Below, one piece after another: positions 1-64,000 of a stretch of 64,000 nucleotides of DNA. The position numbers and the translations under genes are program-made. This stretch comes from Marsupella aquatica (Eukaryota > Plantae > Marchantiophyta). The notes beneath the pieces were generated by a model. The model made no database searches, was not told the origin of the DNA, and was given only the letters and a program-made list of their open reading frames with translations. Positions within the stretch are counted from its first letter, which is position 1. Each line of letters begins with the position of its first letter. The DNA is taken from NCBI GenBank assembly GCA_973895155.1, contig OZ316898.1, forward strand, positions 12,985,659-13,049,658, written 5' to 3'.

Positions 1-1619
1 TGATGATCAACTAGATTTGTGTACTAGATTTGTGTTGTAAAGTTTTTCATGTTTTGTGAAAGCTATTTCATTCAAAGACAATCCAGGGATTTGCGTATAG
101 ATTTTCAAACCCAGATCCCTCTCTTAAAAGGATCTCACGTTCTGCTCTTCAAACCCGTTCTGAATTGTTCTGATCGAACTTCGATGCAACATACTAATAT
201 TAATTACTCCGAGAGTATGTTGGCTTCTCAACATGATAATTGTGACTATTAGTAATCGAGTGATCATCCAGTCCCAAGACTTGATTCTGATCTGGATAAT
301 ACCACTGTCTCTGAAAAAACGGTTTTGATGTCATGTGCAATCTATGTAAGTAGCTTTCCTCAGTCGGAATTTCATTAGCACAATGGATCTCCGGTATGAA
401 AAAATGTGCGAGGTGGAATAATTTACGTACAAAACTTTCACGTCTGAATTTCGTTAATTAACTGCACGATTTCATGGATTTTGGTTATGGAAACTTGTTG
501 TTGATCGAAGCGAATTATACACTGAAGTTAATGGGAGGATCGAGAGGACATCGACATATACTAGGACGTACAGGTTTAATCGATCGAGCACATAAGCTAT
601 TATAGAGAGCGTAGGGAAGTAAGTAAGATGGGAGCTATGTCCTGCAGATCGCATCTGTAATAAGAATCTTTGAAAATGTGGTTACTAGTCTAACTTATTT
701 GGTTGTCTTGAACTCTTGTCTTGAAGATTTGGTTCTGGCCTCCAAGATAGTCGTAAGATAGGATATTCCAGATAGGGAATTTCATTTATAGCATCAAACT
801 ATAAATTTACGTTGTAGTGTTCTGATCATCAATCAATCAATGAGAGACCCAGAACTCACACACAATACAAAGCCCGGGGGTACGTACCTAGTCAAGAATG
901 AATCGATGATCCCAAGGGTAGTCCCAGAAGATGAACCGTGATGAGATGTGCGTACCACTAATGAACTAGGTAATTACAGTGGATACATGGAGAGAGTGGC
1001 TCCCGTAATTCAAGGAGGAAGTGGAGAATATCTGAATATCTAATAATGAGAAACACTTGGTAGCGCAATACACAGGTATCAAGGCTGCAATGAAATTGAT
1101 GACACATAAAGAGAGGGACTCCCGTAAATCAATGAAGAAGTGGTGCATATCTCAAGATAGTACAGCTTAACTTTGTAGCGCAATTACTACACAAGGTAAT
1201 TCCAGTACTTTATACACAAACTTACAGTCTGTCAAGGCTTTAGAAACCAAAATTAATGGCCATATTGAGGCCGATCGTCGCCAATCAATACCGTAGTACA
1301 GTGATTTGTTTTCTTGTTGGAATATTTAGCTCAGGGAATGATCATAGGTCGGTTGCTCTCAAATGACTTAAATAGTTGAATTGCTCGATCAACTCGCAGT
1401 ACTACTTTTATGGTCTGTAGTTGCCTTCTCGTCAAAATCACTTAGATGTAATCGCACATAAAAGTAGCACACTCATCAGAGAATGGATGTACGAAAATCA
1501 GAGTGAATATATGAAATCACACAATGGACGTACCTCCTTCCCGTCCTTCTAGGTGCACTTACTGGAAGGCATTCAATTTGATGTACAGTACGGGTACCTG
1601 CCCGGCGATACTTGCTATA

Positions 1620-1810
1620 CATGCATGCATGGTCCGGTCGAGCTCGATCGAAGGTTTGAGCTCAATTGACATTCAAGCTGACGGATTCCAACCTGCAATG
1701 CACGTAGCAGAAGTGAGGGTTCGGATCGAGAGCTCCTAAGCTCTGCATGGCCGATCGACGATCGAGAATGCTCCAGGGTACGTACAAGGTCTTCAACGTT
1801 CCTTATAAAA
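1620..1810 (+). promoter_or_regulatory. Putative LTP promoter: RY repeat, ACGT cores and TATA box
   Basis: CATGCATGCATG at 1620-1631, CACGTA at 1701, TACGTA at 1779, and TATAAAA at 1804-1810, ~180 nt upstream of the LTP ATG. Confidence 0.45.
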
Positions 1811-1985
1811 GACCAGTTCCCGAGGCGATTCTTTCCATTGAGAATTGAGTACATTCAGGATCTTTGTTTGTGAAGCTACAGTTGTGGCAACCTCTGAAGT
1901 CTTCCCATTCAACATTTGTTTACTAGAAATTGCTTTGGTTCGAAAGTGCCAAGTGGTCCTCTATTTCTGCGGTTTGTGAGAGAAG

Positions 1986-3117
1986 ATGGCGACGAAGGTG
2001 GTGTTGGCTGTGGCGGTAACGCTCATGGCCATGCTGGTGGTTGCATCTTGCCAGCCCACTGGCCAGTGCCCACCCGTGGCGCAGTTTATGCCTTGCCTGC
2101 CATACGTGAACTCGCCGAATGCAGGGAGTCCAGCCCAGGGTGGAACATGCTGCCAGTTGGTGATGACACTGAGCCAGGACTGCCTGTGCGATGCAGCCAA
2201 GAACCCAAATCCGGCACCAGGTGTTACAATTGATTTTCAGAAGGCGCTAACCTTACCAAAGGATTGTGGGCGTGCGGTCCCTCCTAACACCGTCTGCAAC
2301 GGTATTAACTCAGATCATTCTGCTTTCACTTACGAGAGAGTAAATTCAATCCTTGGAGGGACACAATGATCGTTACTAGCAATGTATATCATCCATTGGA
2401 ATCTGCAGGATAGCAGCTGTTAGCCTACGGTGCTGCTCCTTGCAGCAAGAGAGTTAGTTACTAAATGCTCTTTCCTCCTCGATGTAGTCTTTGCATGCTA
2501 CTGTAGACCTACATAATTCTATTATATAGTAGGGCAACCGAAACGCCGACGTACACTATGGTTTTCAAGACCTGCAGTTTTTTTCTGCCCGGGTTGAGTT
2601 TGACTGTCTGACAGACCTGAGCCCTTTTATTTTTGCCTTCCTCTTTTGCTTTCTCTCTTTTGCTCGTACAGGATGATTTTTGCATCTTCGATAATTCGGT
2701 ACCGTGGTCCGGTAGCCTCGTAAGGGAGTAACAAGCTACGAGGGCAATGAATTTAGATCGACTGTCAGGCAGCTTGATCACTGATGTTCGGAGTCTCTCT
2801 GTAACAACGAACCAGCCGGTTCTTCAAAGCAGGAAATTAAATAGATTAGGGAGCTTTTGTAATCAGTGTATTCCGTGTATTCAGTGGTCACTTGGTCAGC
2901 CACGCGGGTGCTGCAGGTTCTGGCAGTTTCAATTTGGCTTGTGGACCACACTGATTGTTGGTCTAGTTGAATTTTTCGATTTTTTGGCGTCCGTTCACCT
3001 TTGCTGGTTTCTAGCAACTGTGCTGCACAATTAATATCTCGGTGTTGTCTGTGTTTCTATCCTGACAGAGTAGAGTTTGTTTGCATAAATGCAGGTACCC
3101 CGGTGCCTGGCCGCTAA
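1986..3117 (+). CDS. Non-specific lipid transfer protein, type D-like (exons 1986-2301 and 3095-3117; 112 aa)
   Basis: Signal peptide MATKVVLAVAVTLMAMLVVASC and a complete 8-Cys motif (C-C-CC-CLC-C-C). The GT donor lies 4 nt after the 8th Cys codon (2302), the position typical of LTP types D/G. Branch site CTGAC at 3062 and acceptor TGCAG at 3090-3094 give the C-terminus CNGTPVPGR*. No GPI tail. Confidence 0.9.
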
Positions 3118-4989
3118 TCGCTTCATATCCTGAAACAAGGTGGGAAATACGAGGGGATGTAGGGCGTGCATGTATGGCGGACAAGATCTTACGGACTGTA
3201 ACGTACGCTCATTCACACCTTCAATTGAGCCCAGGGATAACAGTGACTGTCGGTTTGGAACACATCAGGCGAAGCCACCTTTCTCAACTCATCAGGGTTG
3301 ATTGAATTTTGAGTTGCAGGCACTGCTCAGAGTGCGCCTTGGCTGCGGATAGATCAATCGGATGTAGCTAGATAGAGAGAAGATTAGCTAGCTAGCTAGT
3401 ACAACGATGGAGCATGCAGTCATGCAGTCAGCTTTGCCTCTTTTCCCCCCCCCCTTTCTGGAACAGTCAATTTCTGACGATATCGATACAACAATACGTA
3501 GTTATGCAGAATAACAATCGGTACCCCCACCGCAGAGCCTGAAATAATAAGCTCACTCCTTCCGTAGGCAGTGTGGGATTTCAGGCTGTAGATGGGAAGG
3601 ATTGAGCATGCAAAGCTCAATTTCTTAGCTGGGTAGTTTCATCAGAAGGCATTTAACAAGTTAGTACATACAGCTCAGAGACTTGAAGCTGGCAGCAGCA
3701 AATAAATTGTAGCTTTTCAACATGCTGAGCCTTGAATCATTCCCAGCTTGAAATGTTGTTTTGGGATTTCTTTCCTTTCCTACGATTCTCAATTTCTCTG
3801 AACATGATTCTATGTCATTTTTATGGATGAAATGCATCTGTGAGCTAGGTTTTCATGGTCCGTGAACTGTCAGCCCGGCCGAGCGTCAGCTGCTGATCGA
3901 CCAGTTAAACCCTAGCACTCTTGGCTTGATTTATGATTTGTATGTAGGAGTGTTCGTTACTTCGTATTATTGCATCTGAACTGTTCTTGGAACGTGGAGA
4001 CAATATATGAGGTGAAAGCGAGAATAGGATATGTAGAGTAGGATTCAACGAAGGACACGGACAGTTATGCGGGCAGTTATGCGGCATGTCACTAAAACAA
4101 AGTATGTCACAAGTGCCAAAGGACAAACGGGAAAACAAGGTCCAAAGGCAAAGCAACCCAATAACCGATTTATAAGGGCCCTCTTTTGAAAAATTTTCAA
4201 TCCGGGTATTCCTATTCGAGTTTGTCTGTTTGTTGCCCGAGGCAGGAGGTGGGCGCCATGTCGATCAAGAGTGTGCAGCCAGGCCAGACCGAGACCATCC
4301 CTAACGATGATGTAGTACGTTCGAAAAGCTTTGCTGGGTGGATCAGCAAGTTATGATCTCATATGCGATGTGTGAGTATGGGTGGCTCTTCTGATCGTCT
4401 GCAAACACGTTTACAGTACTGTGGTAGAAGAGTAACTTGCACCGAGTCTGAAGGAGAAGAATGCCCGTACTCGAGGACTAATCACTATAAAGTCTAGCTG
4501 ATCGACTGATCTCCTCTTCGAAGCGGTTGGGTGTTCTGTTGCCTGAGTCGTTCTGCCTACTTCTCTCACCTTGTCATCTTTAACGTCTAACAAGGGCATC
4601 GTACCACCGAAGGTCTGTTTCGATTCTGTCTTTCAGGTGTCTTAATTTGAATCCAGTCAATTGCCCTCCCTTTCAGCTAGCTAGTCGTTTTGCCTTACCC
4701 CATTGCTTTTTGTAATTGTCCCCACTGGATAGCATTCGAGTACAGTACGTTAGCATTGGCAGTTGTAGCACTTCTTCCTAGATCCGTACTGACTCGCTGA
4801 CTGAGCTGATGCTTGCCATCTCCTCACTAATTGCCTGGATATGCTCATTCCACTCCACTCCACTAGACAGTTGTAATAACTGAATGATGCACTTTTCTCA
4901 GACCTATGCATGTCGATTCCCCCTTGTTTGCTCGAAGCTAGTGGGTTGGCCTTGCCTCATAGCATCTCAAGAGAGAGGGCAAAATGAGT

Positions 4990-7790
4990 CTACTACCTCT
5001 AAAGAACAGCATATATGGGCCAATGTATATAGGGGCTGATTTTGGAGACATGACTTCCCAATGGTGGCCCCCCTATCGGTAAAAGAAATGGCAGTCAGCT
5101 TCCATTTTTACAAGGAGGGTCAAATGAGCCTGTAACCTTTCGAAAGAGCATATATGGGCCAATTTTGGAGAGATGGCTTCCCAGTGGTGGCCCCTATCCC
5201 CTATTCATAAATAAAGGGCAGACAGCCTGGGCAGCTCCATTTTCACGAACTCTGACCCCTATCCCCTATTCCTAAATAAATGGCAGACAGCCTGGGCAGC
5301 TCCATTTTCATGAACTCTGACTGCCATATTTGGTAGAAATGACAGCCAGGAGAGAGACCCGAGTGTATCCTGACCTTTATTCACATCTACATCGGGGATT
5401 GCATCACATGTCACAAGACCCTAGTAAAACATGCTTGAGATTTGAACCTGGGTGTGACAACACATCACTTTGGAATGATAGAGGTCAACGAAGGGGGGGA
5501 TTTTAATTTGCCAGTGATTGACTTCAATATGGGGGATTTTCCAATTTCCAGTCCTACAAATGAAGGGTTAAATCTGGGGTTAATGTTGGGTTTACAGGTC
5601 ATGCTGGAGATGCTCTCTTTGCTTCTTGTCTAAATTGGATATCATTAATTGCACTTCAAGGCATGCAGCATCTTTCAAGGAGAAGGCTTACTTTTATTGG
5701 TGCAGAGGTAGGATCTTCCCTTTATTTTAATCTATCTATTAAAAATGAATTATTATTGAATTTATGAATATTTGGGCAATGGAAAGTGTACATCTGGCCT
5801 TCAAAAAGTGTACAATTGGGCAAAGAATAAAGTTGATGTCTATTAGATGTATCACCATGTTCATCCTTTGTAAATGAACTAGGATGAGACTCCTTCTAGT
5901 CAAGATCATTTTTGTCACCTCAAGTTTATAATTGATCATTTAGGTGTAGAGTATTGAACCATAGTGTACATTTTGGATTTAAAAAGTGTACATATAGGGA
6001 CCAAAAGGTGAACAAAATAAAATACCCTTTTAATGAATAGGGTAGACATCTAGTTTGACTTTTCCTAAGTAAGTCACGTGGGTTCTTTTGTGTATGTTCA
6101 GTTCCAGGGTCCTTCCTAACCTTAGTTCTCCAATTTTCCCACACCTTACCCAAACCTAAACTAAAAAGTTCCAGCACCATGTTTCTTCTAATATCAATTT
6201 TTCACACCAGTTTCCCTCGGCAGTTGTCCTCAATTGTTTTTACTTAATGTAAAAGTAAACACTACAGCAACAAACACCCCAACTGATGGATTTGATCCAG
6301 ATTTTGCCCCTGGCCCCAAACAAGTGCTTCCTACCCCCTGGAAAAAGGGAAAGAGCTAAAACCCCGGCTAAAACCTTTCTGAAAAGGCAATCAAAGAAAA
6401 TGCTCAAACCATGGTTTGGAACCGTTTTGACATAATACTAAAAAAGCATGATAATGACCAAGTCTATATGGTTCTGTATGAGAATCCAGTGAACAGCCCT
6501 AGGTGACCCACACCTTGGGTGGAAGATTTTGGAGTGTATATAGGGGCAGAAGGGGCTGGGTTTTGGTCTGTATGTATATCTAATGTAAATATGTGACATG
6601 ATTTACATTTGGAAGGTTCTAAGGTAACAATTCAATCATGATAAACTCGTTTGGTAATTGTTGGAAGGTTGTAAGTTAACCATCAACGCATGGTTCTAAG
6701 ATAACCATACATGGTACACTTATTCGTGTGTTGGAAGTTTTAAGCTAATCATATGTACATTTGGTAAACTAAACTGTTGCTGGAAAAATGTGACATTCTG
6801 GCAAATAAACTGAAAAGCTTGGCAAGGTACTAGTTTCTGACCAAAAATGTATGTGGTAACATATAAATCTCAATCAGCCTGAATTCCCCCTGAAAGAGCA
6901 GAACCTGATCTAGGAAAATTAGATATTAAGAAATATTCTTAGCATCTGCTCATTCATGAGGGGGCTAAGAATCAAGGTCATGAATTCTCAGTCTCCCCTA
7001 GGCCTGACTGCCAATTAGAGGACTTGGTACATCTCAATGTCTCACGAACACCTCCCAAAAGGACTCAGTAGGGTGTCTTAAGACACAACTTTCTTTGGTC
7101 CGCTATGGAAGTGGTCTGGACCACGCGCCCAAAATAGTCAGGCACCTACCTGAAAGTATGACCTGTGTCAATTTTGGGCCAAAAATCTCACCCGCATCTT
7201 CCCGGGACTTTTGCCAACATTCGGTTTGAGACGCCTTACTGTCAGTGGTGTGTCTGATGCCAGACATCAACAGAGGGCCGGCTGCCAAAAGGACTCAGGT
7301 AGTGTGCCAATGCTGGACCTGACCAGAGGCCCCGGGTGGGAAAGCTCTAATAAGGCTTCTCAAACCTGTTCTTTTTGAGTTATGTCAGTCAGCTGTTGTG
7401 AGAAATTTGTGTATGTGACCCTGACCAAAACCCAACTTTGGAGCTAACTAGCTTCAACCACACCTGCCAGTATAAAGAGCCTCATTCCCACCCTCATTAC
7501 TCTTCATTCCTATCCTATGGTGAATAGTGTCTCACCATAAAAGTTGGAATATTTGTCATAAAAGGTTTTGCACTCACCACCTTTTGTGGAGCCCAAGCCT
7601 CTCAAGCCCATCCCTGAACTTGTGCACTTTATAATGAGGGCGGCAAGTGTGATTTAATCTATAGGGTTTGAGACATCACCTTTTGTGGAGCTCAAGACTC
7701 TCAAGCCCATCCCTGAACTTGTGCACTTTATAATGAGGGCGGCGGGTTTGAGACAGGTTTCAACATGGCTCTGAATTTTTTTGCAAGGCA
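4990..7790. repeat. Degenerate interspersed repeat block with internal duplications
   Basis: Local duplications at 5005-5330 and 7575-7745 (CACCTTTTGTGGAGC...CACTTTATAATGAGGGCGGC twice). 7455-7640 is similar to the reverse complement of 28735-28876. No coding signal. Confidence 0.5.
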
Positions 7791-8079
7791 CCAACAATTC
7801 TTGAAGTGTGCTCAGGCATATCAGCAAAGTCATGTTTTGTGTAGACCAATGTGTGGTGACCGCCTGAGTTGCTGACAGTCACAATTTAATTTGATTTTTA
7901 TTTGGTCTGTGACCGGTGCAACATCTTGGTGAGAGGAGCCGGGTTGCAAAATCTTGGTGAGAGGAGCCGGGGTGCAACATTTTGGTGAGAGAGGATAGCT
8001 TAGGGCATGAGCTGGTTTCAGAGGCTCTAAATAAGTGCCTTCTTTAATTGGGGTCATGAGTACGGGATGCCGCCGCTGT

Positions 8080-9085
8080 GCAATCATAGACGACCAGCAG
8101 TTCACCTTTCTCGTGACACCCACTTTGATGATCTCACCAGGTTGGGTGTGGCAGAACTGTGGAATATCAACTTTCAACACCACAGATCGAGCTGGAGTAC
8201 AACTTTACAGACAGTTAGCAACTTTCAACACCATAGATCGAGCTGGAGTACAGTTTCGACAGACAGATAGCAACTTTCAACACCACAGGTCGAGCTGGAG
8301 TACGACTTCGATAGACAGTTGTAGTCTATCCCGACACGCATGTTTGCTGATCGACTGTCTTCGATGAGCACTTTTTATTCCGGTAGATGTTGAACTGCAG
8401 CTGTAATCAGAACGGGAAAAAGATGCGTATGGGAGTTTTATGAACCCACAGATTTTCAACAGATTCTGCTGTTCACGCCGGAGAAAGATCCTGAATTGCA
8501 TGTCTTCCCGGCTTGGCTGATTGGAGGCTGTCACGAAAAAGACTGACTGCTGCTGTGTATTCATAGATGAGCTACAGTTCATCCTTTCTCGTGACACCAT
8601 CCTAATAACCACGCCAGGGTAGAACGTCGAGTGTTGTGGAATGCCGGTAAGCCCTGTTCAAGAGTACAGATCGACTTGTCGATTCATTTGTCTTCCTGCA
8701 ATAGTAAAATCGTTAGGTCGTTTTGAGTCCCTGCTCAGATTAAGGTACTCCAAATTGTTCCTACGCATATCGAATAATCTGCTATTCTAGCTCGAAAATT
8801 GTCTGGCGATTTAGAGGATATCGTTTGTGTGCGATCTAGTGACCAGATCTCTGCCCAACCAGACAGGCAAGTCATTCCAATTCTCTTCCAGGAACATCAA
8901 GCGTTGCCTGGACTGAGGCCTGACTAATATTTAACGCACCCATTATGTTCTCTGCGCAAGTTTGATTGAATTTCTTGTACGTTGGCAAGTCTGTCCCAGG
9001 CTGAGCTTCAGCGTTACCAAGTTCTAGGAAATTCCAAGTTTTAGGAAATTCTTTTTGTGTGAAAGCTTTCTTAGGTTCGGAGGTG
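8080..9085 (-). pseudogene. Decayed receptor-like kinase fragments (L-type lectin RLK-like kinase domain)
   Basis: Minus-strand translations in kinase order: EPKKAFTQKEF..TWNF..LG (~9075-9015), SRDSK (~8735), LLGWCHEKG/EL*LIYEY (8608-8557) and a VLHRD-like segment (~8372-8355). A second copy H(P)NLVR..CHEKGELLVVYD lies at 8150-8085. Multiple frameshifts and stops. Confidence 0.65.
8168..8322 (+). repeat. Tandem triplication, ~51-53 bp unit
   Basis: CAACTTTCAACACCAYAGRTCGAGCTGGAGTAC...CAGACAGWTAG repeated three times. Confidence 0.85.
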
Positions 9086-10026
9086 AGTAGTACATCATAC
9101 ATAGGAGATGTGTCTGGAATCTCATATCAGCTTTCCCACAATGAATGCCCATTTCGTACCTACAGATAGTCGTTGTGTTAGCTACAGAAACCGGGTGCAA
9201 TCATATCTCAGTTTATCCTGATATTCGTTCATAAGAGCTGTGTCATTGGCCCACTTAACTTGTTCAATCAGCCAGATTCCAACATTTATGGGAGTTACAG
9301 CTTATCAGAGTCTAACGGCTCATGAATACAGTGAGAATGTTTTTCCCACAGCACGTAAGTAAAGATCCGTCGTTTGCCTCGTCTTTAGCATGGAAGCGCA
9401 AACATCTTGAACTTCGACATAGCCCTTCTCGCGGTGAAGTCTTAATGCACGGAATTACTCTTGTACTCGTCCTCAGGTGAAAAGTATACTCGGCAATTGA
9501 ACTGATAGACAAGTTACCTGGGGAAGAAGGAATCTTGCTCAAAGAATCCTAATGATTTAGACCCCTACACGTTTGTCCGAAGTCCTGGAAAGAGAGCAAC
9601 AGTCCAACAGATCCGTCCCAAGTTCGAAGGGATGTGCATGGACACTTTTCTTGATTATTACTTTACTGCAATTTTTTGTTACAAGTGGGATGAGCCCCAG
9701 TAACCCAAACAGTGCATGACTTTCTTTATGACCATACTATGATATTCCATGCGAGTGAATCAAGTTCCTTTCGATGGTTGACAAGGCCAAGTCTAGGTCC
9801 CAGCAACTTATCCAGCACAGGCATCATTTTGAAGAGCTTGTCGAACCACCCTGTGACTTTTGACGCAGTGCATGCCTGCTCGAGCTAATACCAGATTGAC
9901 ACATTTATCTATGTACTGATGAGACAGCTGCGGTATTACAGCATCGTACCTCTATTGGTACACTTTAGGTTGTTCATTATACATTTACAGAGAGGGTTGA
10001 ACTCCATTTGAAACACAAGCAATACC

Positions 10027-13000
10027 TTACCTATTCCCGTTTCCCCAAGTAGTGTCAAGATTGCGGCCAGGACCTGTCGGCCACTGCCGTAATCTAAGGT
10101 GGGGGTTAGATAAGAGTCCAGGAGCTTCTTGCAGAGGGCGGACAGGTTGATGCGGTTGGCCTAGCAGTCTATTAAGGTCTGCTTCCAACTCAGCCTTCTG
10201 TGCCTGTAGGTGCAATACAACATAACACACTTGCATTTCAGAGATCGGTTCCGAGCTAAACAAGCACGGTCCAGCACATCTCCTGTTGATATTCTCGGCA
10301 CTCAAATGGAACATAGTTCCATAAAAAAATGTTATGACTGCCAATGTAGTAGCTTTTCTGTGCTCTTGAGGTGGACATATATGATCGTTCTAAACATATA
10401 TGTATAGAAAGTGATGGTACATGGTAAATGAACACAAACAATTTGTATATTCATATCAATGGTATCTAGGCATTTAGAATGAGACAAATCACCTTTTTCA
10501 CTGAAAGCTCATCGCACAAGGCAGCCATTTCTGATTGGTGTTGGGCAGTACGAACATGGAGCTGGTGATGGCTCATCTGTCACCATCAAAAACAGGACAA
10601 AAGTAAGAAGCAAAGGAAGGGCGAGGCCAATGTGTTCACACCCGGAGTAAGATGCGTTGCCTTGCTAACTTGCTTTACCGATGAAGCTGAAATCGAAGAT
10701 GTCCAACGGAATTACGAACTCAACTCTCGACTCACTTGTGGAGGTTTACGTTTCCATGAACAGAAGTGATGCATCTAGAATTGCAAACGAAAGGTTTTTC
10801 TCTTTCAGTGCAGAGGAACAAACCGCGAGTCTTCACACACGAAGTACAAACAATTATCGTATACAACGCTCTCTCAAGGGTAAGCCTTATAAACGAGTAA
10901 GCAAGTTCAAATCACTTTTGCTTTTGCTCATTGGGTATCCATAATACTGAGAAAATAATGAAACGAGACGTGTAATTTTGTATCACCTCGAGCTCTTTGT
11001 TCGCTAATCGTGCAGCTTCTCTGGCTGCAGTTAATTGCAGTTCACAGCAGTTGAGTCGTTCCTCTAATAGATTCTGTCAAAGCAAAGAATAACAAGAATA
11101 TGATCTACCTCTAAGTCAAAATATAAAAATCGCGCAACTATGGACAACGTTTCAGAACCACTTGTGCTTAATTCGGAGAAAATATCGTTGTGAATTTGCA
11201 GGATGCGACCAAAAGAATGTCAGGTACAACTAATTGCACACCTTGTCTCGCACCAGCCAACTTGTTGCCTCGTCTAACTTCTGAAGTTTAGCTCGCAATT
11301 CTACCGCATCCTTCTCTGCCTTGTGACATCTTGCCTTCAACTTCTTCTCTACACTTTCCCGTTCTTTGTGCTTTTGAAGCTCAACACTCAAATCGTGCAC
11401 TCTACTCTCAGCTATTGCACAAAGTTCTTTCTGTTTCTCAATCTCAACACTTAGATTGTGCACTTTACTCTCAGCTATTGTACATCGCTCTCTCAACTCA
11501 TCTCTCTGTTTCTCTCGCAGGGTGATGATTGTGCTCAATGATTCATAGTCAACATCCAAACCAATCTCCTTGTCCCTCATGCTCCGCTCCCTCTCTGCCA
11601 ACTCAATTGCTTTGCTTTCCACCTCGCTGTTGAGGTCCTCCAGACGGCTTGCGATTTTGATTAGTTCTGAAGGGAACTCCTCCAGACTAAACTGACCGCC
11701 ATTTGCCACGTTCCTGGATCTCAGCAGTCCAGCTTCGGAGAGCTTGAGCTGGAATCTTTGGAAGTGCTCGTCAAGCCTCGACTTTTCTTCTAGTGTTGCG
11801 GTAAGCCTTGCAACCTCGGCCTCAGCTGCAGAGAGTTCAAGCTGGACATTTGTCCATTTGTTCTCCACAAGTGCTTTGTCTTCTATGACAGTCAGTAGCC
11901 TTAGAACTTCGGCTTCTGTGCTCTCAAGCCTCTTCTGAAATCTTATGTGCTCTTCTTCTGATAATGGTGTTGGCCCACAATGTCCAGAAGGGATTCCTGT
12001 CACTAAAGGGTCTGTTGCAGTGCCTTGTTCAACATATTCCTTAGGTGATGCTGATCGTCCTCCGAGAGCAGTTGTCAATCTCAACACTTCAGCTTGATTG
12101 CTTGTCAAGTTGCGAATCAAAGTTTTTTGCTCCTTCACTACTTTGCGACTCACTCGTAATGCTTTCGTGAGCTTTGAAACTTCTCCTTGGTTGCTCAAAA
12201 GTTCCAGCTGCAGTTTCTGCTGTTCAACTTCAAGTTCCGACTTGTCTCTCAGAGCAATTTCAAGATTGGATATCTTAGTCTTCCAGACTTCGACTTCCTT
12301 GCTCTCTTCCACTTGTCCCTTGTCTCCTACATCGTCTTTCAACCTTTGAATCTCAGTTTCCAAAACGGAGACTTGTGCAAGTAACTCAGCCTGTTGTTGC
12401 TGCAATCTCTCGTTCTGGCTGCTCAAGTTTTTAATTTCTGCTCTCGTGGCATCGAGTTCGACCATGAGTAGTCTGTGCTCGTCTATATAGGATTCTCTCT
12501 GCTCATCAGTTTGTCTCAACAACTTCGCTTCAGAGACATTTAGTTTAAGCTGAAGACCGTCCAGCTCTTCAATCTTCTTGATCAATTTGTCAACCTCCAA
12601 TTTTGACGTAGCATATTGAGTCAGCATTTGAGTATAATCCGTTCTCAACTTTCCTTTCTCTGCCACTTCATCGACAAGGTTTGCATTCAATTTTGCAACC
12701 ATAGCATTGGAATTAGTAAGTTGGGCAAGAAGTTCATTCTGGTGTTGCTCTAAATCACCTTTCCTTTGTAGCTCTCTGGTCAGGCTTTCAGTCAGTGTTG
12801 CCACTTCAGTTTCCAACCGCCCAAAATTTATTGAAACCTTCTTGCATTCGAGTTCCAATTTTTCTTTGTTCTGGAATTCCGAAGCTAGGCTGTGTTCCAA
12901 CTCCACCACTTTTCCTTCCAAACCAGCAAGCACATGAAGACAATTCTGATGGTTGTTCTTCAACACCTCTGCCTCCTCGTTTTCTCTGCTGACTGTCTTA

Positions 13001-16000
13001 GCCATTTCCTCATTAGTCTGAATTAGTTTTTCCTCTCGGTGACTGGTAAGCTCCTCAATAATTTCCTGATACCTATGCTCCAATCTAAGTCTGTCTTGCA
13101 CTTCTGTGGTCAAGGCTTCGTCCATTTGGCCTACTTTTGCTTCTGAAACGGCAATTTTATCAAGAAGGTTCTGTTGTGCCTTATCCAGTCCATCTCTCTC
13201 TTCTACTGCCATGGTAAGCTTCTTCAGAGTTTCCTCATACTTGGCTTCCAACGCCCTCCTCTTCTCCTGTTCTCTACTAAGCGTGGCAAGTATTTCCTGA
13301 TGGTTATCCTCCAATCTCTTCTTCTCTCCTAGTTCCCTGGTGACGGTTTCCGTCAATTGCACCACTAGTGCTTCTGAGCCACCAAGATTCTGAACAAGAG
13401 TCTCGTTAATTTCCTGATGTTTTATTTGCAGTACTCTCCTCTCTTCCTGTTCCTTGTGAAGGCTCTCAAGAATCAGTTGACGGTCTTTCTCCAATCTTTC
13501 CTTCTCTTGGAGTTCCCTATCAAGAGTTTCAGTCATTTGGATCAGTTGAGCTTCTGGCGCTAGGTGAAATTGGAGAGCACTCTGATGGTCCTCTTCTAGC
13601 TGCACCCTCTCTGCTTGTTCTTCAGCGGTAGCCTCGTCACGTGTCTCTTCGCTATCTAGGCCCAATAGATTCCTCTCCTGCCCTTTTTTTTTGCTGTGCT
13701 TGTTGAGAATTTCCAAGTGCTCTGTCTCCAGTCTCTTGTACTCGTGTATTTTGACTCTCAGAGTTTCACTTAATTGTTCCGCTTCAGATTGCGATGCAGC
13801 AAGTTTTTCAAGAGTATCTTGATGTGCTTTGTTCAATTGTTCCCTCTTTTCTTGTTCCGTACCAAATTCTAGAAGAATTTCCTGGTTCTTCGTTGCTTTG
13901 GATTCAGATGAGGGAAGTTTAGGATGACTATCAGCATGCGTCCCCAGCAATAGTTCGTTCTCCTCATGTTGTTCCTTAGCAAGCTGCTCAATGCCCTGGT
14001 GATGCTCTTCCAAGCTTTTCTTCTGTTCTTGCTCTCTGGTAAGCTGGGCACGAATTGCGTGAAGCTTATTCTCCAATTCTCTCTTCCCAAGTGCCTCTGC
14101 AGCCAGTTTTTCAGTCAACTGCAAAACTTCGGTTTCTAAGCTAGCTAGATTATCCAGCAGTCCCTGATGTTTCGTCTCGAGGACTTCCATCTCTTTTTGA
14201 GGATCAGTTGAGCTGGGAAGATTTCCCAGATTCCTTTCCTCCCATTTTCTCCTGACTTCTTGATCTCTAGTGAGCTTTTCCAGCATTTCCTGATATACTT
14301 CTTGTATAGCTTCCTTTTCTTGTTGTTCTTTTGTGAGTTTACAATTCAGCTCAAGATTGTTATCGCCTAAGAGTTTTCTCTCTTCCTGTTCTTTGGCAAG
14401 CTTGTCAAGAGTTTCCAGGTGAACTTCCTCCACTGTTGCTCGTTCCTTCTTTTCTCTGGCAAGGTTTCCGGTCAACCTTGCAGCCTCTGCCTCTGACTTC
14501 GATAGCTGGACTGAAAGACCCTTCAACTCCTTTTCTAATTTGACCTTTTCTTGTGATACTGTGTCCAGTTTTGCTGTCAAACTAGCCACTTCGCTTTCCA
14601 AGTTTTCCAGCTTGTACATAAAGTTGGTGTGATCTTGCTCCAGGATACTCTTATCTTCCAGTTGGCTGGTAATTATCTCGGTCAACCTTGCCACCTCGGT
14701 CTCAGATTGGACCACTCTATCTAAAGTCTTGCTGTAATTGTTCTCCAGTGTATCCATCTCTTCGAGCTGTCGAGCCAGATTGTCAGCTTTCCCACGAAAG
14801 ATGATGAGTTCTCTTTGTTGTGATTCCACACGTGATAGTGTATCCTCCAGCAATTTCGTGACCTTAACAACCTCGTTCTCCATGCAGACCAATTTGTGTC
14901 CTTGCGCTGCTTCGATCCTTTCCTTTTCCTCCAATTCGGCAGTTAGTTCCGCAACAGTGTGTTCTGAGCTTTTGAGCTTGATCAAGACTTCTTGCCGAGC
15001 CTTGTCATTGTCCTCTATTTCTCGTTCCAGTCTCTCAACCTCAGTTTGCGATAAAGAAAGATCAACTTGAAGCCTTTTAATTTCCTCTTGCAGTCCTGCT
15101 TTTTCTCCCAGGGTATTAGTTAACCTTAAAATCTCAGCCTCTGTTGTGCTTTGTCTTGATTTTGAATATTTCTTCTTCTTCTCCACCTTTGATTTCTCTA
15201 GAGCTTGAGTGAGCCTAAGCACATCTGTTTCTGCAATGTCAAACTTAAGTTGCATGTCTGTCTGTTTTTTCTCTAGCTCCGATTTCTTCTCAAGAGCCTG
15301 GGTTAATGAATGCACTTCAGATTGTGCAGTGTGGAGTTTGCATTGGATTTCGGAGTACTTTTCCTCTAGCTGCAGATTTTCTCGTTTCCAGTTCTCACGT
15401 TGGGATTCAAGCTTCTCCACTTTGCTTTTGTACTCTTGCTCGATAGCTGAAAGACGAAGTTCAGAGGCACTAGCAGCTTCTTTCATGGCTACCCTGACTG
15501 AAGACAGCTCATTCAACAAGCTTTCGTTGTCTGAAAGGACTCTTAAAACGCCACTTTGTCTCTCGACAACACATTCCAACTTGGCTAGCTCAGACTTCAT
15601 TGAGTGAAGTTCTTTTTCTGACGAAAGCTTTCCTCGTCTCAACGCTACAAGTTGCAGCTTCGCCTTTTCCAATGATTCAGATAGATCAGATGTGGCACAG
15701 CTTAGGACCTTGAGTTCAGCAACACCTTCCTGCATAAGTGAGACTACGATTCAATTCACAGTAAATTGATTCATCGCACCCAGGAGAAAAAGGAAGGACA
15801 AACGACATGATTTCACGACAACCTTGGTACAAGCTATAAGTTGATCAGTTCTTTTTCACATGTCCATTCAATCCCTAAAATGTCTTAGTTGATATGATAA
15901 TCAGGCCCAGTGTATAAACCTGGAAACTCTTCAAATCAGCATTTAATGTTTGAAAGGTCTCCAAAACCAGTTCCAGTAGGGCATCAGATACAGATAACGT

Positions 16001-19000
16001 AGACTCCACTTCAGCCTTCAGCTCACCCACAGCAGCAGCCAAGACTTGGAGACTGTTATTATCACCATTGATGTCCTCCTAAAGCATAAAAAGGTCCTGT
16101 CATGTTATTGTCCGTCCTTTGCCTTCCTGTTTGCTTTATCTTGCCACGTAGGTACTATATTCTTAGTCTTGGTCACGTGTATTCGAAAATTCCTTGGTAG
16201 ACAAATTCCTAATCCTAGAGGACTGCAGACCGTGCAACTTGCACATCTCTTGTAACTGACTTTGCGCACAAGGACTTTCTTACAACGCTTCCAGGAAAAT
16301 CCCCATTTGAAGGTGCCTCTAAATGACAAGTGATTGGTAGCGTTCCCCTACCCTCATGTCAATGAGACACAATGATGCTGCTGACTTGGTGGTATATTGC
16401 TATGAAGTGGATTGCAACATCTTCTTATTGAAGACATTGGAAGGCTTTTAAGTGAATTGCTTCTGTGGACCAAGTTTGTGACATACCTTGATCGTGCAAA
16501 CGTTAACGTTGTCCTCGCTTTCATTCCTGCTTCCATTGATCTCCTTCAAAACCCTCAATAATCCATCCCTCTCGTCCTTAAGAGCTGAAATGGTCTCATT
16601 TGCGATGGCAAGCTCTTTTCGAAGGTTGGAAATTTCTGACCGGCCTTGGAAATTTTGGTACTTTTGGTATACCTGTAGTCATTTGTAGAACAGAAAATTC
16701 AAGACCTAGATCAAACCAAATCTACTGACATTTTTCGAAAGCTCCCGGTGCTACCTTCGTGGAACTCAAATGCAATTTTTCATTCTTTTGCTATCTTTTC
16801 TATCATGTTGTCTTTCTGGAAAGGTCATTCATTCTGTCACTCATTCCCAGTAATGCTAAAATAGCCGAAGAAAAACAAACACCATACCGTGACACGTAGA
16901 CAGAAAATTGAAGCTCGTGGAGGTGAAGGACACAAGGGCTAAACTGTTCAGTATTAACTCGTGTCTGGTAAATGTTTTTTTCTTGGAGGCATTTGCGTTG
17001 GACATGTCCCCTCATCTCTAGAAATGTTTTTTGGATTCATTATGGTGCAGGGAAGGAGCGGTTTCAGGTCTGTTCAGTACTCCCAAATTTCCGATGACGG
17101 CCTAAAGCATGTAGGTTTTTACAATTTGGATCTAAGAACCAGCCAAAAGATAATCAGATCTAGGTCTGGTCTAAGAAGCTTCTAAAAATCCAGAATGATC
17201 ACAAAACACAAGCTTGATAATAACTAACAGAATACATCTAATCTTTCAGAGAAGAAGAGTACGTACAAGGTACAAGTCCTGCCTGGGCCTTCATTCCTAT
17301 CAAGCACTCTCTCAGTAGGGGATTCATGGGCTTCAAAATCAAACAAATTAAACTGAATTAAATTAGATTCTAAACCAGATACCTCTCAAGACAGAAATGC
17401 TATCGGCGCCAGGAGAGTGGAACTATCACTGCTGAAAAGAATTGCTGTTAGCAGAAGTTCATTTTAAAGTCCAAGAGTCCCCGATAGAGCCCGCGGCGGA
17501 AGTTAACCGAATTGTATTCATTTGAAAGTCCAAGAATCCCCGATTGAGCCCAAGGAAAGAGAGTATGACGTAGCTTGTCTACTGGAGGTAACCCAATGGC
17601 TACGAGGAATGCAACAAAGTGAACGAACTGTTGATGTTCCAACTGAGATAGGAAGTTTGGAGACTAAATAACAGGCAGTACGTTGATGGATATGGATAGA
17701 AAGCTCAATCAGGAAAGCATGCTCAACCTTCAAAGTAACAATCTTGCATGCCCTAAATCCTAATCTTTCAGGTGAATTTTTTTTTCAAAGCTTAGAAAGA
17801 TTTCCTGGGTGAGATTACCAAGCTAGTTGACAAACCAGATGATCTGAACAAAACTGGGGAATTTAATAAGCCAACCCTTCGTTGAGCTTCGTTGTCTTTC
17901 TCTCTTAGTTTGGAGCTTCTGCTGCTTAGTCCTTTCTATCCCTTGTTTCGTTAGAGGGTTTGTGAACCAATTCATTGATTTTTCTAGAGGGACTTGGTCG
18001 TTATTAGAATTCAGGTCCATCAAAATGATAAGGGAATCTTATAAATCGGTTTGTAATTCGAGAAAATGTGAAATGTATAAGTTTTGACTCACACCAAGGA
18101 GCTCTAATGGGTTTGATATAAGGGTGATATTCAACGAGTTCATGTTCACAAACCTTGTTGGCCTTAGATTTTCGCTTGTTCTGTGTATGCTTGCCTTCCG
18201 TTTCATTCAAAATATTTTGTTGTTCTTCACTTTCCTGTGATATACAAGATCGTGCTTCGGCATGCTGCCTCACCACGCTTCCCGGAATTCCTAGTCCTGT
18301 CTCCGGCACTTCCCCTTCAAACTTTGCGACACATTTCGAATTTGCGTCCTGTTGTGGCGTTCCTGACCCTTTTTCACCATCGCTTAGGACAATCTCAATG
18401 AGTGTATCATCGGTGTGGATCACAGATAAGTCTCCATGTACCTGTCTTCCCTCAGCATCAAATTGACCCTTTAGAGACTCTACTGCATCACTAGAGGTTG
18501 TTTCTTGCTCACAGAGTCTTTTCTCCATTATGACCAGTGCATCCTCGCTGTGGATAGCAGATAAGTCTCCATGTACTTGTCTTCCCTCCGTAGCATATTG
18601 ACCATTTAGAGACTCTACTACTCCTGTTTCTTGCTCACACAGTCTTTTCTCCATCAAGACCAGTCCATCCTCGCTGTGGATAACAGATAAGTCTCCATGT
18701 ACCTGTCTTCCCTCAGTATCATATTGACCATTTAGAGACTCTACTGCTTTTGTTTCTTGCTCACAGTGTCTTTCCTCCAGTGCATCATCGCTGTGGATAA
18801 CAGATAAGTCTCCATGCAACTGTCTTCCCTCGGCATCAAATTGGCTCGTTGGCGACTCTACTGCTTTTGTTTCTTGCTCACACAATCTTTTCTCCATCAT
18901 GACCTAGCACAACTCATACAATCCATTGTTAATCTGTGTCCAAAGAGATAGCAGCCAAAACTTTTAGACGACGTGTTTTAGCGATATATGGGATCAGACA

Positions 19001-22000
19001 CCAACCCCTTGCTGTTTCAAGATCATCCCTTACTTGCTTTCGTAAATATATTAGACAGCTCTCCAGGTCATTACAATTTTAATTTGACTTTATAGAATGA
19101 CTTACATTAGCTAGATTTCCATACATCGTACCTTCTCTTTTTCCAGCTCTTCAATTTTTTGTTGCAGTTTTCTGCAATCACCAGCCTTTTTAGCTAAATG
19201 CTCCTGGTGCTCGTTGTCTTGTTGTTCAATAAGATCTCTCAGCTCTATCAGTAGTTGTCTCTCTGCAATTCCTTCAGCCTTAAGGTAGTTCAACCCTCGT
19301 GCCATTTTGGACTGAAAAAGTACTTCCACCTGTTCAAGCTGTGAAAACGGATAGGATTATGTCAATAAAATCTACTCACTGGTATGGTCTGCCCATGACA
19401 AGCTTCTGCCGTGGTGTATTCTGTTTCTTCGAGATATGTTGGTAAAATCACGGGAAAGAAAAGCACTTGAGTGAAACTTTCTGGTCTCCACATATTGATT
19501 GCTACATAGAGTCACACCAAGGCGCATTTCACCTTTAGGATGCACTTCAGATATCATGCAGCAAACAAAGTTAGATAACTGTGTTGTCAACACTTTTTCC
19601 TTGATAGAAAATGGAGGGTACGGTGACAGCTCTACCACAGCACCTTTTCTGCAACATTGCCTGTAGAGGACCGTCTCTTCCTTTTGCTTCCAGAACGTGG
19701 GCTCAACGAAAGTTCTCCCGAGGCTCGTTTTAAGAGATGATCGGCATCTTGAAACTCCTCAGTTTGAAGAAAGTTCTCGATGTATCCACGGAGAGCTTTT
19801 GTCTGTGAATAAGTGCTAGTGTCATCCTGTGATAAGAGTACGGAAAGAGATCTAGTCACATGAATATTGAGTAAGGTGGTGAACTCACACGCAATATGTG
19901 ATAAGTCATTGGCCGACCAGAAAGACTGACCGGGAAGGTAATCCAGAACGCCTGATCACTTCTCCGGATTCCTTTCCGGAGGAGATTGCAAGTATTAAGA
20001 TTCATCAGAATTGTCAAGAGTTTTTGACCTGACACCTCACTGTTTAGGAACTTTAGAGTTCGATCGTGCCTAAATCCACATACAATCACAGTCTGTCGAT
20101 AGAAGAAAGGACGCACCAGCTGCATTTCATTTCTCCTCTCAAATTCGAAATCTCCTTCTGTAATTAAGTTCTGCCCCTTTCGGTCTTCTTTATACTCTGA
20201 CTCAGATCCACAAAGTAAGGACGCTTTTCCAAATCGTTCAATGGACATTTGCTCCCTCTCTAGCTCAATCTGGTGGGAAGACAAAATCAGTCTAATTAGC
20301 ATTTTCGACATCTGCAATTAAAGGCCAAATATGGATAAGTGAACAACGCTTGAAGTGGTGAATGAGTCGATAATGAAGTAGTGGGTAGAAGGTGCAAGGT
20401 GCAGATCTGCCAAAACAGCGAAGATGAAGCAAGCAACACCAGGAGCACGGAAAATGGGCCAAACAATATTAGACACTGTATACAAAATTGAGGATGAGAG
20501 TAAGTTCATCAAACATGTAGCACATATTTAGGGTGGAAAGTAACTGTACTAATTTGATAGAAAAGCACAAAGTAACATTCGCATCTCCAAAGCAATTCTG
20601 CCTTACCATTAAAAGAGCATTTTGACGGTTGACCACATCTTCCATTTCCTGCGAGTCATCTTCTTCCTGTTCCAAACGCGCACAGATCTTTTAAACATGG
20701 AAGACGCCACTAATATTTCGGTGGAATTGGAGGTCGATTGTTCAGGATGTGCATAATCATCGTCTATTCTTCCGCCCTCGACCCTTAGCACTGTGATGAG
20801 AATGAACTATAGGATTCACTATGGTAGCTTTTCTCAGTGCAGAGGATGCAGAAAATAAATTTATCATTTTCTGCAAAGGATTCTCCGTTTTCAGATCATT
20901 AGGGGGTGGGGGACAGAATGAATGCATTGGAAGTGTAACTTTTACGAATAAGTCGCTGCAAGACAGAATTTTAGTACACAAAGAGTGTACATAGTCGAAC
21001 ATGAAGAAAGTTACGAATTCCTTACTTTGAGTTTGTTCCGTGGCTCCTCCGTTTCCCTTCTTTGACGTTTGAGTATGGGCCTACTTCTCCAGAACTTCCA
21101 ACAAACAAGGCCTTTCGTATGAGAACGCTACGACTGGAGGAGGATTTTTCGTTATCTCAAACAACAGAAACAAAAGATAATCGCTCCTTTGTGACGCGGT
21201 CATGTGACTCTATCTACCCAATTGCTCCAACAAACGCTCCAGTTTCATATGTACCTACTACTGTAAACTTACACAAGGGAAGCACAGAGGTTCCAACATC
21301 TAGTTTAAATATCTCAGCGCTCGAGAATCTTTGCCCTGACTTAAGCTGTTTCCGACCTAACAAAAATATAGCATGACGGTTGCTTACCTCATCCACTTTG
21401 AAGGAATTCATCACTCTGGTTGCTTTAGCAGCGAACGTCAGTGTCTCTACTGTGGCATCCATGTGAACCTGCCAATGCCCCAGATTACTCTTTTGTGAGA
21501 TAATCTGAAGGACGAAGGGCTTGCCCAAGAACTAAGGGGAGAAGGGATGTTAAAGGCTAAAAGAAGGATCACACTTCTCCCATCTCTTGCTGAGCAGTCT
21601 TTGACTACGTATGGCACCACCACAAGCGACTTCAGATTTTGTAAGATTGAGCAAGTTGCTGGTCTAACGCCACGCTGTCAGGTCTCCCATGAAGTTAGTT
21701 ATATGATAACACCTGTGGTGTAGTCTAACTGAGACCCCAGTGTGCCTCTTTCGAAGTTTAATATATTATCTTAGAATTGGAACTGACATGTAGGAAGGTA
21801 AGGTCCCGGCTATTTAAATCTAAAAAGTTGGCGGTGCAATGAGCCTTTACCATAGCTGGGGATACATGGCAGATAAAGCAGGTTCTTGTATTTCCTCCCA
21901 AAGATGGCTTCAGGAGACATGTGAGCTTGCTCTCAGCATAAGGCAATGACTCCCTGCAGAGGACATGTTGATCTTAGTACTGATTTCTCTGTTACATAAT

Positions 22001-25000
22001 CCCCTACATCAAGTTTTCGTGTCCTGCTTCGAAGAGTCAACATAAGTCCTCATCCACTTTTCTGTGATGCCTGATTTATGGAGCACGTTGCTCTAAACGT
22101 CCGCAAAACTTCACTTTGCGCTATGTTAACTAGTACTTATACGCACTGAAGGTGTGTGCTGAGAACAGGGATCCACAGACGGACAAATGCAAAGTTAGTG
22201 CAACTACGACTTAAATATCCACGTTCGTATGGATTCATGGATCTGAAATTGTGGAGGAAATGCTGGCTTGAGGTACCCTCACGCCAAGCACACGTAAGAC
22301 TATCGTCTGCAGGAGAATGAAGAACCTAACACTCACCCTTTTGCTTCAGCATTTTCACTTAACTTGCTCACAACCGTATCTAGAGTGATCAAGCTTTTAT
22401 CGGGTTTAATCTCCTCCAACAAAGCACCGTCGTTCTCCACAACTCCAGTATGGGCAGCAACAACTTCAACCAAATTCTAGTAAAGTCGCCCAAATGAAAC
22501 CATGAGACCAGAGTTAAAAAACATTGATGTACGAAGTCAGCTGCGCATTATGAGATGAAAAGTCTGCATCTAAAGACTGATCCGCTTGAGTCAGAAATGA
22601 TAGAAAGGCGGTAAGAGACCCTTACTGCCTCACATCAGGAACCAACTTTCTACAGACTATTTGAAAAAGTTATTCCACATCCCTTGGAAGACAACAACGG
22701 GTGGATATCCGTCAATGGCAAAAGTCTACACACTTTCTTATCGAGCCAAGGGCAACCATACCAACACAGAAATCTGAATCGCGTCACTTGCTCCTGGACT
22801 GAGAACATTTTCCTGGTTGTCAAGACTACTCTCAATGACCTGAGTCCAACCAAAAAACGTATTGGTAAGGTTCTCTGAAGCTGTGGTCTTGTCCAAGACT
22901 TCACTTCTTGGATGAGTGTGAGTAATAGCATAGGAATCAAGGAAGACACAATACTCATTTGCCCATTGAGTTTAAGGCTGCTGCCCTTTCACATTTGCCT
23001 GAGAAACTTTAGAACATGAAAAGTTAGAGATCACCGCGTTGTTTAGTTAGACCAGTTTTCTCTACAGACGATCACTTACCACCTGAAAAATAGAATGTGA
23101 TCTTCTTCTGCAATCGTTTGCATTTTTTAGATCCTCTAACCTGCGAGCTGTAAGATGAGTTCAATTTAGAAATCTTTTCTCGCTGTTGCCAATTTTCTTT
23201 CGTTTCTTTTAAGTGATCTTTAATTGGGACAAAGGAGCAGAACGTATGATTAGGCACCAAACAGCTCTGGCCACAGAAAAGGAATACGATCACGAAAATA
23301 AAAACTGCTTTTGGAAGTTTTTTCACTACAGCTGCCAGAGGGACATCAGCTCACCATCTGCATACTCGAGAAGAGCCAATACTTGCTCTGTTCCGATAAC
23401 TATCTCCTCTCTCAGACCAGCCACAACAATACCGCCCTGCAGATCACAACCAGATTCAGCAAGCCATGCTTTATAATAATGGTCCTCCATTCCAGTCGGC
23501 TCCTATTGTTCTCCAACACTAATTCCGAAATACCTTGGTAATAAAGGAAAACTAGCGACTAGATATAGTAGTGCTCTAGTCTTTGAAACAAACACACGAA
23601 CAAAATATATCTAGAGGAAAAGACTCTTGTTGCATGCCTGGACGTGTTCATGCACATCCAGCTTCTGGTTCTTCGAAGCAAGAAGGTCAACGAATTCCTC
23701 ATTATCCAATTCGAAGTAGGACACACGGACTAAAAATACCCTGGCCTTTTCCTGCATTTTGAAAGCGATTAGATAAAGATTAGCAGCTCATGCACTTTCG
23801 ATGGATGCTTCCTGAAATATTCTCCTGCCATGTGAGAAGCATCGACCAACAAAATAAACTTTACCGACACAGAAGTCCCCCCAAACTACTATCTCACTTT
23901 GCGAGCTTTCATCGCACAATGTGTGGATTCTTCGCATTTAGTGTGAACGACCTGTCATACAAAGTGCAGGTAAACATTCCGATCATGTTGCAAATATTAT
24001 CAGGTCATAAAGAAACGTGCCTCCTGGATTCTGTTGAACACATCCTGCACTGCAAGTACTAGAACGCCCCTTTCGTCGGGGAGTCCTCTCATGGTAAATG
24101 TCTTCCCGCTGCCAGACTGACCATATGCAATTATTGTACCTGGAACAAAAGAAGTTTTAGTGAAGAGGGACAGGACTGGTATCCTGGAGGGACTACCATG
24201 AAATGCAGAGATAACTCCGATTGCAGTGTTCCTGCTGAGTGGACAAAAACGTCTGGGGTATGCTTTCTTCAAATGAACCTTTTAAGTATGTAGAAAACCC
24301 TGCTGTATGTTTCAATTTTACGAGCACAGCTCAATATTTATCTTATAATATTTCTTTATTGTTCAGTAAATTGTAATTGTGTTCATGAAGCTTGGAATCA
24401 AATTATCGTCGTCTAGTCATCTGTTCGAAGGGAAGCAAGTACAATCTGCCATTGATTGCATGCTGCAGGGCGAGTGCATCCCAGAAAATTAATAGGAATC
24501 AGGAACGAAGTACTAACCACTGACACCAGAAACTGCTGAGTGAATAATACCCTTGACATGTGCTTCATAGATATCCAAGGTGGTACCTTTCGTACCATAG
24601 ACTCTATCTGCAATCAAATACACAGCAAAGAAATACAAAATGAACAAGATAGACAGTCCAAGGATACGATCCAGATGACAGTCCAGGAGCGTTTGACAAG
24701 GACTGAAGAAAAACCTACTTTCCAGTACTTCTATGAGCTCAGTGCCTGCTTCACAACGCTCGTTGGTTTGTACTCAGACTTTGCCACTTGCGACGGACAC
24801 AAGTTACTGAATCGGCTCTGTTGGAAAGGTGGACAGGTGCAGCTTGAAAGGCGATGTGATTTTGGAGGCAGCGGCAAGTACTACCCTCTGGAAATATCTG
24901 CATTTCTTCCGGGGCTGCGAGATCATGCTCAAACGGATCTTACGAATAAGGTACGGTGACAATGAAGGCCGCCCCCGCCCCCCCCCCCGTAAAGCCGCCT

Positions 25001-25483
25001 CCGGAATATGTTAATAGGCTCGGCCGAATTGATTATTATCTGGTGTTTCCATTGAAAATTATCTGTTCTTTCCGCAATGGATTGTGTCGCTCTCAATGAT
25101 GAGCTCGACCTAGATTGCCAAATAGTCGGATAATCGAGGTGGGCTCTAGCCTCATCGTGAGGTCCATTCAGAGGCAAGATGAGTACTTGATACCTATTCA
25201 CTGAATACAAATGAAGGGATATAAAAGACAGTTGTAGTGCTAATTTGTTGATGACGGAATCTAGTCCTAATTAAACGGCATGCATACAAGTAAGCCCAGA
25301 AAACGGACCGTAAGTGAAGGAGTAGGAAGGCACAGAAGGCCGGCAAGTCTTTGAAGAAGCAATTGATTTGGACGAGAGCTTCCAAGGGCTTCTCTGTGTG
25401 GCTTCTCCCTTGAGCAAAGGACGAACACGAACTACGACGGTAATTTTTTCCATTTTTTCGTCCTTGTTCTCTTCCATGGCCAT
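10027..25483 (-). CDS. Kinesin-7 (CENP-E-like) protein with degenerate motor motifs and a giant coiled-coil tail (roughly 2,600+ aa)
   Basis: Motor exons: 25483-25309, 24607-24518, 24139-24021, 23751-23638, 23436-23355, 23147-23080, 22839-22762, 22476-22337, 21953-21851, 21468-21388. All are phase-compatible and encode MEKITVVVRVRP, YGQSGSGKT, GIVVAGLREEIV, SKLTCLLKPSLGGNTRT and ETLTFAAKA. Tail exons include ~20688-20607, ~20270 region, ~19830-19640, ~19330-19132, 18903-18154, ~16672-16487, ~16051-15920, 15729-11242, 11073-10987, ~10561-10493 and 10203-10027. Some tail junctions are not resolved. Confidence 0.88.
18403..18903 (-). repeat. Coding tandem repeat: 4 copies of a ~39-45 aa unit in a kinesin exon
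   Basis: Unit (V)xMEKRLCEQETxxVESLxGQ(F/Y)DxEGRQVHGDLSVIHSxDxL x4. The DNA CAGATAAGTCTCCATG recurs at ~18423, ~18558, ~18684 and ~18801. Confidence 0.92.
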
Positions 25484-27786
25484 TTTCTTGGATGCTGAAG
25501 TTCTTGGCGGCTAGAATTCGGCTGCTACCGAACTCTTGAATGATTCTGTTGTGCACAGACCTTTTAGCTCATGCTAAGTATTCTCGAATTGCAGGGGGCC
25601 TCATCTTGGGGCCAGAAATGTTACCAATAACTGAAAACAAGAGCAAGAGAAAAAGCAAGGCTCAAAAGCAAGCTATTCAGCCATAATGTGTCTCTGCTGA
25701 ATTCCCGATGTCAAACATGCCATCATCAAGCTTCAGGCTTACTACAACGGGAAAGAGGTTGGAAGAGCCAGGCGGACAAACAGTCTCTGGTGATAAACGG
25801 GAAACGGAAATAGAGAAAGACCTACAGACAGGCAGTCAATCAGAGGATAAAAAACCTTTGTCCTGGAGAGCACAGTAATGGCGTCACAGTTCAGAATAAG
25901 AGATGCATTCGATTGCAACACTGAGACAGAGAGAGAAAGAGAGAGAAAGTGCAACTGAATTATGGACGCTCTACGCACCCACCCAGGTATACAATTCTGC
26001 CCCCATGAGAGCGGTGAGGCAGAGGCAAAGAAGTTAAAACCTAACCGACTTCTCCGGTTCCCTGGTACAACAGGAAGTCCACTACATTTGAACAATGTGA
26101 AACCTGACTTTTTTTAACATCTGACTATCCACTCCTTGTATTGGGATATTCAACGGGTCTCTCAAGGAAACCAGACTCCTCCGGCCTTTCGATATCCCTC
26201 CACGCATCACACGGTACCTTATTCTACGATCCAGAATCTCAAAACAATGGCGACATCATTCCGACTCCACTAAAACTGCAAGATGCCTGCAATTTCGATA
26301 ACAAAACTCGCCTTTCCGAATGTGGGTCTGTCCTGTCTTACAACAAAACTAACAACCCTTTCCCCACCTTTTCTTAGCCAAAGTGAGAGCCCAACGTCCT
26401 TAAATTTCATGAAGTCGTCCCTTCCCTCTCTACGCAAGAACAAGGTGCAAGGACATCACTCGTAACGGACGTAATCATACAAACAGGTCCTTGGGGTAGG
26501 GGACGCACTGCCTCCTCTGTCAATCCCTGTAGCCCACAGTCCAAACCTTTGTCCCGATGAGAGCATCAGCTGGTGTGAATGCATGCTTGGTCCAATCGCT
26601 GGACTTATTAACCCCAGGCGGTGGCGAGCTTATAGTGTGCCTGAGTTCCAGTAACTGGAAGTTCACAAACGTCTCGCTAGCTTCCGTGCCTTTCACAGTC
26701 ATGGTGCAGCACCTGGCAATGTGAATGGAACTCGTCATCACATTTTTACTCCTACAACCCCCGACGTTTGGCCTGCAATCCGTTACGTTGCGATACTTGA
26801 GCTAACAGCGGCGAAGTTGGCCTGATAACAGTGGTTGCATTCACACTACGTGATTCCCTCATCGGGTCCGTGAACGGGACCACATAAGGCGAATGCGGTA
26901 GCTCGGCAGAACAAGCTCCAGTGTAAATTTGGGGAAACCACAATTCGAATGTGAGTTAGCTCACAAAAGACAGCATGTGCTTGAGCTCTTTTCATTCTTG
27001 TGCGTCAGTCTCTACAGCACAGCCAGCATTTGGAGCTAATAACAGCAGTACTGACCATACAGCCAATGAATTCGAGCTGGATGAAGTCCCTGTTGTCATT
27101 TGCTTCACGAGGCTCGAAGATAAAAGTGGTCAAATTCAGGGACTCCATTGGCCCCATTTGCCTTCCAGCGGATGGATTGAGCAGGATGACACAAAATCAT
27201 ACGGCAAAACCGGGCGATGCTCACCTTCTTTATTTCGGAACTCAAATCTTCAATCCCCATGTCTCCCATTCAACCAACGATGAACTTGTTCTTGAAGAAG
27301 ACCAAATGTGAATGCAATTCATGAAAGTAGACATTACAGAATACAGATGCTGTGCTGACCAGTTTCAAGAGTTGCACTCATATCTCATATCCCAGGGAAT
27401 CTGGAACCTCGAAACAATGGGATTGCGCGAACGAGGACAGCCCAGCCAAATTGCTCATCAGGAATGATTGTGGCAAGCAATGTATGGAGATTCAAGCTCG
27501 GACGTCAGCATCAGGTCCAGCTCGAAAGCTGGTTTGCTTTGATATGCAACATCCCGACTCCTCTGTTTTAAATAGTCACAAGTTGGGGATCAAAAGTATA
27601 GATATTTATTACTAAGAAAGCCGGAAAAGTACAATGGAGGGGACAATTTTTTAAGGGTTTTAGGGAGGGGATGCTAAGAATGTTCTTTATCAGTTTTTCC
27701 TCCATTACATATTTATATTCCTAGGGACAGATATCCTTAGATTTTAGGACACATCCCTTGATTTAAGGATGGCCCTTAGATTCTGG

Positions 27787-27917
27787 CAAATGGGTCCATG
27801 ATTTGGTGGGAAAGTGGCTAATAGCATACAAAGAATCTAGAGAATTTAGCCAAATGGGTCCATGATTTGGTGGGAAAATGGCTAAAGGCATACAAAGAAT
27901 CTAGAGAATTTAGCCAA
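27787..27917 (+). repeat. Tandem duplication, ~63 bp unit
   Basis: CAAATGGGTCCATGATTTGGTGGGAAARTGGCTAA..GCATACAAAGAATCTAGAGAATTTAGC twice. Confidence 0.85.
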
Positions 27918-30659
27918 AAGTGGCGAACTCTTTTTGGGGACGTAGAATTTGGTGAAAATTTGCACCTAAAAAATACCCCTGCAATGGAGTACAAGCAAAA
28001 GATTTAGACTCTGTGCAAAAAACAGGAGCAAAGCACAATAAAGTGAGGAAAAATGAAAACCAATCTGCAAACTATGGCCATATGTCCCTATGGATGGGCA
28101 AACTGAAAAGCCTGGTAAAACTCATGGGTAAAGTCCATAGGAGTTTCCGGAGGAGGAAGCTGGCTAGAATTCCTAAATCTAACTGCCCTCTCACCTCTTC
28201 AAGAAATTTCAAAAGAGGTCTAGAGATGACAAACACCAAATTTGAAAGAATAAGGGAACTGTAAACCCCAAAAACCTAGATAGTGGACAACTGCAATGAC
28301 AAAGTCTAGAGTGTAAGGGTGTGATGTGCTAAGTGGTCCACATATAGTGTCATAACTAAGTTTGCAAGTGACACAAGGATGTCATATTCATTATTAGGGC
28401 CATCCCGTTTCCCCACAAAATATAAAATAAGTATCACAATTCTGAACCTGCCGGACACTATACGTTAGAGTGTTTTTGAGCTCAAACTAATTTTGTGATG
28501 TAAAATGTTAAGAATAGTTAATGTAAACACTGATTTCCAGTGTAGAAACGGGTTTGAATACTAATTAAACAACAACAGAGTAATGTTTTTGTGTTGCGCT
28601 ATTTACTGGAAGGGCACTACAGTAAATTTGGAGATTCTAGCAAAAGCATTTGCAATTGAAAATTGCTCCTTCCTGTTGGAGTCATTGTTGGATGATATCA
28701 AAGGAATAGTTATCCCAAGGAGTCACCCTAGCTCTCATTATAAAGTGCAAAGGTTCAGTTTTCACTAGGAATGGGCTTGGGCTCCATCTTTTGTGGTGAG
28801 TACACTGTTCACCATAGGACAGAAATGAGCAATAGCACAGCAAATGGGGATTTTATATGGGCAGGTGTGGTTAAACAGCGATTTAGATCTGATAAAAACT
28901 GACTGAGAAACTTGAAGAAATCTCTGACCAGTCCAATAGTTTATATAGCATGTTCATCCTGGCACATGCTTTGTTTTTTTGTCTTGTAGTGATATGTGTA
29001 AATGATCTATTTTGTTTACAATAAAATACAATAGTAGAAGTATAGTATATGCAAAGAAAATAATATCTTTTAACAATGAGTGGGATACAAGCATAGAAGT
29101 AGGGCACAAGCAAAGGAAAAAGGTACACATACTCCCTTGCCTAAGGTAATGACAATCAATTCAATCAAAACCATAAGTTTAGGAAAACAAATCATGGGGG
29201 AGTCTTAAGAACTAGGTGTCCGCACCCCTCTGATTCATTTCTCTAGCTCATGAGAACAAGTAAACTTCTTCTCTCAATATAAGTTTAAATAGAGGTGAAA
29301 TTTATGCTTAGGATAACAAAGATTAAAAAGTGAGGAGGGGTGTCAAGTTGAACTCAAAATACTCTAGAACAGCAAAAAATTAGGGCAAAAATTCATTCCT
29401 AATATATATAACACAAATGATACACCTAGAAAAGGCACATTGAAATAAAAATATATCACTGAAAATATGAATAAGATAAAAGTTTGAAAGGTGGATTCAC
29501 CATTCACTTTCTTCTTAAATTTATTAGTTTACTTCCTAACTTAGTTTTTTACTTAAGCCAAGTTTATTACTCACATGATCATTATACAAAAATCATTGTG
29601 CCCCAAATTTGTAATGTTCCTACTATGGCATTGTCAATTGTTACTAGTACATACATAGCATTGTCCACAGCCCCTGGAAACACATTGGACGCTTTAATTC
29701 CAGTGCCCACCATTTTTTCTGAAGGCCTTCAGCCATTCCTGTGTTCCTTTGAGGCACTGTAGATGCTGAAGCAGAAAGCTGTCACTTGAAAGCCACTTGT
29801 AAACACTGTTCATAATCACAAATTTTCTAGATTGTTGTTTTTGAAAACACCCAACTTCATGCTCAATGTGAAGATCATGAGGATGAGGATGAATGTTAAA
29901 AAGTTGGCTTTTACTGTGTTTTGGTTGAAGGGCATTGTGGGATGTAGTTATGCCCCCAAAATGAGGGTTTTAGCCCAAGTTCGAGTTTTGAAATCTCAGG
30001 ATATTAAACTAAATACACAAAGATTTCCTGGCAACATTGAATGTGTGTTGTTGTATTTTCCTTTCGGTTTTACAGACTCAAACTTTGCTATTTTGAGTCA
30101 TATATACTTTAGATTGATGGGTCAATGCCTAATTCACTCCTCAAAGCAAGGTGTGTACTTTAGCCCAACTGTATGCAGAATTTTCTTTTGAAAGAGGCAC
30201 AGAATAGAGTGGTTGGGTTAGCCGTCCCCCTTCTATGAATAATTATCAACATGGATTAGAATTGAAAGTTACTTAGTGCCCAGATGCTGAAGCTACCAAA
30301 ATTGTTACTGGAAAGCAAACCATGGGTATGCAATTGCACGGATAGAAAGGGGGGTAGAAATATTTACCCATGCATAAACCTCTGGAGAATACTTGATGGA
30401 AATAGCAGACTAAACCACAAAACTGTGTGTGGTTGGGCATACCTTTAGCAGACTGGCTGCCCAATCCAGCTTGAGTGAGCAATGATGAATATATTGTGGG
30501 CACCCCTGGCAAACCTCACTACAGTGGCTTGTTCAATGGCGGGTGACGCCCCAATTATTACTACCTTCAAACCATTGTTCTTCTGCTTGGTCACTGATTA
30601 AATTCATTTCTTCATGATCCAACTTTAAGAAGCTTGTTGAATACCTAGCTAGCTGATTA

Positions 30660-31204
30660 TGTTGAGTAAATGAATGCTATTTAAGGACAGCATGCACATG
30701 TGCTCGTACATCTAACACACCTTGCCAATGAACACACAAGTAATCCGGGAAGTAATCAACACACGAGATATATGGTTCACCGCTCTAGAGACTTCAATCA
30801 CTGACAGGAACAGTACACAAGAGAGTTTTATTGAACTCCATCTCACCCGACCATATCGAGTCTTCATATACTAAATGTTGGAATTTTCAACAGCATGGAC
30901 CTGGTAGGAATTGAACCTAGGATCTTGTGTACATCGTCGTGCTCTACGTACTACCACTGTAGCTGCTCTACTACCACTGAGCTACAGGGCTGTCATGTCT
31001 ACATCCATCATCAATTTGAATGTGGTTCATTTCCAGCATTAAGCTCTTGTTACCTCTTCGATGACACCATAACCATGAGCCTACATTTCACTCATTGGCT
31101 AAGTGTTTATAGTGAATATATTAATGACACCTCTAACCTTAATTAACCAAGTAACTTACTATGGTTAGACTAATTGTGGCGACATAGTAACTCTAGACCC
31201 AACA
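30660..31204 (-). mobile_element. Old solo LTR related to the copia LTRs, interrupted by a nested tRNA-derived insert
   Basis: Starts TGTTGAG and ends GTAACTCTAGACCCAACA. Shares GAGATA..TGGTTCACC and ACACAAGAG..TTTA with the LTR at 41179-41523. The flanks (GATTA / GAGAA) do not form a clean TSD. Confidence 0.55.
30876..31038 (-). mobile_element. tRNA-derived short element (SINE-like or TRIM-type mini-LTR)
   Basis: The minus strand of 30990-30897 reads GCCCTGTAGCTCAGTGGTAG...CCTAGGTTCAATTCCTACCAGGTCC (A box and B box), with an internal duplication and no valid anticodon arm. It is bounded by TGTTGGAA...TTCCAGCA. Confidence 0.6.
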
Positions 31205-31437
31205 GAGAATGCCCAGCACATTGATCCCCGTCTCTCTAGAACAAGTGGCTCAAACAACAATCAATCCAAGCTCCAATGTGTGCAATTGTAGTGATAAGAA
31301 CATGAGTTACTAGCTTCACTTCTGCACTAAGCAAAGGAACACATAAGCTCAATGGGAGTAGCCCAATCCTGCCCCCACAATCCTCTGTCCCATTCCCAGT
31401 GAGCAGACATCCCACGCCTTACTTTAATTTTATGAAC

Positions 31438-31565
31438 AGGGAATAGAGATTTCTAGCAAGTTAGGCATAACTTAATTCTGTGAAGAGGGAATAGACACTC
31501 CTACCAAGTTATGCATAACTGAATTCTCCTAACTGGGAATAGAGATCACCACCAAGTTATGCACA
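31438..31565 (+). repeat. Tandem repeat, ~48 bp unit, ~2.7 copies
   Basis: GGGAATAGAS....WSCAAGTTAKGCATAACTKAATTCT recurring. Confidence 0.7.
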
Positions 31566-32419
31566 GTAGTAGTCGTGTGAAGCATCCACAAATCCATATT
31601 CCCCTCTAGCCTATTGCTACTATAAAATAATGCTCCAATCCTACGAAACTATAGTAGATAGGCAGTTGCTCCTCTGCATGTCTCTGCAGGATTGAGCATC
31701 TTCTTCTTGTCTAGGAAAGCTCATTCGAAGCTTCCTTTGCTTATGAATGTCCACAAGGGGTATTGGTGTGCTGTGTCCAGATGCTCTGTAAGATACTGTG
31801 CTTGTTCTCCTAAAGCTGCTTGGCCAAACACAATGCCCTGTCCTCAAATGCAAGGCCCGGGCACTCTATTATTTGGTTATGCTATTTCAGGTTTTGCTCC
31901 TATTGCTTTGTTGCCTCAATGATGGCAATTTAAATATTATTTGTCTTTCTTTCTGCTGCCAATATTTCTTGTCAGGAGACCTTGCTTTTGCTTTTTTGGG
32001 GGAAGATGGTCAATAATAAATTACATTTGTAAGCTTTAGAGAATCCTAACCTGTCATCCCCGGTTTCAAATAACAGTTGAATTTATTTTTAAAGTTTTTG
32101 CCTGCCTTAGTTTCCATTATTATTCCCAACTTTGAAGTTAACCCAAGAGGACGACAAAAACTTCCATCAGTGAAGCACATGCTACTATCCAACTACCATG
32201 CACACGATTGTGATACTTTGGGGAGCTCTGTTGGGATTTAAAACCATAAAGTTTTTGCCTTACATAATATTCAAGACAAATGGTAACTTTGAGGCCCAAA
32301 ATGAGCCTCTGATACACATTTGCAGCCTATTGCCCACCTTTTTCCACTTTCACAGTTTTTCTAAGTGTGACTAGGGGGTGATTGAACCCCACTTTTGGGA
32401 GGGGTGAATGAGAAAATCA

Positions 32420-32492
32420 ATCGACACCAGCAGGATTCAGACCCGAGACCTGCCCAGCCCCACTGAGCTCTTCTACCAACCAGCCTGGGGGC
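32420..32492 (-). mobile_element. Degenerate tRNA-like/SINE head
   Basis: Minus strand CCCCCAGGCTGGTTGGTAGAAGAGC...TCGGGTCTGAATCCTGCTGGTGTC resembles A/B boxes with tRNA-like spacing. Confidence 0.35.
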
Positions 32493-33404
32493 AGCCGGTG
32501 ACCATGATTATTTGCACCCAGTATTTAACTTTATAACAACGTCAGAAAAAGCATGCAGCTTGATATTGGCTAATCAATGCTAAATGTTGACATTAATATT
32601 AAGAGAGCTGGCCTTTGCTTTACCACTTAAACATTAAGACATACTAGCCTGAGTACTAGCCTGAGTGAGTGAGCTTAGTAGTGTAGATGGTGAGAGTAGT
32701 CCTTCCTGTTGTAAGCTCCTCCACCCTTCGAGTAGATGTGTCCCATGATCTAGAGTTTCACTCTTATCTTAGCTTCATTCACCCTTTATTAGATAGATAA
32801 CAACCTACAAATTATTATTATAACCATATTGAATATTTTATTATTAATTGAGCTGTACTAATTGTCTTCAACTTTGCTGCAGGACAAAAAAACAAAATGT
32901 GTTGTTGTCCCTGCCCTGCTATATTCGGGAGCCCTTTTTATTCAATCGAGATCTCGCTAAAATTTACCAAAACTAAAAAGGCTGCTACCAACTTCAAATC
33001 AGTAAATGGCTGAGTCTTCCGTCATCATCGCTTCCATCACTGATCACTCTCCACTATGACCCGCAGTAGTGTATTCCATCACTATGACGCCACAGTACTA
33101 TATATGACCAAAGCAGACATGATCATGCTCACCAGTCCTGATGACGTGTCTTGAGGATAATTATCATACCCAAGTCAAACTTTTGTGTAGTCTTTACATA
33201 GTTTACAATGCAGGAATCGTGCCCAAAAAATAAACAGTGGATGGGTGCAATTTTTAATATTTTCCAAGGTTGAACTTTTCGGTTCTTTGGTCTTTCTCCC
33301 TAGTTTTCTGCCCTTTATTAAGAAAAAGGTCCATCCAAAGAGGACAAACACCAAACACTAAAAAAGTGACAAATTCAGACTCACGTTTATTGGGTCTCAT
33401 GCAT

Positions 33405-33860
33405 TTGGAAAATTATGCTCCCATGGAATCATGCGACCCCATGGACCCTGACACCTTTTACACTTTCACTCATTGACACACTTCTTGTTTCCAATAAGTT
33501 TTCAATTGCAAACTTCCACCTTCACGATCTCCCTTGATATTACACGGGATTGGCTTTTTGTGGGCTAGTTGGAAGCAATTTGGAAGGATATTTCCAACCA
33601 GTTCAATACCTCTCATTTTCATGAAGAATTGGGAGAGTTGTGAATTTGTAATGACTACTCTGCCACTCACTGTCCACACTTTGAGCTTTCTAATTTATGA
33701 GCAACTAACCTTGACATTCAGTATCTTCCTTGACATTCACTGGAAACCACTTTCTTGGGTTATCTAGAAACTTTTTGGAAATATCTTTCCAATGACACTA
33801 ATATTGCCAAGATTGATTGAAAACTGAGAGGCCTAAAAATTTCCAAAGATTACTATCTTG
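33405..33860 (+). repeat. Interspersed repeat (non-autonomous element), homologous in inverse orientation to ~62380-62855
   Basis: TATGCTCCCATGGA..ACCCCATGGACC.TGACACC and TTGGA..ATATTTCCAAC.AGTT.AATA..TTTTCAT..TTG.GAGAGTT.TGAATTT match the reverse complement of 62795-62852 and 62629-62695. Confidence 0.6.
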
Positions 33861-34269
33861 CACTCTGGGAGAATGCCTTTAGTTGGTAAATTTGTTTGTT
33901 TGTTTTTTTATAATTTTGTTTGTTTTTTTAATATTTTTAGTTAGGCAAATCCACCTTTAAGAAAAGTTTTATGTTGTATAATAGTTCTGCAATTTCTTGT
34001 GGCAGGAGGGTGCAAACAAATTGTCTGCATTACTTTCATATTGAGCAGAACTGATTAAAGTTGAGGAAAACCCTTTTATAAATACAAATCTTGTTTGGAA
34101 ACACTTAACAGTGAAAGATTCCTTGAAAATTTATGATCAAAGTTTACAATCCAATCCGAGCTTAATGTCAAACTAAATTAGTTTAGGAATATAACACAAT
34201 TATTTTATAATGATTCAGAGCTAGAATGTGTTATTTGACTTGAGCAATCAATGTGTTATTCTTGCACCT

Positions 34270-37200
34270 GCTCAACGGTTTCCTAGGCTAGCGGTGGCGC
34301 CGTTTCTCGACCTGATGCGGTGGGCTCTCTCCATCGCCTCCCCTTTCTTTTCACATGCCTCGGTTGGGTCTTTTGTCGCTTCTTGATGCGTTTTTGCTTT
34401 TATCGGGTTGCGGCCTGTCATGTCTACGTTGAGAGTGTTGGCGCGGGGCAAGCGCCCAACCCCACCCCACACTTCTCCCCCGTCCTCCCCTCCCCCTCGT
34501 GGCCGTCTTCGTGTTTGCTCTTCTTCACTGGATCTCTCTCATCTTCGTGATGATCCCATGCCCGATGCTCTGCCAGTCCCCCCCGTCTACTGCCCACCCC
34601 ATCGTCGCCCTGGCTCCTCTCCCCACCCCATTCCCCCTCCACCCATTCATCATCCTCCTTCGGCCTCCTCGTCCACATCTGTTCCACCCCCACCTCCTGT
34701 CCAGTCTTTCCCTGCTCCCTCCCCGGACGAGCGTCCCCTGCATACTTGTCCTGACTGTGGATGGGTTGGCATCTCCCTCCCTCATCATCGCGGGCGGGGC
34801 CGGTGCCATCGTCGCCAGCAAGCACAATCCCAGCCTCAGCCCCCTATTGACCCGGTTAGCTCTGCCCCTCCCTCCTTGGAGGCTCCCGAGCAGGCATGGA
34901 GTTGGGTTCGCACTCTAGACCCCCTTCCAGCCTACCATCCAGGGTACATTAGACCTCGCCTTTATAACCACATTCCTCTGGCGCTGCGCCCTATAGTTCG
35001 GTCCTCCTTGTTGCAACTCATGCAGCTTATCTTGGCGCATCCTATGGAGGTCTCCTATTGGTCTTTACTGATGTTTTTACCACAGTGGACTCTTACCCTC
35101 CCTAGTCATGGTGGTCGTGTGGGTCACCGTGAGACTGCCTCTCGTATCCATCGTTTTTTGCGGGGAGATTGGGAGCAGCTTCAGGAAGAGTACTTTCTTC
35201 GCGCCCGGTCTTTTACCGCCCGTGCTTTGTCTGACCCAACTCGCCACTCTCATCCCCCTGAGCATAGACGTCTTCGTCGCTCTTGTCGTTTAGCCCAGGC
35301 TGGTGAATATCGTCGGGCTGTCCAGGCCCTTTCTCCCACCACACCAGCCCCCCCCTGGCGAGGTCACCTCGTTGGCCCTTCAGGATCTCCATCCGCAGCC
35401 CCATGATCAGCTCCCTTTGTTTGTCGAAGATTTTGAGCCTGAGGAGGATCTTCAGTTTAGTAGGGACCACTTCACCTATGCCTTCCTCCATGCCCCGCGT
35501 TGTTCTGCTGGTGGCCCCTCCGACTATGTCTTTGAGCATTTTCGTGATTTATTCCCCCCTGAGGATCCTCAGTTTGGTTTTCCAGTTTTCTTCTCCTTTT
35601 GCCAGTGTATTGCAGCCGGTCGTTTGCCTCCTCCCGTCTCTCGGCTCTTGAGTGCTTCTCGTTTATTGGCCATGGCTAAGTCTTCACCGGGTGTTCGGCC
35701 AATTGCTATTGGGGAGGTTTTTCTTCGTCTTGTGTCTCGCACACTTTCCTCACAGTTTCGCTCTGCACTATCGGATCATCTCTCTCCACATCAGTTTGCA
35801 GTTGGCGTTCCTGGCGGTTGTGAGACGGTTATTGCGGGTATTCGAGCTACATTGGACCTCCACCCTGATTGGGTTGTCCTCCAGGTTGATGTCTCTAACG
35901 CTTTTAATACGGTTTCTTGGGCAGCCATTTTTCGTGCTTTGAGGGCGGCGGATCCAGACATCCAGTCCCTGATCCCCTTTGTCCGTTGTTTTTATGGACT
36001 CGAGGCCCCACTCTTCTATAGTCATCACTCCTCTACAGGTGTGTATACCACTCTTTCCTCTGCAGAAGGTACACGTCAGGGTGACCCTTTGGGTGGGCCT
36101 CTTTTTGCCATTGCCCATTTTACAGCTTTACGGGAAGCTGCCATGGCCCACCCCCAGTGTATCTTCCCCTCCCTTTCAGATGACACCCACATCATTGGTC
36201 CTCCTGCCGCGGTTACTTCTGCCCTCGCCACTCTTTCCACCCATTTGATGGGCCTCGGTTTACGAGTTCAGCCTGTGAAGAGTCGTGCATGGAGTCCAGC
36301 TGGGTTACCCTCTGATCTTGTGCTTCCCCCAGGGTTCTTACGTCCAGCCGATGGTCTTCGGGTCCTTGGCTCCCTAGTCGGTACCGCCTCCTTTTGCTCA
36401 TCTTTCATCGCTGACTCTATACAGGCTGCCTTAGCCCATACTCCTATGCTCCCTAAGTTAGCAAATTCTCAGGCAGCATTTGGGATGTTGTTGAGGTGCA
36501 TCCACCCTCATGCGTCTTATCTGGCTAGGACGCATCCCCCTATCGAGGATCTTTGTCTCCACCTTTGAGCATTTGATGTCTCCATTCGTCAGACCCTGGC
36601 CTCTCTTTTAGGTCCGGGTACGTTGCTCTCATCTCCGTGGCTTCATCGACAACTCAGTCTTCCTATCTCGCAGGGTGGTTTTGGGCTTACTTCCATTGAG
36701 AGCCTTGCACCTTTGGCCTTTTTGGGTGCATGGGCGGCCGCCTTCTCGTTGTTGGCCGATCGTTTTCTTATTGAGGATCGCCCTTTTTTACTTTCATCTC
36801 TCATGGAGGTAGAGGAGGGTTCCCTCCCGTTTCAGGTTCATTTGCGCACAGCGCGGTCCTCATTACCAGATCCCGTTCGTGCCGCGTTACCTTCTTTCCA
36901 GGAGTTTTTATCCTTGGATCCCGTTCGTCTTCAGGCAGACCTCGCTGGGCGTATGCACACTTTCACCCTTTCCAGCATCCTCTCCGAGGCACCTGACACA
37001 GACCGAGCTCGGATTCTTTCTTCTGGAGGGAAGGGCGCAGGTGGATGGCTTCAGGCCAATCCAGTCATTCCTCATTTGCGGATGTCTTCAACGGTGTTCT
37101 CCACAGCCATGCGTCTTCGTCTGGGGCTGCCCCACCCACTTCTTGCAGGTTTACCTCCTTCTTGCACTTGTGGGAAGCCTTGTGATGCCACAGGTGTCCA

Positions 37201-38050
37201 TCTTCTTCGGTGCAGTTTGGGAGGTGAAACCATTATTGTTCACGACGCTGTGCGAGATGCGACTGCTCAGGTTCTCTCTGGCTCTTTGGTATGCGTGCGG
37301 TGGGAGGTGGTACTCGAGTTACCTGGTCCTCCATCACAGCGGTTACGGGTGGATCTTACCATGGTCCGTGAGGGTCAACGTACTTTGGCAGATGTTGTGG
37401 TGGCAAACCCATTGCGCCAAGACATCATTGGGACAGCGGCAACTACGGCAGGGGCAGCAGCGTCACGTGCGGCAACAACGAAGGAGGCCAAATATGCTGC
37501 ACGAGCTTCATCCGACAGCTTCCTCCCCCTTGCTGTGGAGCTATTTGGGCGTCTTCATCCTCAGTTTGATGGGCTTCTTCGGCAAGCTGCCCGGGATGTT
37601 CATGGCCGAATGGGTCCCACCGGACCCCCGCTTTCTATTTTGACCACGCATTTTTGCCAACGCATTTCAGTCACCTTACAGCGTGCTCAAGCTCGGGCCA
37701 TCTATCATCGATCTCTTACAGTGGGTGCTAGTGTGCCTCCGCAGTGGCTAGCTCCCCTTGAGGATGTTCCAATCCCACTTGCCGATCTAGTTTTGACTCT
37801 TGATGTGGACCATTAGCTTTTTGCACAATCAGTAGGAATGATGAGGACCTCGGTCCGCTTGGGTTAGTTTTAGTCTCTCTCTCTTTCTTGGTTTTTAGGG
37901 GTTCCCTATTGTTCATTTCTTACTTTTAGTTCCTCTTTCTTGGTGTTTAGTGGTTCCCTTTTGCTCACTTCTTTTTCGATTGGTTTTGTCCACTTGGGCC
38001 CTCTTTTGTTTGTTCATTTGTACTCTGTTTGGTCCCTTTGTATATAAAAA
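34270..38050 (+). mobile_element. CRE-type non-LTR retrotransposon (single ORF: Zn finger, RT, CCHC, restriction-like endonuclease); ORF 34420-37816 with one frameshift and one nonsense codon
   Basis: N-terminal CPDC..HH..H. RT motifs VRPIAIGEVFLRLVSR, QFAVGVPGGCE, DVSNAFNTVS, GTRQGDPLGGPLF and SLSDDTH. C-terminal CTC..HLLRC, RVDL...ADVVV, KEAKY and FLPLAVELFGRL. +1 frameshift in the C-run at ~35348-35355 and an in-frame TGA at 36566-36568. T-rich 3' UTR ends in TATAAAAA. Termini approximate. Confidence 0.88.
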
Positions 38051-38793
38051 GTGTGTATATTTCTTTTTTCACATCGGAAGATGTTTTGTTACGGGTCCAC
38101 TTAGAGACTCTTGCAAATTTATAAATTCAGAGAAAATTCCACATCATCCATTCATTCTTATCCGTTGGATTTTACTTATCAATGGTGGAGATTGCGCAAT
38201 GTGTCGTATCACTCGTGTGACCATTCAAGACACTCATGTGGCAACCGTGAAGAAAATGTTGGGTTCATTTGCAAGAATGATACACATTCTTTGATGCCAA
38301 ATTTAAACAAAAACTTGGATAGTACTTTGGGTAATAAAATAAGATAACAAGCTAGTCTTAACCATTGATGTTTGTTGATCAATGATGAGAGTTGTGCAAC
38401 GTGGGTTGATGCACAATAAAGTCGCTTGTGTAAAAATTGTCATGTGTGCGAGAATGGAAGTGCGTGCAAGAATAGTAATGTGTGTGAGAAGTATAACGCA
38501 TGCCAAATCTATGCTAGTTGTCACTCAAAAACTGGGAAAGAGTAATTATTAAATATGGGCCAGTAATGTGGGTCAACTAAGTTGCAGCCAAAATCAACAT
38601 GGATCTCTAAAAAAATCATTTTTATTCTACTCAACCAAATGGGATGAACATTCTCTATGGGATAGAGGAAAGCTGGGGGAATCTAGTATTAAAGTTGGAG
38701 CTCAAACTTAGCTCCAAATTGTGAGTTAAAAATATATTGATATGACAATTTTGTCGATCTTAATCCAATCTCAGTTACGCTAAGCCTACTTAA

Positions 38794-39433
38794 GGATGTG
38801 TGCACCCTAAGTAATATCTTAACTCATAACCTTATCAATTTCAAAGTTACAATTGGGGTCAAACAGTACACCGACCCTTGCGGATGTGTGCACCAGAATG
38901 CCTTAACTTGTAACCTTATTAATTTTAAAGTTACAATTGGGGTCAAACTGTACACCGACCCTTGCGGATGTGTGCACTAAAATGCCTTAACTTGTAACCT
39001 TATTAATTTTAAAGTTACAATTGGGGTCAAACAGTACACCGACCCTTGCGGATGTGTGCACCAGAATGCCTTAATCTGTAACCTTATTAATTTTAAAGTT
39101 ACAATTGGGGTCAAACAGTACACCGACCCTTGCGGATGTGTGCACCAGAATGCCTTAACTTGTAACCTTATTAATTTTAAAGTTACAATTGGAGTCAAAC
39201 AATACATCGACCCTTGCGGATGTGTGCACCAGAATGCCTTAACTTGTAACCTTATTAATTTTAAAGTTACAATTGGAGTCAAACAATACACCGACCCTTG
39301 CGGATGTGTGCACCAGAATGCCTTAACTTGTAATCTTATTAAGTTTAAAGGTATAATTGGGGTCAAAAAGTACACCACCCTTCCGGATGTGGGCACCAAG
39401 ATGCCTTAACTTGTGATCTTCTTAATTTTTAAC
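38794..39433 (+). repeat. Tandem minisatellite, 84 bp unit, ~7.5 copies
   Basis: Unit AACCTTATTAATTTTAAAGTTACAATTGGGGTCAAACAGTACACCGACCCTTGCGGATGTGTGCACCAGAATGCCTTAACTTGT starts at 38828, 38912, 38996, 39080, 39164, 39248 and 39332. Confidence 0.97.
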
Positions 39434-39629
39434 ATAAAGACAATGTTATGTTAAGTAGTATCAAATGTTGATTTTGCTCTTGCTATTTCTATTGGAAAAG
39501 GAATTCAAAAGGAAATAACTCTCAATCTAAAGTCTTATTATGCCTTTCTTTGTAGCACAGTTCCTTAGATAGAGTATCAATATTTACATCTTTTCAGTTG
39601 TCAAGATTTGAAAAAGTATTTACAAGTAA

Positions 39630-39770
39630 AATATGAAACTCCACTTTTCAGGTCAAACAGTTCACTAAGTTTAGATATGAATATCAGAAGTTGCAAATTA
39701 GAACTTTTCACTTTCTTTTATCTAGAAATAATTACCACAAATCAATGGACGAAGGTGAAATCTTGGAATT
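39630..39770 (-). mobile_element. Possible relic of a hAT transposase C-terminal dimerisation domain
   Basis: With frameshifts the minus strand reads SEK..FAT..IHSKLRNCL.PEKVE, resembling SERxFS...IHSKLRNRLxPEKVE. Confidence 0.25.
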
Positions 39771-41726
39771 GAACAAATGTTTGAAATAGGTTTATCATAA
39801 AATATATTAGCAATCACACTTCTTGACCATAAGGAGAGAAGAGAAAGAAGGCCAACCTGTATTTCAAGTATTGAGCTTGCTATTGATTATAAAATAATTC
39901 GTAAACTCTCCCAAGTTTATCTAGCAACCAAGAGTAAAATGTTCATCTCAAGAAAGGGTGAAGAGGGGGCTCAACCATTGAATTGAAAGGACATTGGGTC
40001 ACTTCACAACTAATAGAATCCATACAAATTGTAATTATTAAACAAAACATGCAATGCTACAAACCTACCTGGGTCACATGATGAGAGCCATACAAAAAAT
40101 ACTCTGCCACTTGATGTCTGCCTCCAAGCTTGAATGTCTCCTGTAAACCATACTCCCACCTAGCCTGAAGTATGCTATTAAACCCCACTATGATCACCCT
40201 AGGCACACCAAAAGAGTCATGAGTTCAACCTCCAATCAGCCTCCACAAGCACAACAAATTAGTCCCTAAACAATGAACACAACATCACTAAATCTCCTAT
40301 CCAGCCTATTTTTGTTCAATTTATTAGTTATAATCTCTACATAATGGGGAAAGCTACATTTAATAATAAGACAAAATAACATCATAAAGTACAATTGATT
40401 ACATAATCCACATCATGCAAGAAAACAAGTGTTCATAGTCCCATGAAAGTTGGTCTATATGACCTCTCTCTCTCCAACACCTATGATGATTCTACACTTA
40501 TGGTTTTTGTCTTTGTTTCCACTTGCCATGATCATTAGGACATTGATGAGAATTTTGTTTTATTAGCATGTATTAACATATTGAATCTTCAAACTAAGTT
40601 GCCCAAGATAATATCAAAGATATTTACAACTACTGTAGTGATTCAATCCAAGCCATCATTTTTCTTGTTGCATCCTCTTATTATTATAGATGAGCTTTAA
40701 ATGTCATTCTTACCAAAATTAAATTTTATGCACATGAATTTAAAACAACAGATTTATATCGCTCCTTTCAATGCACTTTGGCAATCTGATCTAGCCTACA
40801 TATATAGAACACTCCTTTGAATGCACTTTGACAATGTGATCTAGCCCATACACAACACTCTATTGAATGCACAATCCACCCAAAAATGAATTGAGCTGGA
40901 CCCACATACTAGTTTATTCAAAACAATAAAAACACACTACTATAGATTTTTTGATTATGGATGAACTGTCTGCATGTGAGATCATAATCCTTAGGCATTG
41001 ATTATGAAAAATGTAGTAACTCAATACAAGATTGCACTTACAAAGGATTCCTCGTTGGCTATTTGTTTTTCTTTTTTGCCAATTGCTTTTTTGCAAAAAC
41101 CAAGCCAAGCTCAAATCCTTTGCTCTGGGTCAAGCACTTGCTAAGTTGAACAAGCATGGTAACTTTTAAGGTTGTTTTTGTTGAGCATTGACGACAATTG
41201 CAATGGCAAGCCCATGAACCATCCAACGCATAAGAGTCGACACAGAGAGATACGTGGTTCACCTCCACATGAGGCTACGTTCACGGGAATACACAAGAGC
41301 TTTACTGCACTCTAGGCCGACCGGCCATACCAAGCATCCACAACACAAGCTCTCTCTATCTCTCAACTAGCTCCGTAAGAATGAGCCTGAGTTCCATCTC
41401 TCCAAGCAAACACTGCTTGCTTATAGAGTGTGCACAGCATGACTAACCTAACCAAGTCTGAAACTAAGGTTAGCCTTAACTACGGTACAGTCGTAACTCT
41501 AGACCTAAGAGTAAATCCTAACAATCTCCCCCTTGACTCTGGTCTAGGGAGGGTAAAGACTGCAACCTATATGATTGCTCAGCGGGAAGTTCTGGAAAGA
41601 AAAACCCCCGGAAAAACCAAACTGGTTTTTCCCTCTTTATACGAGAGTAGACCAGAACTAAGCCGTAGCCTATACAAGGAATGAGCAAGAGCATATCTTA
41701 GTATCTACACAAATGTTAAGTAACCC

Positions 41727-44700
41727 TACTTGTGAGGCAATTGCAAAACCTACAACGCATCACGATGTCTAGAAAAACTCTCCAAAGGAATCACTTTGGT
41801 AAAAGCGTCAGTCGGGTTGAGTTTACCGTCAATCTTGACTAGCTCAAACTGATTATCAGACACAGCCTGCCTGATAAAATGGTACCTGACATCGATGTGC
41901 TTCACTCTGCTGTCCATTACCTAGTTCACAGCAAGATGGAGCGCACTCTGACTATCACAATGGAGCTTCACATTCCCCTGTGGCAATCCCATCTCAGTGA
42001 TAAGTCTATCCAACCAAATCGCTTCCTTTGTTGCTTCCGTTGCTGCAACATACTCCGCTTCTGTAGTAGACTGAGCAATGCACTTCTGCAGAGTAGACCT
42101 CCAACTTATGCATCCACCTCCTAATGTGAACACATAACCTGTTGTTGACCTCCTCCGATCCAGATCCTGTGCATAGTCAGCATCTACATAGCCCATCAAT
42201 GATCTAGCATTATCAGCATGTGCATCAAACAATAGACCATGATCCACGGTACCCTTCAAGTACCGAATAATCCACTTCACTGCTTCCCAGTGTACCTTCC
42301 CTGGATTCAACATGTACTTGCTCACCTTGCCCATAGCCATGGCAAGATCAGGTCTAGTGCAAGTCATCAAATACATAAGACTCCCCACTGCTTTGTCATA
42401 AGGAACCTTTGACATCAGCCCCTTCTCTATCTCATCCGTAGGACAAAATGCTGATGACAACTTGAAGTGTGGAGCCAACGGGGTACTTACTGGCTTGCTA
42501 TCCCCCATGTTGAACCTTGCAATTACCTTCCTCGCATAACTGCTTTGCGTCAACCATAGCTTGCCAGCCTCCAAGTCCCTAGTGATCTCCATACCCAAAA
42601 TCCTCTTAGCTGGCCCTAAGTCCTTCATCTTAAACTCTGCACTAAGTAGTGCCTTGAGCTTAACAATCTCAGACCTATCCTTGGCCGCAATAAGCATGTC
42701 ATCCACATAAAGTACTAAAACAATGAACCCAAAGACAGCATTCGTCACCGGTTTAAGATACACACAAGGGTCAAACACACTCCTATGAAAGCCTTGTGCA
42801 CAAATCCAATCATCAAACCGCTTATTCCATTGTCTTAGTGACTGCTTCAACCCGTACAAGGATCTCAGCAATCTGCAAACCAAATCCTCTTGCCCTCTCT
42901 TCACAAAACCTAGCGGCTGTCTCATGAAGATCACCTCTTCCAAGGTGCCATAGAGGAAGGCTATGATAACATCCATCTGATCTAGCAGCAGACCAAACAT
43001 TACAACAAGCACACACAATAGCCGTATTGTTGAGTACTTAGCAACTGGTGATAAGACCTCATTGTAATCCACACCTTTTTCCTGTGTGAATCCCTTGGCT
43101 ACGAACCTAGCCTTGTAGACCTTCGATCCACCTCCCGTGGATTGATCCTTCAGCTTGTATATCCACTTGCTGTCCACCACTTGCTGTCCCTCAGGCAGCT
43201 TGACAAGCTCCCAAGTTTTGTTGTCCTTCAGTGACTGCATCTCCGTTTGCATTGCTATAGTCCACTCCTGCTTCTCCTTAGAAGCACTTGCCTCATGAAA
43301 TGAAGAAGGTTCCCCTTCTTCTAGTATCAACGCATCACCCTCATCTTCAGTAATAAAATCCTTCTCTTGCAACTGAGATGAATCAACCCACTGTCCATAC
43401 CTTGGTGGAGCGTGTACAGTGCAACCAGATGTTCTTCTAGCCGATGACTCCGGTTGATCTACGTTAGCTGGTACAATTTGAAGCTCAGCAGCATCCACTT
43501 GCTGCTCACCAGCATCAACAAACTCCTCTAGTTCCTCTGGCACAGGAACCAGCTCCATAATTGGAGCAACTCCTTCTCTTCGATCATGCATCTCATGACC
43601 AATCTCCCCCTCAACGAGATCCGGGATAGAAGATTTTCCTTTGTCAGTACGGGAGACCTAAGTATTCTCCCCCTCCTTCAATAATCTGGATTCATTGAAG
43701 GAAACATCCCTACTGACAACGAGCTTACAGGCAATAGGATCCCATAGCCTATAGGCTTTCACACCATTCTGGTACCCAAGAAAAACACATTTCTTGGATG
43801 TAGGATCCAACTTGATCCTATTCTGCTTCGGTGTGAGAGCATATGCATCACTTCCAAAAACTACCAAGCCATGATAGTCTACTTGCCGCTTATAGCGCAT
43901 CTCAAATGACATTTTGAAATTGATAGCACTAGAAGGAGAAAGATTTACCAAATAAGCTACGGTATTGACAGCTTTTGCCCAAAATTACTGTGGTAAACCT
44001 GATTGGCTCAACATACTCCGTGACCGCTCCAATAGTGTCCGATTGAGCCTCTCAACGACACCATTCTGTTGCGGAGTATAAACTGTGGTGAGATGGCGAG
44101 TTATCCCCTATTCTGAACAGTATTCTTCAAATTCCACTGAAGTGTACTCCCCGCCATTGTCTGACCTCAGACTCTTCACCCTTGTATCCAAACACTTGAC
44201 CATGTTTCTAGTCTGATTCTCCATCTGGGCCTTCCACTTCTTAAAAATGGATAAGACATCAGACTTATGCGTCATGAAATAAATCCACATAAATCGTGAG
44301 TAATCGTCAATAAATGATACATAGTATAACTTTCCAGAGTGTGAGGGAGTCGGGGATGGACCCCACACGTCACTATGTATGTACTCAAGAACCATCTTGG
44401 AACGATGTGTTCCAACACCGAAAGCACGACGATGTTGCTTTCCAAGAATGCAATGCTCACAGAACTCTAATTTACAAGATTGCAAATTAGAAATGAGTCC
44501 ATTCTTCAGTAAGATAGCCAAACCCTTCTCACTCATGTGGCCTAGCCGTGAATGCCACAGATGAGTCATCTCCTCGTGAGACTTGGTTACATTGGCCTCT
44601 CCACATACAGTATTGCTCTGCAACACATACAAATTCTTCTGTCTGCTCCCCTTCAAGATCACCGTCTCTCCTGACCTGACTTGAAGTTCACCATCAATAA

Positions 44701-46040
44701 CGCTCCATTGATGACCATTTGAATCCAACACACCCAGTGAAATCAGATTCTTACGCATGCCAGGTACATACCTGACTCCGGATATTGTGCGCACAGTGCC
44801 ATCAAACATTTGAATCTTCACAGACCCAATACCCTCAATTTGACAGGAGTGATCATTTCCCATCAGAACTGAACCGTTTGAAATAGAGTAAGAACTGAAA
44901 AACTCTTGAATGTAACAAATGTGAAAAGAGCAAGCACAATCAAGAATCCACACATCATCTGCTCTCCTAGATGACGTGCACAGGGCATACCCCTGGCTTC
45001 ATAATACATACTCATCATTGAGTAAATCAGCATCTCCATCAGCCCTAGCCACATTTACCGATGAAGATTCAGCTGCCTTTTCTTTACAGTCTCGCTTGAA
45101 GTGTCCAACTTGGTTGCACTTCCAACATGTCACCTGCCTTCTCTGAGGGGATTTGCCTCTAGACTTAGATCTGGATTTAGATCTAAACTGGGTTCTATTG
45201 TCCCCAGTTGGTCTCTGCATACTCCTCCCACGGTTAACATTGAGGGCAGCACCAGAGGATGAAGGATGTGACGTGATGTGCATCTTCTGCTGAAGATCAT
45301 CACTAAGCAGAGAACTTACCACGTTATTGTATGAAATGGTATCCCTATCACGATGCAACAACACCCGTGATAGGGATTGGTAAGATGGAGACAATGAACT
45401 GAGAAGCTGCAGAGCCTTCGTCTCATCATTCAAAGTCTCCCCAAGGTTTTCCAAGTCAACGACCATGTCGTTGAAAGCATCCACATGGTCCTGCAACTTT
45501 GTATCGGATTCCTTCATCGTGAAACTCATCAGTTTGTAGGAAGTATAGAGCCGGTTCGACAACTCCTTGCGGTGATACTTGCTCTGCAATTCCGCAAATA
45601 AGGACATGCAGTCCTTATGTGCACCCAACTGCTTGATGATGGGAGGCATGAGATAGAGTGTAACACACCACACTCCCTGCTCCTACATGCGGTCCCATTG
45701 TTTCTCATCAACATCGTCTTCACGAGGGCTTAGCAGTTGGCCCATCCCTGAAGCATAGAGCACTCCCTTCACCAGCTTCTCCCAAAGCAAGTAGTCAGAG
45801 CGCCCATCATACTTTGTCACTTCATACTTGGGTCCCCCAAGCTTGAACGTACCCATCTTCTTCTTTGGCATTATCGTGAGCTCCGGTAGTAGAACAACTT
45901 CCTCCACCACTCATCGCACCGGTGATGGTACCGGTGTCACGTGCTCTTCCTCCTGCTCCTTTCTCTCCACCTCAAACCGCCGCGGTGATCCTCGTGCTTC
46001 AAGTTCCACGTCTTCAAAAATCTCCTCTGAATCACTCATA
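41727..46040 (-). pseudogene. Copia gag-pol reading frame broken by in-frame stops
   Basis: ORF pieces 46105-45911, 45910-45683, 45673-44999, 44953-44108, 43951-43658 and 43591-41921 are all in one frame, separated by stop codons. Confidence 0.92.
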
Positions 46041-46142
46041 TGAGAATGACGTTTTTCACAACTTCTCAAAAAAAACTCAAAACTAATCACCGCCGTGTAG
46101 CCCATGAGGCTAGGAGTTCACGAGGCTCCCCCTGGTCACTCC

Positions 46143-46268
46143 GGGTCGCCCTTGGAGCGAGGCGCCCTCGGGTCGCTCTTGGAGCGAGGCGCCCTCAGGT
46201 CGCCCTTGGAGCTCCCTCGGGTCGCTCTTGGAGCGAGGCGCCCTCGGGTCGCCCTTGGAGCGAGGCTC
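46143..46268 (+). repeat. 27 bp GC-rich tandem repeat in the copia 5' leader
   Basis: GGGTCGCYCTTGGAGCGAGGCGCCCTC, about 4.5 copies, one of them shortened. Confidence 0.9.
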
Positions 46269-47559
46269 CCTTTAAGTCGCCCTCTGAAACCCTATTGCTA
46301 TGAAAATCCCGCCGCAATTCCTGGACAAAGTTACTGTTCACTAACTTTGTCATTTTCCTTGTGCCCTAGGTCGCCGCCGCACCTCACCTCTCCGCGGTGC
46401 GCAAAGTTGCCGTAGGAAACACAATTTGCCAACATCCAATGTTGCTTGCTGCTGCCAATTCCACGATTAGAAATGATGAAATGTTGCCGAATTGCACAGG
46501 CACAATCTGCGAGCTCACCAGAGAAAAAATCTTCCATCGTGTCACACTCACTCCGCGTCAAGTGCCAATCCCGGACTCAAAATGACCGTCTTGACGCGAT
46601 CAAAACATTGAGCCATAGCACTTTGCGATTCTTCCTCCAAGATGGACGTGACGACGAGTAACCCGATTCAGATGAAAACCTGTGAAAAAATCTGAACATC
46701 TCCTTCACTCGGCACGATGCACTCGGTAACCACTCGACAGCAACTCAACTACCAAAATGAACAGCTCGCTTTAACCTCCAACATGAGCTATAACATGCGA
46801 TGCCTCCCGCACTGCACAACTCAAACCGTTGAAAAATGATCTCTGGTTTCTCCCCCGAAATACCGTCGAACACGAAAAAACTCCAGATCGACGCAAACTT
46901 TGATTCCTCCGCACCACGTATACAGATCAACGAGTTCTAACGACCGTTAGAAAGCCCTCTCACTAATCTATCCGTTCAGTCACACACACATTCAAGTTTC
47001 ATGCGACAAAACTCCGAATGTAACACTGACAATGAACGCTGGAAAACCGTCACAAAAAAGACCTCGTCTCCTCCCAGGCATGCTCTGATACCAATTGTTG
47101 AGCATCGACGACAATTGCAACGGCAAGCCCATGAACCATCCAACGCACAAGAGTCAACATAGAGAGATACGTGGTTCACCTCCACATGAGGCTACGTCCA
47201 CGGGAACACACAAGAGCTTTACTGCACTCTAGGCCGACCGGCCATACCAAGCATCCACAGCACAAGCTCTCTCTATCTCTCAACTAGCTCCGTAAGAATG
47301 AGCCTGAGTTCCATCTCTCCAAGCAAACACTACTTGCTTATAGAGTGTGCACAGCATGACTAACCTAACCAAGTCTGCAACTAAGGTTAGCCTTAACTAT
47401 GGTACAGTCGTAACTCTAGACCTAAGAGTAAATCCTAACAGTTTTCTTTTGCCTGTGTGGCCAATGTCACCTTGTGTGAAGGAGAGGAGTCTAGGAGTAT
47501 TTCACACTAAAAATTCCTAGATTAATTTCTAACTATCAGCTCTCTCAGCAGTTAAAGAT

Positions 47560-47909
47560 TATTGAACATTGATGACATTCACAATGACATGCCCATAATC
47601 ATCCAACAATCAAATAGTCGACACAAAGAGGTACATGGTTCACCTTCACATGAGGTTATGTCCACAAGAACACACAAGAGCTTTATTGTACTCTAGTTTG
47701 ACCGCCCATACCAAGCATCCACAAGTGAACACAAATTCTCTCTATCTCTCAACTGGCTCTATGATAATGAACCTGAGTTCTCACTATCCAAGCAAACACT
47801 GTTTGGGTATAGTGTGTCCACAACATGACTAACCTAGCCTAGTTTGCGACTAAGGTTAGCTCTAACTGCGGTACAATCATAACTCTAGACCTAAGAGGTA
47901 ATCCTAACA
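47560..47909 (-). mobile_element. Solo LTR of the same copia family (older)
   Basis: Colinear with the 345 bp LTR over its full length (TATTGAACATTGA...CTCTAGACCTAAGAGGTAATCCTAACA) and flanked by a perfect 5 bp TSD, AAGAT. Confidence 0.92.
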
Positions 47910-48829
47910 AAGATGACCGTTAGATTCTAGTTGATGGGGTCCGTGGCTAGGGGGAAACTGGTGGATATTGGCTAATGGAAGAAAGCAAACCTAACCAATT
48001 TTAGCCAAAAGTTGCTAATATGTTCTCCAATTCACTGTTAAATAAACACCTATTTGTTAGCCCTGGTATGACCAGAACACTGTCTCTTTACATACAACTG
48101 TAAAAGAACAACCCCCTAACTTGGAGACATGATCCCAAAGGCCAAGAACCCAATAAAGGTAGAAAACAATAAAAATATTGGAAAACCCCAAGAGCCAAAT
48201 AGCCAAAACTGTTGGCAAGTACATTTTATGTTCTAGCAATAGGAGGCAGTTTAATTACGGACCCCACTAGAGGTCCCTTCCAAAATTTGAGACTCCACAA
48301 TGTGCCATGTCATCATGATGCGCTCCAAACAGGTATGGATTGGTTTACAAAATAAAATTATTTCACCGTTCGTGTTTGTGGCAGGATTTTGGTAAAATTG
48401 AGGACGCCATGCCGTAAACCTTGATGTAAAAATGTTTGAAAAATAACCATTTTATTTACCCTAGGTAACAGACTGTTCAATTAGTAGGAGGCCCACCTTC
48501 TGTGTTTTTTACCCTAAGTAACCGCTGCCCACCCGCATTCTGAATTGTGTTTCAATTGAATAATAACTAAATCTCTCTCGGCAAGTTGATCTGATGACAA
48601 AGTAATCATGGCAATTTTCTCGACCTTTTGCTGCCACGAAGGAAAAAGTGGACATGATTCTATGTTGGATCACTCAGCACTCCTTTCCATGGCATCATCA
48701 TTGCAGTTCCTAACTCGGTGACTCGGTGATGCCTCTCGCTACTGTTAGATTGTCCAACGCATGAGGCACAAGTGAACGTGCCTCATGAGAGAAGCAAGCT
48801 TAGCAGGGTTCACTAAGGGTTTTGTCTAC

Positions 48830-48964
48830 GTGCAGATGGTGTTGAAGAGCCTGGGCATGAAAGAAGGACATAGTTATAAGAAGTGTCAACGGATGATCAA
48901 GGGAGTCGATGCGGACGATAATGGGAAGATGGACTTTAAGGAGTTCAAGGGGTCCACGAACTAA
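48830..48964 (+). pseudogene. Calmodulin-like (CML) gene fragment, last EF-hand only
   Basis: Translates to VQMVLKSLGMKEGHSYKKCQRMIKGVDADDNGKMDFKEFKGSTN*, matching the plant CML C-terminus (VLxSLGLKEGxxxExCxxMIxxVDxDGDGxVxFxEF). No upstream EF-hands were found. Confidence 0.7.
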
Positions 48965-49593
48965 TTAACGCCAGTTTAGAGCCGTGGTATCCAGCAATTT
49001 TCCCCAATTAATTAAAAGAGAAAAAAGAACGGTTCTAACGAGGCTTCCAGAAGAGCAGGGAACGTTGGGAGTTGGGACCTTCCCCATCCCATCCCCATCC
49101 CTTCTCGTCCCTTCCCAGTTTGCCCCCACCCTCACCCCCAGCCCCGCGGCTGCGGCCTCCAGTGCAGTGCGCGAGGCGTCACGCTGTGACGTCTATCGGC
49201 TCTGATTACTTGTCACTCCATCAGCATTTCATGCCTCTGACAGTTCGTTCCATCGTCACACCATCAGTGCGTCCGATGCCCAAGCTCAAAAGCTCCGCAC
49301 CTGCTGCTGTTGGTGTTGTGTACTTTGCCAGCCGCTCTCCCCATTCAGGTCCGAGAAACTCGAGAACTCGAGAACTACTGAGTTTCGCTTTTTCTCGAGA
49401 ACTATTGAGTTTCGCTTTTTCTCGCTGGTCTTTTGGTTCCCCCAGGACTTAAAATCGATCGGAAGTAGATTCGTCGCCCTTCTTAGAGCTCGGGGAATTG
49501 AAGGGATCCAGCGAATAGGCTGCGGCATCGATCGATTGATCGTAGGAGTTGTTCCGTGAATTGCAGCGGCGCAAGGAGACCCTTTTTGCAGAG

Positions 49594-50922
49594 ATGGCAA
49601 CCCTGCAATTGTGTTTCGTGACGGGTCCTGTCACGGGAGGAGTGAGAGCTCTGGAGGCGGCGGGCAATTTTGCGGCAGAGGGATGTCAGTTCTTTGGAGC
49701 TGGACTGAGAAGCTTGAGCGTGGCGAAGCCAGGCTTTGGAGCTGAGTCCGCCTTTCGGTCGAGCTCGTCGGCCAGCGCTGCGGTGTTGAGGGTGCGATGC
49801 ATGGTGCTGGAGACGAAGCCGGCCACCGAGAAGAAGACGAGGCTTCATGATCTGTATGAGCAGCACAAGCAGAGTCCGTGGTACGACAATCTTGCGCGCC
49901 CGGTTACCAGCTTAATTCCCTTCATCGAGAAGGGAATACGGGGTGTGACGAGCAACCCGACAATTTTCGCCAAGGCCATCTCCTCTTCGGACGCGTACGA
50001 CGACCAATTCAGGCAGCTGATCAAAGAGGGAAACGGAGTGGAGGATGCCTACTGGGGGCTTGTTGTGAAGGATATTCAGGACGCCCTGGACCTGTTTCGA
50101 CCACTTTATGAAGAGAGCAAAGGGGAAGACGGCCAGGTTTCGGTGGAGGTGTCTCCCAGTCTGGCTCATGATACCCAGGGTACAATTGACGCTGCCAAAT
50201 GGCTGCACAAGGCTGTAAATCGGGAGAATGTATACATCAAGATCCCCGCCACTGCTGAGTGTGTGCCGTCCGTCAAAACGGTGATTGGGCAAGGGATCAG
50301 CGTCAATGTCACACTCATCTTCTCTCTGCCGAGATATGAGGCTGTCATCGAGGCTTACTTGGACGGATTAGAGGAAGCAGGAGACAAGGGATTGGATGTG
50401 TCTAAAATTACTAGCGTTGCATCTTTCTTTGTGAGCCGGGTTGACACGCTTGTGGATAAGAAGCTGGAGGCGATCGGCTCGGAGGAGGCTCTGGCCCTTC
50501 GTGGGAAGGCAGCCAACGCTCAGGCTGCACTGGCGTTTCAGTTGTATGAGGAGAAGTTCAGCGGTCCTCGCTGGGAAAAGTTGGCAGCACAAGGGGCTAA
50601 GAAGCAACGCCTCCTGTGGGCTTCCACCGGGGTGAAGAACCCTGCTTATTCCGATACTCTTTATATCTCTCAGTTGATCGGTCCTGACACAGTGAACACT
50701 ATGCCGGGTAACGCTCTTGAGGCTTTCTTGGATCACGGGACTGTCTCCAGGTCGATTGATTCGGACGTGGAGGGGGCTAAGAAAATCTACGACAAGATTG
50801 AGGAGTTGGGAATTGACTGGGCTGGCGTCGGTTCCCTACTGGAGGTCGAGGGGGTGGCATCGTTTGCAAAGAGCTTTGACGATCTAATTGTGAGTCTGGT
50901 GCAGAAAGCTGCTGTATTGTGA
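49594..50922 (+). CDS. TAL: Plastid transaldolase (TAL type), intronless, 442 aa
   Basis: Ser/Ala-rich transit peptide ending VRC. Motifs QSPWYDNL, GVTSNPTIF, VSVEVSP, NVYIKIPAT (catalytic Lys), NVTLIFS, SVASFFVSRVD, RLLWASTGVKNPAY and TVNTMP. Confidence 0.96.
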   Translation: MATLQLCFVTGPVTGGVRALEAAGNFAAEGCQFFGAGLRSLSVAKPGFGAESAFRSSSSASAAVLRVRCMVLETKPATEKKTRLHDLYEQHKQSPWYDNLARPVTSLIPFIEKGIRGVTSNPTIFAKAISSSDAYDDQFRQLIKEGNGVEDAYWGLVVKDIQDALDLFRPLYEESKGEDGQVSVEVSPSLAHDTQGTIDAAKWLHKAVNRENVYIKIPATAECVPSVKTVIGQGISVNVTLIFSLPRYEAVIEAYLDGLEEAGDKGLDVSKITSVASFFVSRVDTLVDKKLEAIGSEEALALRGKAANAQAALAFQLYEEKFSGPRWEKLAAQGAKKQRLLWASTGVKNPAYSDTLYISQLIGPDTVNTMPGNALEAFLDHGTVSRSIDSDVEGAKKIYDKIEELGIDWAGVGSLLEVEGVASFAKSFDDLIVSLVQKAAVL

Positions 50923-51625
50923 GTAGGTAAACTTTGCTTGAGGGAGAATCAGTCGCGCATTACGCAAATGCTCGATGTTTGCATTGCAACGGTGAATTAG
51001 TTTAGAGCAGCTAGGCTGAGAAGTTGCATCATGCCAGATGATTCAATTGTAATATAGTCTTGTGCAGATCATACATCAAGCTGTTAGTGTTTACCGCCAC
51101 GTCGTTACTTTCCTTTTTTAGCTGAATGCATCAGCGTTTTGAGCACAGCTTCGAAAGTCCTTTCCTAGAGGCTCGATGCGAACTTGGAAGGATTGCCCTT
51201 GCATTGAACCTGGCCTAGATTACAAGTTTAGTCAAACTAGTTAAACTGCAATTTCATGAAAAGGTACACCTTCGCTCCAGTTTTTTTAGGCCCATCTCCT
51301 TACAGGGACAAAATATAGACGAAAGCGTTGCACAGTATAAAGCAACAGATATTAATGTAGTGAAATTCGAGCACCAAAGTTTGGAGATTGAGGCGCTCTA
51401 CATGCATTTCTCTATGTTAGATTCGAATTGCAAAGTGATCAGTTGTCTTCTTGTGTTTGACATGACCGCAAAAGAAGGTTTTAGGATCATAAAATTGCCA
51501 GTCTTCCAGACGTGCTATACCACATACCCTTGAATGTATGCCCTCGACTCTGCTATCGTATAGGGACGAACTAATACAGTGCATTCAAAACGTTTGTCGA
51601 GCATCTTAGTTGATTGGATAGAGGA

Positions 51626-51712
51626 CATATATTTGGCTGGTTTACTTGAGTTCTATGCACATGGACACACATATATTTGGCTGGTTTACTTGAGTTCTAT
51701 GCACATGGACAC
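51626..51712 (+). repeat. Near-perfect 44-46 bp tandem duplication
   Basis: CATATATTTGGCTGGTTTACTTGAGTTCTATGCACATGGACAC twice. Confidence 0.85.
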
Positions 51713-52229
51713 GATGGTAGACACAGTCACCACTCTGATTAGAGTCTTAAGATGATATTTAGGTATTTGCTATGATCATGCTAAGAATGAGGAGGTATTT
51801 GCTTGATCGACCCCCAAAATGAAACTTGTTACTTGGTCAACCTCTTGAGGTATATCAATGGTCCAGATCTGAGATCAAAAGGTCCATCAACAAAGGTCCA
51901 TCAACGGTCCAGATTGGAGATTGATTAAGCAAACTTTTTCCATAAGGGGGTTTACTAAGCATATCTCTCTCAAGAATGAGCCTCCTGCTAACAAAGAGTG
52001 ACCACTGTGATCAGAGGCTAATGATTATCATCACTTGCTAAAAATGAGTAACCACTGTGGTCACAGGCTAAAGACGATAGACACTGGGACCACCATTGAT
52101 CACAAGCTAAAAGTGAGTAACCTTAAAAAAAATCCTTCCAAGCGGTTTTCTTAATCCAGAAAACACCACATTCAAAAAATGAACAACCTAACAAAATCTG
52201 GCAAGTTGGATGAAGCTGACATCTGCTCC

Positions 52230-52632
52230 ACTAGAGTAAAAATGAATCAATGCGAAATTGCTTACCCAGGAAATACAAGGTGAGTTATTTCATACTCTCC
52301 GAATGGACGAACAAGATGTAGCTGATCCCTACTCCTCTAGAGCTAAAAATGAATAACTGAGAGCAAGCTTAACCCAGAAAATACAAGATGAGTTATTTCC
52401 TCCTCTCCTAGAACCAAAAATGAATATTAACTGAGAAAATGGTTAACCCAGAAAATACAACGTGAGTTTCCTCCTCTCCCAGTGGACTATGCTAGATGAA
52501 ACTTTTCCTCCTCTCCTAGTGAGCGAAGCAAGATGAAGCTTCTGTCTACTTCTCTAGAGCTAAACATGAATAACTGAGAAAATGTTTAGCCCAGAAAATA
52601 CAAGGTGAATTGTTTCCTCCTCTCCATGGACG
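52230..52632 (+). repeat. Degenerate tandem array, ~75-140 bp units, 4 copies
   Basis: CTAGAGCTAAAAATGAATAACTGAGAAAAT...CCCAGAAAATACAAGGTGAGTTATTTCCTCCTCTCC recurring at ~52231, ~52337, ~52408 and ~52554. Confidence 0.75.
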
Positions 52633-54473
52633 ACACTGGTCTCGACTCCTGTAAGCTAAGTAAGTTTGTACTCTTCTGAACTGTGGGTGACTTTGGGGAA
52701 AGCACCTTTCAGGAGGGCTAAACACAGTTTCCCCCACTAGCTAATGTTGACATCAAGCAAGAACTTGCCTCGGAACTCAAATCAAAATGATGGTTGACTC
52801 AACCCATTTCGGCCACTTGACATATAACTCTCCTCTTTTGGTAGTTCTCAGCCTAAAGTAAGCGTTGCTGAGTTCTGTGAGCCCACTGATTTCCTTCCAC
52901 TATCCTTCACTCTGTGCAACACAATTTTGGTACCTACTTCTCTTTGTTACAAACCCACTTCATGTATCTTATTTAACAAATGTTCTGCCATATGTGGTTA
53001 CTATGGAAGAAGGGGATGGTTTGTACTGTACTAAAATATATTCCACTTGAAAAAGAGATACCATCACCAAGATCAGTGTATCCTAATAACTTTTCAAATT
53101 GATTGTCATGGAGGAATTGATATCATCACCAATTTCAGTCCCCATAACCACCTCATACTACGTGTCACCTTAGACTACAATGTCAAGGGTGCATTGTAAA
53201 GATATAATACCCCACAAGTGAGGGCATTAGCCCAAGTTTTGAGCTATTATTGCCTATAATGTCATGATGACAAAGAGTTAATAGACTTGATTCCTGAAAT
53301 ACTTATCACTCCTACTATTTTTTATTCTGATTCACCCAAATTTCATGCAAGTTACATTTTACCAAGAGACAAGTCAAGGACAAATCTCAAAATTCCTTTG
53401 CAAGTGTGTGATGGGCATTCTCGTGATTTGTCCCTTGGTATTTTTCCAGGGCATTCTGGAAGCATATTGCTCCAGTCAAGATCTGGATCACCTCTTTAGG
53501 AAGATTCTCCTTTACGTTTACTAAATTTAGAAAACAGGAAAATCTCTCAGACCTTCAAGCGTAGTGAGGTCCTGTTTACTGGAGCATATCCCATAAGTTT
53601 AGAGGAGCCAAAGTTTAGAGGAGTCAACAAGTCCTCCTGGGATATAATTGCATTTATGGGATATATGAGATTTGCATTTATTGAATTTCTTCTCAAAAGA
53701 TATTTGGTCTGGAATGGTCAAATGGAAAAATGGTCCCTTTAGTGAAGTAGCCAAAGTTTGGAAATGTTTGGACCATCTCATGTAGTCTAAAATTTTGAAC
53801 AAAGTAAGCACATCAGCATTGCCTTAGGCAGATTGCTTGCCATCCATGATCAGAGACATCATACCTGAATGGGCCTCTGAGCTCTTGTAGAGCCAATTGC
53901 AGTCATTTCCACCCATTATCTGCTCCAGATTTGAAAAATACCCTCACAATGCTTTCTGTTCTGGTCAAATTTCTTCACTTTTAACTATTTTGCCGGCTGG
54001 TCTATTTGTTAGTGTGTTTCTGGTGGGAAGAAGCTGGGAGTAATTGTAGTGAAAGCTAGGAACCATGGTGGTCCTAGACAGGATTTTTAGGGTACAAACC
54101 ATCTTCCATCTTCTCCCCAGGAGGATCGAGAAAGAGGACTGCAGACTGCCAGATGGAAACTGCTGACAGCTGACATAAAATCCAATTGTTTTCTCAAAAG
54201 ACAAGAATGAGCCTAACCTGTTTAATGAGGCCATAACCCTATTATCAGCTTGATGGACTCAGTCAACCCAGCTCTGATACGGCAGAGAGAAATAGTGGAG
54301 TTAGTGAGATTATTTCTCTAATTAACCAATTAACTCTACTATTTCTCCAAACTCAAACCCAAATGCAATGTTCTTTCCTTCTTGGCCCGTCCAGAATCCT
54401 TCACACTCAAAGGAGGCAATTGAGTGAGTCTTGGAGATGTTTTTCCGATCTTACTCTAATCAAAGTCTTGTAC

Positions 54474-54552
54474 AGTGAAGCCATAAACCATACTTCACCT
54501 ACTTAGTAGAGTGAAGCCATAAACCATACTTCACCTACTTAGTAGAGTGAAG
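54474..54552 (+). repeat. 36 bp tandem duplication
   Basis: AGTGAAGCCATAAACCATACTTCACCTACTTAGTAG twice, followed by AGTGAAG. Confidence 0.85.
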
Positions 54553-55311
54553 CGACAGGCATGAGTGAGAGTCGAGAGCCTTCCTGTGCATCAGAGTGAG
54601 GATTGGGAGCCATTCTGTGCATATGCATGGGGAGTAAGGGCTGGAGGTCTTGGTACAGGAAGCCCTCCGTATGGGTATTCGGGGCTAGTATTTGAAATGG
54701 AGTGTCATTGAGAGCTGATGCAAGCTAAACGATTTTGGTTACCATCTACTTGAAAGCGAACATGATTAAAATCATTTCTGTACGAAGAATGATGACAGTC
54801 TCATTGCGCTGGAATGTGCGCTGGAATGTAGGTATTTCAATTCAGAAAGACATCCGCTGGGTTTAAATCTCTCGAACATGAAGATTTAGTCCTTGGCACA
54901 TGATATCAATACCAACAGACTCGAGTATCAGTTGTGCGTGATTTTCGGGAGAGAAGATAGCATTTGAGGTTCACATTTGCGTTCCTTGAGAAGGGCATTC
55001 TGCAGAGATGTCTTATTTCATATCTGCTAATTGATTGATTTTTGGGTAGCCCCGCATCTTAGCGACCAAGGCAGTGTGGACCACAGCACAGAACGATAAA
55101 TCTCTATATCATAGCTGGGACTTCAGGATCTGAAGTCCTGGTCAGGGAAGTTTACATTCACGCTTTGCTTTGATGCACACCGAGCTTCCACGCACTGCTG
55201 CAGCAGATCATCACAACCTTTAATCTGGATATTTTTTGTGCTTCCAACGCCCAATGACATTTTGGACCTGTTGTCACAGCCAACCTGTGCACGGATCCCT
55301 GACCCCATCTG

Positions 55312-58300
55312 TTAGACGTCTCCAGTACAAGCCTGTCCGACTATAATCCCAGTACACCTCTCTAAATCCCTCTACAATGCTTCATTGGAATAAAAAAAAA
55401 CAAAGGCTCCCCTTTCGATGTGATTACAAAACTTCCAACTCTGTAATGTACCAGAGGGTCTCATAACTGACAGCCAAATTCTAGCTACTGTAATGACATC
55501 CTCATATTATAACGTAATTTGAAGTCACCTGGTAACATAGCATATCTCTATGGAACATCCTCTAGAGCCCAACACAATTGGGTTTGCGGTAAAATTATCC
55601 CTGCAGAGCATTCCAATCAAGTGTATCTCATTAGAAGTACATCGGTGTTATAATCAGGCACACTTCATCGGTGTACTTATCAGAGCTGCTCCCGAGCCAG
55701 AATCAAGTTCAAGCAATACCCTCACTATGAAAGGCAGAATATGAACGGCAGAAACCAAGATGCTCTACTTTACTGCCATTAATGTGTATCTAGAGCCACA
55801 GTAAATGCGATAATGTGCATATAGAGCCACATTAAGTCCTACCGCAACTCGAGCAAAAACCAAATCCGTATAAATTACCTCTTCCATCTCATCTGTGTTT
55901 TCTGTCTCTTCCAAGACAGGACCATCTGTGGGTACAGCAACTTTCCGTAGCTCCGCATCTCCTGTAAGGACCAAATCTGCAGGCAGCTGACCAGTCTTCA
56001 AAGCCTGTGATTTCATCAAGATCATCGTTAGTCACACCACTAGCAGAACTTGCGAGGCAGATACATACATCCACTAGAGGAAGTCCTGCAGAAATAATCA
56101 ACAATCGTTTTGGCAGACAAATCCTGGAAACTACCTGCATTAAATCATTTCAGGCAAAAACCAATACACACAATTGAGCCACGAACCTTTTCCAGTCTTG
56201 CAACTTCTTCAAGCGTTTGTGAATTGGCAATAGCAGCCTGCAATGAATGCCAAGTTAGACTTCCCATTTATCATTTGAGTGAAAGACTGTCATCTAAGAG
56301 TATCCTACTGTTATCAGATTCAGACGCTGGAACCTCAACCACGACCACAAAATAGATGAAAAACTGAATACAAGATATACAAGAAAAAGAGCCAAGACTG
56401 CCGGTTGAATTGAGTTCTAACCTTGATAGCAAGCATTTGTTCAGGTGTAGGTCCTGTCCGCGGGACCTCCACTGGTTCTACTGGCTCCGCCGGTACAACC
56501 TCACCTGGGACAAATGTTTTGGCTGGTATCTTCTTGGCCTCTGCCTCTGCTTCTTTAGTTCCAAATTTCTGTTTGGCTTCCTGTCGCTCCTGCTCACCAA
56601 CAACTTACGAGCCTGTGAGATAAGTGGTCAGGGTGGGAGGACACTAAATGACTACGCTACAAGGAAGACGTCTCGGCTTTAACCACACGTGATTTAAGTC
56701 TCCTTTAGGCCCACAACCTCCTTCCTCCGGCTCAACAGAGATGCCATTGGCACGTGTTGCCTGCACAGTACGCCATTTGTAGCTGCAATCAATGATTCAC
56801 ACCTGGGATATCTATCCTCGTACATTCTGTATTCTGATAAACACCCAGTTAATTAATGCGACTTCCATTTGAATAGCATCCGACAAGCGGATAGGGTGTT
56901 GGTGTGGTCAGGATGGACATAAGCCGTCTTCGTACATTCCAACCTTTCGAAGTAAAGTGAAGAAAGCCTTGTAGACCCTGACATGAGCTAACAGCTGGCC
57001 ATGAATAAGCCAAGGAAAGGACTAGCAAATCCAAAGCATGAATGAAACCATGCTTAATACATCGCAAAGTAACACAGAGGTGCATAATTATGTGCGCGCC
57101 GCTGCGCCATATCCGGGAGAGGCGAGGTACAGGGTTGTGCACATCAGTTACAAACAGTTAAAAAACCCAGAATTTGTAACAGCAGTGACTCCGGGTGCTT
57201 TTGAGTGAATCGAAGTTACCTTAGCTTTCACTTTCTTGAAGTCAAGAAGCCGAAGCTTCGGAAGCTTGTGGATGACAAATAGACGATAATTGGGCAGCTT
57301 GGTGACATTGTTGTCAAGTAGACTTAAGTTATGCAGATTTGCAATAGACGCAAGTGGCTCGAGATCCACCAGATTCACAAGTCGATTGTTTGTGAGGATA
57401 AGAGTCTGCAATTTTGGCAAGCTGGCTGCATACCACATCCCGGAGAAACAAACAACATCAGACTTGAAAACAGGCACTCCATGTAGTATAAACCGTCCAA
57501 ACGAACGGCAATAAAGAATAATCATAAAGCATCACAGTAAGAACAGGGAAAAAATGACAGATGAAACTCCGAAACGCCAGAGACGGTACTGCAGATTTAC
57601 TTATGGGTATTACAAACTTACCTCCAATATTTGGATGAATGCGAGCTATTCTGTTGTTGTTTACAAGAAGTGTGCTCAAGCGCTTAAGATACGGAAAGCT
57701 ATCTAGCTTCACGATTTCATTGTCAGACAGATCAATGCTGTCATACTGATCCTGCAAGTACAATTATTGGAGTATTATTGGAGTGCACTTCAGACAGAGG
57801 AATGGCACGAGCGTCAGACCTACTAAATTCTTATCAATCTCTGAGTAAAAGAGAAGGAGAGAAAGGTCGTAAGACAGGATACCTCAGTCGCCCCGAGATT
57901 CTCGACGGCAGAAATCTTGTTACCTGGAATTTAAGTTGATCAATGTCAGTAAGACGCCCCAATGATGATACACATCGGTAGTTAGTATCAAATGGAAAAT
58001 ACAACACTGCCCTGGCTCTGAGGATAACTTCTACAACTATCCTTGTGCAACGTATAATCACCTCCCAGAGGTAAGAGTCTCTCTGTTTCCGAGTCGTTTC
58101 TCACCACTGGGAAACCCTAATTTCAATAAGAACGACCTTTCATACAGCTTGTACAATATAACTTTGCAACAAGTATAGCTAGCATTCAATGTGTTGTAGG
58201 TCAACTTCACGTCTGAAGCTCAGGAGAAAGCTGACCAAATATCTAGTCAAAAGTTAGGCACCGTCAGGCAAAGATGTCAAGTTTCCACAACATTCATCTT

Positions 58301-58484
58301 GCCTCAGCTATAAACCCTACAGAAGCAAGAACGAAATGGAAAAACCATGGTCGAATTTGTTTGTGTGAATGGACTGCCAGGCTGTGGATTTGAGTAACAT
58401 ACCCCTAAGATCCAGTTCTCGCTCTCGGACGGCATTGAAGTACTGCGGTGACCGCAAAATCAAATCCGCGGTTAATCTCACCAT
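55312..58484 (-). CDS. SNRPA1: U2 small nuclear ribonucleoprotein A' (U2A', LRR protein)
   Basis: Exons 58484-58403 (MVRLTADLILRSPQYFNAVRERELDLRG), 57923-57883 (NKISAVENLGATE), 57751-57622 (DQYDSIDLSDNEI), 57425-57220 (LILTNNRL..YRLFVIHKLPKLRLLDFKKVK), 56589-56422, 56237-56187 (AAIANSQTLEEVARLEK) and 56004-55879, plus a tentative last exon 55332-55312. All introns are GT-AG and phase-compatible. Confidence 0.95.
58112..58120 (+). promoter_or_regulatory. Telo-box in U2A' intron 1
   Basis: AAACCCTAA; a second AAACCCTA lies at 58312. The motif is typical of plant housekeeping genes for translation and RNA processing. Confidence 0.35.
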
Positions 58485-59356
58485 CGTAACGTAGCTCTTT
58501 CGAGCGCCTCCACCTCAGATTTCAAATTGGGAGGTCTCTTTTCCCGCCAGTACCATCAGCTTCGCTTCCTTCGCGAATCCGTCTCCATCAAGGCATATAA
58601 CCTTTCCCCAAACCCGTCTCCAGCCACCTCCGGGCCCGCAAGCCTAAAAACCTAAAATCTCAGAAATAGCGTAGCACAGAAAACCACATTTCAGCCACGA
58701 CAGAAACTAACACAGTGGAACAGGAAACGCGGTCCCAGTCAAATTCTCCACCACAATGCGTTCACGGACAGAACGCCAACCTTCTAAGAAAGCCGCCAGC
58801 AACGAAGATCACCGCACGCTAAGCAGGCAAAAGCCCTTGTCCCAGAGCCGGTAAACCCCGAGCGACAACCCAAAAACAAAGCAATGCCAATACGAAATCC
58901 TACCAGCCCCCCTCAGTAGCTAAGCCCACGCACGCACGCACGCACGCACTAGCCAAACGAAACTGTGGCAAGAGCAGCAGCAGCACGTCTTGTCTACCAA
59001 TAAAAACTACTGGTCGAGGAAAAAAAAGGATCAGCGGCACGGAACGATCGCGACCACCATACGATGCGATGAGAGGATCGATTGCAAGGACTCGGGCAAC
59101 AAAGCGAGCTCAATGCCGTGCACTCATGCAAAGGACTCGAGCAAAAAACAGGAAGCGGAAATCCGGAACATCAAAGAACGCCGCAGTGCAGGAGAATGCC
59201 TCACCTGAGTAGCAGAGTAGTGTGATTCGCTCGAACGCAAACGGCATCGGAACGGGCTGAGGGAGTCTTCTTCTTACATGCCTGTCGAACTCTCTTCTCA
59301 GTGCTTTTGGTTTCGGTTCCACGAGTTAAACCTTCGTGCCCCCATAATCACAAACA

Positions 59357-59744
59357 AGCTTTTTATTAACCTGTCCCGCACACTACCCAATACTGCTAAT
59401 ATGCCCCACAAAATAAAAATAATGATCAACCGGCCTCCCGTTTTGTATTCGGGTTAGTATTAATTTGTGGCCGGGTTCTCGTTGCCATTTGGCTACGCTT
59501 AATCCATCTTGGACCCCTTTCTCCCCTTTTCCCTTCCCCGTTGCAGCCCTGCAACGGGGAAGCGGGGCGGATGGGAGTCGCAGTCGGTTAAAGCTAGCCA
59601 ATGATGCCTTGCCACATGGCAATGGGAACCCAGTCTCAAGTTAATACTAACCAGTATACAAAGTCGGAGTAGGTTGATAATTAATTTTGTTCGGGGGTAT
59701 GTTAGTAATATTGGGTAGTTTGGGGGACAGGTGAGTAAAAAGCT
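59357..59744. mobile_element. Foldback/MITE with ~150 bp imperfect terminal inverted repeats
   Basis: AGCTTTTTATTAACCTGTCCCGCACACTACCCAATACTGCTAAT...GGTTAGTATTAATTTG..GGGTTCTCGTTGCCATTTGGC (59357-59492) pairs with 59610-59744. TCACAAA occurs just outside both ends. Confidence 0.75.
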
Positions 59745-59929
59745 GTAGTCACAAATGTTGGGTTTGCACTCCTCTTAAACTCCAGGGGTACCCTTTGCCC
59801 CTGCATAGTAACAGTGCATGACATTCTCATTGGCTCTAAATGTAACTCATACATTTGAAATATGGTGTACACCTTGCATACGGTGTATTTGGGGCCCCAG
59901 GGGTGTCAGAGGGAGTGATCATACTCCCT

Positions 59930-61290
59930 GCCCCTGGCCCATGGATCCTAGCCCTATTAGGTGCCACAAGCAAAACCTCTGTACCCCCATAAACACAAAT
60001 GTTGGTTTTGGATATGAGAGAAGGCTCCATGCCTCCAAAAACACAAATGATGGATATGGATAATGAGACCAGATGGCTCCATGCTCCCATAAACACAAAT
60101 GAGGGTTCTGAATAGTGAGACCAGATGGCTCCATGCCCCATAAACACAAAGGTGGGTTCTGGATACTGAGATGACTCCTTGCCCCCCATGGACACAAAGG
60201 TTGGTTCTAGATATTGAAAGAGATGGCTCCATACCCAGGAACACATAGGTGGGTTTTGGATAGTGAGACCAGACCTAAATGGTTACTGAGACCTGACAAA
60301 AATGTTGGTTCTAGACACTCCGAGGACTCCTTTGTCCCCAGGGACAGAAAGGTTGGTTTTGGATATTGAAAGGAGATGGCTAAGGGTTTAGGGAACATAA
60401 ATAGCATTGGGAGATGGCGTAGGGTTAGGGAAGAGAAATCGCATCGGACTTGAATGAGTTGAGGGAGTTTTCTTGCAAGCCCCTTTCAGTCTCTACTGTC
60501 CTTTGGCTTAGGTTCTGCAATTAAAATCTCCGTGGCCCCATAGACACAAATGTTGCTTGCGGATATTGAGACCAGATGGCTCCATGGCCCCATAGAAACA
60601 AATGTTGGTTTTGGATGGTTACTCAGATGACTCCATGCCCCATGGACACAAAGGTTGGTTTTGGATACTGAGAGGAGATGACTTAGGGTTTAGGGAGATG
60701 GATGTGGGAACAACATCAGAAAAAAGTGGGTCAAGGAAGTCTTCTTATCCCCCCCTCTCACTCGTTCTGTCCTTTGGTTTGGGTTTCGCGAGTTAAACCT
60801 CTGTGGCCCCATAGACACAAAAGTTGGTTCTGGATACTGAGATGACTCCTTGCAAGCATGGACACTAAAGGTTGGTTCTGGATACTGAGAGGAGATGGCT
60901 TAGGGTTTAGGGAAGAGAAATGACACTTGAACCAAATGGGTTCAGCAAGTCTTCTTACAAGCCCCTCTCACTGTCTTCGCTCCTTTGGTTTAGGTTCCGT
61001 GAGTAAAACCTCTGTGACCCCATGGACACAAAGGTTGGTTCTGAATATTGAGACCAGATGGATTCGTACCCCCATATGGACAAATGTTGGTTCTGGATAC
61101 AAACATGAGATGGGTCTGTGCCCCATGGACACAATCAGGATACTGGTATGAGATGGCCTTGTGCCCCTCATGGACACCAAGGTTGGTTCTGTGGGATGAG
61201 ATGACTCATTGCTCAAATGAGATGGCTTAGGGTTTAGGGAACGGAAATGACATTGGGAGATGGCATAGGGCTTAGGGAACATAAATGTGC
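59930..61290 (+). repeat. Complex higher-order tandem array with ~50-55 bp subunits and telomere-like motifs
   Basis: Subunit GAGACCAGATGGCTCCATGCCCCATRGACACAAAKGTTGGTTYTGGATAYT recurs about 20 times. It is grouped into ~220-330 bp units that each contain GGCTTAGGGTTTAGGG (~60380, 60682, 60900, 61227). Confidence 0.85.
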
Positions 61291-62379
61291 AGGGTAGCCC
61301 ATTCAAGGGGTAGCCCATCCCCAAGAGGGGGTAACAGGATGTAATCCCAGAGGGCTGTGAGCATTAGAGGCTATGATAGCACAACAAAACTTGAGCTAGA
61401 CTCTCATTTTGGGGGCATTATGGCCCACAATGTCCTGTTACCAGGGAGTTACTATGTACTAGTGAGATCCAGTCAAGATTTGTCTCGTTGCATATCCTTG
61501 TACTTTATGCAATAATGCCCATTAGATGCGATGCAAGGGCATTTTCAAAATTTGTCTTCTACCTATCTCTAGGTAAAGAAAGTGAAATCTGAAGTGGCAT
61601 GAAATTTGGGTTTGTCGTCAAGTGTGAACAAAGTAGAAACAGAATAAAATATAACATGAGGGAAAAATCTTTCAGGGTTTAAAGTGTTTAAAGTAAGTGT
61701 ACCTACTAGGGCATCAGAGGCAATAATTGCTCCTCTGAATTTGGGCTGTAGCCTTTATTTGAGGGCCATCATAGCTCACAATAAGACTTTCATGAGTGTT
61801 GGCTTTGTATTTACTACAATATGTATTCTCTACAACACATTTGAAGAAGGGAATTATGCAATGACCCATCAATTTAGACATATGTAACTACCTGTGCAAA
61901 AGTCTTACTGCATAAAACAGCGAAGTGGCCCAAAATCTTGGCATTTTAACTTCTTCATTCTAATTCCAGGGATTTTACTTTTTTTTTTGTTTTTCCAAAA
62001 CTCACTAAGTTCTTGTGGAAGTTAACTTTCTATCTATAGGCACTTTGAGCCATAATGACCGCTCAAAGTTGGGCTGAAGCCCTTGTTGGGGGCACTATAT
62101 CCCATAAGGCTCTCTAACAAAGACATTATCCTATTTGTAAAACCCTTGTGAATCTTTTGTTGTATTTTCATTGAAGACTATTGGCCACAACCCCCGACAA
62201 CAAGATTTCTTGATTTAAATCTCTTTGTTATTGGCATGAATCAAGGAGGTGATTACTCCTAAGTGCCACAGCTCATAACCTCCTCTAGCCCATGGGTTAT
62301 CCTTCTACCGTTTGGGATCAAGGTATCCCAAAATATCTTGAACAAGGTATCCCAAAAGAACTATAAATAATGTTTCAGG

Positions 62380-62855
62380 TAATAATGTTTAGGGACTTCC
62401 TACCAACAAGCCAGTTGCATGGAAATTGTAGCCCAGATGTACCTCCACACAAACTGCTCCAACAGACTTTTGCAACCCAGATGGGATTTTTGATATGTTA
62501 GGCTCTCGGAAAGACCTTTCCAACCCATTTCTAAATAACTCCTAAAAATCAGATTCCATGTCAAGGATCGTTACTTAAAACTTTTGGAAATGCAAAGTGT
62601 GGACATTGAGTGATGGACTGATCTTTAGAAATTCATAACTCTCTCAATATTGATGAAAAAATATATATTAAACTAGTTGGACAGATATTTCCAAGCCCCT
62701 TATAAGTAGCCCAAAAAGAACCACTTAGGTTAAATATCATGAGAGATATTGAAGCTCAAACTTTCCCATTCAAAACATTTCAAAAACAAGAAGGGTGTTC
62801 AAGGTCCATTGGGGTTCCACAGTTCATGGGCGGAGTCCATGGGAGCATTATTGTA
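62380..62855 (-). repeat. Second copy of the repeat family at 33405-33860
   Basis: Reverse-complement similarity as described for 33405-33860. Confidence 0.55.
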
Positions 62856-62939
62856 CTAGAAGTTTTCATATTTGAGTTTCTTTATTGCACAACCTTTCCC
62901 GTCTAAATGTTGACATTCTATACCACAAACTTTGTTCCC

Positions 62940-64000
62940 AAGCAAGCCACGGCGCAGGTCTCGCCGGCAGGACAGTCCCGGCCTCTTTCCTGTCCCGGCC
63001 TCTTTCCCACCAGCACCGGGGAATTCGCTCCCTTCCCGGTCCCGTTCGCCCTCTCGGGTACCATTTCCCGGCGACTTTTCTGGACTCTTCCGACTCGTTC
63101 TTTCAAGCCTAGCCGCCGGGAAGTTTACCCGGCCCGTCCTGTTCTCTCTGTATCGCTCTGTTCTCTCTGTTTCTCTCTGTTTCTGTGTCTCCCGATTCGA
63201 TTGTTCAGACTCCGGAACTCGGGATTGATTTGTTGATTCAATTCGGGAGAGCAATGCCAACAATCGAGCGTTCAGGTGACGACATTCGCTGATGCGCTCC
63301 TCTGATGAGATGAAAGGTCTTTCCCTCGCTCTCGACTAGCTTCGTCGTCTCTGTACTACTACTGTGCGCTGCTGCCCAACTTTCTGTGTCTCTCGTTTGC
63401 TCTGTTTTCTTGGTTTGGCTTTGTGTGCTCTGCTTTTCTGTGACGCTTTTCGAGGTTTTCTATGGCTCTCGCGTGCTCCTCGAAGCTTCCGGAGTGGAGC
63501 TGGTGTGACTTGGAGATGAATTCTTCTGTGATCGTTCGTTGTGTTGTTTGTTGGGAGCCTTCAACGCTTTCCACGCTGGCTGGCTGCCTCCCTGCCCGAC
63601 CTCCCTCCCGCCCCCTACACTACTAGAGCAGTGCAGTAGCGTGGCCGTGTGCGTGCATGTTTCATTGCTGCTCTCGTTTCGTAATTCTGGCAGTGGCAAC
63701 GATGGTGGTGATGAGTTTTTCACGCGGTGCAGGCCGTTGGCGTGGTGCGAGGTCCTGGGATAGATAGTTTTCGCTTCCGTTTCGGTGGTTCTGCTGCCTC
63801 GGCTCCTGATGCTGCAAGAAATTACGTGGATCGGTAGGTCGACTTGCTCGCTCGCTCGTTCGTTCGCCCGTCCCCGTGGTCGAGGACTTGAATGTGATGC
63901 CGGTGGGTGATATTGTGGTGGTTTCGGGGGAGAATGGTGGTGGTTTCTTCTCGGCTCAACATTGTTACTGTTACTGAAGCTCTAAAGGGTCTTCTTGTGC
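62940..64000 (+). other. Probable promoter/5' UTR of a gene continuing beyond the window
   Basis: GC-rich, CpG-retaining segment with CT-rich tracts (63140-63190) and a candidate donor CG/GTAGGT at ~63834. No recognisable protein motif. Confidence 0.35.

What the first reader, a model, noticed from the sequence alone, without database searches (positions are those of the whole stretch)
21388..25483. Candidate catalytically dead kinesin-7 (pseudo-kinesin) with both switch motifs replaced
Seen after splicing ten phase-compatible exons: the P-loop is retained (YGQSGSGKT). Switch I NxxSSRSH reads NDCRRRSH (23118-23095). Switch II LVDLAGSER reads LVEVVAAHT (22476-22447). L11/alpha4 EGxxINKSL reads EEIKPDKSL, L12/alpha5 HIPYRDSKLTRIL reads SLPYAESKLTCLL, and EIYNE reads ELDNE. 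There are no stops or frameshifts and the splice sites are intact. Known: the switch I serines and the switch II Asp/Gly/Glu are essentially invariant and required for ATP hydrolysis, and the L12/alpha5 arginines bind tubulin. Non-catalytic kinesin-fold partners exist in yeast (Vik1/Cik1 with Kar3). Inference: a maintained, non-motile CENP-E paralogue that may bind nucleotide without hydrolysing it, acting as a scaffold, tether or heterodimer partner. I am not aware of such a kinesin-7 class in plants. This is the best candidate for an undescribed system in the window.
Basis: partly seen in the sequence, partly recalled or inferred. Interest (0 to 1): 0.88.

Follow-up and report, generated by a model that had tools for sequence, protein, structure and literature searches.

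The report
Liverwort kinesin-7 with dead motor
This liverwort gene encodes a giant CENP-E-type kinesin that has lost its ATP-hydrolysis and microtubule-gripping motifs, yet selection has kept the motor fold in every liverwort sampled, so a motor protein appears to have taken on a non-motor job that nobody has described.

Summary
Ten phase-compatible exons (25483-21388, minus strand) encode a 350-aa kinesin head. The P-loop (GQSGSGKT) and RVRP are kept. Switch I reads NDCRRRSH, switch II reads LVEVVAAHT, and L11/alpha4 and L12/alpha5 are degenerate. This head is only the N-terminus of an intact 22-exon, 2,550-aa gene (25483-10027) that includes a 4.5-kb coiled-coil exon.

Orthologues with the same lesions and the same exon structure exist in Calypogeia fissa (two copies), Marchantia polymorpha (Mp1g17810, "hypothetical protein"), Riccia fluitans and R. 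sorocarpa. The dead head therefore predates the split between Marchantiopsida and Jungermanniopsida.

Motor dN/dS is 0.23-0.35, against 0.08 for a canonical paralogue. The switch region is nearly neutral (0.5-0.8). A liverwort-only central tail domain is the most constrained part (0.10).

The clade nests in the KIN-7O (CENP-E-like) group on a very long stem. Liverworts also keep two canonical CENP-E-like paralogues.

The microtubule-binding face has flipped from net basic (+3 to +5) to acidic (-1 to -8). My best reading is a maintained, hydrolysis-dead kinesin-7 that works as a scaffold rather than a motor.

I found no paper that describes it. RNA reads could not be obtained, and the biochemistry is inferred.

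The parts
10027..25483 (-). Whole gene: 22 exons, 7,653-nt CDS, 2,550 aa, with no internal stop
   Evidence: Model built by orthology to the Calypogeia fissa loci and checked for splice sites and reading frame
21388..25483 (-). Kinesin motor domain, exons 1-10: 25483-25309, 24607-24518, 24139-24021, 23751-23638, 23436-23355, 23147-23080, 22839-22762, 22476-22337, 21953-21851, 21468-21388. Together they encode 350 aa.
   Evidence: Pfam Kinesin hits on exons 3, 4 and 9. The canonical paralogue has the same exon lengths, 90/119/114/82/68/../103/81.
24099..24122 (-). Retained P-loop (Walker A), GQSGSGKT
   Evidence: GxxxxGKT is kept in all six clade members.
23095..23118 (-). Switch I remnant NDCRRRSH, replacing NxxSSRSH
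   Evidence: The orthologues carry different residues and 1-8-residue deletions here; only the final S-H is widely kept.
22447..22476 (-). Switch II remnant NLVEVVAAHT, replacing NLVDLAGSER
   Evidence: LVEV(A/V)A is conserved across the clade. The exon is 140 nt against 146 nt in the canonical paralogue.
22390..22416 (-). L11/alpha4 remnant EEIKPDKSL, replacing KEGxHINKSL
21911..21949 (-). L12/alpha5 SLPYAESKLTCLL, replacing HVPYRDSKLTRIL
   Evidence: Net charge from switch II to alpha5 is -5 here, against +3 to +5 in canonical kinesin-7.
21026..21094 (-). Exon 11, a degenerate neck (FWRSRPILKRQRRETEEPRNKLK). It is homologous to the CENP-E/KIN-7O neck (TDAALLKRQxxEIxxL) but contains two prolines.
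18154..18903 (-). Exon 16. It holds a 126-nt tandem repeat (about 42 aa, 3.3-4 copies) and an NLS-like KRKSKANK at its end.
15325..16672 (-). Central conserved tail domain: exon 17 (16672-16487), exon 18 (16078-15920) and the first ~135 codons of exon 19. It is the most constrained part of the protein and is found only in liverworts.
   Evidence: Invariant fraction up to 72% across five orthologues. Omega is 0.10. Alignment A1. The exhaustive profile search finds only liverwort proteins. No Pfam family matches.
11242..15729 (-). Giant exon 19 (4,488 nt, 1,496 aa), a purine-rich coiled-coil stalk
10027..11073 (-). C-terminal exons 20-22 (11073-10987, 10576-10493, 10203-10027 including the stop codon), forming a conserved C-terminal region
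25746..25807 (.). Cluster of three MSA-core (AACGG) elements at -324 to -267 from the ATG. This is a candidate G2/M-phase promoter element.
   Evidence: The background density is 1.05 per kb, and only two such clusters occur in the 64 kb. Suggestive only.

Best explanation
The locus is the orthologue, in a leafy liverwort close to Calypogeia, of Marchantia polymorpha Mp1g17810. It is a liverwort-wide paralogue of the CENP-E-like kinesin-7 subgroup KIN-7O.

Shown:
- It arose by duplication of a canonical KIN-7O-type gene, keeping the same exon structure and a homologous neck.
- It then passed through a burst of change (stem branch 0.92 substitutions per site). That burst removed the two gamma-phosphate sensors (the switch I serines; the switch II Asp, Gly and Glu) and turned the L11-alpha4-L12-alpha5 microtubule face from basic to acidic.
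- It kept the P-loop, the RxRP base-binding motif and the core fold.
- Since then the head has been under purifying selection, about three times weaker than in a working motor. Constraint is concentrated outside the switch region.
- The strongest constraint in the whole protein lies on a liverwort-specific central tail domain.

Inferred:
- The protein cannot hydrolyse ATP or walk, and probably binds microtubules poorly through the classical interface.
- The head may still hold a nucleotide as a structural ligand, and serves as a folded interaction or regulatory module at the end of a long dimeric coiled coil.
- The cargo or anchoring function lies in the conserved central and C-terminal tail domains.
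- NLS-like basic clusters and MSA-type promoter elements point to a nuclear or mitotic role, as a non-motor scaffold working beside the two canonical CENP-E-like kinesins.
For: - Motifs and exons were verified in the sequence.
- Five orthologues from Marchantiopsida and Jungermanniopsida share LVEV(A/V)A, loss of SSRSH, PDK(S/C)L and PY(A/C/N)(E/G)SKLT. All retain GxxxxGKT and RVRP.
- Exon lengths and phases are identical in five loci, including a clade-specific GC donor in intron 4. The canonical paralogue has the same exon pattern.
- dN/dS: motor 0.35 (bootstrap 0.23-0.50) and 0.31 against the two Calypogeia copies; 0.23 in the Riccia pair against 0.079 for the canonical motor in the same pair; switch region 0.81 and 0.47; central tail domain 0.10.
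- Tree: the clade has 100/100 support and sits inside KIN-7O. The AU test rejects union with the KIN-7L/N clade (p=0.0002) and does not reject a liverwort-specific duplication (p=0.36).
- The neck is 47-59% identical to KIN-7O.
- Net charge of the microtubule face is -1 to -8, against +3 to +5 in canonical kinesins.
- The Marchantia gene has five annotated isoforms.
- There is an MSA-core cluster in the promoter.
Against: - Transcription and the two GC-donor junctions are therefore unverified here.
- No ATPase, nucleotide-binding or microtubule-binding data exist. Loss of function is inferred from what is established about the kinesin switch I and switch II residues.
- The intron-3 GC donor is unique to this species and could impair splicing.
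- The head could not be folded, because a joined exon model has no reference.
- The mitotic or nuclear role rests on short motifs only. The MSA enrichment is weak in the Riccia promoters.
Confidence: 0.72

Rival explanations
1. It is the non-catalytic half of a heterodimer, in the manner of Vik1/Cik1. The dead head would pair, through the KIN-7O-like neck and first coiled coil, with one of the canonical CENP-E-like kinesins and modulate that motor. This is a more specific version of the main reading, not exclusive of it.
For: - In the Marchantiopsida orthologues the neck and first coil are 47-59% identical to KIN-7O.
- The segment NRxNALLMIELEREQMS is kept in all members.
- Canonical paralogues are present in the same genomes.
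Against: - In the window and in Calypogeia the neck carries helix-breaking prolines, and one annotated Calypogeia model omits it. A neck-coil pairing is therefore not conserved across the clade.
- The tails share no detectable similarity with the canonical tails.
- The protein has its own 2,000-aa stalk, which is typical of a homodimer.
- No binding test was run.
Confidence: 0.18
2. It is still an active but unconventional ATPase or motor, using non-canonical residues in place of switch I and II.
For: - The P-loop and RxRP are retained in all members.
- The head is under purifying selection.
Against: - The equivalents of the switch II glycine and glutamate and of the switch I serines are all replaced. 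Established kinesin mutagenesis shows each of these is needed for hydrolysis.
- The replacing residues differ between orthologues, and switch I has deletions of up to 8 residues.
- The switch region evolves almost neutrally, with omega 0.5-0.8. That is not expected of a catalytic site.
Confidence: 0.06
3. In this particular genome the copy is a recently disabled gene, for example through the GT>GC change at the intron-3 donor, even though the family is functional elsewhere.
For: - The intron-3 donor is gcacgt only here; all orthologues have gtaagt.
- There is no RNA evidence.
Against: - 2,550 codons across 22 exons have no stop or frameshift.
- Omega is 0.33 over the whole gene and 0.10 in the central domain against Calypogeia.
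- GC-AG introns are functional in plants, and this gene already uses one at intron 4.
- The context AG|GCACGT is close to the GC-donor consensus.
Confidence: 0.05
4. The degenerate motifs are artefacts of a wrong exon model, and the true exons encode canonical motifs.
For: None found.
Against: - No SSRSH or DLAGSE coding potential exists in any frame of the window.
- Independent annotations in four other genomes give the same exons and the same motifs.
Confidence: 0.01

Closest known systems
Plant KIN-7O / CENP-E-like kinesin-7 (Arabidopsis At3g10180 group; Marchantia 'centromeric protein E' paralogues)
   Same: - N-terminal motor, at 41-45% identity.
- Identical exon structure in the motor.
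- Homologous neck (ALLKRQxxEI) and first coil.
- Very long coiled-coil tail.
- Nested within this clade in the tree.
   Different: - Switch I, switch II, L11/alpha4 and L12/alpha5 motifs are lost, and the microtubule face is acidic.
- Motor dN/dS is three times higher.
- The tail is not detectably similar and carries a liverwort-only conserved domain.
Vik1 / Cik1 (yeast Kar3 partners)
   Same: A kinesin-fold head without catalysis, kept by selection at the end of a coiled coil. This comparison rests on my own knowledge.
   Different: - Vik1 has lost the nucleotide-binding site altogether, sits C-terminally, is not recognisable by sequence as a kinesin, and still binds microtubules.
- Here the P-loop is intact, the head is N-terminal, Pfam recognises it strongly (8.8e-69 for the Marchantia orthologue), and the microtubule face is degraded.
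- Heterodimerisation was not tested.
KIF26A/KIF26B (kinesin-11) and KIF7/Costal2 (kinesin-4)
   Same: Animal kinesins with a recognisable motor domain but no or very slow ATP turnover, used as scaffolds or signalling platforms. This comparison rests on my own knowledge; KIF7 is treated as a non-motile scaffold in bioRxiv 10.64898/2026.02.06.704517, listed.
   Different: They belong to different kinesin families and to the animal lineage, and they keep microtubule binding as their main activity. The liverwort protein derives from kinesin-7 and has an acidic microtubule-binding face.
KAC1/KAC2 (KCA) plant kinesin-14 members
   Same: Plant kinesin-like proteins with a divergent motor domain and no detectable motor activity, retained across land plants. 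This comparison rests on my own knowledge.
   Different: They are kinesin-14 with a different architecture and have an actin and chloroplast-movement function. They are unrelated to the CENP-E lineage.

Membership tests
Kinesin superfamily (motor-domain fold, PF00225) | Significant match to the kinesin motor-domain profile over its full length | tested here: met
   Window exons 3, 4 and 9 hit PF00225. The Marchantia orthologue matches profile positions 1-325 of 327 at 8.8e-69, against 1e-104 to 1e-107 for canonical paralogues.
Kinesin-7, CENP-E-like KIN-7O subgroup | Phylogenetic placement of the motor within the subgroup | tested here: met
   The careful ML tree nests it in the land-plant KIN-7O clade (85/90, not starred). 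The KIN-7L/N clade excludes it (100/99). The AU test rejects union with KIN-7L/N at p=0.0002. The long stem (0.92) makes the exact sister group uncertain.
Kinesin-7, CENP-E-like KIN-7O subgroup | N-terminal motor followed by the CENP-E-type neck (VNE-x-TD-ALLKRQ-x-EI) and a long coiled coil | tested here: met
   The neck is 47-59% identical to KIN-7O in Marchantia and Riccia. It is degenerate, with prolines, in the window and in Calypogeia. A 1,496-aa coiled-coil exon follows.
Kinesin-7, CENP-E-like KIN-7O subgroup | Shared gene structure with canonical members | tested here: met
   Motor exon lengths x/90/119/114/82/68/78/140/103/81/69 compare with x/90/119/114/82/68/66-78/146/103/81/69 in the canonical Riccia paralogues.
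Catalytically active kinesin ATPase | P-loop GQTxxGK[ST] | tested here: met
   GQSGSGKT in the window. GxxxxGKT is present in all six clade members, with variable inner residues (S/C/P, G/R, S/C).
Catalytically active kinesin ATPase | Switch I NxxSSRSH | tested here: not met
   NDCRRRSH in the window. The orthologues read NCRRPH, YGLSH, RFSH and GSH, with deletions.
Catalytically active kinesin ATPase | Switch II DxxGxE (DLAGSE) | tested here: not met
   EVVAAH in the window; EVAAAK, EVAAEK and EVAPAK in the orthologues.
Catalytically active kinesin ATPase | Measured microtubule-stimulated ATPase or motility | not testable with these tools
   This needs purified protein.
Vik1/Cik1-type non-catalytic kinesin-fold partner | Head lacks a nucleotide-binding site | tested here: not met
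   The Walker A motif and RxRP are retained.
Vik1/Cik1-type non-catalytic kinesin-fold partner | Obligate heterodimer with a catalytic kinesin | not tested
   No complex prediction was run. A predicted coiled-coil pairing between related necks would not distinguish homodimers from heterodimers.

The most novel reading that the evidence does not exclude
The protein could be a structural component invented by liverworts: a nucleotide-locked, non-motile CENP-E derivative. Its head would have become a protein-binding module. Its liverwort-only central domain would anchor it to a lineage-specific mitotic structure, such as the polar organisers (the centrosome-like MTOCs known only from liverworts) or the kinetochore-fibre interface. 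This would give a molecular handle on how liverworts organise spindle poles without centrosomes.
Probability: 0.12. Interest if true: 0.85.

Novelty: new variant of a known kind. Interest (0 to 1): 0.62.

Why it matters
Dead enzymes kept by selection show how protein folds are re-used. Non-catalytic kinesins are known from a few families: Vik1/Cik1, kinesin-11, KIF7/Cos2 and plant KAC. None is known from the CENP-E/kinesin-7 lineage, and none as a lineage-wide liverwort innovation.

Here the case can be followed up directly.
- The orthologue Mp1g17810 is a single-copy gene in Marchantia polymorpha, where knock-outs and knock-in tags are routine.
- Two canonical CENP-E-like paralogues in the same genome serve as internal controls.
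- The pattern of constraint says which parts to test. The P-loop, the core fold and alpha5-alpha6 are kept, the switch region is free to drift, and a novel tail domain has omega 0.10.

The locus also shows that 'kinesin motor domain-containing protein' labels in bryophyte genomes hide non-motors.

Tried and rejected
Searches were made exon by exon by reference or with database orthologues. As a result no structure prediction or fold search of this head was possible, since all orthologues exceed 1,200 aa.
- Complex prediction was not used. A predicted pairing of related coiled-coil necks would not separate homodimers from heterodimers.
- The PDB sequence search with the switch II exon gave only noise.
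- Pfam on the tail exons found nothing.
- The ESM Atlas search of the central domain returned only generic coiled-coil clusters. The first attempt failed on a length limit.
- Literature searches for Mp1g17810, Mapoly0001s0120, KIN7O, Marchantia with kinesin-7 or CENP-E, and pseudokinesin terms found no description. Three papers were opened and found irrelevant.
- Earlier scan notes on kinesins in this genome concern other loci 5 Mb away.
- Rejected readings: an exon-model artefact, a recent pseudogene, and membership of the KIN-7L/N clade.
Full report
**Observation**

On the minus strand, ten exons between 25483 and 21388 join in frame to a 349/350-aa kinesin head with no stop.
- P-loop GQSGSGKT: 24122-24099.
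- Switch I remnant NDCRRRSH: 23118-23095.
- Switch II remnant NLVEVVAAHT: 22476-22447.
- EEIKPDKSL: 22416-22390.
- SLPYAESKLTCLL: 21949-21911.
- ELDNE: in exon 4.

Searched exon by exon by reference, Pfam Kinesin is hit by exon 3 (6.8e-13), exon 4 (1e-4) and exon 9 (1.6e-9). The switch II exon hits nothing kinesin-like in Pfam or in the PDB.

- Introns 3 and 4 use GC donors.
- By orthology exon 6 ends one codon further on, at 23080 (donor gtaagt).
- The gene continues well beyond the finding.

**The whole gene**

Downstream lie a 1,501-aa open frame (11230-15735) and further coding blocks. Guided by the closest orthologue, the complete model has 22 exons (25483-10027), a 7,653-nt CDS, 2,550 aa and a single terminal stop. 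Its parts are:
- the head;
- a degenerate neck exon (21094-21026);
- linker exons with NLS-like basic clusters;
- an exon with a 126-nt tandem repeat;
- a strongly conserved central domain (16672 to about 15325);
- a 4,488-nt coiled-coil exon;
- three C-terminal exons.

No frame anywhere in the 64 kb encodes SSRSH or DLAGSE, so there is no hidden alternative exon.

A note on method: the joined model was not sent to any search or fold tool. It was assembled only inside scripts for alignment, trees and dN/dS.

**Relatives**

Searching with the big exon by reference found four proteins only: Calypogeia fissa (2,548 aa), Marchantia polymorpha Mp1g17810 (2,168 aa), Riccia fluitans and Riccia sorocarpa. 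A second C. fissa copy appeared later.

All of them carry the same lesions: LVEV(A/V)A in place of LVDLAGSE, switch I reduced to ..SH with deletions, PDK(S/C)L in place of INKSL, and PY(A/C/N)(E/G)SKLT in place of PYRDSKLT. All keep GxxxxGKT and RVRP.

Threading each annotated protein onto its locus shows the same exon lengths and phases in all four loci. It also shows the same GC donor at intron 4, which the canonical paralogue lacks.

The window's genome is a close relative of C. fissa, with dS of about 0.28-0.32 to both homeologues, which differ from each other by 0.04. The dead head therefore predates the split of Marchantiopsida and Jungermanniopsida.

**Selection**

| Comparison | Region | dN/dS |
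|---|---|---|
| Window vs Calypogeia copy b | motor | 0.35 (bootstrap 0.23-0.50) |
| Window vs Calypogeia copy a | motor | 0.31 |
| Two Riccia species | pseudo-kinesin motor | 0.23 |
| Two Riccia species | canonical CENP-E-like motor | 0.079 |
| Two Riccia species | tails (pseudo / canonical) | 0.34 / 0.35 |
| Window pair / Riccia pair | codons ~200-300 (switch I to alpha4) | 0.81 / 0.47 |
| Window pair | first 200 codons | 0.24-0.30 |
| Riccia pair | first ~195 codons | 0.14-0.17 |
| Window pair / Riccia pair | alpha5-alpha6 segment | 0.14 / 0.22 |
| Window vs Calypogeia copy a | central tail domain | 0.10 |

Within the head the constraint is uneven. The switch region drifts almost neutrally, while the N-terminal half and the alpha5-alpha6 segment are held. 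The central tail domain is the most constrained part of the protein, with up to 72% of columns invariant across the two liverwort classes. This is a maintained gene whose catalytic loops are free to drift while the fold is kept.

**Family placement**

The Marchantia head finds angiosperm KIN-7O next after the liverwort orthologues (41-45% identity), then animal CENP-E. Its neck is 47-59% identical to KIN-7O.

Liverworts also have two canonical CENP-E-like genes. Both are annotated 'centromeric protein E' in Marchantia, whereas Mp1g17810 is a 'hypothetical protein' with five annotated isoforms.

In a careful ML tree (LG+C20, 41 rows):
- the pseudo-kinesin clade has 100/100 support;
- it sits on a stem of 0.92 substitutions per site;
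- it nests in the land-plant KIN-7O clade (85/90);
- the KIN-7L/N clade (100/99) excludes it.

The AU test does not reject a liverwort-specific duplication of KIN-7O (p=0.36). It rejects union with the KIN-7L/N liverwort genes (p=0.0002). The long stem means the exact sister group remains uncertain.

**The tail**

The tail has no Pfam family and no BLAST similarity to canonical kinesin-7 tails. An exhaustive profile search of 1.84 billion representatives with the central domain (alignment A1) gave only:
- the liverwort orthologues;
- an isolated fragment in R. fluitans;
- one weak metagenomic hit.

The Atlas search gave only generic coiled-coil look-alikes.

**How it probably works**

What is established about kinesins is that the switch I serines and the switch II Asp, Gly and Glu sense the gamma-phosphate and position the attacking water. 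Here all of them are replaced, by different residues in different orthologues, so ATP hydrolysis and stepping are very unlikely. This step is inference.

Retention of Walker A, the following aromatic residue and RxRP through deep time suggests that a nucleotide is still bound, perhaps as a structural ligand. This is also inference.

The stretch from switch II to alpha5 is the main tubulin-contacting surface. It has 5-7 basic residues and a net charge of -1 to -8, against 10 basic residues and +3 to +5 in six canonical kinesin-7s. Classical microtubule binding is therefore probably weak, which argues against a simple rigor-tether model.

I therefore read the head as a conserved folded module for interaction or regulation on a long dimeric stalk, with specificity residing in the central and C-terminal tail domains.

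Three MSA-core elements lie within 60 nt at about -300 from the ATG, with 3-5 per kb in the Calypogeia promoters. Together with the NLS-like clusters, this hints at G2/M expression and a nuclear or mitotic role. That evidence is weak.

A Vik1-like heterodimer with a canonical kinesin-7 remains possible. However, the neck has acquired prolines in the Jungermanniopsida.

**Known or new**

Full-text searches for the gene identifiers, KIN7O, Marchantia with kinesin-7 or CENP-E, and pseudokinesin terms found no description. The papers opened were irrelevant.

Non-catalytic kinesins are a known kind (Vik1/Cik1, kinesin-11, KIF7/Cos2, plant KAC). A kinesin-7-derived, liverwort-wide one appears undescribed, so I class it as a new variant of a known kind.

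**Limits**

- No RNA reads were available.
- There is no structure model of the head.
- There is no biochemistry.
- Haplomitriopsida and other bryophytes were sampled only through the protein databases.
- The head-based search for relatives outside liverworts was limited by word matching and protein length.

Noticed in passing
window 18499-18904 (exon 16, minus strand): A 126-nt tandem repeat of 3.3 copies (a ~42-aa unit, MEKRLCEQET...GDLSVIHSEDAL, present about four times) sits inside a coding exon. Both Calypogeia fissa orthologues have a single unit, so this is a recent in-frame expansion.
   Followed up: partly
window 23637-23636 (intron 4 donor) and 24020-24019 (intron 3 donor): The GC-AG intron 4 (gcatgc) is conserved in all five pseudo-kinesin loci but is GT in the canonical paralogue. 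The intron-3 donor is GC (gcacgt) only in this genome; the orthologues have gtaagt.
   Followed up: yes
L006:957-1526 (ENA metagenome assembly ERZ24794449, 2.7-kb contig): A very distant match (20-24% identity, E 3e-9) to the central tail domain, split by an intron at the same position (..FQ|E.. against ..YQ|A..). The organism is unknown. It may be a relative from outside the sampled liverworts.
   Followed up: partly
L005:3001-3309 (Riccia fluitans, another chromosome): An isolated 102-aa ORF, 67% identical to part of the central tail domain (P0238). It is probably a dispersed gene fragment.
   Followed up: no
window 21094-21026; L001:7254-7322: In the window and in Calypogeia the CENP-E-type neck has become FWRS(R/I)P(I/V)LKRQRRETEEP.NKLK, with two prolines. 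In Marchantia and Riccia it is still canonical (KALLKRQ.REI..L). One of the two C. fissa gene models (P0001) omits this exon.
   Followed up: partly
window 36827-36921: This is the only other cluster of three AACGG/CCGTT cores within 100 nt in the window. It lies inside the stretch that another note of this scan calls a CRE-type retrotransposon.
   Followed up: no
L001:9378-9461 and L001:18929-19016: The C. fissa model P0005 has an extra 84-nt exon and an extra terminal exon. The sister copy's model (P0001) has neither, and no counterpart was found in the window: there was no match to the 84-nt exon, and the last exon's weak match has no AG acceptor. These are probably annotation differences or alternative exons.
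   Followed up: partly
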